Source of the DNA: Candidatus Fimenecus sp.
GTDB taxonomy: Bacteria; Bacillota; Clostridia; Oscillospirales; Acutalibacteraceae
Reading direction: 5' to 3'
Assembly: GCA_052298855.1 (NCBI GenBank)
Contig: DAVZXP010000005.1
Span: forward strand, 109,253 to 173,252
Length of the DNA stretch: 64,000 nucleotides
The notes under the pieces are model-generated. The model made no database searches and was not told where the DNA came from. It saw nothing but the letters and a program-made list of their open reading frames with translations. Made by a program: the position numbers and the translations under genes. Shown here piece by piece: positions 1-64,000 of this stretch. How positions within the stretch are numbered: the stretch's first letter is position 1; each line of letters begins with the position of its first letter.

Positions 1-202
1 TGTCAAGCTCGGAATTATACGAAGCGTAAGACGGAACGCACAGCGCCGAAGAAAAAATCAGCAAAACGCATAAAATTAAGGATAAGACTTTTTTCAACAA
101 AAACACCCCTTGAAAACAATTAAAAAAAAGTGTATTATATATCACAGTCATTATAACAAATATATATATAAATATCAATTTATTTTTGAGGATGTGAACA
201 AT

Positions 203-892
203 TTGATTTATGTTACCGGCGACACTCACGCAGACCCCGAACGCCTTTCGCTTTCAAAGCTTCGTGCACTTAAAGCAGGCGATACGCTTATTATTTGCGG
301 AGATTTCGGCTTTTTGTGGGATGACAGCAAAAGAGAGCAGAAAATCATCCGTCAGCTCGGCAAAAGAAAATATAACATTTGCTTTATCGACGGTACTCAC
401 GAGAATTTCAAGCTTCTCAACAACTATGAGGTAAGCGAATGGAACGGCGGAAAGGTTCATAAAATATACGGCAACCTCTATCATCTTTTAAGGGGTCAGG
501 TGTTTGAAATAGACGGCAAAACCGTGTTTACAATGGGCGGCGGCGAAAGTCCCGACATTGACATAAGAACCGACGAAAACGGCTGGTCTAAGGACGAAAT
601 TCCCACTCAGGAAGAGCTTTTAGAGGGCGTTAAGAACCTTGAAAAGCACAATTACAAGGTCGATATGGTAATTACGCACGAGCCACCGACAAGAATCAAG
701 GGCTTTTTGCAGCTTAAGGATTATGACACGCTTCGTGTCAGCGCACTCAATGCGTATTTTGAGGAGCTTTCGGACTCCTGCGAGTTTGATAAGTGGTATT
801 TCGGCAGTTTACACGCTGACAAATATATTTCAAGCACACATATCGGAGTTTTCAAGAATATTATCAATGCCGAAACAGGCGAAAAAGTCTAA
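203..892 (+). CDS. metallophosphoesterase (calcineurin-like phosphoesterase family)
   Basis: ORF 110..892 has motifs GDTHAD, GDFGF, GTHEN and ITHEPP. Its first ~30 codons are AT-rich, promoter-like sequence. GAGGA at 188-192 followed by TTG 203 gives MIYVTGDTH. The start is uncertain (110-203). Confidence 0.8.
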   Translation: MIYVTGDTHADPERLSLSKLRALKAGDTLIICGDFGFLWDDSKREQKIIRQLGKRKYNICFIDGTHENFKLLNNYEVSEWNGGKVHKIYGNLYHLLRGQVFEIDGKTVFTMGGGESPDIDIRTDENGWSKDEIPTQEELLEGVKNLEKHNYKVDMVITHEPPTRIKGFLQLKDYDTLRVSALNAYFEELSDSCEFDKWYFGSLHADKYISSTHIGVFKNIINAETGEKV

Positions 893-910
893 ATATTTGA
901 GGATTTATAA

Positions 911-2032
911 ATGAAGCTTACTAATTCAAGAAAATTGATAGGAAGTATCGAGATGCTTCTTGCGGTGATAATTATAGTTTTCGCTGTAGTTAAGGCACCC
1001 GACACCCCTGCCCCTAAGCCTGCCGACACAACGGTTGAGACGACTACGCAGGCACCCGAGCCGGACTCGCAGACGCAGCCGGAATCGACAACCGAAGCGC
1101 CGAAGCCATCGACCACCGCCTTTGCACAGACGGGTGACTACCAGATTACAAATTCAATCATAGTTTTCCCTGACTCGGCAATGGAAATGTATTCAATCGC
1201 TAAGACAAGGCTCGGCGAATATGCGCAGACAATCAACACCTTTGCCGCAAAGGTGCCCGATAAAAAGGTTTATTGTATGCTCGTGCCGACAAGAATTGCA
1301 TTTTACGGACCCGAGGAATACAGGACGGGCAGTCACTCCGCACCCGACGGAATAAACATTGCGTATTCTCAGCTTTCCCCGAGCGTCACGTCAATCGACG
1401 CATACTCGGCTCTTTTACAGCACACGGACGATTACATTTATTTCAGAACAGACCATCACTGGACGGCGAGAGGCGCATATTACGCTTATTCGGCATTTTG
1501 TGAAAAAAACGGATTGTCGCACGCTCCGCTTTCTGCTTATCAAAGCGGCAGGCTCGACAATTTCGTCGGCACAATGTACCGCTACACAAACAGCGAAAAC
1601 CTTAAAAATCATCCCGATTACGTTGAATACTTTATGCCTATTGTTGAGGCTTCGGGCGAATTTTATTCATCTCCCGCTATGACCGACGGTAAGCCGCTTC
1701 GCATTATTTCAACGAATATCACGGACACCTCAAGCAAATACATGTGCTTTATTCAGGGCGACAAACCGCTTGAAAGAATAGTAACCTCAAATCAGAACGG
1801 CAAGAAGATACTTGTTATCAAGGAGTCATACGGCAATGCAATGGTGCCGTTCCTGCTTGAAAATTACAACGAGGTTTATGTCCTCGACCCGAGACAGGAC
1901 GGTGTAAAGGATATGAACCTTACAGAGTTTGTAAACAACAACGGTATAAACGAAATTTTGTTTATAAACTATCTTATGGCACCGTCAAACTCAAAGTATA
2001 TGACAGCGCTTAATAATATCATAAACAAATAA
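911..2032 (+). CDS. DHHW-motif family protein, membrane-anchored, SGNH/AlgX-like
   Basis: N-terminal TM helix, a Pro/Thr-rich linker and the diagnostic FRTDHHWT motif. GAGGA lies 9 nt upstream of the ATG. Confidence 0.75.
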   Translation: MKLTNSRKLIGSIEMLLAVIIIVFAVVKAPDTPAPKPADTTVETTTQAPEPDSQTQPESTTEAPKPSTTAFAQTGDYQITNSIIVFPDSAMEMYSIAKTRLGEYAQTINTFAAKVPDKKVYCMLVPTRIAFYGPEEYRTGSHSAPDGINIAYSQLSPSVTSIDAYSALLQHTDDYIYFRTDHHWTARGAYYAYSAFCEKNGLSHAPLSAYQSGRLDNFVGTMYRYTNSENLKNHPDYVEYFMPIVEASGEFYSSPAMTDGKPLRIISTNITDTSSKYMCFIQGDKPLERIVTSNQNGKKILVIKESYGNAMVPFLLENYNEVYVLDPRQDGVKDMNLTEFVNNNGINEILFINYLMAPSNSKYMTALNNIINK

Positions 2033-2050
2033 ATATTAGCGGTAAACAGC

Positions 2051-2080
2051 AAAAGCGTCCTTATTTAAGGGCGCTTTTTT
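2051..2080 (+). terminator. rho-independent terminator after the DHHW gene
   Basis: Hairpin aagcgtcc/gggcgctt followed by a T-run. Confidence 0.7.
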
Positions 2081-2084
2081 ACGG

Positions 2085-2795
2085 GTTCAAAAAAAGGGGG
2101 ATAAATTGCTGTTCCCCTGCGCTGTAAAATCAAATTTGCGGATATATAACGGCTATCGGCTGTTATCAAAATTGAATTAAACATCATATCGTAGGGGCGA
2201 ACTGTGTTCGCCTATTTTTATTTTCATATAAAATTTGACAGGCGACCGCAGGTCGCCCCTACGGGTTGTGTGTGTATTTTAATGGCATTTTAACCGGAAA
2301 TCATTATATAACGGCAACAATCAAACGGCGGGAGCAAGCCCCCGCCCTACCGTGTGTAATTAAATTTTAAGGCTTTCATACGGCTTTTATCTAATTTGAA
2401 AATTTGTATGACCGTAGGGACAACCCTTGCGGTTGTCCGTTAATTTGATTTAATATGTAATTTTTTGCGGATTTTATGTCATTTCAGCCGTTAATTATCA
2501 TATATCTGTTAATTTCGCACGGCGGGAGCAAGCCCCCGCCCTACCTCGTCGTCGTTTGCACCGTATCGTTCGCAACAGCCTTTGGCTGTCTCTCACTCAC
2601 TATGCAACTCCTCCTTTTCCGCAAAAATCACGCTCGGCTCGCCTGTTCGGTTGTAAACGCCCTCACGACGGCTTGCTGTCGCTACCAACTTTTGCGGATT
2701 GCGGACAGGGGCAAGCCCTGTCCCTACGGAATAATATCTAATTTGAAAATTTGTGCAAAACAAAGGCTCCCTCGTCAGAGGGAGCCTAATTCATC
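2085..2795. repeat. mosaic REP-like repeat cluster 1
   Basis: Contains GTAGG-flanked GC hairpins at 2191-2212, 2241-2262, 2327-2351, 2414-2438, 2521-2545 and 2703-2727. Also contains a ~155-nt module at 2546-2700. All of these recur in clusters at ~12.0, 34.2 and 61.2 kb. Confidence 0.9.
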
Positions 2796-2799
2796 AAAT

Positions 2800-4212
2800 T
2801 TAATCTTCTTTTTTGTTCTCGCCGTTTTCTTTTCTCTTTTCGATAATGTAAGCGTGAACATTATCTGCAAGCTCGCCGTAGATTTTGAACTTCTTTCTGA
2901 ATACGATAAGTGAAGCCGTAAGGAACACTATCGGAGCACCGAAAGCAAGCACGCCGATACCCGTCTTTGTGCCGTTTGTGAAGCTGCCTGCCTCATTCTG
3001 TGCATTGTAGTTCATTGCCCAAAGCGTGCCGAAAAGAACGATTGTCTGAATAGTATATGCCATCTTCTGCAAGAAGCCTTTCATTGAGAACGTGATACTC
3101 TCGTTTCTCACGCCGTTCTTATATTCGCCGTAATCGACAATATCCGCCAAGAAAATAGTCTGTGAAACGAACATTGAGGAAATACCGATAGAAGCGATAA
3201 TATAGCAAATATCGAGTACGATAGGCAGCTTTATGAATGCGCCGAACAACAGCATCAACGCATAGCCTAAGATTGAGAATACAAGCGAAATCGTATATGT
3301 GGTACGCTTTGAAAACTTCTGTGAAAGCAACGGAACTACCAAAAGTCCGAGGATTGAGCCAACCGCACCTATCGTGCCGAACAAGGACTGCTTTGTCGGG
3401 TCGCCGAGAGCGTCCGAGAAGTAGTAAGCCGCTGTCGAAGATGTAAGATACCAGCCTGCGTTTGAAAGCATTGCAAAGACCATAAATACAACAAGCTGAT
3501 CATTTGACTTGATGACGTTGAAAATCTGCTTAAAGCTGAATTTCTGTTTTTCATTATATACAACATTTGTTTCCTTTGTTGTAAGGAAGCAGATAAGTGA
3601 GAAAAGCACCAATGCGACACCGCATATAATTGCCCATCTCGAAAAGCCCGAAGCCGAATAGCCCTTATCGGTTTTCTGCTCAAGGTCGCTTGAAAGCAAG
3701 GGGCAGATGATGGGAGTCAAAATTGAAATGATACCCTGACCTACGCCCGAAAATGTTCTTGCAACGGTTGCGACAAGGTTTCTTTCCTTTTCCTCGCTTG
3801 TGAATGACGGAATCATTGACCAATAAGGAATATCAGCCATAGTGTTTGTCATACCCCAAAGGACATACATAACGGCAATGTAGATATAAAGCTTCATTCC
3901 ACTCATACCGAACGAGGTAAAGAGCAATGAAAGAACAACAGCGTTCGACAATGCACCTATTAAAATCCACGGACGGTATTTGCCTAATTTTGTTTTGGTG
4001 TTATCAACGATAGTACCCATCATTGGGTCGTTAATGCCGTCCCAAATTCTTGCGATAGGCGTTAATATAAGCAAAAACGCCTCGGGAAGATTGAGCACGC
4101 TCGACAGATAATACGAAAGGTATGTGTAGAACATACCGTAGCTCAGGTCAAGACCTATTGCGCCGACGCCGTAGCCCAATTTTCCTTTGATAAATTTAAG
4201 TTGTTCCTTCAT
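2800..4212 (-). CDS. glycoside-pentoside-hexuronide (GPH):cation symporter, MFS
   Basis: 12-TM profile with the N-terminal signature DGINDPMMG...KYRPW typical of MelB/YicJ-type GPH transporters. Confidence 0.8.
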   Translation of the reverse strand: MKEQLKFIKGKLGYGVGAIGLDLSYGMFYTYLSYYLSSVLNLPEAFLLILTPIARIWDGINDPMMGTIVDNTKTKLGKYRPWILIGALSNAVVLSLLFTSFGMSGMKLYIYIAVMYVLWGMTNTMADIPYWSMIPSFTSEEKERNLVATVARTFSGVGQGIISILTPIICPLLSSDLEQKTDKGYSASGFSRWAIICGVALVLFSLICFLTTKETNVVYNEKQKFSFKQIFNVIKSNDQLVVFMVFAMLSNAGWYLTSSTAAYYFSDALGDPTKQSLFGTIGAVGSILGLLVVPLLSQKFSKRTTYTISLVFSILGYALMLLFGAFIKLPIVLDICYIIASIGISSMFVSQTIFLADIVDYGEYKNGVRNESITFSMKGFLQKMAYTIQTIVLFGTLWAMNYNAQNEAGSFTNGTKTGIGVLAFGAPIVFLTASLIVFRKKFKIYGELADNVHAYIIEKRKENGENKKED

Positions 4213-5509
4213 TTTTCCTATCCCCCGATGTTTTTGTCTTTATGCGTAATGCCGCCTGCATACAGCCTGCAAGCACGGAAAAGCACAGAATTTGTTTGGG
4301 CGTGCACAAGGTGTTATCAAACAATGACATCACCGCAAAACCCGAAAGTGATGAAAGAAAGGCTATACCGTAGCTTCTATACCAACCTGTCATACGACAG
4401 AGCTTGACAAAATCATAAGCCATTACCGAAAGCAGCACACCAAACAGACCTAAGCCTATTATTCCGCCCTCGGCAAGAACTTCGATAAACAGATTGTGCG
4501 AGTGTGAAAACTCAAGTCCGTTTTCAAAAAGATAACCCGTAACATTATTATAGCCTGCACCGACGCCCAAAAGGAAATTGTCCTTTATCAGTCCGAACGT
4601 ACAGCCCCAAAGTCCTATTCTGTAATTGGTCGAAAGGTCCTGCGCCGCCGCAACACCTCTTCGTTCAAAAATCGTTACCATTATTATAAGCGAAGCCGCC
4701 GCCGCAACTCCCGACATAAATTTAGCCGGTTTTTTGCCTGCAAACGAAAGCACCATAAACGATACGATAATTGCAACCGCCGCCCCTCTTAAAAACGTAA
4801 AGAGTATGCCGAAGAAGATGAGCAATGAGCAGATAATTGAGAACGCACGCCGCTTTTTCGTTGCGGTATAAAAGCAGCAATACGCCGCTATCGGAAATGC
4901 CATTACAAGAAACGTTGCGAAAATCAGCGGATTTTCAAAGCAAGCGGCTACCCTGTCCCTGACCTCTTCGAAGAAGAAATCATAGTTTACCAATCCGTAA
5001 ACGAATTCATCAAGCTTTTGATAAAGCGGATTCGGGAACAAATCGGAGCGTCCGACCGCCATAAAGCACATCTGAATTATGGCGATTACAGAGTTTGCCG
5101 CCGCCGTGCCGACAAGGCAGAGCATAATATTCTCAATTTTCTCCCTCGTGTCGCAAAGTGAGATGATTGTCATAGCGCAAACCGTCGCACCGATCCAAAT
5201 AATTCCCATCATAACTGAAACTTTCGGAACTTTTGCCCAAAAGGCGGTTACGGCGAGATACACGGCGTAAACGGACATAATGATAAGAAACTTATCTCCC
5301 TTTAAGCTGATACGCTCAGTGCTTTTCCTTGTAACACAAAAGACAAAGACCACAAACGGTATGATAACCGTCAGATACTCGGGCAAGAGTGTGCCGAGAA
5401 ACAGCGAAACCGCCAACAGCTTATATGCGACGGGGAAGCTTTTATCCTTTAGAAATTGCGGAATCAAATACATCAACCCCAAAATTGAATTACCGATATA
5501 TATTATCAT
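4196..5509 (-). CDS. O-antigen ligase/polymerase-like (Wzy_C) polytopic membrane protein
   Basis: Multi-TM protein with a late HSHNLFIEVLAEGGIIGL motif typical of the O-antigen ligase family. Overlaps the downstream GPH gene by 17 nt. Confidence 0.6.
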   Translation of the reverse strand: MIIYIGNSILGLMYLIPQFLKDKSFPVAYKLLAVSLFLGTLLPEYLTVIIPFVVFVFCVTRKSTERISLKGDKFLIIMSVYAVYLAVTAFWAKVPKVSVMMGIIWIGATVCAMTIISLCDTREKIENIMLCLVGTAAANSVIAIIQMCFMAVGRSDLFPNPLYQKLDEFVYGLVNYDFFFEEVRDRVAACFENPLIFATFLVMAFPIAAYCCFYTATKKRRAFSIICSLLIFFGILFTFLRGAAVAIIVSFMVLSFAGKKPAKFMSGVAAAASLIIMVTIFERRGVAAAQDLSTNYRIGLWGCTFGLIKDNFLLGVGAGYNNVTGYLFENGLEFSHSHNLFIEVLAEGGIIGLGLFGVLLSVMAYDFVKLCRMTGWYRSYGIAFLSSLSGFAVMSLFDNTLCTPKQILCFSVLAGCMQAALRIKTKTSGDRKNEGTT

Positions 5510-5612
5510 ATTTCATCGGAAAATACAATAACAATTAAAGTAACAAAAAATGTGGGACACTAAACGGATTATTGCTTATTTATTACAAATTTATGAATTT
5601 TTGGAAAAGTAC

Positions 5613-5640
5613 TTGATTTTTTTTGATAATCGGCTAAAAT
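5613..5640 (+). promoter_or_regulatory. putative sigma-A promoter of groES-groEL
   Basis: TTGATT (5613-5618), a 16-nt spacer, then TAAAAT (5635-5640), immediately upstream of CIRCE. Confidence 0.45.
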
Positions 5641-5645
5641 ATATA

Positions 5646-5672
5646 TTAGCACTCGGAGGTAAAGAGTGCTAA
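5646..5672 (+). promoter_or_regulatory. CIRCE operator (HrcA binding site)
   Basis: Perfect consensus match: TTAGCACTC-N9-GAGTGCTAA, 36 nt upstream of groES. Confidence 0.95.
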
Positions 5673-5707
5673 CGAAATGTTTTTAATTCTTTTGGGAGGA
5701 ATCTTAT

Positions 5708-5992
5708 ATGACAATCAAACCACTTGCTGACAGAGCTGTTCTCAAGTCAGTTGAACTCGAAGAAACCACAAAAAGCGGTATCATTCTTGCCGCTTCCGCA
5801 CAGGAAAAGCCTCAGGTTGCAGAAGTTGTAGCAGTAGGCCCCGGCGGTGTTGTAGACGGTAAAGACATCAAAATGTATGTCAAAGTCGGCGACAAGGTAA
5901 TTACAAGCAAATATTCAGGCACGGAAGTTAAAATTGACGACGTTGAATACGTTATCGTTCGTCAGTCAGACATTCTTGCAGTTGTTGAATAA
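5708..5992 (+). CDS. groES: co-chaperonin GroES
   Basis: 94 aa, beginning IKPLADRAVLK...; GGAGGA RBS; directly precedes groEL. Confidence 0.97.
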   Translation: MTIKPLADRAVLKSVELEETTKSGIILAASAQEKPQVAEVVAVGPGGVVDGKDIKMYVKVGDKVITSKYSGTEVKIDDVEYVIVRQSDILAVVE

Positions 5993-6008
5993 TCATTGGA
6001 GGTAATGA

Positions 6009-7646
<1,638 letters not shown>

Positions 7647-7672
7647 TCCGAAATCCTAACGGCACAATAGCT

Positions 7673-7712
7673 AAGGCTCTAACCGAGAAAATCGGTTAGA
7701 GCCTTTTTGTTT
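7673..7712 (+). terminator. rho-independent terminator after groEL
   Basis: Hairpin aaggctctaaccga/tcggttagagcctt followed by a T-run. Confidence 0.85.
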
Positions 7713-7735
7713 TGCTTTTTTGATTTATTATATTT

Positions 7736-7999
7736 TTACTGATTGTCCGTATGTAGATTTTTGTACTTTTCCCTCGTGGCAAGTCCGCCCCTTATATGCC
7801 GTTGTGCCTTGTTCTCGTCAAGCACCTTACGAACTTTCAAATAAAGCGCATAATCACTCTTTTTAAGCCTTTGCGAAACGTCCGTATGAACGGTGCTTTT
7901 GCTTATTCCAAACGCCTTTGCGGTGCTTCTGACGGTTGCATTGTTGGTAATTATGTATTCGCCAAGCTCTGCGGCACGGTCATCAACTGTATAATTCAA
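7736..7999 (-). CDS. spoIIID: sporulation transcriptional regulator SpoIIID
   Basis: 87 aa with an HTH (FGISKSTVHTDV) and the RHIRGGLATREKYK tail, as in B. subtilis SpoIIID. Confidence 0.9.
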   Translation of the reverse strand: MNYTVDDRAAELGEYIITNNATVRSTAKAFGISKSTVHTDVSQRLKKSDYALYLKVRKVLDENKAQRHIRGGLATREKYKNLHTDNQ

Positions 8000-8071
8000 A
8001 ACTAAAACCCTCCTTTACATATCAGTAATAGATATGCAAAAAAGGGTTTTTATATTCTTTATTTCGTCAAA

Positions 8072-8701
8072 TTACTTTGTGCCGAAAATTCTGTCGCCTG
8101 CGTCGCCGAGACCGGGAACGATATACTTATGCTCGTTGAGACATTCATCACAAGCAGCGCAGAAGATTTCAACGTCGGGATGAGCGAGTGAAAGAGCCTC
8201 AATTCCCTCGGGAGCTGCAATTATGCACATAAATTTGATTGATTTCGGATTATATGCCTTAATCTGATTTATAGCGTCGATAGCAGAACCGCCTGTTGCA
8301 AGCATCGGGTCGATAACGAAAACCTCACGCTGTGAAATATCCGACGGAAGCTTGCAGTAATAAGGAACGGGAAGTGCTGTTTCGGGGTCACGGTACATAC
8401 CGATATGACCAACCTTTGCCGACGGTACAAGTGAAAGAACGCCGTCAAGCATACCCGTACCTGCACGGAGAATCGGTACGAAAGCAAGCTTTTTACCTGC
8501 GATTACTCTTGCCTTTGCAACCGCTACGGGTGTTTCGACATCGACTTCCTCAAGCGGAAGATCTCTTGTTGCCTCATAGCAAAGGAGAGTAGCAATTTCG
8601 GAAATAAGTGCTCTGAATTCCTTAGAACCCGTGTTTTTATCCCTTAAAATGCTAAGCTTATGCTGAATAAGCGGATGATTTGTAATTGTAATGTTTGCCA
8701 T
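8072..8701 (-). CDS. upp: uracil phosphoribosyltransferase
   Basis: Typical Upp sequence ([20 protein letters not shown] loop DPMLATGGS). The start is moved to the ATG 9 nt after GGAGGA; the ORF itself extends to 8737. Confidence 0.93.
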
Positions 8702-8771
8702 TTTCATTTCCTCCATATACTTCTTTTCATTTACCACAATAATTATATACCACTAAAAATTTAATTACAAG

Positions 8772-9215
8772 TTATTTTTGAGCGTTTTCAATATCCTTGA
8801 GCTGATCTATTCTTCTCTGGTGTCTGCCGCCCTCAAACTCGGTGTTCAGGAACACCTCGACAAGCTCGAGTGCAAGACCTGCGCCGACAACTCTGCCGCC
8901 CATGCAAAGCACATTTGCGTCATTGTGAAGTCTTGTATATTTTGCGCTGAAATAATCCGAACAGCAAGCGGCTCTGATACCGTTTACCTTGTTTGCCGCC
9001 ATAGAAATACCGATTCCCGTGCCGCAACAAAGAATACCCTTATTGCCCTCGCCCGAAACGATTTTGTCGCAAGTCTTTTTGGCAATAAGCGCATAGTCAA
9101 CCGAGTCAGCGGAATACGTACCGCAATCCTCGTACTCTATCCCCTTTTCGTCAAGATATTTTTTGATGGACTCTTTAAGCTCAAATCCACCGTGGTCAGC
9201 TCCCAAATAAAGCAT
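8772..9215 (-). CDS. rpiB: ribose-5-phosphate isomerase B
   Basis: 147 aa with GADHGG and CGTGIGISMAANK; LacAB/RpiB family. Confidence 0.92.
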   Translation of the reverse strand: MLYLGADHGGFELKESIKKYLDEKGIEYEDCGTYSADSVDYALIAKKTCDKIVSGEGNKGILCCGTGIGISMAANKVNGIRAACCSDYFSAKYTRLHNDANVLCMGGRVVGAGLALELVEVFLNTEFEGGRHQRRIDQLKDIENAQK

Positions 9216-9218
9216 AAT

Positions 9219-9920
9219 TTATTCTCCTTTGTTTTTTAATTTATTGTTAAGCTCTCTCTGCGCCTGCGGCAGCCTCAAATAAACCGGTAAAAGTTCATTC
9301 GCACCGACAGTTTTTTCGCCCGAGAGAATTTTATCATACGCAATAAGCGCAACGCTCGACGCCTTCGGGAAACGTCTTTGCTCATCAGCCAACACAGCCT
9401 TTGAAAGCTCGCCCGACAACCTTTCAAAGCACATTTTTGCGCCGTCGCCTGCGAAAATAACAGGCTTGTCAAGTCCTTTGAGTTTTTCGAGCAATTCGTC
9501 AATCAAAATTGCCTCGTCGGGGAACAGCCTCTCCCCTTTCAAAAACGAAGCCGTATAAACCTGATTGCATCTTGCGTCCATAACCGCACACACAACCGCA
9601 TTTTCGTCCCTAAACGGATAAGCGATAGCCTCCAGCGACGACACGGCAAAGCACGGTGTAGCAAAGCTGTCTGCAAGTCCTTTTGCCGCCGCAACGCCTA
9701 TCCTCACGCCCGTAAACGAGCCGGGACCTGCGCTGACGCTGATGACATCGACATCACAAACAGCCGTATTTGTATTTTTAAGCACACTCTCAACCATAGG
9801 CATAAGAGTTTGCGAGTGAGTAAGCCCCGTGTTGAGGAAGCTCTCTGCAATAAGCTTTCCGTCCTCAATCAAAGCCGCACCTGCGCTCAAGGATGAACAT
9901 TCAAGCGATAAAATTTTCAT
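9219..9920 (-). CDS. tsaB: tRNA t6A37 threonylcarbamoyltransferase complex subunit TsaB
   Basis: YeaZ-like with GPGSFTGVRIG. Overlaps tsaE by 4 nt. Confidence 0.88.
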   Translation of the reverse strand: MKILSLECSSLSAGAALIEDGKLIAESFLNTGLTHSQTLMPMVESVLKNTNTAVCDVDVISVSAGPGSFTGVRIGVAAAKGLADSFATPCFAVSSLEAIAYPFRDENAVVCAVMDARCNQVYTASFLKGERLFPDEAILIDELLEKLKGLDKPVIFAGDGAKMCFERLSGELSKAVLADEQRRFPKASSVALIAYDKILSGEKTVGANELLPVYLRLPQAQRELNNKLKNKGE

Positions 9921-10348
9921 ATTTCAAAATCACATCCGTCAACGGTAATTATTCGGTCGTCGTCGCCCTCACCCTTTTCGATAGTAACCTTAATTGTGTT
10001 ATCGGGCAAAGCGTTTTCGATATTTTCACTCCACTCGACGCAAAGCACGCTTCCCATATCCATATAATCAAAAAAGCCTGTCGAATAGAGGTCGTCCCAG
10101 GAAGAAACACGGTACATATCAAAATGACAGAGCTCCGAGTTTTTTCCGTAAACATTTACAATCGCAAAGGTCGGACTGCTGACATCACATTCAATGCCCA
10201 TTCCCTTTGCAACACCCGTGGTAAATGCGGTTTTGCCCATGCCGAGTCCGCCGTAAAATGCAATTACGGTACCCTTTTTAACCTGCTTTCCGAATTTCTC
10301 GGCAAGCGCCACGGTCTCTTCATAATTTTTCGTTTTGAAAACCTGCAT
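9917..10348 (-). CDS. tsaE: tRNA t6A37 ATPase subunit TsaE
   Basis: Walker A GGLGMGKT, SPTFAIVN and HFDMYR. The start is set at MQVFKTKNY; the ORF extends to 10423. Confidence 0.88.
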   Translation of the reverse strand: MQVFKTKNYEETVALAEKFGKQVKKGTVIAFYGGLGMGKTAFTTGVAKGMGIECDVSSPTFAIVNVYGKNSELCHFDMYRVSSWDDLYSTGFFDYMDMGSVLCVEWSENIENALPDNTIKVTIEKGEGDDDRIITVDGCDFEI

Positions 10349-10471
10349 TATATCACCGATAGATATTGTACCACTAAAAGCCGTTTGCGTAAATAGTTTT
10401 GCTTGAAATCGGTGCGATAACATACTATAATATATTTGATATGTTAAGATTTAAGGCTAAACACGGCAGGA

Positions 10472-10791
10472 AATAGTGTGAAAATCACACTATTCACATA
10501 ATTATAATGCCCTCAAAATTTGCCTTTGGCAAAATTTTGAGATGGCAGAAATCACCATCACGCCTGTTTAGGCAACACGGGTTGAAACGGTGAATTTTAA
10601 TAAACTATTTGTTGCCTAAAAGGCTATGGTGAATAGTGTGAAAATCACACTATTCACATAATTATAATGCCCTCAAAATTTGCCTTTGGCAAAATTTTGA
10701 GATGGCAGAAATCACCATCACGCCTGTTTAGGCAACACGGGTTGAAACGGTGAATTTTAATAAACTATTTGTTGCCTAAAAGGCTATGGTG
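10472..10791. repeat. perfect tandem duplication, 2 x 160 bp
   Basis: 10472-10631 is identical base-for-base to 10632-10791. Each unit contains a 23-bp palindrome (aatagtgtgaaaatcacactatt), a TATAAT and two further long hairpins. Confidence 0.97.
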
Positions 10792-11964
10792 ATTAACATG
10801 AAAAAGCTTTTTAATACAATTTCAACATTCTTAAAAGAAACCGATTTATACCTACTCACCATGTGCTTTGTGGCCTCGGTGTTCGGTATAATTATGGTTA
10901 CGAGTGCGACAAAATACACGCTCACAGACGGTCAAATTCTCTCAAGAGAAACGATAATTATGATCGTTGCCGTTGCGGTGGGTATTCTGTCGGCGATTTT
11001 AATTTCAATGCTTGACTATCAGGTGTTCACGAAGCTATGGCCCGTCATTGCGGTCGTATGCATTGTGCTTATGCTGCTGCTTTTCAAATTCGGCACAGGC
11101 CCGAGCGCAAGAAGCGACGCAAGAACTTGGCTTAAATTCGGCCCGATTTCATTGCAGCCGTCCGAGCTTGTTAAAATCGGCTTTATCATCACCTTCAGCG
11201 TTCACATTGAAAAGCTCAAGGATAAGCTTAATCACATTTTGAGCATTTTACAGCTCGGCGTTCACGCAATTATACCGATTGCCCTCGTTGCTCTTACGGG
11301 CGATATGGGCTCGTCGCTTGTTTTCATCTTCATAACGGCGGCTATGCTCTTTGTTGCAGGCGTGCATTGGGGTTATTTCGCAGGTGCGTTTGCATTTATA
11401 ATCGCTATCACTCCGCTTGCTTGGATTTATGTCCTCAAACAGCTTCAAAGGGACAGATTTTTGGCACTTATCTACCCCGACTTATACAGCGATATTATCT
11501 ATCAGCAAAAGTGCGGAATGAGCGCATTGTCCTCGGGCGGCTTTGCGGGTCAAGGTCTTTTCAAGGGCGCATATACTCAGGCAGGAGTTATCCCCGAGAG
11601 CAAAAATGATATGATTTTTACCGTTATCGGCGAAGAACTGGGCTTTATAGGTTGTACCGTTGCCTTGCTTTTGCTTACGCTTATCGCATTGCGCTGCATA
11701 TCGGTCGGCAAAAAGTCAAGAGAGCAATCAACAGACCTTATCTGCTGCGGTATTGCGGCTATGATTGCAAGCCAGATGATTATCAATGTCGGAATGTGCC
11801 TTATGGTATTGCCCGTTATCGGAATTACGCTTCCGTTCTTCAGCGCAGGCGGCTCGTCAAACCTTTGTATATATTTGGGAATAGGTCTTGTGTTGAGCAT
11901 TTACCGCCACAATTGCGAGCGTGAAACGGTTAATATCAAGGTCTACGATTCATTGAGAAAATAA
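10786..11964 (+). CDS. SEDS-family peptidoglycan glycosyltransferase (FtsW/RodA/SpoVE)
   Basis: 10-TM profile with PESKNDMIFTVIGEELGFIG. The start is ambiguous: ATG 10786 lies inside the repeat, and ATG 10798 is the alternative. Confidence 0.88.
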   Translation: MVINMKKLFNTISTFLKETDLYLLTMCFVASVFGIIMVTSATKYTLTDGQILSRETIIMIVAVAVGILSAILISMLDYQVFTKLWPVIAVVCIVLMLLLFKFGTGPSARSDARTWLKFGPISLQPSELVKIGFIITFSVHIEKLKDKLNHILSILQLGVHAIIPIALVALTGDMGSSLVFIFITAAMLFVAGVHWGYFAGAFAFIIAITPLAWIYVLKQLQRDRFLALIYPDLYSDIIYQQKCGMSALSSGGFAGQGLFKGAYTQAGVIPESKNDMIFTVIGEELGFIGCTVALLLLTLIALRCISVGKKSREQSTDLICCGIAAMIASQMIINVGMCLMVLPVIGITLPFFSAGGSSNLCIYLGIGLVLSIYRHNCERETVNIKVYDSLRK

Positions 11965-11976
11965 AAGAAAATTTAG

Positions 11977-12560
11977 CACAAACACAGGCTCCCTTGTAAA
12001 GGGAGCTGTCGTTTTTTTGGAACAAAAAAATGACTGAGGGATTTTTACAAAATCATATAAAATCAACCTTACAATCCCTCCGAGTTGCCTACGGCAACCC
12101 ACCTCCCTTTACACAAGGGAGGCTGAAATGCGGTTGTCCGCAAACCGCAAAAGTTGGTAGCGACAGCGAGCCGTTGCGAAGGCGTTTACAACCGAACAGG
12201 CGAGCCGAGCGTGATTTTGCGGAAGAGGAGGAGCTGCATAGTGAGTGAGAAACAGCCAAAGGCTGTTGCCAACGATACGGTGCAAATGACGACGTTGTAG
12301 GGCGGTGGCTTGCTGCCGCCGTTAAATCACAACAAATCAAAGGTTACAAGCAATTACATTTTTATATTATATCGTAGGGGCGAACTGTGTTCGCCCGTTT
12401 TTAATTTGCTATGAATTGACGGGCGACCGCAGGTCGCCCCTACGGATTGACACTAAATTTAATTTTACAGCAACCGTTGGTCGTTATATATCCGCAAATT
12501 CGTAGGGCGGCAGCAAGCCACCGCCCTACACCGTTGAATGTAACTTTTAATTCGTTCGAA
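11977..12560. repeat. mosaic REP-like repeat cluster 2
   Basis: Begins with the terminator-like hairpin ggctcccttgtaaagggagc, part of a stretch (11986-12110) shared at ~95% with 61213-61330. Also has the ~155-nt module at 12142-12296 (inverted) and GTAGG hairpins at 12297-12320, 12374-12395, 12422-12443 and 12503-12530. Confidence 0.9.
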
Positions 12561-12636
12561 TCGCTAATTACTTTTTTAGTGGATTTTTTTCATGCTTAGC
12601 GGTATAATTAGCCCATAAAATTTGCGGAGGGGTATA

Positions 12637-13122
12637 ATGGACGTTAGGCACGCAACAAAACACGATATTTCCGCTATTTCCGAGGTCGAGGCTAAATGTT
12701 TTCCGCCGTCGGAGGCGGCAAGCAAAAAGGCTTTTACAGGACGAATTGAAAATTACGGAAATCATTTTTGGTTAATGTATGAAAACGATAAATTGATTGC
12801 TTTTGTTGACGGCTTCGTGACTGACGAAAGCGATTTGACGGACGAGATGTTTGCAAATGCTGCAATGCACAACGAAAACGGTGCGTGGCAGATGATTTTC
12901 GGCGTGAACACGTTACCCGAATATCGAAACAACGGATATGCAAGCGAGCTTCTTCGCCGTGCCGTTGACGAGGCAAGAGAGCAAGGTCGCAAAGGTGTGG
13001 TTTTGACTTGTAAGGATAAGCTATTACCGTTTTATGCAAGGCTCGGCTTTGTTGACGAGGGTGTGACCGATAAATCAACTCACGGAAACGCCGTTTGGCA
13101 TCAGATGAGGATAATTTTTTAA
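12637..13122 (+). CDS. GNAT family N-acetyltransferase
   Basis: Acetyl-CoA binding region RNNGYASELLRRAVDEAREQGRKGVVL. GGAGGGG RBS before ATG 12637. Confidence 0.8.
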   Translation: MDVRHATKHDISAISEVEAKCFPPSEAASKKAFTGRIENYGNHFWLMYENDKLIAFVDGFVTDESDLTDEMFANAAMHNENGAWQMIFGVNTLPEYRNNGYASELLRRAVDEAREQGRKGVVLTCKDKLLPFYARLGFVDEGVTDKSTHGNAVWHQMRIIF

Positions 13123-13171
13123 CGGTAATGCTTATATAATTTATCAAAAGTAATTAAAGATGAATAACAAT

Positions 13172-13206
13172 AAAAGACCTCCCGTTATTAAAACGAGAGG
13201 TCTTTT
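13172..13206. terminator. bidirectional hairpin terminator
   Basis: aaaagacctc...gagaggtctttt, between the GNAT gene and the tRNA-Pro 3' fragment. Confidence 0.7.
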
Positions 13207-13250
13207 GGTCAGAGTGAGGTGACTCGAACACCCGGCATCTTGCTCCCAAA
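13206..13250 (-). pseudogene. 3' half of a tRNA-Pro(TGG) gene (anticodon loop to CCA), candidate attR side
   Basis: The reverse complement reads TTTGGGA-GCAAG-ATGCC-GGGTG-TTCGAGT-CACCT-CACTCTG-A-CCA. No D-arm or 5' acceptor strand lies upstream. Confidence 0.75.
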
Positions 13251-13612
13251 CGAACCTATGAAGACACTTTCCGCTAAAAATAGCTTTTTCTGCCCCTTTC
13301 CGCTCGGAAAACCGTGTTCTTCGGCGCTCCCCATTCCACTGTTTCCGAGTGCTCCGAAACGGTAGGTGGTCTGTTATGTGGTCAACAGCAATTTCCGCAG
13401 AATAATACACACTACACGCCTCTCGTTATCATGCGAGAGGCGATTGCTTTTTATACGGTTATTATAACTCTGAACAACCCCTGATTCAAGTCAAAATTTG
13501 CACCGCAGTAGACAAAGAAAAAGAGGATTACGAAAATGCTCGGAGAAAATAGAAAACCTGCAACAAAAAGTTGAGAAATAATGATATCGCAGTATTTTTA
13601 TGCCGAAAACAG

Positions 13613-13666
13613 TTGATGTTTGGCGAAGCATGTGGTATAATGAATTTCAGTGATACAATGCACTGA
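13613..13666 (+). promoter_or_regulatory. promoter plus inverted-repeat operator upstream of the island XRE gene
   Basis: TTGATG (13613-13618), a 17-nt spacer, then TATAAT (13636-13641). This is followed by TCAGTG-N8-CACTGA (13647-13666). Confidence 0.5.
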
Positions 13667-13693
13667 CAATAATTACTTATGAGGTGTAATACA

Positions 13694-13903
13694 ATGGCCG
13701 CAAGCTATAAAAAATTATTCAAGCTCTTAATCGACCGTGATATGAAAAAGAAAGAACTCGCCGAAAAAGCCGGCATCAGCATAGCCACCATCACCAAGAT
13801 GGGCAAAGACGGCGCAGTAGTCTCCAGTGATGTGCTTGTAAAGATATGTACTGCGCTTGAGTGCACAATGGACGATATTGTCGATATTGTTCCACAAAAA
13901 TAG
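13694..13903 (+). CDS. XRE-family HTH regulator (possible controller/C-protein of the downstream MTase operon)
   Basis: 69 aa with HTH ELAEKAGISIATITKMGKDG. GAGGTG RBS. Sits 104 nt upstream of the methyltransferase. Confidence 0.7.
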   Translation: MAASYKKLFKLLIDRDMKKKELAEKAGISIATITKMGKDGAVVSSDVLVKICTALECTMDDIVDIVPQK

Positions 13904-14006
13904 TAAAGCCCGTTTTATGGTACATACACGTCTGTATAATTATAATAGCATAACCATGCTTTATGGTGTTTGAAGCTAAATTTACTATGAGTTTGGAGAC
14001 AAATAA

Positions 14007-16115
14007 ATGGGCAACAAAAATACGAATCTTCAAGTAGCCAAAAGGGCGAAAGATGATGAATTCTATACTACATATGAAACCGTAGAGCAAGAAGTGTTGC
14101 ATTATGTAGATCAGTTTAAAAATAAAACAGTATTATGTAATTGCGACGATCCGTTTGAATCAAACTTCTGTAGATTTTTTCTAAGAAACTTTAATGTTCT
14201 AAAACTCAAAAGGTTGATTTGCACATCATATTATTCTTCAAAAGTAATTGCTACGAAGTTGAGCTTTGATAATCAAGTCAAAGATTCCTTTGATCGTAAA
14301 AATGGATATGTCCTTGATGTCACCAAGTTTTGCAATGATAATGCCGAGCTTTCAGATGAGTATATAACTAACTTCTTACTATCACATAAGGTCATTAAAA
14401 TGTTAAATGGGGATGGAGATTTCAGGAGTAGTGAATGCATTGAATATTTAAAAGAATCTGATATAGTAGTCACAAATCCACCGTTCTCACTATTCAAAGA
14501 AATTGTTTCAGAGATAATCAAATACGGAAAAAGTTTCTTGCTCATCGGCAACCAAAATGCATTGACTTATAAAGAGATATTTCCTCTGATTCAAAATAAC
14601 GAGGTATGGACAGGATATCAATTCGGAGAAATGAAATTCAGAGTACCTCAATCATCTGAACCTCGTGCCACACGCTACTGGGTAGATGAAACAGGGCAGA
14701 AATGGCGCAGCTTGGGGAATGCTATGTGGCTAACAAACTTGGATAATGATAGACGTCACGAAGAATTGCCTTTAACTAAAAAATACAGCCCACAAGATCA
14801 TCCTAAGTATGATACATACGATGCGATCCATGTAAAATCAATAACCGAGATTCCTTATGACTATGCAGGTGTTATGGGAGTTCCAATAACTATTGTAAAT
14901 AAGTATAACAGCGAACAGTTCGAGATTGTAGGTGAAGCAAATCACGGATCTGATAATGAGTTCGATTTATTTAAACCTACCATCAACGGAAAAGAAGTAT
15001 TCAAGAGAATCTTAATTCGCAACAAGAGGTTAATTAAAATGCCAACTAAAGAGTTTAGAATATTAGACCTATTCAGTGGTGCGGGTGGAATGTCTTATGG
15101 AATGGAAAAGAATGCACACTTTAAAACAGAAGTAGCACTGGATTATAATCCGCAGGCACTCGAAACATTCAAATATAATATGCCTAATGCAGAGGTTGTT
15201 ACGGGCGATATCACAGATGACAGGGTTAAAAAGCAGCTCATTGAACTGAGCAAAAAGCGAAAGGTCAATATGATAATTGGCGGTCCCCCGTGTCAAGGAT
15301 TCTCGCTAAAAGGCAAAAAGCTTGGATTAGATGATCCGAGGAACTTTCTGTTCAATGAATATCTCAACATTGTAAGTATATTAAATCCTGAGGTGTTCGT
15401 AATCGAAAATGTTAAGGCACTCCTGTCCACTTCCGCTGGATGGTTCAAAAATCAGATAATAGAGAAAGTTAGACGAATGGGATATCATGTGGAATACGGT
15501 GTGCTTACAGCTTCAGACTTTGGTGTTCCTCAGGCAAGACAAAGAGCGATTTTTATATGCTCTAAAAATAAACCCGTAACACTTCCGAAACCTACATGCC
15601 ATGAAATGGTAACAGTTAGAGATGCTATCTATGATTTGGCATACTTGAATTCTGGCGAGGGCGAATTCGAGCAAGATTATGTTACAGAGCCTACAAGTGA
15701 TTACCAAAAAGTAATGCGACAAGGTAGTAAGAAGCTGTATAACCACAAGGCATCTAACCATGCAGAAATAGCAATCAGAAAATTACAAATGATTCCGCCT
15801 GAATGCGGAAAAGAACATTTACCGCAAGAGTTGACAGGCAATCAACAGTTTAGCGGAACATGGGGAAGATTGAAATGGGATGCTGTTTCTCCCACGATAG
15901 ACACAAGATTTGATGCATCCTCAAACGGTACGAATAATCATCCATTCTTGCATAGAGCTATCACGCCTCGCGAAGCAGCGAGAATACAATCGTTTGATGA
16001 TAAGTTCGTATTTATCGGAGCAAAACTATATATTCGTCAACAAATCGGAAATGCAGTGCCTCCCCTTATGGCAAAGGCGATTGCAGATCAAATTTACGAC
16101 ATACTGAGTAAATAA
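14007..16115 (+). CDS. bifunctional DNA methyltransferase: N-terminal EcoRI-family N6-adenine MTase fused to a C-terminal C5-cytosine MTase
   Basis: N-terminal half has DDEFYT and VVTNPPFS. C-terminal half has LFSGAGG (I), GGPPCQGFS (IV), ENVKAL (VI), QARQRAIFI (VIII) and GNAVPP (X). An in-frame AAGAGG-N9-ATG (15039) sits at the domain junction. Confidence 0.88.
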   Translation: MGNKNTNLQVAKRAKDDEFYTTYETVEQEVLHYVDQFKNKTVLCNCDDPFESNFCRFFLRNFNVLKLKRLICTSYYSSKVIATKLSFDNQVKDSFDRKNGYVLDVTKFCNDNAELSDEYITNFLLSHKVIKMLNGDGDFRSSECIEYLKESDIVVTNPPFSLFKEIVSEIIKYGKSFLLIGNQNALTYKEIFPLIQNNEVWTGYQFGEMKFRVPQSSEPRATRYWVDETGQKWRSLGNAMWLTNLDNDRRHEELPLTKKYSPQDHPKYDTYDAIHVKSITEIPYDYAGVMGVPITIVNKYNSEQFEIVGEANHGSDNEFDLFKPTINGKEVFKRILIRNKRLIKMPTKEFRILDLFSGAGGMSYGMEKNAHFKTEVALDYNPQALETFKYNMPNAEVVTGDITDDRVKKQLIELSKKRKVNMIIGGPPCQGFSLKGKKLGLDDPRNFLFNEYLNIVSILNPEVFVIENVKALLSTSAGWFKNQIIEKVRRMGYHVEYGVLTASDFGVPQARQRAIFICSKNKPVTLPKPTCHEMVTVRDAIYDLAYLNSGEGEFEQDYVTEPTSDYQKVMRQGSKKLYNHKASNHAEIAIRKLQMIPPECGKEHLPQELTGNQQFSGTWGRLKWDAVSPTIDTRFDASSNGTNNHPFLHRAITPREAARIQSFDDKFVFIGAKLYIRQQIGNAVPPLMAKAIADQIYDILSK

Positions 16116-16141
16116 TTAACGGGAAGGATATAGGTGCAAAT

Positions 16142-17035
16142 ATGAATAACGAAATGGCATATTTGTTAGGAATGATAACAGGAAACGGTGCAGTTCAAAG
16201 AGGCCCTTCTGAAACCACCATTGTTATTGAGATTCCTCATAAAAAGTTAGAAACAGAGTTTAATAGAGATGTTGCTCTTTATGTAAAAGCAAGTATCACC
16301 GATATGAGGCAAGTGTTAGAGCCTGTATTAGGAACAAGCTTGGTGTTTAATCAAAATCCCAATGTTTCTTTTTTGTCGTTCAGAAAGAGAAACGAAGATT
16401 ACTTGATGAGAGAAATTATACGCTATATCGGCGGAGCTACGTCGGCGGATAATGTGAGAATCTCACCCGAAGTCTTTTCGTTTACGCTTGATGAAAGAAA
16501 ACAATTTATTCGTGGTTTTGCGGATGTAACTGGATACATTAGAAGAAGCAACTATTTCTTTGATAAAGAAGCTCACCGTGTTTATTTTGAAATTCCACAC
16601 AACTGGGGCTTGGTTGTCGATTTTTGTAACATGCTGAAAAGTGTGGATATTCCCGTGCAAAACATCGACTGGGCACATCCTAACATGAGAGATGGTAAGC
16701 TTGTAAAATACAATCAGGGAAACCATGATTTTTGGAAGAAAGAACATCAGGTTAAGGTTTGGGCAGTCGAATATGAGCCTATTGGTTTTGCAGTTATACA
16801 TAAGCAGGAGGCTTTGTCTGCTTTTGCTAATGAACATAGAGTTTGGTTGCAAGAACAAGGAAAGAATCCCGAAGATGTAACGCATAGATATTATTGGGAT
16901 TCAAATGGCAAGGTCAAGGCTAAACCTCGTCATCCTGGAGAAATGGATACATTCTTGCCTGCTGAAATCAGAGGCATACACTTTGATTCTTGGAAAGATA
17001 TTGCTAAAAAACTTGGATATAGCGAGGAGTCGTAA
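16142..17035 (+). CDS. hypothetical protein with two LAGLIDADG-like motifs (acidic residues substituted)
   Basis: YLLGMITGNG (aa 7-16) and FIRGFADVTG (aa 122-131) lie ~115 aa apart, and each is followed by beta-strand-like segments. The stop overlaps the next start (TAATG). Confidence 0.45.
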   Translation: MNNEMAYLLGMITGNGAVQRGPSETTIVIEIPHKKLETEFNRDVALYVKASITDMRQVLEPVLGTSLVFNQNPNVSFLSFRKRNEDYLMREIIRYIGGATSADNVRISPEVFSFTLDERKQFIRGFADVTGYIRRSNYFFDKEAHRVYFEIPHNWGLVVDFCNMLKSVDIPVQNIDWAHPNMRDGKLVKYNQGNHDFWKKEHQVKVWAVEYEPIGFAVIHKQEALSAFANEHRVWLQEQGKNPEDVTHRYYWDSNGKVKAKPRHPGEMDTFLPAEIRGIHFDSWKDIAKKLGYSEES

Positions 17036-17511
17036 TGTTAGAGGAAAAATTATATGAACCTATGAGAGCTTGGCTCGAACAGTATCTTCGCGATAAATAT
17101 AAAAATGCGGAGATTATAACTGTTGATTCACATAGTGAGAGATTAGATAGAGTACTAGCTAAGTATGATGTGGTAAACGAGATGGCCAATGATGTTGATA
17201 TTCAGATCGATGTGCTTGGCATTGTAAAACAACGAAATGCAGTTAAACTGTTTTTTATAGAAGCCAAAAAGACAAGGTTAACATTGCGAGATTTGGGACA
17301 ATTATGGGCTTATTGCAAATTAGTGGATCCCGAAGAAGCATTTTTGTTAACTTCATCTGATTTGGGAAGCTTGAATAAGCTGCTAAATAGCTTTGGTAGA
17401 GAAGATCTCCTTGATTTTGGCGAAGGGAAGAAAATCAAAAAGATGCGAGTGGGCAAATGGGATGTTGTGAAAAACAGCCCCGCCTATCACTCGCTTATCC
17501 CAAAGATATAA
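17035..17511 (+). CDS. PD-(D/E)xK nuclease-fold protein (restriction endonuclease-like)
   Basis: 158 aa with the pattern E8...D59 (IDVLG)...E76-A-K78 (FFIEAKK). Translationally coupled to the upstream ORF. Confidence 0.55.
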   Translation: MLEEKLYEPMRAWLEQYLRDKYKNAEIITVDSHSERLDRVLAKYDVVNEMANDVDIQIDVLGIVKQRNAVKLFFIEAKKTRLTLRDLGQLWAYCKLVDPEEAFLLTSSDLGSLNKLLNSFGREDLLDFGEGKKIKKMRVGKWDVVKNSPAYHSLIPKI

Positions 17512-17535
17512 TTGTTAATAAAAAGGAGAAAAACT

Positions 17536-18066
17536 ATGGACAATAACTATTGGAAAAACGCATATCAGAACACATGGGATGAATCATCTAAAAGAGAAAA
17601 TTTTATGGTTGACTGGATTAAAGACAACGCTGAGCTTACAGCAGAAATCATTGGGCTTGGTGCTGGTACAAGTGATTTTATAGATGGCAGTGCAAGTGAA
17701 AATGGGTATGAAAAAGGAGATGCGGATCTACATATCATTAATACAAACATATACATTGAAGTCACAGGCCCTTTAACAAAAAGTGTATCTGTAAATAGTG
17801 CTTTGTGGTTTAGACCCGACAAATTTGAAAATGCCATAAGAAACATGACAAACGGACATGACACATTCTTTGCTCATCACTGCCCATCAGGAGATTTGTG
17901 GCGAATAATACATATTGATGATAAACTTGCTCAAAGATATCAAAGACATGAATTTCGTATAGTCACACCTTGGATCAGAGGCCGTCAGGAAAGATATGTT
18001 GAAATACCAAGCAATGATCTTTGCATTAAATCGTTGGAGTATTTAAAAGATTATTTGATAGGATAA
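17536..18066 (+). CDS. hypothetical protein, possible second nuclease-like subunit
   Basis: AAGGAG RBS before ATG 17536. GDADLHII...IYIEVTGP loosely resembles a D...ExK core. Last gene of the MTase operon. Confidence 0.35.
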   Translation: MDNNYWKNAYQNTWDESSKRENFMVDWIKDNAELTAEIIGLGAGTSDFIDGSASENGYEKGDADLHIINTNIYIEVTGPLTKSVSVNSALWFRPDKFENAIRNMTNGHDTFFAHHCPSGDLWRIIHIDDKLAQRYQRHEFRIVTPWIRGRQERYVEIPSNDLCIKSLEYLKDYLIG

Positions 18067-18085
18067 ATATAAACGAGTGATTAAT

Positions 18086-18235
18086 ATGGCAATATTAGGC
18101 AAAATAGAAAGAATTGATGATTTAAGAACAATATGGCCTCATGAGGCAAGAGATTTTTTAAAATGTCTCGCACAGTAAGAAAACCTTTCTTTGTTGAGTG
18201 ACAATATAGGTATGGTAATTGATATTTTAAGGAGA
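18086..18235 (+). pseudogene. remnant of a DUF4268-type PD-(D/E)xK nuclease gene N-terminus with an in-frame stop
   Basis: MAILGKIERIDDLRTIWPHEARDFLKCLAQ-stop-ENLSLLSDNIGMVIDIL matches, from memory, the conserved N-terminus of that family. It breaks off after ~50 codons. Confidence 0.5.
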
Positions 18236-18241
18236 GAAGCA

Positions 18242-18532
18242 ATGAAAAAGTTTTTAGCTCAGTTTGAAGAATTTTGTCAAACACCCGGAATAGAATCAGG
18301 AAAGGCCCGCTCGTATGCAAATGCAATAGCATATCTGTGTGACTATTTAAACATCTCAACAATAGATGCAAAAACTATTAGCAATATAAGAAGTATAGAA
18401 AATGATGTCAACGATAAGAATAGTGCATTATATAAAGACCTATTATTGTTTTTGTCAAATCGAGGACAAAAATCATATTTAACCAAAGGGTATATAAAAG
18501 CCGCACTAAAATACTTCTTTAAGTTTGTGTGA
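18242..18532 (+). CDS. hypothetical small protein
   Basis: AAGGAGAG RBS, then ATG 18242; 96 aa with no recognised motif. May itself be a fragment. Confidence 0.35.
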   Translation: MKKFLAQFEEFCQTPGIESGKARSYANAIAYLCDYLNISTIDAKTISNIRSIENDVNDKNSALYKDLLLFLSNRGQKSYLTKGYIKAALKYFFKFV

Positions 18533-18537
18533 AATAT

Positions 18538-18930
18538 ATGGTCGAAGTAGTAGCTGCACTGATCTGGAACAAAGATGGATTCATGATCTGCCAACGACCT
18601 GCGCACAAAGCGAGAGGACTCTTATGGGAGTTTGTTGGCGGTAAAGTCGAGCCCGGTGAGACGAAAGAACAGGCGCTCATCCGTGAGTGTCAGGAAGAAC
18701 TTGCAGTAACGCTGTCTGTTGGAGATGTTTTTATGGATGTAGTCCACGAATATCCTGACTTGACGGTACATCTGACACTGTTCAATGCTACTATTACCAA
18801 TGGTGTTCTACAGAAGTTGGAGCACAACAGCATCAAATGGATTGCGCCATGCGAAATCCCAAACTACAAATTCTGTCCGGCGGATGTAGAGATATTGAAA
18901 AAGATAACAGAGGTTTTTCGTGATGATTAA
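18538..18930 (+). CDS. NUDIX hydrolase, MutT/NudG-like (d)NTP pyrophosphohydrolase
   Basis: Nudix box GGKVEPGETKEQALIRECQEELAV; ~130 aa. Confidence 0.85.
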   Translation: MVEVVAALIWNKDGFMICQRPAHKARGLLWEFVGGKVEPGETKEQALIRECQEELAVTLSVGDVFMDVVHEYPDLTVHLTLFNATITNGVLQKLEHNSIKWIAPCEIPNYKFCPADVEILKKITEVFRDD

Positions 18931-19333
18931 GAATTTGGTGCATGATCCGATATTTCTTGCTGGAAAGTCGGAGACTGCGACAAAAGAAGATTTGCAGATC
19001 GCACAGGATCTGATTGATACGTTGATCACGCACAGAGACAGCTGCGTTGGTATGGCGGCAAATATGATCGGTGTCAAGAAACGTATCATCGCTTTTCTTG
19101 ATGAAAGTGGACGAACGCCTACATATACAGTGATGCTAAATCCGGAGGTTATTAAAAAAGACGGAGCTTATAACACTGAGGAGGGATGCCTTTCACAACT
19201 TTATGGTCATCGTAAATGCAAGTGCTATCAGACTATCAAAGTACAGTGGAAACGGCTGAATTTCAAACTCGTATCAAAACATTTATCGTCTGGTCCGCAC
19301 AAATTATCCAGCACTAAATTAATCATTGAATGA
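18920..19333 (+). pseudogene. def: peptide deformylase, decayed (frameshift, and HExxH destroyed)
   Basis: Motif 1 GMAANMIG and motif 2 EGCLS are present. After about 19250 the conserved C-terminus continues in another frame as ETAEFQTRIKTFIVWSAQIIQH-stop-INH-stop, so the Glu of HEIDH is a TAA codon. Confidence 0.6.
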
Positions 19334-19373
19334 AATATTAATATAAGCGAATTTATACTAAAGGAAATTCTTT

Positions 19374-20363
19374 ATGATAGAGTATACAGAAAACGAAAAA
19401 CAGTTAAATGGATATGATTTTATAGATTTGTTTTGTGGCATAGGTGGATTTCATTTAGCCTTGTCATCTTTGGGTGCTAACTGCGTATTTGCATCAGATA
19501 TTGATAAAGAAGCATGTAAGGTATATGAAACAAATTTTGGATTAAAGCCACATGGTGATATTACAAAAATAGCAGAAGAAAAAATACCCAAGCACGATAT
19601 TCTTTGTGCTGGTTTCCCTTGCCAACCTTTTAGTATTTCGGGAAATCAGCAAGGATTTGATGATGAGCAAGGGAGAGGGAAGTTGTTTTTCGACATCGTA
19701 AGAATTGCCAAATATCACAAACCTAAAGTGTTGATATTAGAAAATGTGAAGAATTTCGAAAAACACGATGGTGGAAAAACTATTAAAAGGGTAGAAAAAG
19801 AACTTAATGATATAGGATATACATTTTTTTCTGAAGTACTATGTGCATCAGATTTTGATGTGCCTCAACAGCGCAAAAGAATATATATAGTAGCATTTCG
19901 AAATGACTTGAATATTGATACATTTGAGTTCCCACAGGGGCTCAACAAATTTAAAGTATTGAAGGATGTTTTGATAACTAAAGCAGAAAACAAAATCAAA
20001 GGTAATTACTATATCGATAGAGAATACACAATTAAAAGTAACCCAAAACGAAAAGAGAATAAATTGATTAGAATTGGCGAGATAGGTCTGGGTCGCCAGG
20101 GAGAAAGAATTTATTCAATTAACGGTCAAGCCACAACGTTATCTTCACAAGGTGGAGGCTTGGGCGGAAAAACAGGACTGTATTTGATTCGAAAAAAAGT
20201 GCGCAAGCTATTTCCACGTGAATGTGCACGGGTAATGGGTTTTCCGGATAGTTTTAAATTGTCACATAGTCAGGAACAAAACTATAAGCAATTTGGAAAC
20301 AGTGTAGTTGTTGATGTTATTCAAGCTATAGTAAAAGAAGTTATTAAAAAAATCGAGGGATAA
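19374..20363 (+). CDS. DNA (cytosine-5)-methyltransferase
   Basis: Motifs LFCGIGG (I), GFPCQPFS (IV), ENVKNF (VI), QQRKRIYIV (VIII) and FGNSVVV (X). Confidence 0.93.
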   Translation: MIEYTENEKQLNGYDFIDLFCGIGGFHLALSSLGANCVFASDIDKEACKVYETNFGLKPHGDITKIAEEKIPKHDILCAGFPCQPFSISGNQQGFDDEQGRGKLFFDIVRIAKYHKPKVLILENVKNFEKHDGGKTIKRVEKELNDIGYTFFSEVLCASDFDVPQQRKRIYIVAFRNDLNIDTFEFPQGLNKFKVLKDVLITKAENKIKGNYYIDREYTIKSNPKRKENKLIRIGEIGLGRQGERIYSINGQATTLSSQGGGLGGKTGLYLIRKKVRKLFPRECARVMGFPDSFKLSHSQEQNYKQFGNSVVVDVIQAIVKEVIKKIEG

Positions 20364-20366
20364 ATT

Positions 20367-22493
20367 ATGGGAAGTAAAGCTTCGTTTAAATTAGCATATT
20401 CAGCGTTGAAAATGTTTGGAAAGCAACTTTATTCCAATGTCGGTGCCGCTATATCTGAGTTGGTTGCTAACGGGTTTGATGCCGGTGCTGATGATGTCTA
20501 TGTTGTAATAGATGCAAGAAACAAATCTGCTGCTACGGTAGAAATTTTAGACAATGGGTCAGGAATGTCTCCAGAACATATTGAAGAGAATTATGTAAAA
20601 ATTGGATATAACAAAAGAGAACATGAAAAAAATGCTGACACTGCTATGGGTCGAAAAGGAATAGGAAAATTGGCAGCTCTTTATATGTCAAATAAGTTTA
20701 TATTAGTTTCTAAGACGAAAAAAGACAAATGTTCTTCATGGGAATTGGATGTTACGAAAATCAAAAATGACGATGATGCGCCTGATTTGGTGCAAATAAC
20801 GGATGTAAATTTACAGCAATCACAATGCTTTGATATTTGGAATTCTCAAAAAACAGGGACTTTTATATATCTTGAAAATGTGGATTTAAGAGGGTTCGGT
20901 CAAAGAGGATTAGAGTCGATTCGCAAGAGATTATCAAACTATTTCTTGTTGGACGAACTTCGAAAAAATATTTATATTATGGTAATCCTTGATGATGAGA
21001 CTCCACGCGAATTCGTTAAAGTTGAGAAACAAATAGCCTTTAAGAATATGGTATGTATTTATGCATCTGATACAAGTCGTTTTGAAGATCTTAAAAGTAA
21101 TATATTTTCGATAGAGTATACCAACAAACTTAAACAAATTAAAGAATACGAGGAAACAACTACAATAAAAGAACTCGAATCAGCTAAAGATAATTTTAAT
21201 ATTTCTGGTGAGATTACCGTTGACGGTATAACAAAAAAGTACGTTTTATCGGGTTGGGTTGGAGTCCATTGCACAATTGATGAGGATAAAGCCAAAAAGA
21301 ATGACGATGCATATTTTAAAAGTACTTTTTATAATCCTAATCAGTTAAGGTTATACGTAAGAAACAAATTGGCAGTTGCTAATATGAGAGAATATCTTGG
21401 TATTAAGCAGGCCTTCGCAAACTATATCGAAGGTGAGGTTTCATTTGATATTCTTGATGACAATGATATGCCCGACATTGCAACGGCGGGACGGCAAGAC
21501 TACGACACTGCGGATCCGCGCTTTTTAAAATTATGTGAATTACTAAAAGTTATAGGCGATAGCCTTGTGAGGAGTAGACAAGCCTTAGCGGATAAACTAA
21601 AAGATGAAAGAAATGCGAGTGATATGAAAATCTCTACCGCCGCAAAGAAAAACTTTGCGGTTGGTTTTGCTCAGGCAGTGCATAGATTACCTATCACACA
21701 AGCAGACAAAAGCGAATTAATTAACACAACAGTAAATCAGTTAGAGGGAGATGTAGAAGCCAAGGGACAATATACTGTGTTTATTTCTCATTCCAGTCAA
21801 GATAAATTTCTATCGGATTTCTTTTATCACTATTTGGTAAAAAGAGGCTTCAATGGTGATATGAAAGACTTGGATAATTGTGAAGTTTTTTATTCAAGTG
21901 CCGGAATGGATAAAGCTTCTATGGAGAGTTTGGCGAGCACAATTAGAGATTTCTTAATTGCTAAAGATAACGATGTGCTTATGGTTACTTCCTCAGGGTA
22001 TAAAGACAGTGAGTTTTGTATGTTTGAGGGTGGTGCAGTATGGGCAACTAAAGCTGATAAACATAGATTGATTGCCATCGATTATGATACTATACCAAGT
22101 TTTTTGAAGAATGGTAGTCCAGAGATATGTTTTAGTGATACAGATAAAAACAGTTACCAGTTTAACGAGCAATTGTATGAAGATATATTAGCTGTGTTGA
22201 CACGTATAATGATTCATCTTAATCAAAATAGGATTGTAAGAGGAGAAAAGGAAATATCTATTCCTGAGAGACCAAACTTTCCAGACAAAGTTGAGCTCAA
22301 AAAGACAGGAAAGACTATTAAAGATTATATGGATCCTCTGATATTAGAATACTGGGATACCTATGTGTTGGATCAGGTTGATGATTACATAAATTACCGT
22401 GCAGGAAAAAAACTTTTGCAGAAAAAGCTTGAAGAAACAGAAAGGGAGTTTTGGGAAGAGTATAAATCCAAAAAGTTAGCTTTGGCTGAATAA
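20367..22493 (+). CDS. GHKL (HATPase_c_3, MORC/MutL-like) ATPase fused to a C-terminal TIR-like domain
   Basis: Bergerat-fold boxes ELVANGFDAGA, DNGSGM and GRKGIGKLA at the N-terminus. C-terminal region (~aa 470-620) reads VFISHSSQDK...VFYSS...VLMVTSS...SEFCMFEGG. The ATG lies 3 nt after the MTase stop. Confidence 0.7.
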   Translation: MGSKASFKLAYSALKMFGKQLYSNVGAAISELVANGFDAGADDVYVVIDARNKSAATVEILDNGSGMSPEHIEENYVKIGYNKREHEKNADTAMGRKGIGKLAALYMSNKFILVSKTKKDKCSSWELDVTKIKNDDDAPDLVQITDVNLQQSQCFDIWNSQKTGTFIYLENVDLRGFGQRGLESIRKRLSNYFLLDELRKNIYIMVILDDETPREFVKVEKQIAFKNMVCIYASDTSRFEDLKSNIFSIEYTNKLKQIKEYEETTTIKELESAKDNFNISGEITVDGITKKYVLSGWVGVHCTIDEDKAKKNDDAYFKSTFYNPNQLRLYVRNKLAVANMREYLGIKQAFANYIEGEVSFDILDDNDMPDIATAGRQDYDTADPRFLKLCELLKVIGDSLVRSRQALADKLKDERNASDMKISTAAKKNFAVGFAQAVHRLPITQADKSELINTTVNQLEGDVEAKGQYTVFISHSSQDKFLSDFFYHYLVKRGFNGDMKDLDNCEVFYSSAGMDKASMESLASTIRDFLIAKDNDVLMVTSSGYKDSEFCMFEGGAVWATKADKHRLIAIDYDTIPSFLKNGSPEICFSDTDKNSYQFNEQLYEDILAVLTRIMIHLNQNRIVRGEKEISIPERPNFPDKVELKKTGKTIKDYMDPLILEYWDTYVLDQVDDYINYRAGKKLLQKKLEETEREFWEEYKSKKLALAE

Positions 22494-22566
22494 AGATTTT
22501 AGCAAAATTCTCTGGACTTTCGCAAACCTTTGTGGTACTGTTGTGTACTGCAAAGGAGGTGCGGAT

Positions 22567-22830
22567 ATGGCACAGATGAGTTTAGAAGAATTGTACCGCG
22601 GAGAAGGTGCGGGAGAAAAGTACAGTATCTTGGGAAAAGTTATGAAAGACTTCCTCCAAAATGGGCGTCCGTCGGAATACGACGAGCGTACTTGGCTTGA
22701 AATGCTGCTTGTCAAGCACGCGCTGATTGCGGCAGAGAAAATGAAAAGTGAGGGCGACACGGTGTCGGGTATGACCGATAGCGTGCCGCCCTCTTCCTAT
22801 GTGAGGTGGAATGAGCATGACAACACTTGA
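22567..22830 (+). CDS. hypothetical small protein (mobile-element associated)
   Basis: AAGGAGG RBS before ATG 22567. Overlaps the next ORF by 20 nt. Confidence 0.45.
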   Translation: MAQMSLEELYRGEGAGEKYSILGKVMKDFLQNGRPSEYDERTWLEMLLVKHALIAAEKMKSEGDTVSGMTDSVPPSSYVRWNEHDNT

Positions 22831-23092
22831 AGATCTGTATTACGGAAATATCGCTCCGCACGAACACAGTTTTAAGCGCGGGAGTGCTTACAGCGAAGTG
22901 TTGAGCTATGTTATTCGGCATCAGGACAGCTTGATACCGACGCTCACGGTTCAGCAGAAAGAAGTCTTTGAAAAGCTCAAAGACTGCGAGGTGGAACTGC
23001 ACGGTATGAATGAGCGCGAAGCGTTTATCAGCGGCTTTAAGCTTGCGGCGAGAATCATGACCGAAGTGTTGTACGAGCCGTCAGAGAATTGA
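22811..23092 (+). CDS. hypothetical small protein (mobile-element associated)
   Basis: GAGGTGG RBS; 93 aa. Followed by a hairpin at about 23106-23135. Confidence 0.45.
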   Translation: MSMTTLEDLYYGNIAPHEHSFKRGSAYSEVLSYVIRHQDSLIPTLTVQQKEVFEKLKDCEVELHGMNEREAFISGFKLAARIMTEVLYEPSEN

Positions 23093-23238
23093 ATTTGCAG
23101 AAACAAGGCCGAGCCGATTTCGCGGTTTGGCCTTGCGATTTTCAGTTCGACACAGCACGGTTAAAATCTGCACCGCAGAAAACAAAGAAAACAGTATTCC
23201 CGCAAAAGCGCCGAAATATACACTGTTGGCGCAAAAAC

Positions 23239-23267
23239 TTGACAGAATTTTTCCGGTATGTTATACT
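23239..23267 (+). promoter_or_regulatory. sigma-A-type promoter of the xis-rep-int module
   Basis: TTGACA (23239-23244), a 17-nt spacer, then TATACT (23262-23267). Confidence 0.6.
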
Positions 23268-23452
23268 GCAAGTAAATAAAGCAACCGACAATTGAATACA
23301 CATATTTCTGTTTTGAGTTTCAGACTCGCACTTACATAATCACCGATGCAGATCAGCATCGGGATTGAGTGCGGGTCTTTTTGTTTTGCAAAACAGCAGT
23401 CCTCTACATAACACGGCGAAAAACCGTGTGAATTTAACAGGAGGAAAAACCA

Positions 23453-23662
23453 ATGAAAGAATCTGTTTACACCGCTTATGAGGATCTGCCACTGTTCCTT
23501 AATGCTGAAACGGTAGCCAAGCTCCTCGGCATCTCCATCTCAAGCAGCTACGAGCTGATGCACGAGAAAGGATTTCCGTCGTTGCGTATCGGCTCACGGC
23601 TCATCGTACCGAAAGAGAAGTTCCGCGCATGGGTCGAAGAAAAGACGGGAGGCAGCATTTGA
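23453..23662 (+). CDS. excisionase-like HTH (MerR/HTH_17-type) DNA-binding protein
   Basis: 69 aa with LLGISISSSYELMHEKGFPSLRIGSRLIVPKEKF. AGGAGG RBS. Lies upstream of the integrases. Confidence 0.7.
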   Translation: MKESVYTAYEDLPLFLNAETVAKLLGISISSSYELMHEKGFPSLRIGSRLIVPKEKFRAWVEEKTGGSI

Positions 23663-24099
23663 AGTTCACCCGATATCCAAAGCGTGATGCGATCCGGGAT
23701 TATTTCCCCGTGCCGAATGAAATTTTCAGCTTGGGTCTCAGCACCGGTGAGATCGCAGTGTATGCGTATCTGATGTACTGCGAGGACAGGAAAACATTTC
23801 AATGCCATCCAAGCTACAAAACGATTGGCAACGCTGTCGGCATGAGCAAAAACACCGTCAAGAAATATGTGGACAGACTGATTGAAAAACGGCTAATCAC
23901 TGCCGAGCCTACCTCAGTCATCACCCAAAAAGGAGAAAAACGCAACGGCAATTTGCGCTATACAATACGCCCGATTGCGGAAGCATTAGAGCAGTATTAC
24001 GAGCAACAGCTGATACGGCTGCACGAAGAAGTTCGGCGTCAGGTGGCTTTGAAAAAACTCGCCGAATTTGACCGCAAACATGGAAAATCGGCGGTTTGA
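23629..24099 (+). CDS. HTH domain protein of integrative elements (replication-initiator/regulator-like)
   Basis: Winged-helix-like segment YKTIGNAVGMSKNTVKKYVDRLIEKRLI. The more likely start is TTG 23659, which follows GGGAGG. Confidence 0.55.
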   Translation: MGRRKDGRQHLKFTRYPKRDAIRDYFPVPNEIFSLGLSTGEIAVYAYLMYCEDRKTFQCHPSYKTIGNAVGMSKNTVKKYVDRLIEKRLITAEPTSVITQKGEKRNGNLRYTIRPIAEALEQYYEQQLIRLHEEVRRQVALKKLAEFDRKHGKSAV

Positions 24100-24372
24100 C
24101 GGCAGTTTTACGGCTCGTCCGAAAACAAGCAGGAGAAAGCCGAGGGGTTGCACGGCAATCCCTCGGCGGCTCACAGCGGACGGCAACGCCGACCGCATAA
24201 GGCTTTGTGCGGCTTTTAAGAACGGTTATAAAAGCCTCAATTTAGGGGTTGCGGCGATAAAAACCTCGCTGATTTAGGGGTTGCGAATTTTACCGCAAAT
24301 TTAGCTGGATATTCCGCCATGTATGTGGTATTGTGTGTTCGGCTGGTGAGAGCCCTGCTAGGAGGTGATACC

Positions 24373-25548
24373 ATGGCAAAACGAAGACCGTCGAGAGACG
24401 GTATGGTGCGCAAGCGCGAAGACGGAAGATGGGAAGGCCGCATCGTTGTCGGTCACAAAAAGAACGGCGATCCGATTCACCGCTATGTGCTTGCCCGAAC
24501 ACAAAAGGAGTTAATCGTAAAGCTCCACGACTGCATCGAGATGTACCGCGATGCCGACCTCACCGAGGATTCGAATATGACGCTCGGCGAATGGCTCGAC
24601 CGATGGATCAATGAATATATGATCTTCACGATTCGTGAAAGCACGCTTGATTCTTACAAAGCGATGATTAAAAATCAAATCAAACCGTATCTCGGCGACA
24701 GACCTTTGTCGGCGCTGACCACGCAGGAGCTTCAAAAATTCTATAACACCGTCAAAAAGAAAGGTCGTGTGAAACCGGACAAGCTGCACGGCACAGAGCT
24801 TGCCGACAGCATGGTGCGCGGTATTCATATGATGCTGCACGAAGCACTCGATATGGCGGTGCGCCTACGGCTGATTGTTAAAAATCCAACGGTCGGCACA
24901 ACGATTCCCAAAAACAATTATCCGCCGAAGCAGATACTCAATGACGAACAGCTTGACAGATTTATGAAACGCATTAGGCAGGATGAGCGGTGGTACGATT
25001 TCTTCTACACCGAGCTGACCACAGGACTGCGGCGGGGTGAAATCTGCGGACTGAAGTGGGAGGACTTCGATGCGGAAAACGGAAAGCTGAAAGTGAGGCG
25101 CTCGGTTGCTAAAAGGAAAGGCGGCGGATTGAATATCGGCGAAACCAAAACCGAGACGGGAACGCGCACGATCGTCCTGCCGCCGAGCACTGCGGAACTT
25201 CTGCGGAAGCGAAAAGAAACGGCAGTCAGCGAATGGATATTCCCGAATATCTATGAGCCCGAAAAACCGATGCACCCCGACTATGCTTACCACCGATTAA
25301 AAACACTGTTAAAACAGGCGGAGCTTCCGCTGATTCGGTTCCACGATCTGCGCCACACCTTCGCCACTCACGCGCTGGCAGGCGGTGTGGATGCGAAAAC
25401 CCTGTCGGGAATTCTCGGGCATACCAACGCCAGCTTTACGCTGGACACCTACACCCATGTGACCACCGATATGCAGAGAAACGCTTCCGCTATCGTGGGG
25501 AGCTTTATGGATGAGATTATGCTTGAAGGAGATGATACCAATCGCTAA
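24373..25548 (+). CDS. tyrosine recombinase / phage-type integrase 1
   Basis: N-terminal AP2-like arm-binding motif (REDGRWEGRIVVG). Catalytic region has GLRRGE, HDLRHTFAT, LGH and the conserved Tyr in LDTYTHV. GGAGG RBS. Confidence 0.9.
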   Translation: MAKRRPSRDGMVRKREDGRWEGRIVVGHKKNGDPIHRYVLARTQKELIVKLHDCIEMYRDADLTEDSNMTLGEWLDRWINEYMIFTIRESTLDSYKAMIKNQIKPYLGDRPLSALTTQELQKFYNTVKKKGRVKPDKLHGTELADSMVRGIHMMLHEALDMAVRLRLIVKNPTVGTTIPKNNYPPKQILNDEQLDRFMKRIRQDERWYDFFYTELTTGLRRGEICGLKWEDFDAENGKLKVRRSVAKRKGGGLNIGETKTETGTRTIVLPPSTAELLRKRKETAVSEWIFPNIYEPEKPMHPDYAYHRLKTLLKQAELPLIRFHDLRHTFATHALAGGVDAKTLSGILGHTNASFTLDTYTHVTTDMQRNASAIVGSFMDEIMLEGDDTNR

Positions 25549-26962
25549 AAAAAGAAAAAATGGTGAGGGCACATTACGCCTGCGAAAAGACGGGCGGTGG
25601 GAAGGAAGAATTGTTGTCGGGTACAATGAGAAAAGCCTGCCTATTACAAAATGCGTAACGGCGAAAACAAAAACAGAATGTTCCACTAAGCTCGAAGCGC
25701 TGAAAGAACAGTACGGACGCTCTTCCGATAAAATTAAACCGGATATGCCGTTCGGGGATTGGATCGACTTCTGGTATCAGACATACTGCCGACACACACT
25801 CCGCATTACCACAAGAACCGACTACGAAAACCGCATTTACAATCATATCATTCCCGAAATCGGAAAAATTCCGCTGAACAGGCTGTCACAGTCGGATTTA
25901 CAGCAATTCTACGCAAAGGAAAAGACAGACGGAAGAAAACTGCACGCAAAAACCTACGGAAAGGGCCTTTCGGACAGAACGATAAGGGGGATACATGCCA
26001 ACTGCCGCACTGCTTTACAGCGGGCGGTGCAGGAGGGCTTAATTCGCACCAATCCCGCCGTCGGCTGTAAGCTGCCACCGAAGAAAGCACGGGAGATGCA
26101 GGTGCTCACGCAAAATGAAATTATCCGATTTCTGCATCAGGCAAAGGAAGAGGGATATTATGAGCTTTTTCTGCTGGAGCTCGGCACGGGAATGCGGCGC
26201 GGTGAAATATTGGCGCTCAAATGGAGCGACCTCAACTTCGCAACAGGAGAGCTTCGCATTGAACGGCAGGTATATATCATCAAGGCAGAGGTGATTATAT
26301 CAGCGCCGAAAACAAAAGCCTCGATACGCACCGTTATTCTGCCACCGTCACTCTTGAAAACCCTTGTGGCGTATAAGGAAACGGTGGATTCGGAATGGAT
26401 GTTTCCGTCACCGACGAATAACGGCAGACCGAGAAATCCGTCATCGGTTAGAAAACGGTTACAACTGATCTTGGAACGGGCGGGCTGTAAAAAGGTGCGC
26501 TTTCACGATCTGCGGCACACCTTTGCGACCATGGCGCTGGAGCACGGTATGGATGTGAAAACGCTCTCAGCAACTATAGGCCATGTGTCCTCGGCAACCA
26601 CGCTGGATATTTACAGCCATATCACCGATACTATGCAAAGGCAGGCGGCGGTGCATATCGACCGCAAAATCGGCGGTACAGACGCCCAAATGCCGACGGC
26701 TCAGCCGTCGGCAAGGAAAGATACCGTCCCAATCGAATTCACGCCGTACAAGCCGAAAATACGCAAACCCGGGACGGGCTGTGTCACGATGATAAACGAC
26801 CACCTGTATGAGGGACGGTACACTCCGACCAACGCCTACGGCAAGCGGGAAAGCCACAATATCTACGCGAAAACGCGCGAGGAATGCGAAGAAAAGCTCG
26901 CGGAAATGATTGTGCAGGTCAAGGCGCAAATCAAGGCGGAAAAAGAGAAAATGACAGGGTGA
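25511..26962 (+). CDS. tyrosine recombinase / phage-type integrase 2 with an extra C-terminal AP2-like segment
   Basis: RKDGRWEGRIVVG at the N-terminus. Catalytic region has GMRRGE, HDLRHTFAT, IGH and the conserved Tyr in LDIYSHI. The C-terminal ~90 aa repeat the arm-binding-like pattern (YEGRYTP...GKRESHNIYAKTREECEEKL). Overlaps int1 by 38 nt; the start is uncertain. Confidence 0.88.
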   Translation: MRLCLKEMIPIAKKRKNGEGTLRLRKDGRWEGRIVVGYNEKSLPITKCVTAKTKTECSTKLEALKEQYGRSSDKIKPDMPFGDWIDFWYQTYCRHTLRITTRTDYENRIYNHIIPEIGKIPLNRLSQSDLQQFYAKEKTDGRKLHAKTYGKGLSDRTIRGIHANCRTALQRAVQEGLIRTNPAVGCKLPPKKAREMQVLTQNEIIRFLHQAKEEGYYELFLLELGTGMRRGEILALKWSDLNFATGELRIERQVYIIKAEVIISAPKTKASIRTVILPPSLLKTLVAYKETVDSEWMFPSPTNNGRPRNPSSVRKRLQLILERAGCKKVRFHDLRHTFATMALEHGMDVKTLSATIGHVSSATTLDIYSHITDTMQRQAAVHIDRKIGGTDAQMPTAQPSARKDTVPIEFTPYKPKIRKPGTGCVTMINDHLYEGRYTPTNAYGKRESHNIYAKTREECEEKLAEMIVQVKAQIKAEKEKMTG

Positions 26963-27013
26963 CCGAAAAAGTCACTCTGTCAAAATTTGCGTCGCTGTAA
27001 ACAAAGAAAAGTC

Positions 27014-27652
27014 TTACCTGCGATATCCGTTTTTCTGGCACATTTCATTTATTGATTCTGCAAAAATCGAACGGGAGTGTTTATCAGGGTTATCATTGCA
27101 GTTTTTCTTGTATATGTAATAATCCTGCAACTCGCCCCAAAGGTTCTCCCTTTTTAACCAATCCATTTTCTTTTCTAATCCTACAAAACCCTTCCCCTGA
27201 TATTCCCAATAATAATAATTGTTATCTTTGTTGAACCGAATATACTGTTGTCTGCCATCAGTGCAGTTATACACTATTGCAAAATCACAGCTATGAATAA
27301 TGCGAGAATGAGAAGTGTCAACCTTTTTAATCGTAAGAACGCGAGTGGAATCCTCGCAAGATTTATATCCATAGCGAGGTGCAACACGGTCGATAGCAGT
27401 ACGTATTATTGTCCGTATTTCTTTAGGTTCAAAATCCTCATTATCGTCATTGACCTCGATGTTAATATCGAAGTCAAAACCGATGTTAGATTTTGCATCG
27501 TAGGTTATCATGTTACGGCTTGAACTGCCAATCGGTGTGAAGCTAAAAGTGAAATTGTCACGCACCAAATCCTGTACCATGTAAAGAATTTGATATAGCT
27601 CATCTTTTATAGGCTGAGCTTGTTTTTTGGTTACATACCTAAAGTCATGCAT
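27014..27652 (-). CDS. Pol-beta-fold nucleotidyltransferase with an OAS/CD-NTase-like signature
   Basis: N-terminal helix, then IGSSSRNMITYDAKSNIGFDFDINI (GSS...DxD), and a later acidic strand, SCDFAIVY. 212 aa with no adjacent partner gene. Confidence 0.5.
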   Translation of the reverse strand: MHDFRYVTKKQAQPIKDELYQILYMVQDLVRDNFTFSFTPIGSSSRNMITYDAKSNIGFDFDINIEVNDDNEDFEPKEIRTIIRTAIDRVAPRYGYKSCEDSTRVLTIKKVDTSHSRIIHSCDFAIVYNCTDGRQQYIRFNKDNNYYYWEYQGKGFVGLEKKMDWLKRENLWGELQDYYIYKKNCNDNPDKHSRSIFAESINEMCQKNGYRR

Positions 27653-27846
27653 TATGGTTTCTCCTTAAGATTATCTCCCTAACCGACCATCTAACCTGGG
27701 TTAAATCGTTACATTATACTACAATAATATCATTTGTCAAGGATTATTTCTGGGGGTTATCTTTTGCTAATTTTATCTGATTATTATACTCTCAACCTAA
27801 CAAAATTTGTATCGCAATAGACAGAGAAAAAGGCTGGAACGGTATG

Positions 27847-27882
27847 AAAAATCCTCTGAGACGCTCGGTTTCAGAGGACTTT
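27847..27882 (-). terminator. terminator downstream of the island tRNA-Pro
   Basis: Hairpin tcctctga/tcagagga followed by T5 on the minus strand. Confidence 0.7.
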
Positions 27883-27958
27883 TGGTCGGAGTGGCGAGGC
27901 TCAAACTCGCGGCCTCCGCATCCCAAATGCGGCGCGCTATCAACTGCGCTACACCCCG
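27883..27958 (-). tRNA. tRNA-Pro (anticodon TGG), intact, CCA encoded
   Basis: 76 nt: CGGGGTG-TA-GCGC-AGTTGATA-GCGC-G-CCGCA-TTTGGGA-TGCGG-AGGCC-GCGAG-TTTGAGC-CTCGC-CACTCCG-A-CCA. All four stems pair. Confidence 0.9.
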
Positions 27959-28084
27959 ATAGTTATTAAATTGTGGTCGTGTAGGTGGTCAAATCTGTGG
28001 TCAAACACATTTTTGACTGCTTTTTTTCATTTTCCGAACCGCCCGAAATACGCACGGTTGAAGGATTTTCGGCGGTTTTCGCTT

Positions 28085-28148
28085 TCGTGCGGTGCGAACA
28101 CCGTCTATGCTCCCAAAGCAAGCGCGCTACCAACTGCGCTACACCCCA
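28085..28148 (-). pseudogene. 5' half of tRNA-Pro(TGG) followed by a degenerate 3' part, candidate attL side
   Basis: The reverse complement reads TGGGGTG-TA-GCGC-AGTTGGTA-GCGC-G-CTTGC-TTTGGGA-GCA. It then diverges (TAGACGGTGTTCGCACCGCACGAAAGC) with no valid T-arm or acceptor strand. Confidence 0.7.
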
Positions 28149-28284
28149 AAATATTGATTTTTCAAGTTTTTATATGCTTGTAAGTTTATATAAATCAGTC
28201 CGCTGTGTTTTACTTCTTTCAGCATACCGATAGATTATACAATAACGCAAATGAAATGTCAATAACAAGTACAAGCTTGACAGA

Positions 28285-28320
28285 AACATAAAACCCCGAA
28301 TAATTCGGGGTTTTATGTTT
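28285..28320. terminator. bidirectional hairpin terminator
   Basis: aaacataaaaccccgaa/ttcggggttttatgttt, downstream of the TM2 gene. Confidence 0.75.
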
Positions 28321-28327
28321 TAACAAG

Positions 28328-28708
28328 TTAAATCCATTTATCAGGGTTTACTTCGTACTTGTCTGTGAAAATCTTAACCGCATCAATAAGAGCAAGTATT
28401 CCGGAAATACCTGTCCAAGCAATCAGAATTTTAAGAATACCCTTTTTACTTTCGCCCAGATAGAAATTATGAATACCAAATCCGCCAAGTAAAAGTGCGA
28501 GTATACCGGCAGTAGTTTTCTTGTCACCGAGATCTCCGGATGCCTTTTTAGTGATTGCACATCCACAATTCAAGCACACAGAAGCCTCGGCGGGAACTTC
28601 ATTGCCACAATTAGCACAAAACCTGTTGCCCTCACCAACATTTGTGCCACATTTAATGCATACAGCTTGATTTTCGTTAATGGATTCTCCGCATTGTCTA
28701 CAAAACAT
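28328..28708 (-). CDS. zinc-ribbon plus TM2 domain membrane protein
   Basis: Two CxxC...CxxC ribbons (CRQCG...CIKCG; CANCG...CLNCG), then a TM2-like LLLGGFGIHNFYLG. Confidence 0.75.
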   Translation of the reverse strand: MFCRQCGESINENQAVCIKCGTNVGEGNRFCANCGNEVPAEASVCLNCGCAITKKASGDLGDKKTTAGILALLLGGFGIHNFYLGESKKGILKILIAWTGISGILALIDAVKIFTDKYEVNPDKWI

Positions 28709-28709
28709 T

Positions 28710-29156
28710 TTAGTTTTCCTCCCTGTTTAATATATATCCAGCCAAGCACAAAACAAAGGTGATTGCGCCTGTAAGATAACCCCAGCTAATTATCGAAAGC
28801 GAACCGTCAGCTATAAGATTTATTACACCTGTTAAAACAAGAATATCTGTTAAAACACAACTTATAAACGGTGCAAAGGAAGCGATTTTACTGAAAGTAT
28901 TTCTATTTCCTTTAATTTGTAATATCAAACCTGACACTGCGAGAGCAAGTAATGCCCAAAATACAATTATATACAATTCGGAGTTGTATTTTCCTTCGCT
29001 AAGTAAAGTGAATGGAGAAAATTTCTCATAATAACCGTGAATCGTTCCAAAAAAACGAGATAACATACGTTGCTTAAATTGTGGTACGAATACCCACAAT
29101 AATTCAGCGATTACAAATAAAACGCTTTGAATTATCCTTTTTGATTGCTTATTCAT
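28710..29156 (-). CDS. hypothetical integral membrane protein
   Basis: 148 aa with ~4 predicted TM helices. Separated from the downstream TM2 gene by 1 nt. Confidence 0.5.
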   Translation of the reverse strand: MNKQSKRIIQSVLFVIAELLWVFVPQFKQRMLSRFFGTIHGYYEKFSPFTLLSEGKYNSELYIIVFWALLALAVSGLILQIKGNRNTFSKIASFAPFISCVLTDILVLTGVINLIADGSLSIISWGYLTGAITFVLCLAGYILNREEN

Positions 29157-29178
29157 TTTTTATACCCCCAAAAATATA

Positions 29179-29257
29179 ATATGACAGTTTGTCATATTTA
29201 ACATTATATGACGAAATGTCATATTTGTCAATACTAAATTATGACATACTGTCATAT
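29179..29257. promoter_or_regulatory. three 19-bp palindromic operators in a divergent intergenic region
   Basis: ATATGACAgttTGTCATAT (29179-29197), ATATGACGaaaTGTCATAT (29206-29224) and TTATGACAtacTGTCATAT (29239-29257). Confidence 0.8.
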
Positions 29258-29270
29258 AGGAGGTGCTACT

Positions 29271-29480
29271 ATGAACAATCTTAAAAAATTAAGACAAGAA
29301 AAAGGGATAACTCAAATAGCCTTGCAAATAAAAACAGGAATTGAACAAGCTTTACTTTCAAAATATGAGAACGGCGAGCGTGTTCCACCGACAGAAACTT
29401 TGATGACATTAGCCGATTTTTATGATGTGAGTATGGATTATATAATGGGCAGAACAGATAATCCGAAAATCAACAAGTAG
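29271..29480 (+). CDS. XRE-family HTH transcriptional regulator
   Basis: MNNLKKLRQEKGITQIALQIKTGIEQALLSKYENGERVP. GGAGG RBS before ATG 29271. Confidence 0.85.
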   Translation: MNNLKKLRQEKGITQIALQIKTGIEQALLSKYENGERVPPTETLMTLADFYDVSMDYIMGRTDNPKINK

Positions 29481-29571
29481 CAGAAATTTTTCTCAATTTG
29501 TATTGAAAAATAATTGAAAATATTCTAAAATTATAGTGTATATTCTATTTAACATAATCGGAGGCGGAACA

Positions 29572-30750
29572 ATGAGACCTTACGGATTGATACTTGCAGG
29601 CGGCGGTGCAAAGGGCGCATACCAGATTGGTGCGTGGAAAGCGCTTATCGAGCTTGGAATTCAAATTGAGGCGATTGCAGGCACATCTATCGGTGCAATC
29701 AACGGCGCTTTTATTGCTCAGGGCGACTTTGACAAGGCTCTTGCTGTTTGGGAAGAAGCTGAAGTTGTCAACGGTATAAAAATTGAAAGCGAACTGAAAT
29801 CAACCGAAAATCTTTTCTCGTTCAGCAACTTTCCGCAGTTGTTCCATGAGATTGTAAAAAACGGCGGTGTTGATGTTTCGCCCGCAAGGCAGATGATTGC
29901 CGACTCGATTGACGAGGACACCGTAAGGCGCAGTAATATTCCGCTTGGAATTGTATCGTTTCAGCTCGGCGGTATGAAGCCTGTTGAGGTGTTTATCGAT
30001 GAAATGCCCGAGGACTCGCTTGTCGATTATCTTATGGCTTCGGCGAGATTTCCGGGACTTAACAGACAGGGTCCCGACGACTCTAATTATCTTGACGGCG
30101 GAATTTACGACAATGCACCTGTCGGAATGCTTCGTAAAAGGGGATTAAATCGCCTTATTATCATAGATATTTCAAATATCAAGGGCATGGGTCACAAGGA
30201 GGACTTGTCCTGTGCGGATTTGATTTACATCAGACCGTTTGAGCCGAAGGATCTCGGCGCTTCGTTTGAATTTGACAAGGAAATGAATGAAAAGCGTATG
30301 CGTATGGGCTATTACGATACGCTCAAGGCATTTGGTAAAATCGCAGGTCGTGACTATTATTTCTCTCACAAGGAGTACAAAACTATGCTTTCGCTCTATG
30401 GCTTTGACGCTTGTGAACAGCTTGAGGGGCTTGCCCGTGAGCTTGAAATTCCGAGGCTTCGCATGTATACTCACAAGCAGTTTATGAGAGCGTTGACTTC
30501 TGCCGAGAAAAAGAGCAAAAAGGAAAAAGAGAGAGAAAAGGCGAAGGTAAAGGAGCAGAAAGCCAAAAATGCTCAAGCGGAAGAAAACGAAAACGAAAAA
30601 GAAAAGGAAATCGGCGAGGTAATCGCAAATTTCGTTCCGTCTATTATTCAGGAAAAGGCGAGAAGATTTAAGGATAAAATCAAGGAGTATGAAAAGAGCC
30701 ATTCCTCGTACAAATCGGCTTATGAGGCTATCGACAAATTCAACTCTTGA
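29572..30750 (+). CDS. patatin-like phospholipase with a Lys/Glu-rich C-terminal tail
   Basis: GGGAKGAY oxyanion motif, GTSIGA (GxSxG) and the DGG Asp motif. C-terminal low-complexity KEKEREKAKVKEQKAKN. Confidence 0.85.
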   Translation: MRPYGLILAGGGAKGAYQIGAWKALIELGIQIEAIAGTSIGAINGAFIAQGDFDKALAVWEEAEVVNGIKIESELKSTENLFSFSNFPQLFHEIVKNGGVDVSPARQMIADSIDEDTVRRSNIPLGIVSFQLGGMKPVEVFIDEMPEDSLVDYLMASARFPGLNRQGPDDSNYLDGGIYDNAPVGMLRKRGLNRLIIIDISNIKGMGHKEDLSCADLIYIRPFEPKDLGASFEFDKEMNEKRMRMGYYDTLKAFGKIAGRDYYFSHKEYKTMLSLYGFDACEQLEGLARELEIPRLRMYTHKQFMRALTSAEKKSKKEKEREKAKVKEQKAKNAQAEENENEKEKEIGEVIANFVPSIIQEKARRFKDKIKEYEKSHSSYKSAYEAIDKFNS

Positions 30751-31219
30751 CTTCGCACATAAGCGAGATTATTTCGCTGTTTGTGTAGATGAAAAAGTCG
30801 GCGTTATCGCTTGAAAATGATACGGTTGAGTCAGAAAAAACAATTTTGCTTGCATCGAACGAATTTTTAGAGAAAAGCTCCGCTATTTCGTCGCTTGTTT
30901 TGTTGCAAAGCACACCGCACATTGCCGAAAAGACCTTAAAGGAATATTCCTCGTCGGGGTGCTCGGGCTGAGTTAATGTGATTTCGCAGCGGCGCACTAT
31001 TCTTGCTTCGTCGGTCGTCAGGGTAAGCATAAAGCACGACGACGGGAAATAGTAATAATCGTTTCCCGAATTATAATAGTCCGACGGCTCAATTATATTT
31101 TCGGCAAGCTGTGAATTAAGCCTGTCGGAGAACTCAAAAATGTCGGTTTTCGGCTGTTTTGTGCAGGCACAGAGGAAAACAAGCAGGACTGTTATTGCGA
31201 GGACATAAAAACGTTTCAT
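30740..31219 (-). CDS. putative lipoprotein
   Basis: Signal peptide ending LVFLCAC (lipobox-like); 159 aa. Confidence 0.55.
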   Translation of the reverse strand: MKRFYVLAITVLLVFLCACTKQPKTDIFEFSDRLNSQLAENIIEPSDYYNSGNDYYYFPSSCFMLTLTTDEARIVRRCEITLTQPEHPDEEYSFKVFSAMCGVLCNKTSDEIAELFSKNSFDASKIVFSDSTVSFSSDNADFFIYTNSEIISLMCEVKS

Positions 31220-31327
31220 TGTACACTCCTATAAATATTGTTAATAAAATGTTTACATAAGAAAAGGAAAAATGTAGTAAAATATATTCAGTATTTTTTT
31301 GCGTTATGTTCAAATTTATAAAAGAAA

Positions 31328-32917
31328 GTGGTTTTTGCTGTGATTAAGAAATTCAAAAACATGACAAGAGCAAGGCAGATAGGCACAATAATCGTAACAA
31401 TAGTTATTTTGGTGCTTATCGGATATGTCCTTTACACGAACTTTAAGCCCGAGCCTCTTCCCGAATACAATGTGACGGAAATCAAGCTCGGTGATCTTCA
31501 GTCAACCTATGAGACAACGGGTACGGTTGTGTCCGATAACACGGAAGCGTACACCGCAATAACTGGCGTTAAGGTTACGGCTGTAAATGTCAAGGTCGGC
31601 GATAGCGTTAAAGCAGGCGATGTTCTCGCTCAGTTTGACGTTTCAACGCTCAATTCTCAGCTTAAAGAGTATAAAACCGCTTATGATAAGGCGCTCAAGG
31701 CTTATAACGATTCCGTTTCGTCAACAAATGCCGCAAAGCAGAATAAGGCGAACGCCGCAGCGCAGATGAACACCGTCAATTCTGAAATTGCTCGTCTTGA
31801 GCAGGAAATCAAGGCTGCCGAGGACACAAAAAATCAAACTCCGGACACTCCCGAATATTCGCAGGAGCAGCTTGACGCACTTATTCAAAAACTTAAGGAC
31901 AGCGGATTTTCAAAGGAAGAAATAGATAAAATCATCGAGTCGCTCAAGAATTCCTCGGGCGGAATCACAAAAGAGGATATTGAGTCGGCTATTGCAAACG
32001 CAACCGCTACAAAGAAGCTTGAGCTTGCACAGAAGCAGTCGCAAAAGCAAATGCTCGAAGCACAGCTTGCGCTTTATGAAGCACAGTCGGACGAAACAGC
32101 TTCTTCGATTTACAAGAACGTAATGGAGCAGAAAAAGACGGACTACGAAAGCTACAAGGCTTTGGTTGACTCAATGAAAAACGGCTGGGTAGCAAGCTCT
32201 GACGGACTTGTTACGGAGGTAAATCTCGTTGCAGGTCAAGCCTTTACTCCCAAAGCTTCAAAATCCACGACAACAGACCTTTCTTCGATTATGAAATATG
32301 TTTCGGGCAATAACGATATGACCTCGGTGCTCTCCGACATAATCGGCAGCGTAACCGACGGCAATGCCTCTTCGGGTACGGGTATTACCCTTGAAAATAC
32401 AAATGAATTTGTCGCAGAGTTTTCAGTCGGCAAATATGATATTTTGAGCATTAAGGTTGGACAGAGGGTTAAAATTTCTTCTCTCGGCAGCGATTATGAG
32501 GGCGAGGTTATATACGTCAGCGCAACCGCAAGCGAGTCCTCGTCACTTGACATAAGCTCAATCGCTTCCACCTTTACAGGCGGCTCTTCTTCGTCTTCAA
32601 ACGGTGCACTTGTAAGAGTCAAAATAAACAATCCCGATGAGAAAATCATTATCGGCTTCGACGTCGATATTAAAATCGATACCGAAAAGATAGAAAACGT
32701 TATGGTGCTTCCCATTGATGCGGTTGTGACCGAGGACTCGACAAACTTTGTTTATGTAGTTGACGAAAACAACAAGGTTTCAAAGCGTGAGATTACAGTC
32801 GGCAGATTTTCAGACGATAATTATGAGCTTCTCACAGGCGTAGAGCAGGGAGAAAGAGTTGTTGACAATCCCAAGACCTCAATGGCAGAGGGCGACAAAA
32901 TCGCAATAAAGAAATAA
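31328..32917 (+). CDS. efflux transporter periplasmic adaptor (HlyD/MacA-type membrane fusion protein)
   Basis: N-terminal TM helix, lipoyl-like hairpin VKVGDSVKAGDVLAQFD, a long coiled coil and a beta-barrel C-terminus. The start is uncertain (31328-31361). Confidence 0.75.
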   Translation: MVFAVIKKFKNMTRARQIGTIIVTIVILVLIGYVLYTNFKPEPLPEYNVTEIKLGDLQSTYETTGTVVSDNTEAYTAITGVKVTAVNVKVGDSVKAGDVLAQFDVSTLNSQLKEYKTAYDKALKAYNDSVSSTNAAKQNKANAAAQMNTVNSEIARLEQEIKAAEDTKNQTPDTPEYSQEQLDALIQKLKDSGFSKEEIDKIIESLKNSSGGITKEDIESAIANATATKKLELAQKQSQKQMLEAQLALYEAQSDETASSIYKNVMEQKKTDYESYKALVDSMKNGWVASSDGLVTEVNLVAGQAFTPKASKSTTTDLSSIMKYVSGNNDMTSVLSDIIGSVTDGNASSGTGITLENTNEFVAEFSVGKYDILSIKVGQRVKISSLGSDYEGEVIYVSATASESSSLDISSIASTFTGGSSSSSNGALVRVKINNPDEKIIIGFDVDIKIDTEKIENVMVLPIDAVVTEDSTNFVYVVDENNKVSKREITVGRFSDDNYELLTGVEQGERVVDNPKTSMAEGDKIAIKK

Positions 32918-32932
32918 GGTAGGTGCTGTCTG

Positions 32933-34174
32933 TTGAATATCAAAGAAAACATCAGAATAGCAATATTCAGCATCAAGACCAATCTTATGCGCTCGTTGCT
33001 GACAATGCTCGGCATTATAATCGGCGTTGCCTCGGTTATTGCGGTAATCACGGTCGGTAACGGCGGCAGGGATTATATCGTCGGTATGATCAAGGATATG
33101 GGCTCGAACGCTATAACAATCGGTGTTGACGCTACAACCGCTTCAAATTCCGACTATATCACGGACGGCGATATTGAAGCTATCAAGGCTCTTGACGCTG
33201 TTCAGTACGTTTCGCCGATGGTAATGTCAATGGGCTCACTCAATGCAGGCGACGAAACGGGAATCGGCTTGCTCATAGGCGGTAATGAGGAAATGCGTTA
33301 CGTTATGAGCGGTGAATGTGTTTACGGCAGATATTACACAAAGGCCGAAGCGGATTCGGGAAAGGCTGTATGCGTTATCGATATTTCAAGTGCCTTGCAG
33401 TTCTTCGGCAAGAAAAATTGCGTCGGCGAGTACATTAACTACACCGCAAACGGAATTACCGTCAGCATAAAGGTTATCGGTGTTACGGATATGGCAAGTG
33501 CTTTTGGCTCGGACTCCGAAAAGATGCTTGAATCTATGAAAGCTTTGGGCAATTCCACGCTTTCGGGCGGTATGATTATGGTGCCGACTAAATTTGCTAC
33601 GAACGTTATCGGTATGAGTGACCGCTATGACACGATTTATATTATAGCGAGTGACGAAAACGATCTTGATGCGGCAGGAAGTGCTGCACTTAACAGAATA
33701 AGAGCAAGGCATAACAACCACGATAAAGATGTATATTTGCTTACAAATATGGCGACATATATCAATCTTTTGGATACGGTAATCAACGTGTTCACAATAT
33801 TTATTGCCGCAGTCAGCGCAATTTCGCTTGTTGTCGGCGGTATCGGCGTAATGAACATAATGCTTGTTTCAATAACCGAGCGAACGAGGGAGATAGGTAT
33901 TCGAAAGGCGCTCGGCGCAAAGACCTCGACTATATTGTTCCAGTTCCTCACAGAGTCGATAATCCTTTGCGTAATCGGCGGTGCGATAGGTTTGCTGTTG
34001 GGTGTTTCGGGTGCGGCGCTTGTTTCGTCGATTATGAAAATTCCGCTTGCCGTTAAAGCCTCAACCGTTGCGCTTGCAATCGGATTTTCAACTCTTATCG
34101 GTGTAGTGTTCGGTGTTTACCCTGCAAGACGGGCAGCAAAAATGCCACCTATCGAAGCTTTGAGAAGAGATTGA
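32933..34174 (+). CDS. MacB-type ABC transporter permease (MacB_PCD plus FtsX)
   Basis: N-terminal TM helix, a periplasmic domain, then the C-terminal FtsX 3-TM bundle with ITERTREIGIRKALGA. TTG start. Confidence 0.82.
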   Translation: MNIKENIRIAIFSIKTNLMRSLLTMLGIIIGVASVIAVITVGNGGRDYIVGMIKDMGSNAITIGVDATTASNSDYITDGDIEAIKALDAVQYVSPMVMSMGSLNAGDETGIGLLIGGNEEMRYVMSGECVYGRYYTKAEADSGKAVCVIDISSALQFFGKKNCVGEYINYTANGITVSIKVIGVTDMASAFGSDSEKMLESMKALGNSTLSGGMIMVPTKFATNVIGMSDRYDTIYIIASDENDLDAAGSAALNRIRARHNNHDKDVYLLTNMATYINLLDTVINVFTIFIAAVSAISLVVGGIGVMNIMLVSITERTREIGIRKALGAKTSTILFQFLTESIILCVIGGAIGLLLGVSGAALVSSIMKIPLAVKASTVALAIGFSTLIGVVFGVYPARRAAKMPPIEALRRD

Positions 34175-34785
34175 CAGACGGCGAAATTTATATTTTTTAT
34201 TATTTAACGGGTACTTTTACAAAGTACCCGTTTTTAATACCCTTTAGCCTCCCCAAATTTCCTCGTTCAGCGAAGAGCGTGGGCTTGCTCCCGCCCTACC
34301 ACGTCGTCGTTTACGCCGTATCGTTCGCAACAGCCTTTGGCTGTTTCTCACTCACTATGCAACTCCTCCTCTTCCGCAAAAATCACGCTCGGCTCGCCTG
34401 TTCGGTTGTAAACGCCCTCGCAACGGCTCGCTGTCGCTACCGACTTTTGCGGATTTTGGACAACCGCATATTTAGGCTCCCTCTGACGGGCAACATATGC
34501 GACCGCCGCCTGTGACGGATAAAGGGAGCATCTGTTGGCGTAGCGGCCGATTTTGTGCGGCGCTCCAAGCCGCATAAACAAAATCGGGATACAGCAAGAG
34601 GGCAATAGTTGTCATTTTTCTGCGAAAAACGACAGCTCCATCGTCAGAGGGAGCTGTGTCGGACAACCGCAAGGGTTGTCCCTACGGTTGTGCGAATATT
34701 TTAATATCATATCAGCCAAAAATTATCATACATCAACAACAATAAAAAGGGCGAACTGTGTTCGCCCTTTGATAAATTTAATTTA
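34175..34785. repeat. mosaic REP-like repeat cluster 3
   Basis: Has the ~155-nt module at 34301-34455 and a ~133-nt module at 34475-34607 (an inverted copy of 61331-61462). Hairpins lie at 34661-34685 and 34746-34768, the latter an agggcgaactgtgttcgccct stem. Confidence 0.9.
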
Positions 34786-34788
34786 TTG

Positions 34789-37692
34789 TTAAACCGAAAG
34801 TATTGTGTCGAGGTTGCATTTTTCGAGCTGTTCACGGTTACCGACAACGCACACAGCAGGATTTTTATAGCACTCCTCAAGGCTTTCTGCGACCGCTTTC
34901 AAGTCATTGTGAGAAGTGGAAACAATCTGCTCCATTCTCGTCTTTCTGTCCTTTTCGCTGACGCCTCTGAAATAGAGCCTGTCACCGAGCGCACCCTTTG
35001 CCCTCGGAGTGAGAACGGGAAGCGAATCGGCAACAGTACCGATAATAAAGCCTGTTATGTCGCTGTTTGCATCTGCAACACTTCTAAGATAATCAGGAGT
35101 TTTTTTGAAGCTCTCAAGCGAAGCCGAAACCGATGGGTCACGGTATGAATAACAAGAAACCGTACCTGACGGACGAACGACCATACCCGTACCGTAAGCG
35201 CCGCCCTGCATACGAATTACAGTCCACAAGTAGTTAAGGCTGACGATTTTTCCTGCAACGGACACGCTTCCGGCAGACGTTTTGCCGAGTTTTCTCAAAT
35301 CGCCCGTCATAACCGCAAAAGACACATCTGCCGGAATTGCAATTCCCTCTTTTCTTAATCCCCACGGCTCAATTTTGCCGTCGAGCGCTCCGTCTGATTT
35401 TTCAGGGAGAGTGCTTGCAATTTCGTTTACGATTTTTTCTACGCTTTCGGGTGTACCCGTTATGCTGACGGTCAGCTTTTCACGGCAAATTATCTTACCG
35501 AACAGAGCGTTGATTTTCTTGCAAAATTCCTCTGCCGACCAATTTTCCTGCATATTTTTAAGCCAATTATAGTATTCAAAGCCGTAATTGCACTCGGAAA
35601 TTACACCGCCCTTTGAAAGCTGTGCGGCAGTTCTGCCCATTGCGACCTGTGAGCCGCTGACGAGAATGCTCTGAAGCAGCTCCATTCTGTTTTGACAGAG
35701 CAGTGAAAAAGCGTCCTCGCCGTTTGAAAAATCGGTTGTTGTAAGCACCTCGCCGATAAGCTGTATCGCCTTTTCGACGTTCTTTTCCATTGCCGAGAAA
35801 TTAACGTGAAAATAAGCAGAGCAGTCCGTACTGCCGTCCTTTTCATAGCAGGAAACGGTGCTTGAAACACTGCCGCAAAGGGTTCTTTTAAGCGTCAAAA
35901 GTTCTTCCGGCGAATGTTTTTCGGTTGCAAGTTCGCCCAAAAGTGAAGTTGCAAATGACAAAGCCGATATTTCGTTTTCGGTGCAACCGTTTGCGTCAAA
36001 ATAAAGATTTACATAGACAATTCCGTTGCTGTTTATCTTATGCACAAGCGTAGGGATATTGCCTACCGTGATTTTCTCCGTCGGTATTGCCTCGGGTTGA
36101 GCCTTTATGTCTTGAAGTGTAAGCCTCGGCAAAGTGGCAACAGCATCTTCTGTGTCGGGAGTATCCTGCCAAAGTGCAAGCCTTTCGCACTCTTTTTCTA
36201 CCCTCTCCCAATCCTCGTCATCAAAGCGCTCCGACGTTTTTTTAAGACGTTCCGTTTCCTCTGCTCTTATCTTATCGCCTACGGTTTTTGACGGCACAAG
36301 CATAACCTTACAGCGGTGCGGATTTTCAATGAATTCCTCTTTGATGATCTTCTCAAAATAACCCTCGTCAATCTTTGCACGAAGATTTTTGAAAAGCTCG
36401 CCGACCTCAAGATTTTTCTCGGGCTTTCCGCCGTAAAGCCAGCTGTCTAAAATATCCATTCCGAAAACCAAGCCCTGCGGATAGCTTCCGTAGTCCTTTT
36501 CACGCATTTGGAATTCAAGATATGTCAAAGCCGCTTCGAGCTGATTGCGGTCAATTCCGTTTTCGGCAAGTTCCGAAAGAGTATCGAAAATTCTCTTTTC
36601 AATCTCGTCGGCATCCTCTTTTTTGAGGTTTTGCACCTTGATTGTAAGCTGAGGCTGTAAAACAATTTCGGGCATGTCAACGCTGACCGCTTCGGCAAGT
36701 GAGTCGCCTAAAATACAGGCGTTAAGAGGAGATTTTACGCTTCCGCAAAGCACGTCCGAAAGTGCTCTGACAGCCACGATTTTTTCTGTATCGGAAAAGT
36801 CGCCTACTACCCTGCCCCACGCAAGAATGTATCTGTTATCTGCGTTTTCGTCGGGAGAAATTTCATATTCGGTCACGATTTCTCCTGCATCAACAGCCTT
36901 TTGAAGCTCGGGCAATTCGACTCTTTCGCCTGCCGGAATATTCTCAAGATATTCATCGTTAATAATTTTCAAAACAGCGTCAATATCCATTTTACCGTCA
37001 AGGATTATGAATGCATTTGACGGAGAATAATGCTTTTTATGTGCCGCTATAAAGCTTTCATAGGTAAGCTCGGGTATGCTCTTGGGGTCGCCGCCCGAAA
37101 CATAGCCGTATGCGTTATCGGGGAAAAGCGCCTTGCTCATTACGGTTTCAAGCTTTGCGTCGGGATCTGCAAAAACGCCTTTCATCTCATTGAAAACAAC
37201 GCCCTTATATAAGAGTTCGCCGTTCTCGCCCTTTTCATAGTGCCAGCCCTCTTGACGGAAGCACTCGGGATTTTGATATATCGCAGGATAAAAAACGGCG
37301 TCGAGGTAAACCCTCATAAGGTTTATAAAATCCTTGCCGTTTTTACTGCTTATCGGATAAAAGGTCTTGTCCGAAAAGGTCATTGCGTTCAAAAATGTGT
37401 TCATCGAGCTTTTGAGAAGCTCAACAAACGGGTCCTTAACAGGATAATTCTTTGAACCGCACAAAACCGAGTGTTCGATTATATGGAACACGCCCGTATC
37501 GTCCTCGGGAAATGTCGGGAATGCAATACCGAAGGTCTTGTTTTCCTCGTCCCTGTCAAGCCAAAGGAGCTTGAGCCCTGTCTTTTCGTGCACCATCTCG
37601 TACATATCGGCTTTAAGCTCGCCGAGGTGCTCTTTTCTTAACTGTTTGAAACCGTGAGCCATTTTATTTTCATATCTCCTATCAATTATCAA
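34789..37692 (-). CDS. M16C insulinase-family zinc metallopeptidase (PreP-like)
   Basis: 967 aa with the inverted zinc motif HIIEH (HxxEH) near the N-terminus. Confidence 0.85.
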   Translation of the reverse strand: MIIDRRYENKMAHGFKQLRKEHLGELKADMYEMVHEKTGLKLLWLDRDEENKTFGIAFPTFPEDDTGVFHIIEHSVLCGSKNYPVKDPFVELLKSSMNTFLNAMTFSDKTFYPISSKNGKDFINLMRVYLDAVFYPAIYQNPECFRQEGWHYEKGENGELLYKGVVFNEMKGVFADPDAKLETVMSKALFPDNAYGYVSGGDPKSIPELTYESFIAAHKKHYSPSNAFIILDGKMDIDAVLKIINDEYLENIPAGERVELPELQKAVDAGEIVTEYEISPDENADNRYILAWGRVVGDFSDTEKIVAVRALSDVLCGSVKSPLNACILGDSLAEAVSVDMPEIVLQPQLTIKVQNLKKEDADEIEKRIFDTLSELAENGIDRNQLEAALTYLEFQMREKDYGSYPQGLVFGMDILDSWLYGGKPEKNLEVGELFKNLRAKIDEGYFEKIIKEEFIENPHRCKVMLVPSKTVGDKIRAEETERLKKTSERFDDEDWERVEKECERLALWQDTPDTEDAVATLPRLTLQDIKAQPEAIPTEKITVGNIPTLVHKINSNGIVYVNLYFDANGCTENEISALSFATSLLGELATEKHSPEELLTLKRTLCGSVSSTVSCYEKDGSTDCSAYFHVNFSAMEKNVEKAIQLIGEVLTTTDFSNGEDAFSLLCQNRMELLQSILVSGSQVAMGRTAAQLSKGGVISECNYGFEYYNWLKNMQENWSAEEFCKKINALFGKIICREKLTVSITGTPESVEKIVNEIASTLPEKSDGALDGKIEPWGLRKEGIAIPADVSFAVMTGDLRKLGKTSAGSVSVAGKIVSLNYLWTVIRMQGGAYGTGMVVRPSGTVSCYSYRDPSVSASLESFKKTPDYLRSVADANSDITGFIIGTVADSLPVLTPRAKGALGDRLYFRGVSEKDRKTRMEQIVSTSHNDLKAVAESLEECYKNPAVCVVGNREQLEKCNLDTILSV

Positions 37693-37892
37693 TCTTTCTC
37701 TTTATAGTAGAGCTTGCAATGGCAATACCCCTCAAAATCGGGGTCTGCTATCTGATTGCGAAACTCCTCGCAGATACATTTATACTTTTCATCCTTGCCT
37801 ATTCTGCAAGGGCAATAGCCGCCCTTTTTCTTCAAGCCCTCTTTTATCGTTTTGACGATTTCCTCGTCTGAATTAAGTCTGACCTTTGCCAT
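37689..37892 (-). CDS. ferredoxin-thioredoxin reductase catalytic-subunit-like small Cys-rich protein
   Basis: 67 aa with CPC...CIC...CHC spacing. Its stop overlaps the peptidase start by 4 nt. Confidence 0.65.
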   Translation of the reverse strand: MAKVRLNSDEEIVKTIKEGLKKKGGYCPCRIGKDEKYKCICEEFRNQIADPDFEGYCHCKLYYKEKD

Positions 37893-37907
37893 AATATCGC
37901 CCCTTTA

Positions 37908-40115
37908 TTACTTTTTCTTTTTAACCTTATTGAGAATTGCGTTCATTCTAAGGATTTCCTCTTTAGTGAACTTTCCGCCCATCATCGAAACTGCTCTTTT
38001 CACGGTAAAGCCGTAAGCGAGCTTTAGCATACCCGTATTGAAGCTGAAGCCTGCAAAGCTTGCGCCTTTCTTCTTCTTTTTATCGCCCTTTTCTTTCGGC
38101 TTATCATCCTTTAATGCGCCGAGCATTATTTTGCCTATTCGAAGCATTGCGATTTTACCGCCGAGCGTTGACATAATATCGCCGATAGTATCGTTTACCG
38201 AGTAGTAGCCTGTCGGGGTTTCAATCTCAAACCAGTTTATGACCGCCCCCTCTTCTTTCATTCGGTAAGCCTCGTTGAATTTATCAACCTTTCTGATATG
38301 GCTTTCGTCGGTTAGTTCTCCCGCCTTTGCTAATATAACCGACTCGCCGACGTTCGCAATTTCAAACTTGAAGAACGGATATTTGCCCTTTTTCCGGACT
38401 CCGACGCTCTCTCCGTTTACAAAAAGCTCAACCTCATCAAGATTTGAGTAAACGGTAACGCTCGTCCTATCCTCTACCCTGTCAACATAACGCTTTGAGC
38501 AAATATGAAGCACAGGCTCACTCGAAAGCCATGCCTTGTATGCGTAAAAGCTGTCTTTTTTATATTTTCTGTCAAAGGTAACAAGTCCCTTGTGGTTCAT
38601 ACCGTTTTCGCCGCCCTCGGCTCTTGCGTCTGCGGCAAAATCAAACATATTCCAAACATGAGTTGCCCAAAGATACGGTCTGTCGATTATCTGCTTTATA
38701 ACCTCTTCATGATAATAAGCCTGATATTCCTCGGTATAATCGCCCTGCTCGGGAGTGCTTGTGTGCCAATTCAGCGCCTCACAGCCGTACTCGCTGATAC
38801 CGATAGGCTTATTCGGATATTTCTTATGGAATTTGTCAAACCACGGGCCGTACATATCGACCTTTCCGCCGTACCATCCGAAATAATGGTTATATGAAAC
38901 AATGTCGCTTATATGGACGTATTCGTCGTCAATCGGGCACATCGTAACAACCGCCACGGTAGTAGGTCTTGTGCTGTCAAGCGAATGTGCAAGCGAATTT
39001 AACATACGGTGATTGTCAACAACGGACTTTCCGCTACCTGCCATAGTAATTTCATTTGAAAGTCCCCAGACGACTATCGACGGGTGATTATAGTTTTGAT
39101 AAATAAGCTCGGTCATTTGAGTTTTGGTATTTTCGACGCCGTTTTCAAGGTGCTTTGAAATATACGGAATTTCCGCCCATACGACCATTCCTCGTTCATC
39201 ACAGAGGTCATAAAACTCCTGTGCGTGCTGATAATGAGCAAGTCTTATTGTGTTAGCACCCATTTCGCAGATTAAATCCATATCCTCTTTATGGTGCTCA
39301 TACGAAAGAGCGTTACCGATTTCGGGTCTGTCCTGATGCCTTGAAACACCTCTCAACGGATAAACCTCGCCATTGAGGATAAAGCCTTTTTCCGCATCGA
39401 TTTTGAATGAACGGATACCGAATTTTGTCGAAACCTCGTCCTCGACAACGCCGTCAACCACAAGCTGTGCGGTTGCGGTATACAAGAACGGGTCTTTAGT
39501 TCCGTTCCACAAATGAGGGTTCTCAATTTCAAAGGTAACGTCGTTTCCGACAAGCTCTTTTCCGTCAACAAAAACGTGAATTTCGCCCAATCCTTGTGTA
39601 AAGGTCTTTACATTTACACTTGCGATATTTCCTTTAATATCAGGGGTTACGGCGATTGCGTTTGAGCCGAAGCGGTCAAGACTGAAATGATTGTGAGAAA
39701 CGCCTATCAAGGTTACGCTTCTGTAAATTCCGCCGTAAAAAGTGAAGTCTGCCTGCTGCGGATAGACAAAATCATTGGGGGAATTATCGACCTCAACCTT
39801 GATTTTATTCTCATCTTTGATGTTTTCGAGCCTAACCCTGAACGCAGAATATCCGCCGTGATGCGTCGTGAGCTTTTCGCCGTTAAAATAGACTGTCGCA
39901 GAGGAATTTACGCCGTCAAACTGAAGATAAAATTCCTCGCCCGACGGAAAATCCTCCCTTTTCAAAGTCTTTTCATAGGTGCAGATGCCACGGAAATAAT
40001 CATTTCCGCCGTCCTGTCCGTCCTTGCCGTTCCAGGTGTGCGGCAAATCGAGCGTTACGCACTCGCCCTGCTTTATAAAGTCCCATTGGGAGTTGATATT
40101 TTTCGTCTCTCTCAT
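37908..40115 (-). CDS. glycoside hydrolase family 2 (beta-galactosidase/beta-glucuronidase-like)
   Basis: NHPSIVVWGLSNE (acid/base Glu) and IGISEYG (nucleophile Glu). The start is set at the ATG after GAGGTG; the ORF extends to 40130. Confidence 0.85.
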   Translation of the reverse strand: MRETKNINSQWDFIKQGECVTLDLPHTWNGKDGQDGGNDYFRGICTYEKTLKREDFPSGEEFYLQFDGVNSSATVYFNGEKLTTHHGGYSAFRVRLENIKDENKIKVEVDNSPNDFVYPQQADFTFYGGIYRSVTLIGVSHNHFSLDRFGSNAIAVTPDIKGNIASVNVKTFTQGLGEIHVFVDGKELVGNDVTFEIENPHLWNGTKDPFLYTATAQLVVDGVVEDEVSTKFGIRSFKIDAEKGFILNGEVYPLRGVSRHQDRPEIGNALSYEHHKEDMDLICEMGANTIRLAHYQHAQEFYDLCDERGMVVWAEIPYISKHLENGVENTKTQMTELIYQNYNHPSIVVWGLSNEITMAGSGKSVVDNHRMLNSLAHSLDSTRPTTVAVVTMCPIDDEYVHISDIVSYNHYFGWYGGKVDMYGPWFDKFHKKYPNKPIGISEYGCEALNWHTSTPEQGDYTEEYQAYYHEEVIKQIIDRPYLWATHVWNMFDFAADARAEGGENGMNHKGLVTFDRKYKKDSFYAYKAWLSSEPVLHICSKRYVDRVEDRTSVTVYSNLDEVELFVNGESVGVRKKGKYPFFKFEIANVGESVILAKAGELTDESHIRKVDKFNEAYRMKEEGAVINWFEIETPTGYYSVNDTIGDIMSTLGGKIAMLRIGKIMLGALKDDKPKEKGDKKKKKGASFAGFSFNTGMLKLAYGFTVKRAVSMMGGKFTKEEILRMNAILNKVKKKK

Positions 40116-40279
40116 AATACGGCACCTCATTAAAAATTATAATTTAAGTATAGCACAATTTCCGTTTATGCTCAACTTATATAACTATATTTTTACTCCT
40201 TATTAACATTTAATTCTCTTATTGACTCAAATGCGTAAAAACATTATAATATTTACGACTTCAAGAAAGGAGAATCGTT

Positions 40280-41434
40280 ATGAATACAAACATTTCAAAC
40301 GACATTAAATATATCGGAGTAAACGACCGTGACATTACGCTTTTTGAGGGCCAATACCCCATTAAAAACGGTATGGCTTATAACTCTTATGTGATTTTTG
40401 ACGAAAAAATTGCAGTAACAGATTCCGTTGATAAAATAGCAGTTTCAAGATGGCTTGAAAAGCTTGAAAGTGAACTTTGCGGCAGAAAGGTTGATTATCT
40501 CATAGTTCAGCACCTTGAGCCTGACCATTCGGCAGGCATTGACGCACTTTCGGAGAAATTCCCCGAAATGAAGGTTGTCTGCTCGGCAGGCGCATTGAAA
40601 ATGCTCCCGAATTTCTGTGATGTGAGCCTTGACAGAGTTATGACTGTTAAGGAAAAAGACACTCTCTGCTTGGGTAAGCACACACTTACATTTGTTATGG
40701 CGCCGATGGTGCATTGGCCCGAGGTTATGGTAACGTATGACAGCACGGACAAGGTGCTTTTCTCTGCCGACGGCTTCGGAAAATTCGGCACGGTTGACGC
40801 CGACGAGAATTGGACGGACGAGGCGAGAAGATACTATATAAATATCGTGGGTAAATACGGAAAGCAGGTTCAGGCGCTTCTCAAAAAGGCTTCGGCACTT
40901 GAAATTAACACAATTTGCCCCTTGCACGGTCCTGTTTTGACAGACACAATCGGCGAAGTGTTAAGGCTTTATGACCTTTGGTCGTCATACTCTCCCGAAA
41001 AGAAAGGTGTGCTTATTGCCTGTGCTTCAATTCACGGAAACACCCTCAAGGCGGCTGATGAATTAAAGACAATGCTTGAAGCAAAGGGCGAAAGCGTTGT
41101 CCTCTTTGACCTTACAAAGGGCGATATTTCCGAGTGTGTTTCGCTTTGCTTCTGCTATGACAGAATTGTGTTTATGGCTTCAAGCTATGATGCGGGCGTG
41201 TTTACACCTATGAGCGACTTGCTTCACCATCTTCAGTCAAAGTCGTTCCAAAACAGAACGGTTGCTCTTTGTGAAAATGCAAGCTGGGCACCGTCGGGAA
41301 TAAGAACAATGAAATCAGAGCTTGAAAAGTGCGCTAACATCACAATTCTTGACAAAACGGTTTCAATAAAGACAAGGCTTTCCGACGCATCCCGTTCGGA
41401 ACTTCAGGAGCTTGCAGATGAAATTTCAAAATAA
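40280..41434 (+). CDS. FprA-family A-type flavoprotein (flavodiiron protein)
   Basis: Metallo-beta-lactamase-like diiron motif HLEPDHSAG plus a C-terminal flavodoxin-like domain. Confidence 0.85.
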   Translation: MNTNISNDIKYIGVNDRDITLFEGQYPIKNGMAYNSYVIFDEKIAVTDSVDKIAVSRWLEKLESELCGRKVDYLIVQHLEPDHSAGIDALSEKFPEMKVVCSAGALKMLPNFCDVSLDRVMTVKEKDTLCLGKHTLTFVMAPMVHWPEVMVTYDSTDKVLFSADGFGKFGTVDADENWTDEARRYYINIVGKYGKQVQALLKKASALEINTICPLHGPVLTDTIGEVLRLYDLWSSYSPEKKGVLIACASIHGNTLKAADELKTMLEAKGESVVLFDLTKGDISECVSLCFCYDRIVFMASSYDAGVFTPMSDLLHHLQSKSFQNRTVALCENASWAPSGIRTMKSELEKCANITILDKTVSIKTRLSDASRSELQELADEISK

Positions 41435-41452
41435 GCATAAATAATCGATTTT

Positions 41453-41486
41453 AAGCGTGTACGGTGCTTCGTGCACGCTTTTTTTA
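41453..41486 (+). terminator. rho-independent terminator after fprA
   Basis: Hairpin aagcgtgtacg/cgtgcacgctt followed by T7. Confidence 0.8.
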
Positions 41487-41540
41487 TGCAAATTATATTA
41501 TAATGCACAATAAATATTGTGTATTTTTACCTTTTTGCTA

Positions 41541-41588
41541 TTGACGAGTTAGCCGCCGCTAACTATAATATAGTTAGCAGTTGCTAAC
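41541..41588 (+). promoter_or_regulatory. consensus-like promoter overlapped by twin 16-bp palindromes
   Basis: TTGACG (41541-41546), a 17-nt spacer, then TATAAT (41564-41569). GTTAGCcgccGCTAAC (41548-41563) fills the spacer, and GTTAGCagttGCTAAC (41573-41588) follows the -10. Confidence 0.75.
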
Positions 41589-41625
41589 TAATGTTTATAT
41601 GTTAAAAATAAAGGAGAAGAAAATT

Positions 41626-42327
41626 ATGAGCTTTGTTGAAATCAAGGGTATAAAAAAGCATTTCGGGCAGGGCGACAGTCTTGTCAATGTTTTGAACGGC
41701 GTTGACATAAGCATTGAAAAGGGCGAAATTTGCGTGCTTTTAGGACCGTCGGGCTCGGGAAAATCTACATTGCTTAATATTATAGGCGGAATTGAAAATG
41801 CAGACGAGGGCTATATCGCAATCGACGGCGAAAAGACTAAGGATATGAACGAAAAGCAGCTTACTCTTTACAGGCGAAAGCATCTCGGCTATGTTTTTCA
41901 AATGTACAACCTTATTCCCAACCTTACGGTAAGGGAAAATATTGAGGTCGGCAAATACCTCGGCAGCGACACGCTTGATGTTGATGAGCTGATGAAAACG
42001 CTCGGCATTTATGAACAGAGGAAGAAAGCTCCGTCACAGCTTTCGGGCGGTCAGCAGCAGAGGACGTCTATCGGAAGAGCTATTGTTAAGAACCCCGATA
42101 TTCTCCTGTGCGACGAGCCTACGGGTGCGCTTGACTACAACACCTCAAAGGAAATCCTCAAGCTTATCGAGGACATAAACAAAAAATACGGCAACACGAT
42201 TATTATGGTAACGCACAACGACGCTATAAAGAATATGGCGGACAGAGTTTTCACGCTAAAGGACGGCGTTGTCAGAAAGAACTATGTAAACGAAAACAAG
42301 ATACCTGCGGCAGAGCTTGAATGGTAA
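41626..42327 (+). CDS. ABC transporter ATP-binding protein (MacB/LolD-like)
   Basis: Walker A GPSGSGKST, signature LSGGQQQR and Walker B ILLCDEP. AAGGAG RBS before ATG 41626. Confidence 0.92.
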   Translation: MSFVEIKGIKKHFGQGDSLVNVLNGVDISIEKGEICVLLGPSGSGKSTLLNIIGGIENADEGYIAIDGEKTKDMNEKQLTLYRRKHLGYVFQMYNLIPNLTVRENIEVGKYLGSDTLDVDELMKTLGIYEQRKKAPSQLSGGQQQRTSIGRAIVKNPDILLCDEPTGALDYNTSKEILKLIEDINKKYGNTIIMVTHNDAIKNMADRVFTLKDGVVRKNYVNENKIPAAELEW

Positions 42328-42349
42328 GAGATGCTAAAGAGGTGAAAAA

Positions 42350-45300
42350 ATGAAAAACCCACTTAATAAAAGATACTCGAGAGAGCTTAAACAGGACTTC
42401 GGAAAATATGCCGCAATTTTCCTTTTTCTCGTGTTCTTTATCGGCGCAATGTCTGGATTCTTTGTCTCGGATATAAGCGTTGCGGCAACATATTATGAAG
42501 GTCTTGAAAAGTACAATATAGAGGACGGACATATGGCGTTCAATCTTGTACCCGACGACGAACTGCTCAATAAAATCGAAGCAGACAACAATATCACTCT
42601 TTATAAAATGTACTATAAGGACGAAACGGTCGCTCAGAACGACACCACACTTCGTATTTATGTTGACAGAGACACCGTTAATACCGAATGTGTTATGGAC
42701 GGCAGAATGCCGACAGCCGCAAACGAAATGGCTGTCGACAGAATGTATGCTGTAAATAACAAGATTTCAATCGGCGACACCGTAACGGTTAACGGACAGG
42801 ATTATACCGTAACGGGATACACCGCCGTCCCGGATTACAGCTGCCTTTTTGAGAGCAATGCGGATATGATGTTCGACGCAGTAAATTTCGGCGTAGGCTT
42901 TGTGACAAACGAGGGCTACGAAAAAATCAGAGCCACTCACGAGTCGATAAACTATGCGTGGAAATATCTTACACCCACAACGGATGATGTTGACGCAAAA
43001 AACCGTTCGGACGATATTACCGACAGCCTTGAAAGCATATTAAAGCAGTACGACCAAAGCCTTATTCAATCGCAGGTTGACTCGCTTTACGCTCAGGCAA
43101 GGGATATTTCCGCTTCTCTCGGCACGGACTTTGAAAAGGCTTCAAAAGCAATAACAAACACAGTTACCGCCGCTGCCGAAAAGGCTGCGAAAAATGCGGT
43201 TTCCTCTCTTTCCTCTGACGAGATGCTTGATGTTATCTCGTCGGCTTCGGGCAAGAGCAAGGATGAAATTACGGCAACGGCATTCAACTCCTTAGGTCTT
43301 ACCGACGAACAGAAATTTATGCTTGCGGCATATTCGGGCTCACTTTCAAATGAGGAGAAGCTCGGTGCGGCTCTCAAGCTTTCAGGCAAAACGGAAAGCG
43401 ACCTTATGCCGATAATTGCGTCGGCAAGCGGTATGAGCGAGGACGAATTAAGTACGGCTTTAATAAAGTACGTTGCTCAAAAGCAGGGTACGACGGTTGA
43501 CGGACTTATCGCAAGACAGCTCGGCACGACTGAGGAAAAGTACAGAGCAATGCTTGACGCCTTTGAAGAGGCAAAGACCTTAACGGACGACCTCGACAAG
43601 AGCTCGGCGGAGGCTCCTAAAATCAACCTTGACGAGCTTGAAAACGAAAAAGACTACGAAAACGATATGGAGTTTTCGCTTGATAAAATATATTCGATAG
43701 TCGATAAAATAAGTGCTGTGGGCATTTATGATATGAGCAGTATCAGAGCAAGACTTGACAGCCTTGACGCACTTACAAGGACAGAAATCGACGACAGCGG
43801 AATAATTACCGTCAAGGACTATAATCCGAAATTTTCAAACAAGGCAATCAACTTTACCATTGAGGATACCGTCGGCGACAAGGCTAACGCATCACTTATG
43901 CTTTACATGATAATTGCGGTTATTGCGTTTATGTTTGCCGTTACCTCCTCGAACACAATTTCAAGGGAAGCAAGCGTTATCGGTACGCTCAGAGCCTCGG
44001 GCTACACTAAGGGAGAGCTTGTAAGGCACTATATGACGTTGCCTGTTGTCGTAACGCTTCTCGGTGCCGTTGTCGGCAATATTTTGGGCTACACAGTATT
44101 TGAAAAGCTGTTTATAGGCGTTTACTATTCGAGCTATTCGCTCCCGACATACGAAACACTTCCGAGCGCACAGGCGTTTTTAGACACTACGGTTATACCG
44201 CTTATTCTTGTAATTGTAATAAACCTTGCGGTAATCGGAAGAAAAATGCAGCTGAGTCCGCTCTCTTTCCTCAGAGGCGAATTAAGCAAGGGCAAGAAAA
44301 AGCAGGCGGTAAGCCTTTCCAAAAAGCTTCCGTTTATCTCACGCTTCAGACTTCGCATACTCTTTCAAAATATCCCGTCATATCTTACAATGTTTATCGG
44401 AATTTTCCTCGGCGGTGCGCTTGCGGTGTTCGGACTTATGTTCGGACCGCTGCTTTCCGACTACGGAGAGCTTGTAAAGCAAACGCAGATTTCACAGTAT
44501 CAGTATGTGCTTGCAGATACAGCCGAAACGCAGAACGGGCAGGCTGAAAAATACTGTGTGACGTCGCTTGATACGGTTGATGAAGGGTTTATGACAGATG
44601 AGGTTATGATTTACGGAATTGAGAGCAACAGCAATTACGTAAAAGCCGAAATCCCGTCGGGACAGGTGCTCATTTCAAACGGCTATGCCGCAAAATACAA
44701 GCTGTCCGAGGGCGACGAAATAACGCTCAAGGATAAGTATTCAAGCAAGACCTACACCTTTACCGTCGGCGGAATTTACAACTATGACGCCGCAATTTCA
44801 ATATTTATGCCGAGAGAGGAATATCTCAGCACGTTCGGCGAGGACAGCGATTATTTCACGGGCTATTTCAGCAACGAAGAACTGACCGACATTGACTCGG
44901 ACGATATTGCAACGGTTATAACCGAAAAGGATCTTACCAAAATCGTTACACAGATGCAGGTGTCAATGGGCGAGTTTATGAACGTGTTTAAGGCACTCGG
45001 CGTTATAATATTTATGCTTGTTATCTACATTCTGACAAAGCAGATAATTGAGCGTAATGCAAAGTCAATTTCAATGACTAAGGTCTTAGGCTTCACGAAC
45101 GGCGAGATTGCGAAGCTGTATATTGTAATAACCTCGCTTGTGGTAATCGCCTCATTGCTCATTTCAATACCGCTTATCCACCTTGCTCTAAAGGCAATTT
45201 TCGAGGACTATCTTTATACGCAAATGACAGGATATATTCCGTACATAGTTTCAAACTCCTGCTATATCAAGATGTTTATTATGGGAATTGTCAGCTATGC

Positions 45301-45376
45301 GGTGGTTTCAATCGGTATGTTTATCAAGATTAAGAAGCTTCCTAAGGGCGAGGCACTTAAAAATCAGAACTTATAA
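42350..45376 (+). CDS. large FtsX-family ABC transporter permease (two FtsX modules, long extracytoplasmic insert)
   Basis: 1008 aa with TM clusters around aa 20-40, 520-640, 680-700 and 880-1000. A ~450-aa soluble region lies between TM1 and TM2. Confidence 0.8.
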   Translation: MKNPLNKRYSRELKQDFGKYAAIFLFLVFFIGAMSGFFVSDISVAATYYEGLEKYNIEDGHMAFNLVPDDELLNKIEADNNITLYKMYYKDETVAQNDTTLRIYVDRDTVNTECVMDGRMPTAANEMAVDRMYAVNNKISIGDTVTVNGQDYTVTGYTAVPDYSCLFESNADMMFDAVNFGVGFVTNEGYEKIRATHESINYAWKYLTPTTDDVDAKNRSDDITDSLESILKQYDQSLIQSQVDSLYAQARDISASLGTDFEKASKAITNTVTAAAEKAAKNAVSSLSSDEMLDVISSASGKSKDEITATAFNSLGLTDEQKFMLAAYSGSLSNEEKLGAALKLSGKTESDLMPIIASASGMSEDELSTALIKYVAQKQGTTVDGLIARQLGTTEEKYRAMLDAFEEAKTLTDDLDKSSAEAPKINLDELENEKDYENDMEFSLDKIYSIVDKISAVGIYDMSSIRARLDSLDALTRTEIDDSGIITVKDYNPKFSNKAINFTIEDTVGDKANASLMLYMIIAVIAFMFAVTSSNTISREASVIGTLRASGYTKGELVRHYMTLPVVVTLLGAVVGNILGYTVFEKLFIGVYYSSYSLPTYETLPSAQAFLDTTVIPLILVIVINLAVIGRKMQLSPLSFLRGELSKGKKKQAVSLSKKLPFISRFRLRILFQNIPSYLTMFIGIFLGGALAVFGLMFGPLLSDYGELVKQTQISQYQYVLADTAETQNGQAEKYCVTSLDTVDEGFMTDEVMIYGIESNSNYVKAEIPSGQVLISNGYAAKYKLSEGDEITLKDKYSSKTYTFTVGGIYNYDAAISIFMPREEYLSTFGEDSDYFTGYFSNEELTDIDSDDIATVITEKDLTKIVTQMQVSMGEFMNVFKALGVIIFMLVIYILTKQIIERNAKSISMTKVLGFTNGEIAKLYIVITSLVVIASLLISIPLIHLALKAIFEDYLYTQMTGYIPYIVSNSCYIKMFIMGIVSYAVVSIGMFIKIKKLPKGEALKNQNL

Positions 45377-45403
45377 TAATTCCTTATAACCCCTTTCCTA
45401 ATG

Positions 45404-45437
45404 AAATATGCACGGTATTTTGCCGTGCATATTTTTT
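45404..45437 (+). terminator. rho-independent terminator after the permease
   Basis: Hairpin aaatatgcacgg/ccgtgcatattt followed by a T-run. Confidence 0.8.
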
Positions 45438-45500
45438 ATTGAAAATATTTATAAATTGTACTAAAATATAGGTACAGAACAGGAAATCGGAGTTGATAAT

Positions 45501-46130
45501 ATGGACGCTAACGAATTCAAAAGAAATGAAATGCTTGCACAGCTGATAATCAAAGGCTTGCAATCAAGAAATATGACAGGCTACTACGCCGAGTCAAAGG
45601 AAAAAGCAAAGGAAATCGCACTTTCGCTTATGCCGAACGGCTGTTCGGTATCGCACGGCGGCTCGTGTTCAATCAAGGAAATCGGACTTATCGACGAGCT
45701 TAAAAGCGGTAGATTTAATTACATTGACCGCAATTCTGCACCCGACAAGCACCAAGCAGAGCTTGACGCATATGACTGTGATGTATTTTTGGGCAGTTCA
45801 AACGCAATAACCGAGGACGGTGTTCTTGTGAATATCGACGGCAACTCGAACAGGGTTTCTGCTTACGCTTACGGACCTAAAAAGGTAGTGCTTATCGTCG
45901 GAATGAACAAGGTTGCAAAGGACGTTGACTCTGCGCTTAAAAGAGCGAGAAACATTGCCGCACCCGTAAATGCACAGCGCTTCGGGCTTGATACTCCTTG
46001 TTCAAAAACAGGTTCCTGCCTTAATTGCAAGTCACCCGACACAATTTGTTGTCAGTTCCTTATAACGAGGTATTCACGCCATAAGGACAGAATTCATGTT
46101 ATTTTGGTAAACGATACATTGGGGTATTAA
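45501..46130 (+). CDS. LUD-domain (lactate utilisation LutB/C-like) protein
   Basis: 209 aa with a FLGSSNAITEDGVLVNIDGNSNRV core and a C-terminal Cys cluster. The call is made from memory of the family. Confidence 0.55.
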   Translation: MDANEFKRNEMLAQLIIKGLQSRNMTGYYAESKEKAKEIALSLMPNGCSVSHGGSCSIKEIGLIDELKSGRFNYIDRNSAPDKHQAELDAYDCDVFLGSSNAITEDGVLVNIDGNSNRVSAYAYGPKKVVLIVGMNKVAKDVDSALKRARNIAAPVNAQRFGLDTPCSKTGSCLNCKSPDTICCQFLITRYSRHKDRIHVILVNDTLGY

Positions 46131-46182
46131 ATTTTTAACGATATATAAAAATTTAAGCGGACAGAAATCTGTCCGCTTTTTG

Positions 46183-46659
46183 TTATGTGTTTTTATTAAA
46201 CATATAATCCTCACACCATCTATAAGGATTGTCCTCAATATATTGCCACCTTATTTGGAAATCATATTCATCACGAATTATATGATCGTAAAATCCTTTT
46301 TGCCAAATCGACTTACCGAGTCGCTTAGTTATTACACCTTTAAACTGCTTAATAATGCGAGATATCGTAGGGGCGAACTGTGTTCGCCCGCTAAATGTAT
46401 CTATGAAAACAAGCAGATGAATATGGTTTGGCATAATCACATAGTTTTCAACAGTTACATTTTTATATATTTCGCTTATATTTTTTATTTCTTCTTCAAC
46501 TATTTCCCCTACTTTTGATAGGCGAACACAGTTCGCCCCTACGTGTATATACGATAAAATTGGGTTGCGATTTTCAACACAAACCGTTATAAAATAAACT
46601 CCGTTTTGCGAATAATCATAATTCTTAAGTCTATTTGGCTTTCTTGTTTTGGAATTCAT
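46183..46659 (-). CDS. REP-associated tyrosine transposase (RAYT) / IS200-like Y1 HUH transposase
   Basis: 158 aa with YDYSQNGVYFITVC, the HUH motif PNHIHLL and the Tyr region GFYDHIIRDEYD. No terminal IS ends are visible. Confidence 0.8.
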   Translation of the reverse strand: MNSKTRKPNRLKNYDYSQNGVYFITVCVENRNPILSYIHVGANCVRLSKVGEIVEEEIKNISEIYKNVTVENYVIMPNHIHLLVFIDTFSGRTQFAPTISRIIKQFKGVITKRLGKSIWQKGFYDHIIRDEYDFQIRWQYIEDNPYRWCEDYMFNKNT

Positions 46660-46663
46660 AATT

Positions 46664-49090
46664 TTATATCTTCTTCAAATTCGCCATTTTTGCCATAAGT
46701 TTTTTTGTTCCTACCTTTTGGAAGGCAATTTCAAGGAGCATATCGTTGCCCATAGGTGTTGCTCTCGACACAACGCCGTCTCCGAAAACTCGGTGGCTTA
46801 CGGTGTCGCCGGGCTTGAAATCAAGCTTAACCGTAGAGGCGGATTTGCTCTTTCCTGCGCCGGAAAAGCCTCTGTTTACAGTATTGCTGTGGCTTGAATA
46901 TGAGCCTTGCTGTGCGGAACGGGCAGAGGAAGTCGAGTTATCTCTTGCCGAACCGCCTGAGCCGAAGCTTGAGAACGAGGAATGCCCGAAGAACGGATTG
47001 TCCGAAGAGCGTTCAAGCAAATCGCTCGGAATTTCGTCCAAAAACCTTGACGGTCTGTTGTAGTTTGTAGAGCCGTACATCATTCTCTGCTTTGCATCGG
47101 TAAGATAAAGCTTCTGCTTCGCCCTTGTAATTCCAACGTAGCAAAGGCGACGTTCTTCCTCAACTTCAGCCTCGTTAAACATACTCTGTCTGCCGGGGAA
47201 AACGCCCTCCTCCATACCGGGCATAAACACAACGGGAAATTCAAGTCCCTTTGCGGAGTGGAGGGTCATAAGCACAACCGCATCCGCATCCTGATTGTAG
47301 TTGTCAATATCGGTCATCAACGCAACCTCTTCAAGGAAATCGCCGAGCGTTTTTTCGGGGTCTTCTTCGAAATATCTTGTAATATTTGCGCCCAACTGAT
47401 TGAGGTTTTCCATTCTGTCCTCATACTTTACGGGGTCATCCTTGAGCGAACGGGCATAACCTGTCGTTTCAAGCACTTCTGCTAAAAGTTCAGCCGGAGA
47501 AATCTCCTCAAGCCTTGATATGAAAGCATCTATCATATCTGTAAAGCTTTTTAGCTTTACAGCACTTCGCTTTAATAATTCGTAATTTTCGGCAGTTTTG
47601 AGCACCTCATAAAGCGGTACTCCGAGGGTGTCGGCAATCTGTGAAGCGTTGTTCACGGTGGTGTCGCCTATTCCCCTTTTCGGAGTATTGATAATTCGCA
47701 TAAGCCTTACTTTATCCGAGGTATTGTTGATTACGCTCAGGTATGCCATAGCATCTTTGATTTCCATACGGTCATAGAACTTGTGTCCGCCGATTATCCT
47801 GTACGGAATCGAGTTGCGCATAAGCTCCTGCTCTATGGGGCTTGACATTGCATTCATTCGATACAAAATTGCAAAATCGCTCAATTTACGCTTTCTTCCC
47901 CTGTCATATTCCTCGGAAATCTTTTTAACTATGTATTTAGCCTCTCCCGTTTCATCATTTACGGTACGGCACTCAACCTTTTCGCCTGCACCGTTGGCAG
48001 TCCAAAGATTTTTACCCTTTCTCTCGCTGTTGTTTGAAATTACGGCATTTGCGGCATCAAGAATATTCTGCGTTGAACGGTAGTTCTGCTCAAGTCTAAT
48101 GACAACAGCATCTGAATATCTGTTCTCAAACTGCAAAATATTCTCAATCGTCGCACCTCTGAAACGGTAAATACTCTGATCATCATCACCGACAACGCAA
48201 ATATTTTTATATCCGTCTGCAAGCATTGAGGTGAGCTTATACTGTGCAAGGTTAGTGTCCTGATACTCGTCAACCATAATATGACGAAATCTTCGCTGAT
48301 AGTATTCAAGCACCTCAGGACAGCTCTCAAAGAGCTTAATTGTGTTTACGATAATATCGTCAAAGTCCATAGCGTCAGCCTCTTTAAGCATCTGCTCGTA
48401 CTTTTTATACACCTGACCGATTTTTTCAAGTCTTATGTCGCCCGAATTGTCATTGATAAACTGTTCGGGGGTTATAAGTTGGTCTTTCGCACGGCTGATT
48501 TCATTTAATATTGACTTGTGCGGCAGGAATTTATCGTCAATGTCGAGAAGCCTTTGGCACTCCTTGACAATGCGCTTGCTGTCGTCTGTATCATAGATGG
48601 TAAAATGACTTGAAAAGCCGATTTTGTCGCCGTCACGCCTTAAAATACGCACGCAGGACGAGTGGAAGGTGCTTGCCCATATATCAAGTGCATCTTCACC
48701 TAAAATGAGCGAAAGCCTCTCTTTAAGCTCATTTGCCGCCTTATTCGTAAAGGTAATGGCAAGTATCTGCCACGGTTTCACGGCATTAACGCTCAAAAGG
48801 TCCTTTATGTCCTCATAAACGGTCTTATCCCCGTCAAGATAACGGCGCATTTTGTCAATATCCGTGTCGTCGGGCGTTCTTTCAAGCCACTCGGAATTAT
48901 ACGCATCGCCGTATTTTATAAGGTTTGCAATCCTGTTTACAACGACCGTAGTCTTTCCCGAGCCTGCGCCTGCAAGAATTAAAAGCGGTCCTTTCGTATT
49001 AAAGACCGCTTTCTTCTGCATATCGTTCATTCTCTTAAATTCGTTTTCGATTATCTGTCTTCTTAAAGTTAAAATTTCGCTTTTGTCCAT
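46664..49090 (-). CDS. pcrA: ATP-dependent DNA helicase PcrA (UvrD family)
   Basis: 808 aa with GAGSGKTT, DEYQDTN, TLHSAKGLEF and YVGITRAK. Confidence 0.92.
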   Translation of the reverse strand: MDKSEILTLRRQIIENEFKRMNDMQKKAVFNTKGPLLILAGAGSGKTTVVVNRIANLIKYGDAYNSEWLERTPDDTDIDKMRRYLDGDKTVYEDIKDLLSVNAVKPWQILAITFTNKAANELKERLSLILGEDALDIWASTFHSSCVRILRRDGDKIGFSSHFTIYDTDDSKRIVKECQRLLDIDDKFLPHKSILNEISRAKDQLITPEQFINDNSGDIRLEKIGQVYKKYEQMLKEADAMDFDDIIVNTIKLFESCPEVLEYYQRRFRHIMVDEYQDTNLAQYKLTSMLADGYKNICVVGDDDQSIYRFRGATIENILQFENRYSDAVVIRLEQNYRSTQNILDAANAVISNNSERKGKNLWTANGAGEKVECRTVNDETGEAKYIVKKISEEYDRGRKRKLSDFAILYRMNAMSSPIEQELMRNSIPYRIIGGHKFYDRMEIKDAMAYLSVINNTSDKVRLMRIINTPKRGIGDTTVNNASQIADTLGVPLYEVLKTAENYELLKRSAVKLKSFTDMIDAFISRLEEISPAELLAEVLETTGYARSLKDDPVKYEDRMENLNQLGANITRYFEEDPEKTLGDFLEEVALMTDIDNYNQDADAVVLMTLHSAKGLEFPVVFMPGMEEGVFPGRQSMFNEAEVEEERRLCYVGITRAKQKLYLTDAKQRMMYGSTNYNRPSRFLDEIPSDLLERSSDNPFFGHSSFSSFGSGGSARDNSTSSARSAQQGSYSSHSNTVNRGFSGAGKSKSASTVKLDFKPGDTVSHRVFGDGVVSRATPMGNDMLLEIAFQKVGTKKLMAKMANLKKI

Positions 49091-49103
49091 TAAAATTCTC
49101 CGA

Positions 49104-49634
49104 TTATTTTATGAAAAGATTTCCGCCGTGCGCATCAATGGCAACCGTAAGCGGAAATGAATTAAATTCTAATTTTTTGACCGACTCACAGCCCAAATCC
49201 TCAAATGCGATAACCTCGCACGAAGCAATGCACTTTGAAGCAAGCGCACCTGCACCGCCTATCGCACAAAAATATACTGCGCCGTTTCTGACAATCGCAT
49301 CACAGACGTCCTTTGAGCGAGGACCCTTGCCGACCATTGCCGAAAGCCCCATATCAAGCATTTGCGGTGCGTAAACGTCCATTCTCGACGAGGTTGTAGG
49401 GCCGCAGGAGCCTATTGCAAGCCCTTCCGGTGTGGGGGTGGGACCTGCATAGTAAACAGTTGCGCCGTCTATGTCATAAGGTGTTTTTTCGCCGTTTTTC
49501 AAAAGCTCAAATATACGCTTATGTGCGGCGTCACGGGAGGTGTAGACAGTACCGCTTAAATACACGGTGTCCCCTGCCTTGAGGTACTCCGCCGCCTTTT
49601 TGATTTCACTTGTGTTAATATGATATTCGCTCAC
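49104..49634 (-). CDS. Fe-S hydro-lyase beta subunit (class I fumarate hydratase C-terminal / TtdB family)
   Basis: 176 aa with GTVYTSRDAAHKR, GPTTSSRMD and VGKG. Confidence 0.8.
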   Translation of the reverse strand: MSEYHINTSEIKKAAEYLKAGDTVYLSGTVYTSRDAAHKRIFELLKNGEKTPYDIDGATVYYAGPTPTPEGLAIGSCGPTTSSRMDVYAPQMLDMGLSAMVGKGPRSKDVCDAIVRNGAVYFCAIGGAGALASKCIASCEVIAFEDLGCESVKKLEFNSFPLTVAIDAHGGNLFIK

Positions 49635-49636
49635 GG

Positions 49637-50428
49637 TCAGCCCTCTTTCGTGTTAAAAGGGAAGCTGTCGGGCTTGATATTCAAATCCTCGTGGAAATCG
49701 GTGTGAGGCGGATACTGAATATATGTAAGACCGCTGCCGTCGTTTGTTTCAAGCACTCCCGAAGCATCGTCATCAACCTCAAACGAAACCGAAAGGTCCG
49801 GCTCAAATACTGCGTCCTGTCTTATAGACAAATTCTTAGCCGTAGCAGCCATACGCTGTGCAAGAATAGAAATATTCGCCTGAAGCTCGTCCACCGACTT
49901 TGTGAAAAGGGCGGAAATTTTATCAACCTCAGATGAAAGTCTTGTGATTTCGCTTGCCTGCTTTGAAATATCCTCCGATATAGTCTTTGAAGCGGTATGA
50001 GCCTTTTCATTGGCAGCCGCAACGATGTTCTCCGAGTATTTTCTTGCGTCGAGGAACGCTGCGCCCAAGCGAGCCTGAGCCGCCTCAATTTCCCTGTTAT
50101 TTCTCTCAATTACAGACTTCGCATTTGAATATTCCTCGGAAACCTTTGAAAGCGTTTCCAATCTCTCAACGATTTCGCTGTTCTGATTCTCAAGTGCGGA
50201 AATTCTCTCCGACTTCTCTGTTGTTTCCTTTTTAAGCTCCTCAAGCTGTGCACAATCGTCAGTCAGCTCCAAAACCTTAGAGTTAAGCTCGCCGATTTTG
50301 CCGTCCTTCTTCTCGACATCAGCCTTTAAGCTCTCGATTTCCTTTTTAAGCTCTTCGACATAAGAGATAACATCCTCTTTCTTAAAGCCGCCGAAAACGC
50401 TTGTTCTCATAATCTTTTCTGCGTCCAT
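49637..50428 (-). CDS. DivIVA-domain-like coiled-coil protein
   Basis: The N-terminal FGGFKKEDVISYVEEL resembles the DivIVA/GpsB head. The rest is heptad-rich coiled coil. Confidence 0.5.
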   Translation of the reverse strand: MDAEKIMRTSVFGGFKKEDVISYVEELKKEIESLKADVEKKDGKIGELNSKVLELTDDCAQLEELKKETTEKSERISALENQNSEIVERLETLSKVSEEYSNAKSVIERNNREIEAAQARLGAAFLDARKYSENIVAAANEKAHTASKTISEDISKQASEITRLSSEVDKISALFTKSVDELQANISILAQRMAATAKNLSIRQDAVFEPDLSVSFEVDDDASGVLETNDGSGLTYIQYPPHTDFHEDLNIKPDSFPFNTKEG

Positions 50429-50574
50429 ATAAACACCCCTACGGATAAATTGTCATTATTATTTTTTATTTTAACAGATTTCTGAACTAAATACAACCTA
50501 AATGTGGATAATTGTCAAATAAATTGATTTTACCTTTGATTTATGCTAAAATATGTACAAAAGGAGTGAGGATT

Positions 50575-51555
50575 ATGTCAAACGAAAAAAATCACGGTGC
50601 CTTGAAATATATGGCTATCGTGGCAGGTGCGTTTGCGACAACATTTTACATTTCAGGTGAAATAGCATATCACTTTATGCTTTCAAGAAGAGGACTTAAC
50701 GGCCCTATCGCAACCGCCGTACAGGACAAGGAAAGAAAGTCTATTCAGGAAAACGAATACAGAGCAAACCTTGAGAGAATTCTCCACGAGGGTACTGATT
50801 GGTTCGAGTCCTTCCCGAAGGAAAAGCTTGAAACCGAAAACAGAAACGGAGATATTCTCCACGCCGATTTAATTAAGCCCGAAAAGGAGAGCAATATTTA
50901 TGTTCTCTGTATTCACGGCTACACCTCTGCGCCGAAATTTATGGGAATTTACGCTAAAAAGTTCCGTGAGCTCGGCTACAATGTAGTTCTTCCGAGCCTT
51001 AGAGGTCACGCTGACAGTGAAATAGAGTTTATTTCAATGGGCTGGAAAGACAGGCTTGACGTTGTCGATTGGATTAACTATATAGTTAAAGAGCATCCCG
51101 ACTGTGAAATCATTCTTCACGGCGTTTCAATGGGTGCCGCTACAACAATGATGACTCTCGGTGAGGAGCTTCCCTCAAATGTTAAAGCGGCTATCGAGGA
51201 TTGCGGTTATACAAATGCTTGGGATGTTATCAAGCACAAGATGTCAAAGATGAGCATTCCGGATTTCCCGTTCCTTTACAGCGCAAACAGTATCAATATG
51301 ATGAGAGAAAAGTTCAGCTTGAAAGATGCTTCCTGCACAGAACAGCTCAAAAAATGCACCACTCCGTTGCTGTTCATTCACGGCGAGGCGGACGATTTCG
51401 TTCCTTATTCAATGCTCGACATTGTTTATGACGCTGCCGACAAGTGCGAAAAGGAAAAGCTTTCCGTTCCCGATGCACCTCACGCACGCTCTGTTTGTGC
51501 GCACCCCGATTTGTATTGGAATACAATTATCAACTTCCTTAAAAAGTACATCTAA
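50575..51555 (+). CDS. alpha/beta hydrolase with an N-terminal membrane anchor
   Basis: HGYTS oxyanion region and the nucleophile elbow GVSMGA. AAGGAG RBS before ATG 50575. Confidence 0.8.
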   Translation: MSNEKNHGALKYMAIVAGAFATTFYISGEIAYHFMLSRRGLNGPIATAVQDKERKSIQENEYRANLERILHEGTDWFESFPKEKLETENRNGDILHADLIKPEKESNIYVLCIHGYTSAPKFMGIYAKKFRELGYNVVLPSLRGHADSEIEFISMGWKDRLDVVDWINYIVKEHPDCEIILHGVSMGAATTMMTLGEELPSNVKAAIEDCGYTNAWDVIKHKMSKMSIPDFPFLYSANSINMMREKFSLKDASCTEQLKKCTTPLLFIHGEADDFVPYSMLDIVYDAADKCEKEKLSVPDAPHARSVCAHPDLYWNTIINFLKKYI

Positions 51556-51718
51556 TCGGTATAATTTAATTTCAATGGCACGGTATTCATTGGCGGAGTG
51601 TTCATAAGCCAATGAAACCGTGCCTTTATTTTGTCATAAACCGTACAACTTCCGAATATAAATTTATCGAAATACAAATTTAAGTCCTCTAAAAAGAGGG
51701 TTTTAGGAGGTACTGTTA

Positions 51719-53197
51719 ATGGCAGAGAGAAGTATATATGCCGATATAGCAAACAGAACTAACGGGGATATTTATATCGGTGTCGTCGGCCCCGTAAGAA
51801 CGGGAAAATCGACCTTTATCAAGAAATTTATGGACACCCTCGTTATACCCAATATAGAGGACCCTGCTGTCCACGACCGTGCCACAGACGAGCTTCCGCA
51901 ATCTGCCGCCGGAAGAACAATTATGACGACAGAGCCGAAATTCATACCCGAAAATGCGGTTGAAATCACTCTGCCCGACAACGCCTCGCTAAAGGTCAGA
52001 ATGATTGACTGCGTTGGCTATATCGTACCGAGCTCACTCGGATATATTGAGGGCGACAATCCGAGAATGGTAAACACACCGTGGTTTGACCACGAAATTC
52101 CGTTTAATATGGCGGCGGAAATAGGCACTAAAAAGGTTATTACCGAACACTCGACAATCGGGCTTGTAATCACGACGGACGGCAGTATTTCCGACATTCC
52201 GAGGGAAGAATATGAACAGGCAGAGGAAAGAGTAGTAAACGAATTACGAGAACTCAACAAGCCGTTTATAGTGCTTCTCAACTGCACCTATCCGAAAAGC
52301 GAAAGTGCGTTGTCAACTGCCGCACGACTTACGGAAAAATACAGCGTTCCTGTCATTCCTGTGAACTGTCTTGAGCTTGACGAGAGCGAAATTAAGGAGA
52401 TTTTAACGCAAATCCTCTTTGAATTTCCGATTAAGGAAATCAGCATTGATTTCCCTGCGTGGCTCATTTCCCTGCCCTCCGACCATTGGCTTCGACAAAG
52501 CATTACAGAAGTTGTCACAAAGGCAACGGAAAATCTTTCACTTGTGCGTGATGTGGGACTTTTGACGAATGATTTAAAGCAAAGCGAATATATCAACAGT
52601 GCTTCGGTTACTCGGATGAATCTAGGCGAGGGCAGTGCGTTTGTCGATGTCAAAATGGATAACTCTCTGTTTTACAAAATCATTGCAGAGTACACGGGTC
52701 TTGAAGTTGGCGACGAGTATGAGCTGATGAAATGTATGTGCGATTTGAGCCGCACGAAAAAGGAATACGATAAAATCAAAAACGCTCTTGACGAGGTTGA
52801 AAGCACAGGCTACGGAATTATAATGCCCGATATTGACGAATTGAAGCTGCAAGAGCCGGAGATAATCAAGCAGGGCGGAAGATACGGCGTAAGGCTCTCG
52901 GCATCCGCACCGTCAATTCATATGATAAAGGCGAACATACAGACGGAAGTTGCACCGATTGTCGGCACAGAAAGTCAATCGGAGGAGCTTGTAAAATATC
53001 TGCTTGCAGGCTTTGAAGAGGACCCGACGAAGATTTGGGAGTCAAACATTTTCGGAAAATCGCTTAACGACCTTGTAAATGAGGGACTTCGAAGCAAGCT
53101 GTTCCATATGCCGAACGAGGCAAGAATGAAAATGCAGGAAACTCTCGAAAGGGTAATCAACGAGGGCTGTAACGGCTTAATTTGTATAATTTTGTAA
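51719..53197 (+). CDS. spoIVA: stage IV sporulation protein A (spore coat morphogenetic ATPase)
   Basis: 492 aa with IYIGVVGPVRTGKSTFIKKFM (Walker A) and full-length SpoIVA-like sequence. Confidence 0.93.
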   Translation: MAERSIYADIANRTNGDIYIGVVGPVRTGKSTFIKKFMDTLVIPNIEDPAVHDRATDELPQSAAGRTIMTTEPKFIPENAVEITLPDNASLKVRMIDCVGYIVPSSLGYIEGDNPRMVNTPWFDHEIPFNMAAEIGTKKVITEHSTIGLVITTDGSISDIPREEYEQAEERVVNELRELNKPFIVLLNCTYPKSESALSTAARLTEKYSVPVIPVNCLELDESEIKEILTQILFEFPIKEISIDFPAWLISLPSDHWLRQSITEVVTKATENLSLVRDVGLLTNDLKQSEYINSASVTRMNLGEGSAFVDVKMDNSLFYKIIAEYTGLEVGDEYELMKCMCDLSRTKKEYDKIKNALDEVESTGYGIIMPDIDELKLQEPEIIKQGGRYGVRLSASAPSIHMIKANIQTEVAPIVGTESQSEELVKYLLAGFEEDPTKIWESNIFGKSLNDLVNEGLRSKLFHMPNEARMKMQETLERVINEGCNGLICIIL

Positions 53198-53214
53198 AAT
53201 TTAAGCTAAAAATT

Positions 53215-53242
53215 AAGCGAGTGAAATCACTCGCTTTTTTTT
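53215..53242 (+). terminator. rho-independent terminator after spoIVA
   Basis: Hairpin aagcgagtga/tcactcgctt followed by T8. Confidence 0.85.
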
Positions 53243-53303
53243 GCATATTACGGTAAAATCAGTGAATAATAATTTCAAAGCAATAAATAAGGAGTTGAAA
53301 AAA

Positions 53304-53516
53304 ATGCTTGATAAAATCGCTTTGATTATTCTTGTTATCGGCGGTATAAACTGGGGCTCAATCGGCTTGTTCCGGTTTGACATAGTAAGCTGGATATGCG
53401 GAGGTCAAGACGCAGTACTTGCAAGAATTATCTACACGCTCGTTGCGCTGTCGGCAATTTGGTGCATTTCCCTGCTTTTCAGAGATAACGAGCTTGTTTC
53501 CGCAGACGATAAATAA
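53304..53516 (+). CDS. DUF378-family small membrane protein
   Basis: MLDKIALIILVIGGINWGSIGLFRFDIV is typical of DUF378. GGAG RBS. Confidence 0.75.
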   Translation: MLDKIALIILVIGGINWGSIGLFRFDIVSWICGGQDAVLARIIYTLVALSAIWCISLLFRDNELVSADDK

Positions 53517-53533
53517 TCGCCGATATCAAACAA

Positions 53534-53564
53534 AAAAGACACCGTTCGAAAACGGTGTCTTTTA
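53534..53564. terminator. bidirectional hairpin terminator
   Basis: aaaagacaccgtt/aacggtgtctttt, between convergent genes. Confidence 0.85.
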
Positions 53565-53590
53565 TTATTAAATCTTATAAAAGAAGCTGA

Positions 53591-55687
53591 TTAAACTGTA
53601 GTAGTTACCACATACTTAAGAATTTTCTTTGCATCAATGATATCAACAACTCCGTCTTCATTCATATCTGCAAGGTTTTCTTGATACTTATTAAGTGTTG
53701 CCATTCCTATTGTTGATTTAAGCACCAATTTAGCATCTAAAACAGTTACCTCACCATCTAAGTTTGCGTCGCCCTTCTTGTCGGAATAGTTAACATTCTT
53801 AACTGCTGAAGTCGCTGATGTCACAAATGAATAGCCTATAACACCTTCAGATGTAGCACCGCATGCATATGAAAGGTTTGCGCTTTCAATTTCGCCTGTG
53901 CCGTAGATGTTGTCGGGAGTAGCACCCTTGAACTTAACTACATACTGAATCTCCTCATATGCAAGATCTGATGCCATAACATCAAGTCCAACACCAAGTG
54001 AGCCTAACAATCCGCCGACTGTATCAATAAGTGAAGCATTGAGAGCCTTAACGAACTTCTCGTTTGTGATATAATCGTTTGTAAGATGAGCTATTGAGTC
54101 ATATCCTGTCTCTTTATTCTGAGAGGGAAGGCTTACGATAATTGAATTTGTGCCTTCATCATATTCAGCCGAATCAATATCATATACATTAAGCTCTGTT
54201 GCCTTTACAGCAAATCTCGCATCGAGTTTATCAGAAGCATTTGAGCCTGAAGGAACAACTGCAGAGGTTGAACCGTTAGCAAACTGAGTAGAAGCTGTAG
54301 CACCTACATTTTTCTGCAAAAGGCCTGCAATTTTGCCCAATGTTTCCTTAAGTGTAGCATTGGTTTCGTCTATTGCACTCGATACATCCTGATAATGACA
54401 TTCAGGATCTGTAACATAACCGCACTTGCAGTCTGCGCTTGAGCAAACTGACTTGTCACAAGGATGAGTTGATGTGCAACCTGCACCTGCACAACATGCG
54501 CAACAACCGTCTACATCCTTACATGTGCACTGCCATACCTGGTGAGGATGTTTAGCTGTACATGTGTCGGGATTATTGCCGTCGCCTGCATTTTTACAAA
54601 CCCATTTTGTATAGTGAATGTCGGTTCCCAAATCCTTATTAACCTTAATAAGAATGTTATCTACCTTACCAAACAAAGGGACTAAAAGCGAACCTATAAG
54701 GCTGTCAGATGTAACTAAATCATTTGTTGAAAGAGTGAATGTATATTCATCTGTAAAGCCGCTATATCTTGAATAATCATAGCCTGCTTTTGCATCAACA
54801 ATATTTGCTGTGCCGGCATTGATTCTATTAGCGAGTTCAGCAAGATTGATGTCATCATCAGTGTAGTCAAACTTATTGTATTTTGACTCAACCGTAAGGC
54901 TGAATTTAGCATTCATAGCCTCGGGAGAAGCGTAATACACATCTGCCGAGCCCTCAAGCTTGTATGAATAAACAAGGAGTTTTATTCTGCCGTCTCCGTC
55001 GAAAGCAAACTTAATTGAAATGTTCTTAATTTTTACATCAAGATTTTTAATATCAAGTGCTGTATTATGCTCTTTTGCGCTGTACTTAAGGGTGTCATCA
55101 AGACCTGAAGCGTTAGGGTAATTAGCTGTAATAGCAGCCAAAACCGAATCCTCTACTCTCTCATCAGCTACGATATCGATATCATTACACTCAAATATTG
55201 TAGCCTGAGTACCGTCTACTCTTCCTGACTTCTGCTTCTTTACTTGAGAAGCGTTAAGAGCAGTTGCAATTATAGCATCTCTGCCTGCCTTGATAGTCGG
55301 ATCTGCATTCTTTTTAACCACAGCGTTTAAAGAATCAACGCCAACAAGGTTTTTAAGAATAGCGTCAAAACTGTATTCTCCGTTCTTATTGCAGTACGGT
55401 TCCTTTGAATACTCGGGATATTTCTCTGCCAAAATAGCTTTGATTACTTTATCATTTTCGTCACTGCCAAACGAAACTGACGAATCAACTTTTTTAGTCA
55501 ATTCATAAGCCGGAGTTGTGTGTGTTGTTCCATCTGCATTTTTTGCATTGGCAATGTATGCAGTCTGTGTGTTGATTTTCTCAACATTTTCTTCAATCGT
55601 CGGTGTAGCTGCGATTGTAACAAAAGCAACTGTAAGGCTTGAAACAATCATAACCATTGCGAGAAGAATCGATAAGATCTTTTTCAT
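53591..55687 (-). CDS. secreted dockerin-containing protein with a Cys-rich insert
   Basis: Signal peptide MKKILSILLAMVMIVSSLTVAF. C-terminal type-I dockerin repeats (GDANLDGEVTVLDAKLVL; DMNEDGVVDIIDAKKIL). The ORF extends to 55756. Confidence 0.8.
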   Translation of the reverse strand: MKKILSILLAMVMIVSSLTVAFVTIAATPTIEENVEKINTQTAYIANAKNADGTTHTTPAYELTKKVDSSVSFGSDENDKVIKAILAEKYPEYSKEPYCNKNGEYSFDAILKNLVGVDSLNAVVKKNADPTIKAGRDAIIATALNASQVKKQKSGRVDGTQATIFECNDIDIVADERVEDSVLAAITANYPNASGLDDTLKYSAKEHNTALDIKNLDVKIKNISIKFAFDGDGRIKLLVYSYKLEGSADVYYASPEAMNAKFSLTVESKYNKFDYTDDDINLAELANRINAGTANIVDAKAGYDYSRYSGFTDEYTFTLSTNDLVTSDSLIGSLLVPLFGKVDNILIKVNKDLGTDIHYTKWVCKNAGDGNNPDTCTAKHPHQVWQCTCKDVDGCCACCAGAGCTSTHPCDKSVCSSADCKCGYVTDPECHYQDVSSAIDETNATLKETLGKIAGLLQKNVGATASTQFANGSTSAVVPSGSNASDKLDARFAVKATELNVYDIDSAEYDEGTNSIIVSLPSQNKETGYDSIAHLTNDYITNEKFVKALNASLIDTVGGLLGSLGVGLDVMASDLAYEEIQYVVKFKGATPDNIYGTGEIESANLSYACGATSEGVIGYSFVTSATSAVKNVNYSDKKGDANLDGEVTVLDAKLVLKSTIGMATLNKYQENLADMNEDGVVDIIDAKKILKYVVTTTV

Positions 55688-55968
55688 TTTCAAAAGCTCC
55701 TTATAAGAATTTGTATTTTCACCGCAGCTTAAGGGTGAAACCCCCTTAGGGTGCATAATTACATTTCATATAATATCACAAGATAATGGCTTTTGCAATA
55801 AGATTGTCAAAAATTTTTGATAAAAAATGATATTTTTATCGTATTACACAATAACAACCGCATCCATTTTATATGCATTGCACAAAACAAGCTGTTTTGT
55901 TTGTAAAATCGGGAAATATGTGCTATAGTATTGTGGTTATTTAATACATTATATATTACGGAGAAAAT

Positions 55969-57864
55969 ATGTTAGTTACGCTTACCGATGTTTCAAAGGG
56001 CTTCCTTGACGAAACGATACTCGAAAAAATAAATATGTCTATAAATGAGGGCGACAAAGTCGGTCTTATGGGCGTGAACGGTGCCGGTAAAACGACGCTT
56101 CTCAATATCATTGCGGGAGTTCTCCCCTGCGATGAGGGTACGGTGTCGAAAAAGAGCAATCTCGAAATCGGCTACCTGCAACAAAATGAAGCTCTTGACG
56201 ACGGCAACACGCTTGAAGAAGAAATCAAATCCGCACTTGAACGCACATACACGGTGCGCAGGCTTATGGCTGAAATTTCCGCAAAAATGGCTTCGGCTGA
56301 TGTCGAAGGTGACGAATACAAACGCCTTGAGAACGAATATGCAGCCCTCGACAACGAATACACGGCTCTTGACGGCTACTCGGCGGATACGAGGATAAAC
56401 CGTGTACTCACGGGTCTCGGATTTCGTGATTTTGACCTCAAAATGAAAACCTCGGCACTTTCGGGCGGAGAAAAGATGCGTTTCGGTATGGCTAAAATCC
56501 TGCTTCGCAACCCTGAACTGCTTATTTTGGACGAGCCGACAAACCATCTTGATTTTTCAATGCTCGCATGGCTTGAGGATTATATAAAATCGTATAAAGG
56601 CGCAGTTTTGACGGTGTCGCACGACAGATACTTCCTTGACAGCATTGTTTCAAGCATATATGAAATCGAGCAAAAGCACATTTACAAATACAAAGGCGGT
56701 TACTCGGCTTTCATAAAGCAAAAGGAAGAACGACTTCGTGTGCTTGAAAAGGAATATGACAAGCAACAGCAAGAGCTTGCGGCAATGCGTGATTATGTCA
56801 GCCGCAACCTTGCCCGTTCAAGCAGTTCAAACAGCGTAGGTTCAAGGGTTAAGGCACTTGAAAAAATGGAAATTATGCAGAAGCCGAACCCGAGACCGAA
56901 AGATATTCATTTCAAATTCGACTATGATATTGAGCCTCACAAAACGGTGCTTACCGTCAAGGATATGGGCGTTCACGTGGGCGACAGGGTAACGGGCAAG
57001 CAGTTATACGACAACATTTCACTTGAAGTTCTCTGCGGCGATAAAATTGCGATCGTCGGCAAAAACGGCGTCGGTAAATCATCATTTTTAAAGGCTGTTA
57101 TGAAGCGCATAAGCTGTTCGGGAACTGTCCGCTTCGGCGGAAATGTCAAGGTTGCGTATTTCGATCAGGAGCTTCGTGACCTCGATTTGAACGACACGGT
57201 TATTGAGGCGGTACACAAGCAATTTCCGACCAAGACCGATTTTGAAATTCGCAGTGCTCTCGGCAGACTTTTGATTGAGGACGAGGCAGTTTTCAAGCGT
57301 GTGCGTGAATTGTCTGGTGCAAACAGGGCGAAAGTGCAGTTTTGTATTATAATGTTCAAGCGTGCAAACGTGCTTATCCTTGACGAGCCGACAAACCATC
57401 TTGATTACATTGCAAAAGAGGCTCTCGATGAGGCGTTGAAGCAGTTTACCGGTACGCTTATAACCGTTTCGCACGACAGATATTTTCTCAACACCGTGCC
57501 GACTAAAATAATCGAAATGTTCCCCGACGGGCTCGAAATATACAACGGAAAATATAATTATTATCTTGAACACCGCAAGACCGTTCAACCGCAAGTGACG
57601 GAAAAACAGGATTCAGAGCAAAAGACGGCATATATAGCCTCAAAGCTCAACAAAGCGGATGAACGCAAGCGCAGAGCAAAAATCAATGCTCTTTCAAAGG
57701 AAATCGAAGCACTCGAAAGTAAAATTGAGGAATTAAAAGTCCGCTCGGCAACCGAAGAAATCGTAACCGACTATGTAAAGCTCGGCGAAGTGCTCGAAGA
57801 AATCAAACAAAAAGAAGCCACCCTCGAAGAAAAAGAAATCGAATGGCTTGAATTGTCAGAATGA
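55969..57864 (+). CDS. ABC-F family ATPase (translation factor / Uup-EttA-like)
   Basis: Two ABC cassettes (GVNGAGKTT/LSGGEK and GKNGVGKSS/LSGANR), no TM region and a C-terminal coiled coil. Confidence 0.9.
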   Translation: MLVTLTDVSKGFLDETILEKINMSINEGDKVGLMGVNGAGKTTLLNIIAGVLPCDEGTVSKKSNLEIGYLQQNEALDDGNTLEEEIKSALERTYTVRRLMAEISAKMASADVEGDEYKRLENEYAALDNEYTALDGYSADTRINRVLTGLGFRDFDLKMKTSALSGGEKMRFGMAKILLRNPELLILDEPTNHLDFSMLAWLEDYIKSYKGAVLTVSHDRYFLDSIVSSIYEIEQKHIYKYKGGYSAFIKQKEERLRVLEKEYDKQQQELAAMRDYVSRNLARSSSSNSVGSRVKALEKMEIMQKPNPRPKDIHFKFDYDIEPHKTVLTVKDMGVHVGDRVTGKQLYDNISLEVLCGDKIAIVGKNGVGKSSFLKAVMKRISCSGTVRFGGNVKVAYFDQELRDLDLNDTVIEAVHKQFPTKTDFEIRSALGRLLIEDEAVFKRVRELSGANRAKVQFCIIMFKRANVLILDEPTNHLDYIAKEALDEALKQFTGTLITVSHDRYFLNTVPTKIIEMFPDGLEIYNGKYNYYLEHRKTVQPQVTEKQDSEQKTAYIASKLNKADERKRRAKINALSKEIEALESKIEELKVRSATEEIVTDYVKLGEVLEEIKQKEATLEEKEIEWLELSE

Positions 57865-57874
57865 ATATAAATAG

Positions 57875-57915
57875 GAAAACACCGACTGCATTAGGAGATA
57901 ACAGTCGGTGTTTTC
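57875..57915 (+). terminator. rho-independent terminator after the ABC-F gene
   Basis: Hairpin gaaaacaccgactg/cagtcggtgttttc. Confidence 0.75.
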
Positions 57916-57939
57916 TATACTATATGGGAAAAAGGGAAA

Positions 57940-58863
57940 TTATCGATTTAAGAGTCGGGAAAGAAAACTCTTTCTCGGCGGGAGTTGATTGTACCGGTTC
58001 AAATCGTCAATTAATTCATCGCACGAATTGTAACGCTCTCTCGGATTAAACTGAGTACATTTGTTTATTATATAAGCCAAACCCGACGGTATTCCGGGCT
58101 CGTTTTTCTCAATCGGATTTAAGAGAAAGCTTCGTTCGCAAACATTCTGCCCTGTCAAAAGACGATACATTGTAATTCCGATTGCATAAATATCAGTTCG
58201 GGGGTCGGTTTGTCCCCTGCCCCCGAACTGCTCGGGTGCCGCATACCCTTTCGTTCCAAGACAGCAGGTATCGCCTGTCTGTCCGTCCTTATATATTCGC
58301 ATAATGCCGAAATCGATTATTCTCAGTCTGCCGCTCGGTTCTAAAATAAAATTGGCAGGCTTAACATCTCTGTAAATGTGTGCAGGCTCTAACGAATGCA
58401 AATAGCCGATGATACTACAAATTTGTCGAGTCCAGTCAATAACCTTTTCAACAGATTGAGCGCCGTAGTTTTCAACGATCCTTTCAAGCGTCATACCATG
58501 TATATATTCCTGAACAACAACGGTTTTATCCTCAACGGTATATACCTCTGCAAGCTTTGGAATAAGCGGATGGTCAAGCTCTTTTAGCATTTGAGCTTCC
58601 CTTCTTGCCGCTTGCACGGAAGCAGGAGAATCAGAACGAGTTACCTTGACTGCCCACTTCAAATTAAGGCGTGTATCATTTGCGAGAAAAACATCAAATG
58701 TTCCGCCTCTGCCGATCTGCTCAACAATTTCATATTTGTCATTTAGAATCATACCCGATTTAACATTAAATACAGGGTTGATTTCTTTAGATACTTCTGT
58801 TCGTATCGGAAAATGTATAACCGTTCCGCTTTTTGAAATTTGACGAGCGTCAAGTGTGTTCAT
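57940..58863 (-). CDS. Hanks-type serine/threonine protein kinase (cytoplasmic, no TM region or PASTA)
   Basis: Has GRGGTFDV (G-loop), WAVKV, YRDVKPANF, DFG and APE. The start is uncertain; the ORF extends to 58977. Confidence 0.85.
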   Translation of the reverse strand: MNTLDARQISKSGTVIHFPIRTEVSKEINPVFNVKSGMILNDKYEIVEQIGRGGTFDVFLANDTRLNLKWAVKVTRSDSPASVQAARREAQMLKELDHPLIPKLAEVYTVEDKTVVVQEYIHGMTLERIVENYGAQSVEKVIDWTRQICSIIGYLHSLEPAHIYRDVKPANFILEPSGRLRIIDFGIMRIYKDGQTGDTCCLGTKGYAAPEQFGGRGQTDPRTDIYAIGITMYRLLTGQNVCERSFLLNPIEKNEPGIPSGLAYIINKCTQFNPRERYNSCDELIDDLNRYNQLPPRKSFLSRLLNR

Positions 58864-59096
58864 AGCTCTCTTGTTCACCGTTTCTTTTATTATAGACACA
58901 TAATATCGACAAATTCGGTGCATTGCAATATGTTCGTGGTGAAAAGCAAAATTTGCGTGGTATAAAGCACAATGCAAAACGGCTTGGCAAAGAATTATAT
59001 TAACATATTGTTGTCTTTTTCGCCTTAAAATGTTAAAATGAATTTCGATATATTTCCTTGAGTTTCGTTTTATGAAAAAAGTTCGGAGGTGGGTAA

Positions 59097-59807
59097 ATGA
59101 ATATAGTGATTTGCGACGATGACCGTGATTACGGTGAGCTTTTGAGTGAGAAAATCAAGCTTTGTTTAAAGGATATGTTCAATTTTAATTATGAAATAAT
59201 CTACAAAAGCAGTCTTGACGAGTTAGCGAAATTTCTTGAAAATGACAAGGCTGATATTTTGTTTCTTGACATAATGGTAAACGGCATAAACTCTGTTGAT
59301 TGGTCGATAAATAACTTAAACGGCAACAATTTTCAGTTGATTTTTATGACGTTTTACCCTGTCGAAGCGTACAATATTTTTGAAACTAAATGCTCATATT
59401 TTCTCATAAAATCAAAAGTCACAATCGAACAGCTCAAAAGTGCTCTCAAAAAGTGCATAGGCAATATAACGCAGAAAAAAGCCGATTTGCTTGTGGTTAA
59501 AAGCGGTGCTAAAAATGTGACGCTGAACTTACAAGACATTGAGTACATAGAGTCGCTCAATAACAATATTTCAATTTATTTCAACGAGCAGCCGCCTCTC
59601 ACCCTCTATATGAAACTGAAAAATTTTGAAAAACTGTTGCCGTTGTATTTTTTGAAATGCCATAAGTCGTATATTGTCAATATGAATTGTATAACAGGCT
59701 GTGAGCCTTATGAATTTGTGCTTCACAATAATATTAAAATCCCCATTCCGTCAAGGAAGTACAAAGGCACGGTAAAAGCGTATAACGATTATATTACTAA
59801 TTTATAA
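59097..59807 (+). CDS. LytTR-family response regulator (AgrA/LytR type)
   Basis: REC domain (MNIVICDDD...FLDIMV) plus a C-terminal LytTR domain (FLKCHKSYIVNMN). Confidence 0.88.
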   Translation: MNIVICDDDRDYGELLSEKIKLCLKDMFNFNYEIIYKSSLDELAKFLENDKADILFLDIMVNGINSVDWSINNLNGNNFQLIFMTFYPVEAYNIFETKCSYFLIKSKVTIEQLKSALKKCIGNITQKKADLLVVKSGAKNVTLNLQDIEYIESLNNNISIYFNEQPPLTLYMKLKNFEKLLPLYFLKCHKSYIVNMNCITGCEPYEFVLHNNIKIPIPSRKYKGTVKAYNDYITNL

Positions 59808-59816
59808 GGAGACAAA

Positions 59817-61169
59817 ATGACACAGGTTGACTTAACTCAATTTTTCCCGTGGACATTCATTCTGCATCTTGCAAGAAGTCTGCTGACCTTCAACGTAATA
59901 ACCGCAATGCTCAAGCCTAAGAAAAGCCTTACTTTGACATTTTTCGGCTTTGTGGGAATTACAATGCTGTATTCTTATCTGTCGCTTGAGCTGATAGACT
60001 ATACGGTAAACATTATGGAGTACCTTGCGGTTATAGGCTATTATGTAACGGTGTTTTTGCTTGCATTTTTTATGTACGAGGGCAAAACGAGCAGGAAAAC
60101 CTTTTCGATTTTCATCAGCTTTGCGGCATATTTCGTATCGGTAATGCTCTTTACCATGCTTGAGGGCTTGTTTTACGGCTTTGACCTCGGCTCGGTTTCA
60201 TACAGCACCGTTACGGTTACGGACGTGTTCGCTCAATCGATATTTATGTTCTCATTTTCGTTTGTGTTCGCTGCGCTGCTGAAATATCTTACCAACCGTA
60301 AAAACACAAGGTCAACTGAAAGCAAGCTGTTTTTAATCTACCTTTTCCCCGTCACGCACATAATAAACGTGATGATTTTGTTTATGGCGTTCAAAATCTA
60401 CAACATAAACCGTACCGAGTTTGATGCGGTTGCGCTCGATATGGGTGTGTTCGGATTCATTTCGTTTATACTCTGCTTTGCGATTGATATTCTTATCATT
60501 TTTGCAATTGAATACATTGAAAAAGTGCAGGAGGAAAACCTCAAATACGAAAAAGCCTTAATGCAAAACCAAATCGACTACAACCGCATACAGCAACTTA
60601 AAGAGGAAAAGACCGCAATCAGTAAAATCCGCCACGATTTTACGGGAATTATCTCCACGGCGGCAGGATTTATCGAATTGGGCAATTACGAAAAGGCGCT
60701 GTCAATTCTTTCCAATGCGGGAAGCGATGTTTTCGGAAGCAGTGAGAAATATTGTCATAACGAGCTTATAAATATTATCGTTCAGCTTAAAAGAAACACC
60801 GCAAAACAAGCGGGGACAGAGCTTTCGTTTGATATAAACGAAAATGCCAAGCTAAATATTGACGACTATGACATTTGCAGACTTCTCAACAACCTTATTG
60901 ACAACTCGATAAACGCCGTACAATATACAAAGGTTAAAAAGTCATTTGTTTCAATCGTTATCGACCAAGACAAAGTTGTTGTCAGAACGGAAAACAAGTT
61001 TGACAGTACAGCAAAAAAGCCGAAGCGTGACGAGTCAAAGCACGGCTTCGGTACAAAGATAATTAAGGATATTGCAAAGAAATACGGCGGTAAATATTCG
61101 ATTGAAATCAACGGCGACAATTATATTACGGTTACAACATTGAAGAATTACGGGTTATCTGCAAATTGA
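59817..61169 (+). CDS. AgrC-like (HPK10) GHKL sensor histidine kinase
   Basis: 6-7 N-terminal TM helices, H-box IRHDF and N-box LLNNLIDNSINA. Starts 10 nt after the regulator gene. Confidence 0.85.
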   Translation: MTQVDLTQFFPWTFILHLARSLLTFNVITAMLKPKKSLTLTFFGFVGITMLYSYLSLELIDYTVNIMEYLAVIGYYVTVFLLAFFMYEGKTSRKTFSIFISFAAYFVSVMLFTMLEGLFYGFDLGSVSYSTVTVTDVFAQSIFMFSFSFVFAALLKYLTNRKNTRSTESKLFLIYLFPVTHIINVMILFMAFKIYNINRTEFDAVALDMGVFGFISFILCFAIDILIIFAIEYIEKVQEENLKYEKALMQNQIDYNRIQQLKEEKTAISKIRHDFTGIISTAAGFIELGNYEKALSILSNAGSDVFGSSEKYCHNELINIIVQLKRNTAKQAGTELSFDINENAKLNIDDYDICRLLNNLIDNSINAVQYTKVKKSFVSIVIDQDKVVVRTENKFDSTAKKPKRDESKHGFGTKIIKDIAKKYGGKYSIEINGDNYITVTTLKNYGLSAN

Positions 61170-61174
61170 ATTCA

Positions 61175-61955
61175 ATATCATACCGTATGGACAGCCCTTG
61201 CGGCTGTCCGTCAAAGGCTCCCTTGTAAAGGGAGCTGTCATTTTTTGGAAACAAAAAATGACTGAGGGATTTTATAAAATCATATAAATCAACCTTACAA
61301 TCCCTCCGAGTTGCCTACGGCAACCCACCTATTGCCCTCTTGCGGTATCCCGATTTTGTTTATGCGGCTTGGAGTGCCGCACAAAATCGACCGTTGCGCC
61401 AACAGATGCTCCATTTATCCGCCACAGGCGGCGGTCGCATATGTTGCCCATCAGAGGAAGGCTTAATATCTTGTACGATTGAAAATGGCATTAAAATCCA
61501 CGCACAACCCGTAGGGGCGAACTGTGTTCGCCTGTCAAAAATTTATATGAAAATAAAAATAGACGAACACAGTTCGCCCCTACGATATGATGTTTAATTC
61601 AATTTTAATAACAACCGTTAATTATCATATATCCGTAAATTTCCTCGGCGGGAGCAAGCCCCCGCCCTACCGTATGAAAATGAATTTGTGTGTTTCACAA
61701 TCCCCCCGAGTTGCCTACGGCAACCCACCTCCCTTTACAAGGGAGGCTGAACGCACGAATTGAATTTGATGTGAATTTCAGCAGGGCTTGCCCCTGTCCG
61801 CAATCCGCAAAAGTTGGTAGCGACAGTGAGCCGTCGTGAGGGCGTTTACAACCGAACAGGCGAGCCGAGCGTGATTTTTGCGGAAAGGAGGAGCAGCGGA
61901 ATGAGTGCGAGGCGATAAAAAAATCGCCGCAAGCGATATGTAGCTTGCGACGACG
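61175..61955. repeat. mosaic REP-like repeat cluster 4 (abuts tRNA-Val)
   Basis: Hairpins at 61185-61209, 61511-61532, 61562-61583, 61647-61671 and 61782-61799. Shared modules at 61213-61330, 61331-61462 and 61803-61955. Confidence 0.9.
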
Positions 61956-62031
61956 TGGTGGACGTTAACGGACTCGAACCGCTGACCCTTCGCACGTCAA
62001 GCGAATGCTCTACCAACTGAGCTAAACGTCC
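61956..62031 (-). tRNA. tRNA-Val (anticodon GAC), CCA encoded
   Basis: 76 nt: GGACGTT-TA-GCTC-AGTTGGTA-GAGC-A-TTCGC-TTGACGT-GCGAA-GGGTC-AGCGG-TTCGAGT-CCGTT-AACGTCC-A-CCA. All stems pair. Confidence 0.88.
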
Positions 62032-62081
62032 TTAATTGACAGTATCGCTATTATACAGGAATATCCCGAAATTTGCAACAC

Positions 62082-62336
62082 TCATTTAAAAATTGTTGCG
62101 CTTAAAAACAAAAATATTACGCCGGGAATTCCGCCGATTGCCGAAAGCGTCAGCGTGTGTGCGTTGATATTAGGACCTATGCCGAAAAATCCGCCGACAT
62201 ATTTTGCCGCAAACAGCGTGATTATCCCCTGTGCCGCCGTCAGAAAAAGCACGGAGAAAAAGCGTTTTGTCCTTATCATTGAAGCAATTATTGCAAGTCC
62301 CGCAACCGCAAATAAGCAGTATATTGCCGTGTTCAT
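62082..62336 (-). CDS. bofA: pro-sigma-K processing inhibitor BofA
   Basis: 84 aa with 2 TM helices; the GIGPNINAHTLTLSAIGGIPGV motif resembles B. subtilis BofA. AAGGAG RBS before ATG 62336. Confidence 0.7.
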   Translation of the reverse strand: MNTAIYCLFAVAGLAIIASMIRTKRFFSVLFLTAAQGIITLFAAKYVGGFFGIGPNINAHTLTLSAIGGIPGVIFLFLSATIFK

Positions 62337-62510
62337 ATTTGTCACTCCTTTAGTGAATTTTATGCTCACGACGGCGTAAAATATGACAGGCGGAAACAGA
62401 GATTATTAAATTTTGCGGATTTTGTCGATTTACGGTTGACCTATTATGCAAAATAAAGTAAAATAATATAATACGATTATAACTTTTTAATATAGATACG
62501 GTGCAGATAA

Positions 62511-63182
62511 ATGAAAAAAATATTTCCCTTTGAAGTATTTGACATTATACCTTGTCCCGACGGAATTATCCTCTCGCAAAAAGAATTGTTCAACGGAACA
62601 AGTTATAAGGTCAGCTTTCTTCAATACAGCGTTGTAACGGGTAAACTTTCTCCCGTTACAAAGGACTTTTATCAACTTAATAAATTCGGCGAAAACTATG
62701 CAAAGATTTGCGAGGAAATCGGCGACTATATATCCTGCGAGGCTACTGTTTTCAAAAACGGCAGCGTTGCTGTTGTGTATTCAAGCGGCGAAACGGGACT
62801 TTTTGACGCAAGCGGCAAGCCCGTATGGACGGGAGATTTGATTTACAAGGATTGCCCTATAAACGGTGCTGTTGCCGACGGTGTTTATTTTTGGACTACC
62901 GTTCCGCTTCAAAACTCGATAATCAATTACTCAGTTCCGCACAAGAAATTCAGTATGCGAATAGGCTCTGAAAAGTCCGCAACATTCAGCGAACCCGTTT
63001 CCTTGAGCATTTACAGGAAAGAGATGTTCGTCTGCAACGCAGGGTCAAATAAGATACGCAAGGTAAACCTCTCGAACTATCTTGTCAGTGATTACAAGCG
63101 CTTTGACGAGCCCGTTTACAAATACATTCGCTCGGCACTAAAGGAATTTGTCATTTTAAGCTCGGGTGTATATGTCCTTTAA
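62511..63182 (+). CDS. hypothetical protein
   Basis: 223-aa ORF with no recognised motif and a coding-like composition. Confidence 0.4.
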   Translation: MKKIFPFEVFDIIPCPDGIILSQKELFNGTSYKVSFLQYSVVTGKLSPVTKDFYQLNKFGENYAKICEEIGDYISCEATVFKNGSVAVVYSSGETGLFDASGKPVWTGDLIYKDCPINGAVADGVYFWTTVPLQNSIINYSVPHKKFSMRIGSEKSATFSEPVSLSIYRKEMFVCNAGSNKIRKVNLSNYLVSDYKRFDEPVYKYIRSALKEFVILSSGVYVL

Positions 63183-63273
63183 TAATAAATCTAAAAAAAC
63201 GCTCTTATTGAAGGCTGAGTGTTAATAAGGCAGTTTTGCTTCAAAACAACATCTTTTTGCACAATAATTCGTT

Positions 63274-63312
63274 AAACCCCGCAGATATGCGTTAGCATTA
63301 TCTGCGGGGTTT
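63274..63312. terminator. bidirectional hairpin terminator
   Basis: aaaccccgcagata/tatctgcggggttt, between convergent genes. Confidence 0.75.
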
Positions 63313-63530
63313 GCCTTTTCTTGCATCAAAAATATATTATTTTGAAGTGCGTTGCAGTTTCGTAGTTATAAAAAATCTTTTATGCCGAAGCCGAGAAATG
63401 ATGCAAGGCTGTCGCCTTGCGAGGCTTTTTGGCAAAAGCATAAGGGATTTTTATGCGAGAAACCAATACTTCCTTATGAACACTCAGCCAAAGCTTAGTA
63501 AGAGCGTTAGTTTTATGCCTTTTTGGAAAC

Positions 63531-64000
63531 TTATTTTGCTTCCTTTTCAGCCTTTTCCTCAGCCTTGTTTTTGTCTTTTCCGCCAAGAACAAGGTTTGCT
63601 ACGATACCGAGGATAAGCGCACAGGCAACCTCTGTAAGAGTAACCTTACCGAATGAAAGTGTGAGTCCGCCGATACCGCAGATAAGGATGATTGCAACAA
63701 CAAAGAGGTTTCTGTTATCGCCGAGGTCAACGTCCTGAATCATTTTAAGACCGCTTACTGCGATAAAGCCGTAAAGAGTGATGCAAACGCCGCCCATTAC
63801 GCAGTTGGGGATTGTTGAAAGGAAGGTTACGAACGGTCCGAAGAATGAAATTACGATTGACATAATTGCCGTTGCAAGGATTGTAACTACCGAAGCGTTA
63901 CCTGTGATAGCAACGCAGCCTACCGACTCGCCGTAAGTTGTGTTCGGGCAGCCGCCGAAGAAAGCACCTGCTATCGAGCCTACGCCGTCGCCGAGGAGAG
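63531..64000 (-). CDS. NCS2-family uracil/xanthine permease, C-terminal part (gene continues beyond the window)
   Basis: Translation beyond the listed Met stays open to the window edge and reads GDGVGSIAGAFFGGCPNTTYGESVGCVAITG, typical of UraA/PyrP. Confidence 0.8.
   Translation of the reverse strand, partial: LLGDGVGSIAGAFFGGCPNTTYGESVGCVAITGNASVVTILATAIMSIVISFFGPFVTFLSTIPNCVMGGVCITLYGFIAVSGLKMIQDVDLGDNRNLFVVAIILICGIGGLTLSFGKVTLTEVACALILGIVANLVLGGKDKNKAEEKAEKEAK

What the first reader, a model, noticed from the sequence alone, without database searches (positions are those of the whole stretch)
46183..46659. RAYT-type transposase gene carries the REP itself as a 22-bp perfect inverted repeat inside its coding sequence, bracketing the HUH motif
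Seen: gtaggggcgaactgtgttcgcc (46367-46388) and its exact reverse complement ggcgaacacagttcgcccctac (46521-46542) lie within the ORF, 132 bp apart. They encode ...SGRTQFAPT... and ...VGANCVRL... on either side of PNHIHLL. The same 22-mer is the commonest REP unit in the intergenic clusters, where two copies sit ~28 nt apart (for example 61511-61583) with the same gatatc-type left flank. No REPs flank the gene externally: it is wedged between the pcrA stop (4 nt away) and a terminator. Established: RAYT genes are normally flanked by their REPs, not interrupted by them. Inference: the intergenic doublets may be internally deleted, MITE-like derivatives of this gene segment. Alternatively the gene may carry its own recognition hairpins for autoregulation or self-mobilisation.
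Basis: partly seen in the sequence, partly recalled or inferred. Interest (0 to 1): 0.65.

Follow-up and report, generated by a model that had tools for sequence, protein, structure and literature searches.

The report
Transposase gene carrying its own REPs
A domesticated transposase gene (RAYT) of a gut Ruminococcus-like bacterium carries, in frame, two copies of the short DNA hairpin (REP) that it is thought to spread; this was already reported for its subfamily, but here the pair is fixed, kept at the DNA level, and seems to replace the usual flanking copies.

Summary
GTAGGGGCGAACTGTGTTCGCC (46367-46388, + strand) and its exact reverse complement (46521-46542) lie inside the 158-aa ORF 46183-46659 (-). 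They encode G91-T98 and V40-L47, on either side of PNHIHLL.

The ORF is a RAYT/TnpAREP-type HUH-Y1 enzyme, closest to E. coli TnpAREP (PDB 4ER8). Each arm is a complete GTAG-headed REP, the same unit as in three intergenic doublets of the window.

The arrangement is not peculiar to this gene. In 64 of 81 homologues (38-100% aa identity) both hairpins sit at the same two loops. They have about 47 different stem sequences, all keep pairing, and they are read in different frames. They are far more stable than synonymous recodings. In an 80%-identical relative they are almost unchanged against 22% divergence elsewhere. So the DNA is conserved, not the peptide.

Genes with both internal REPs mostly lack flanking REPs. 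Genes that lost one or both mostly have flanking REPs (p=0.002).

Best reading: a REPtron whose two REP ends lie inside the ORF. The idea that the doublets are deletion derivatives of the gene segment has modest support. Autoregulation is untested.

The parts
46183..46659 (-). RAYT / TnpAREP-type HUH-Y1 gene, 158 aa. HUH = H79, H81. Predicted catalytic Y140 with N144 (YIEDNP). GTAG-contact equivalents W119, Q120, D125, H126, R129.
   Evidence: ORF. Pfam Y1_Tnp 25.4 bits, cut-off 23. NCBIfam REP_Tyr_transpos 69 bits, below cut-off 80. PDB 4ER8 E=1e-9 with the aligned motif block. AF2 model pLDDT 83, best TM 0.64 to 4ER8.
46521..46542 (-). Arm 1: a REP with its GTAG head on the gene's sense strand (GTAGGGGCGAACTGTGTTCGCC; 7-bp stem, 3-nt loop). 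It encodes V40-L47 and is modelled as a beta-hairpin between beta1 and alphaA. Its flanks resemble the 'R' end of the window's doublets.
46367..46389 (+). Arm 2: the same REP with its GTAG head on the antisense strand (8-bp stem). It encodes G91-T98 in the beta3-alphaC loop, just after the HUH strand. Its outer flank gatatc matches the 'L' end of the doublets.
46390..46520 (-). Segment enclosed by the arms. It codes alphaA-beta2-beta3, including PNHIHLL (46411-46431).
46664..49090 (-). pcrA/UvrD-type helicase gene, ending 4 nt before the RAYT ATG. Probably co-transcribed, perhaps translationally coupled. This synteny holds only in close relatives.
46156..46182 (.). GC-rich hairpin with T-runs on both strands, between the convergent LUD-domain gene and the RAYT gene. 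Terminator-like, not a REP.
   Evidence: Sequence.
2191..2262 (.). Intergenic REP doublet (REPIN-like), heads outward, 28-nt spacer. The L end is GCGAAC type and the R end is GCGACC type.
12374..12443 (.). Intergenic REP doublet with a 26-nt spacer. The spacer aligns as 20 nt from the L-proximal end plus 6 nt from the R-proximal end of the gene's 132-nt segment.
61511..61583 (.). Intergenic REP doublet with a 29-nt spacer. It is the same element as 2191-2262 in the opposite orientation.
34745..34766 (+). Single copy of the hairpin without the GTAG head (AAAAGGGCGAACTGTGTTCGCC).

Best explanation
The gene is a RAYT/TnpAREP of the subclass-2.4 (group 4) type, and its two cognate REPs lie inside the ORF instead of beside it.

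Shown:
- Each arm is a full REP, a GTAG guide plus a GC-rich hairpin.
- One arm has its head on each strand, heads outward. This is the geometry of the genome's intergenic REP doublets and of the REP pair that flanks classical REPtrons.
- The arms occupy two loops, beta1-alphaA and beta3-alphaC.
- The nucleotide hairpins are conserved, not the peptides.
- In each genome the arms match that genome's own REPs.
- Lineages that lost an internal arm tend to have flanking REPs.

Inferred:
- The enzyme recognises these hairpins on single-stranded DNA, as E. coli TnpAREP does.
- The internal pair is kept because the gene needs a linked REP pair in cis. It would serve as the resident ends of the REPtron, and possibly as the source of the short doublets.
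- The encoded peptides are incidental passengers in tolerant loops.
For: Family and fold. The GTAG-contact residues of 4ER8 listed by Quentin et al. (W94, Q95, E100, H101, R104) correspond to W119, Q120, D125, H126, R129 when the motif block aligned is applied to the window protein.

Conserved architecture:
- 64 of 81 homologues have both arms at the same positions. There are 49 and 46 distinct cores.
- Arm-to-arm identity past the head is 0.91 within a gene and 0.47 between genes.

The nucleotide is conserved, not the peptide:
- Arm 1 is read as VGANCVRP or xRGELCSP. Arm 2 is read as ..APT or ..PPLQ.
- Native hairpins average -14.9 kcal/mol against -5.7 for synonymous recodings.
- 6 of 8 stem pairs show double-sided changes.
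- Where the two arms differ, 14 stem pairs differ on both sides and stay paired within each arm. The GTAG heads differ at 0 of 152 positions.
- In the 80%-identical relative, 1 of 46 arm nucleotides changed against 102 of 431 elsewhere (p=2e-4). The one change is in a loop.

Link to genomic REPs:
- 29 of 80 loci carry the same REP outside the gene.
- In L040 and L050 the external doublets are built from the same two variants as the arms.

Substitution for flanking REPs:
- 44 of 60 genes with two or more internal REPs have no REP within 200 nt.
- 11 of 15 genes with fewer have flanking REPs (Fisher p=0.0017).
- The losses are scattered in the tree.
- Where arm 1 is missing there is an upstream (+) REP (L010, L033, L049). 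Where arm 2 is missing there is a downstream (-) REP (L042).
Against: - No experiment shows that this enzyme binds or cuts its own arms.
- The match between arms and genomic REPs, and even hairpin maintenance, could come from gene conversion by the many external copies, without selection on the internal ones.
- The flanking-versus-internal association rests on 15 loci, on hairpin detection by my own rule, and on MAG contigs.
- The covariation alignment was pre-selected for paired sequences.
- 16 of 60 genes have both internal and flanking REPs, so substitution is not strict.
- Extra REP copies and tandem REP fragments in the same loops show that these loops simply tolerate REP insertion.
Confidence: 0.55

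Rival explanations
1. Passive passengers. REPs were inserted into two permissive surface loops of an ancestral RAYT. They have no role there and are kept similar to the genome's REPs only by gene conversion or RAYT-mediated strand exchange with the many external copies.
For: - Quentin et al. 2018 interpret the subclass 2.4 insertions this way, as a peripheral loop away from the DNA-binding and catalytic sites.
- The same loops hold extra REPs, whole doublets and tandem REP fragments in other homologues (L008, L013, L080, P0133, P0141, P0146).
- The length of the stretch containing loop A ranges from 43 to 111 aa, and of the stretch containing loop B from 10 to 93 aa.
- 7-8 genes have no recognisable arms (decayed in L041, L072), yet HUH and in all but one the Y..NP motif are intact.
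Against: - The positions are fixed in 64 of 81 species-level homologues.
- The arms are almost invariant over 22% divergence.
- Loss of arms is associated with gain of flanking REPs in scattered lineages. Pure neutrality does not predict this.
Confidence: 0.3
2. Master-copy or MITE origin. The REP-bounded 176-nt gene segment is the progenitor of the intergenic doublets, which arose from it by deletion of the central ~100 nt.
For: - Arm 1 shares the R end's flanks: outer (a)ccc in relatives, inner t[ag]tcaaa.
- Arm 2 shares the L end's outer atatc.
- These flanks are not part of the general REP consensus Y|REP|CGY seen in 144 non-gene copies.
- The gene-side flanks encode residues conserved family-wide (PT-ISR, LS).
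- The spacer of doublet 12374 aligns to the two ends of the 132-nt segment (p about 0.007).
- In L036 a REP next to the gene carries 28 nt of the gene's coding flank.
- In L040 the adjacent doublet has the arms' two variants in the same order.
Against: - The spacers of the other two doublets show no significant similarity (p 0.1-0.3).
- The flank matches are only 4-8 nt, in AT-rich DNA.
- Two of the three doublets are copies of one composite element.
- No full-length copy of the 176-nt segment was seen outside a gene.
- The stem variant of most R ends (GCGACC) differs from arm 1 (GCGAAC).
Confidence: 0.35
3. Cis-regulation. The hairpins, or in this gene the 24-bp arm-to-arm stem, act in the mRNA or in single-stranded DNA to hold RAYT expression down. 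They could do this on their own or by binding the RAYT protein as negative feedback.
For: - The sense RNA folds with the arms paired: -67.5 kcal/mol, z = -7.
- The local hairpins are stable as DNA, -7 to -10 kcal/mol.
- Arm 1 presents GUAG plus hairpin in the transcript.
- The need to match the enzyme's specificity would explain why the arms track the genome's REP.
Against: - No data on expression or RNA binding.
- Across homologues, differences between arms are compensated within each arm, which weakens any long-range stem.
- Genes with flanking REPs instead of internal ones would then lack this control.
Confidence: 0.15
4. The peptides VGANCVRL and GRTQFAPT are the selected feature (structural or DNA-contacting), and the DNA palindrome is a by-product.
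For: Arm 1's peptide is modelled as a beta-hairpin with pLDDT above 80. VG and PT are nearly invariant in close homologues.
Against: - The same nucleotides are read in different frames.
- The peptides differ completely between homologues (VGDDAHIVP, VGEGLCALP, VGRGALTPP ...), while the two arms stay reverse complements of each other.
- The hairpins far exceed what the codons require.
- pLDDT over the block containing arm 2's peptide (residues 91-100) is 67.
Confidence: 0.03
5. Artefact or switch. Either an assembly or collapse error created the repeats, or the inverted repeat drives inversion of the 132-bp segment as an on/off switch.
For: A perfect inverted repeat could in principle support inversion. 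Inversion would give a stop codon soon after arm 1 (read).
Against: - The same structure occurs in independent assemblies and contigs.
- The only 'skip' joints seen in the contigs are short doublets from elsewhere laid on the two arms. No inverted form was seen, although contigs cannot show rare variants.
Confidence: 0.03

Closest known systems
Subclass 2.4 TnpAREP (= group 4 RAYT of Bertels et al.) with in-frame REP insertions; Quentin, Siguier, Chandler & Fichant 2018, BMC Genomics 19:475 (PMC6006769)
   Same: - HuH motif NH[IFV]H (here NHIH), W motif WQ, Y motif YIxNNP-like (here YIEDNP).
- Canonical GTAG REPs whose stem bottom is three G-C pairs.
- REPs inserted in frame inside the tnpAREP gene, with a variable beta3-alphaC loop.
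- A double-foot REP is present in the window (12502-12529).
   Different: - The paper describes the insertions as additional to flanking REPs, generally between HuH and Y, variable, and probably neutral.
- Here there are no flanking REPs.
- One arm lies before the HuH motif (beta1-alphaA), the other after it.
- The pair is positionally fixed across most of 80 species and maintained at the nucleotide level.
- The pair is inversely associated with flanking REPs.
- Firmicutes/Clostridia are not highlighted for subclass 2.4 in that paper.
E. coli REPtron: TnpAREP (RayT/YafM, PDB 4ER8) flanked by BIME/REP pairs; Ton-Hoang 2012, Messing 2012, Corneloup 2021 (PMC8266576)
   Same: - HUH-Y1 fold (TM 0.64).
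- Conserved GTAG-contact residues.
- GTAG-headed hairpins in inverted pairs linked to the gene.
   Different: - E. coli REPs are bulged, longer, and lie outside the ORF.
- E. coli belongs to subclass 2.2.
- Biochemistry exists only for groups 2 and 3.
REPIN-RAYT systems of Pseudomonas (Bertels & Rainey 2011, PMC3116915)
   Same: Two inverted REPs with a short spacer form the dispersed unit. A RAYT gene is linked to a copy of it. REP and RAYT co-evolve.
   Different: There the REPINs flank the RAYT. Here the linked pair is split by 132 nt of coding sequence that includes the catalytic HUH strand.
IS200/IS605 insertion sequences (IS608, ISDra2) and their transposase-less derivatives
   Same: Same enzyme fold. 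Subterminal hairpins with a 5' guide tetranucleotide. Short derivatives keep only the ends.
   Different: - In an IS both hairpins are on the same strand and lie outside tnpA, and the element is multi-copy.
- Here the hairpins are on opposite strands and inside the ORF.
- Here the gene is the only copy found in the window and keeps its neighbours in close relatives.
REP insertions in ordinary protein-coding genes (Di Nocera et al. 2013, PMC3733652)
   Same: GTAG REPs can sit in frame in coding sequences, notably in replication and repair genes.
   Different: Those are sporadic single insertions. Here the host gene is the REP's own enzyme, and the pair is ancient and conserved.

Membership tests
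RAYT / TnpAREP (class 2 TnpAY1, HUH-Y1) | HUH motif plus catalytic Tyr in a Y...NP motif | tested here: met
   PNHIHLL (H79, H81) and Y140-IED-N144-P145. These columns are invariant in 33 homologues and align to the E. coli motifs.
RAYT / TnpAREP (class 2 TnpAY1, HUH-Y1) | Profile match above the curated threshold | tested here: inconclusive
   Pfam Y1_Tnp scores 25.4 against cut-off 23, so it passes. NCBIfam REP_Tyr_transpos scores 69.2 against cut-off 80, so it fails the equivalog threshold.
RAYT / TnpAREP (class 2 TnpAY1, HUH-Y1) | IS200/TnpAREP fold | tested here: met
   AF2 model pLDDT 83. Foldseek gives 4ER8 TM 0.64 (rmsd 3.7) and ISDra2/IS608 TnpA at E about 1e-7.
RAYT / TnpAREP (class 2 TnpAY1, HUH-Y1) | Association with GTAG-headed REPs dispersed in the genome | tested here: met
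   Eight or more copies of the same REP in the 64-kb window, all non-gene copies intergenic. Word depth at the arms is 6-26 times gene depth in two of four metagenomes.
RAYT / TnpAREP (class 2 TnpAY1, HUH-Y1) | Single copy, vertically inherited at short range | tested here: inconclusive
   One copy in the window. pcrA-RAYT-LUD synteny is kept in relatives at 80-94% identity. The whole genome is not available, and some homologues are duplicated (L007, L027, L048).
RAYT / TnpAREP (class 2 TnpAY1, HUH-Y1) | ssDNA cleavage and strand transfer at REPs | not testable with these tools
   Needs a biochemical assay such as the CST assay of Corneloup et al. 2021.
TnpAREP subclass 2.4 (Quentin et al. 2018) | Key motifs NH[IFV]H / WQ / YIxNNP | tested here: met
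   NHIH, IWQK and YIEDNP. The third Y-motif position is D rather than N. Compared with Table 1 of the paper. No reference 2.4 sequence was available for a direct alignment.
TnpAREP subclass 2.4 (Quentin et al. 2018) | Long canonical or double-foot GTAG REPs, with REPs inserted in frame in tnpAREP | tested here: met
   Arms at 46367 and 46542. Double-foot REP at 12502-12529. Paper text.
TnpAREP subclass 2.4 (Quentin et al. 2018) | REPs also flank the gene (REPtron arrangement) | tested here: not met
   There is no GTAGG hairpin within 9 kb of the window's gene other than the arms. 44 of 60 two-arm homologues also lack flanking REPs.
REP (GTAG super-family) | 5' GT[AG]G tetranucleotide at the foot of a GC-rich hairpin, repeated in intergenic DNA | tested here: met
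   The head is invariant in 47 distinct arms.
REPIN (REP doublet forming hairpin) | Two REPs in inverted orientation separated by a short spacer, dispersed as a unit | tested here: met
   This row refers to the intergenic doublets. Window doublets have 26-29-nt spacers. There are 32 head-out doublets in the 80 metagenome loci, most with spacers of 22-35 nt; two of them are in-gene arm pairs. The in-gene pair has the same geometry but a 132-nt spacer, so it is not itself a typical REPIN.
IS200/IS605 insertion sequence | tnpA flanked by LE and RE hairpins on one strand; multi-copy, near-identical copies | tested here: not met
   The hairpins are on opposite strands and inside the ORF. There is a single copy in syntenic context. 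NCBIfam transpos_IS200 scores 18 bits against cut-off 55.

The most novel reading that the evidence does not exclude
The RAYT open reading frame itself contains the founding copy of its mobile element. The two in-frame REPs are the true ends of the REPtron, and the short intergenic doublets are born from this gene segment by internal deletion. Transfer of the gene alone could then seed a new REP population, and REP and enzyme would be physically unable to part. The ends would be either inside or just outside the ORF, but always linked.
Probability: 0.3. Interest if true: 0.7.

Novelty: new member of a known kind. Interest (0 to 1): 0.42.

Why it matters
How REPs and REPINs arise, and why each RAYT stays matched to its own REP, are open questions.

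A RAYT clade has its cognate REP pair written into the coding sequence at fixed positions. Here that clade was sampled from 81 genes within a family of at least 1,577 sequence clusters. The pair is maintained as DNA and is exchangeable with flanking copies. This gives a direct handle on both questions.

- The gene provides its own substrate for biochemical assays.
- Synonymous recoding separates DNA-level from protein-level roles.
- The arms give a built-in reference point for reconstructing REP population history.

It also matters for annotation. The odd peptides (VGANCVRP, GRTQFAPT, GEHxSPLQ ...) that recur in these proteins and in small 'hypothetical' ORFs are translated REPs.

If the pair is only a tolerated passenger, the finding is an ordinary example of a feature published in 2018.

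Tried and rejected
1. Assembly artefact: rejected.
2. Peptide-level conservation: rejected by frame changes and recoding.
3. Conserved pcrA linkage as a functional HUH-helicase pair: it holds only in close relatives. It is absent in 80 distant loci.
4. Evidence for excision or inversion of the 132-nt segment in public runs: only Logan contigs were available. The 'skips 130' joint carries 11 foreign letters and is a doublet from elsewhere. This test was uninformative for rare events.
5. Rfam: no family covers the REPs, only two tRNAs were found.
6. Spacer homology between the doublets and the gene segment: significant for one doublet only.
7. 'No arms means no REPs in that genome': rejected. 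Arm-less genes sit among REPs. This led to the complementary internal/flanking pattern.
8. Literature searches for REPs inside RAYT genes in Firmicutes found nothing beyond Quentin 2018 and Di Nocera 2013. One search was too broad to be useful.
9. Direct alignment to a named subclass 2.4 reference protein: not possible, because no accession look-up was available.

Full report
OBSERVATION. The 22-mer GTAGGGGCGAACTGTGTTCGCC is at 46367-46388 on the + strand. Its exact reverse complement is at 46521-46542, 132 nt away. Both lie inside ORF 46183-46659 on the - strand, 158 aa. In the sense strand the first arm reads V40-G-A-N-C-V-R-L47 and the second reads G91-R-T-Q-F-A-P-T98. PNHIHLL (residues 77-83) lies between them. 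About 1e-8 such repeats are expected in a 477-nt sequence. Shuffles of the window gave no match to the 22-mer. Each arm is by itself a hairpin, with a 7-8-bp GC-rich stem and a 3-nt loop, preceded by GTAG. The inverted repeat is therefore two copies of one hairpin element in opposite orientation, heads outward.

The same unit forms three intergenic doublets (2191/2262, 12374/12443, 61511/61583; spacers 26-29 nt) and one headless copy at 34745. All lie downstream of genes. It is the commonest of at least three GTAG-headed hairpin families in the window. The gene starts 4 nt after the pcrA stop and ends at a terminator-like hairpin. No other GTAGG hairpin lies within 9 kb. Independent assemblies and contigs carry the same structure.

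THE GENE. Pfam Y1_Tnp is passed (25.4 bits against 23). NCBIfam REP_Tyr_transpos scores 69 bits, below its equivalog cut-off of 80. A profile of 33 homologues finds E. coli TnpAREP (4ER8) at E=1e-9. An AlphaFold model (pLDDT 83) superposes best on 4ER8 (TM 0.64) and on IS608/ISDra2 transposases. H79, H81, Y140 and N144 are invariant. The residues that contact GTAG in 4ER8 have equivalents here: W119, Q120, D125, H126, R129. In the model the arm 1 peptide is a beta-hairpin between beta1 and alphaA. The arm 2 peptide is a low-confidence loop between beta3, the HUH strand, and alphaC.

COMPARATIVE EVIDENCE. Eighty species-level loci (38-71% aa identity; Oscillospiraceae, Acutalibacteraceae, Christensenellales, Tissierellales, Clostridiaceae, Erysipelotrichales and a few other phyla) were fetched. 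Counting the window, 64 of 81 genes have a GTAGG-headed hairpin on the sense strand near nt 115 and another on the antisense strand near nt 272-310. Nine genes have one arm and eight were scored as having none. One of those eight (L022) is truncated at its 5' end and does carry both arms.

The hairpin sequences differ widely, with 49 and 46 distinct cores and two length classes. Within a gene, however, the two arms are 91% identical past the head, against 47% between genes. Several results show that the nucleotide sequence is conserved, not the peptide:
- The same DNA is read as VGANCVRP or as xRGELCSP at arm 1, and as ..APT or ..PPLQ at arm 2.
- The third frame of GTAGGG would contain a TAG stop. 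It occurs only in a pseudogene (L074).
- Native arms fold at -14.9 kcal/mol on average, against -5.7 for synonymous recodings. The arm-to-arm match exceeds all 200 recodings in 60 of 64 genes.
- In 47 distinct arms of the 8-bp class, 6 of 8 stem pairs show changes on both sides. That set was pre-selected for pairing, so only the covariation counts are informative.
- Where the two arms of one gene differ, 14 stem pairs differ on both sides and remain paired within each arm. The GTAG heads never differ. The local hairpin plus head is therefore the conserved unit, as expected for a REP.
- In relatives with conserved pcrA-RAYT-LUD synteny, 22% nucleotide divergence over the gene contrasts with one change in the 46 arm nucleotides, in a loop (p=2e-4).

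RELATION TO THE GENOME'S REPS. In 29 of 80 loci the arm sequence recurs outside the gene within the 20 kb held, often directly beside it. In L040 and L050 an external doublet is made of the same two variants as the arms. A scan of metagenome contigs with the window's 22-mer gave 148 copies in 80 loci, of which four lie in RAYT genes. Most of the 30 non-gene head-out doublets have spacers of 22-35 nt. The only sequence conserved beyond the REP is Y|REP|CGY.

Against that background the window's doublets have two distinguishable ends. The gene's arms match them one to one:
- Arm 2 shares the outer atatc of the 'L' end.
- Arm 1 shares the inner t[ag]tcaaa of the 'R' end and, in close relatives, its outer ccc.

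The gene-side flanks encode residues conserved across the family (PT-ISR, LS). This favours the direction gene to doublet. One doublet spacer aligns to the two ends of the 132-nt segment (p about 0.007); the other two do not. In L036 a REP just downstream of the gene carries 28 nt of the gene's coding flank.

INTERNAL VERSUS FLANKING. Homologues without arms are not REP-free. They have REPs immediately up- and downstream of the gene, the classical REPtron arrangement (L004, L030, L068). The counts below cover the 75 loci with enough flank.

| Internal REPs in the gene | Loci | With a REP within 200 nt | Without |
|---|---|---|---|
| Two or more | 60 | 16 | 44 |
| Fewer than two | 15 | 11 | 4 |

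Fisher p=0.0017. The genes with fewer arms are scattered among two-arm relatives. Where arm 1 alone is missing, a (+) REP lies upstream. Where arm 2 alone is missing, a (-) REP lies downstream. This suggests that a linked, head-out REP pair is retained, either inside or outside the ORF. The sample is small and not phylogenetically corrected.

WHAT IS KNOWN. Quentin et al. 2018 (PMC6006769) classify TnpAY1 proteins. They state that in subclass 2.4 (group 4 of Bertels et al. 2017) REPs are found inserted in frame within the tnpAREP genes, in addition to the flanking REPs. [quoted passage not shown] The window's protein has that subclass's motifs and REP type. Di Nocera et al. 2013 report REPs inside other genes.

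I did not find the following described in the papers I could search:
- The second arm, in the beta1-alphaA loop.
- The fixed pair enclosing the HUH strand.
- The nucleotide-level maintenance with frame switching.
- The inverse relation to flanking REPs.
- The correspondence between the arms and the doublet ends.

The family is large: 35,777 50%-identity clusters at E<=1e-3 and 1,577 at E<=1e-30. Both loops are hot spots for extra REP-derived sequence.

MECHANISM. Shown: the anatomy, the DNA-level conservation, the match to each genome's REPs, and the internal/flanking pattern. Inferred from the biochemistry of groups 2 and 3: the enzyme binds GTAG-headed hairpins on single-stranded DNA and cuts next to them.

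My best reading (about 0.55) is a REPtron whose two ends lie inside the ORF. The pair would be kept because the system needs a gene-linked REP pair, and the peptides would be incidental.

Rivals that are not mutually exclusive:
- Passive passengers homogenised by conversion (0.3).
- The gene segment as progenitor of the doublets (0.35).
- Hairpin-mediated control of expression (0.15). In this gene the mRNA minimum-energy fold pairs the arms with each other.

Peptide function, artefact and inversion switch are unlikely.

VERDICT. The phenomenon belongs to a known kind (REPs in frame in subclass 2.4 RAYT genes). The comparative results make it a useful, testable case, not a new category.

Noticed in passing
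window 2325-2350, 2519-2544, 61647-61670, 12502-12529; 2414-2440, 34661-34685, 2703-2727: Two further GTAG-REP families (CGGGGGCTTGCTCCCGCC type, including a double-foot copy, and GGACAACCCTTGCGGTTGTCC type) occur in the same intergenic clusters. The window has only one RAYT gene. A Flavonifractor homologue (L062) carries CGGGGGCTTGCCCCCGCC arms, so a second RAYT paralogue is probably encoded elsewhere in this genome.
   Followed up: partly
window 2100-2360, 12270-12540 (-), 61420-61690 (-): The doublets are part of a larger composite repeat of about 230 nt: a REP of the second family, a ~60-nt conserved linker (aaatttgcggatatataacg...), then the doublet.
   Followed up: partly
window 46657-46666: The RAYT ATG lies 4 nt after the stop of a pcrA/UvrD-type helicase gene, with no obvious ribosome-binding site of its own, so translational coupling is possible. 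The pcrA-RAYT-LUD order is kept in relatives at 80-94% identity but in none of 80 distant loci.
   Followed up: yes
P0133, P0146, P0141, P0135; L008:9986-10513; L013:289-816; L080:9986-10630: In other homologues the same two loops hold tandem REP fragments translated as peptide repeats (RPAKTDGV x5, NRPHDSPI x6), extra REPs, or a whole doublet within one loop. The segments containing the two loops span 43-111 and 10-93 residues across representatives.
   Followed up: partly
L046:7491-8085: An array of about eight to ten REPs at ~82-nt spacing lies directly upstream of a RAYT gene that has lost its second internal arm.
   Followed up: no
L036:10512-10560: A REP just downstream of the RAYT gene is followed by 28 nt nearly identical to the coding sequence that follows arm 1 inside the gene. 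This looks like a one-ended copy starting at the REP.
   Followed up: partly
window 46180-46518 (+): A 112-aa antisense ORF overlaps the RAYT gene and reads arm 2 as RRGELCSPA. It is most likely spurious, but it shows how translated REPs can create 'hypothetical proteins'.
   Followed up: no
L007:10001-11259; L027; L048: Some homologues are tandemly or locally duplicated (two identical copies 788 nt apart in L007, up to three copies or fragments in L048). This is unlike the single-copy picture in the window.
   Followed up: no
metagenome loci L088-L167: The exact 22-mer REP of this window occurs in termite-, ruminant-, pig- and human-gut metagenome contigs from many different genomic contexts. 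One REP sequence is therefore shared across many taxa.
   Followed up: partly
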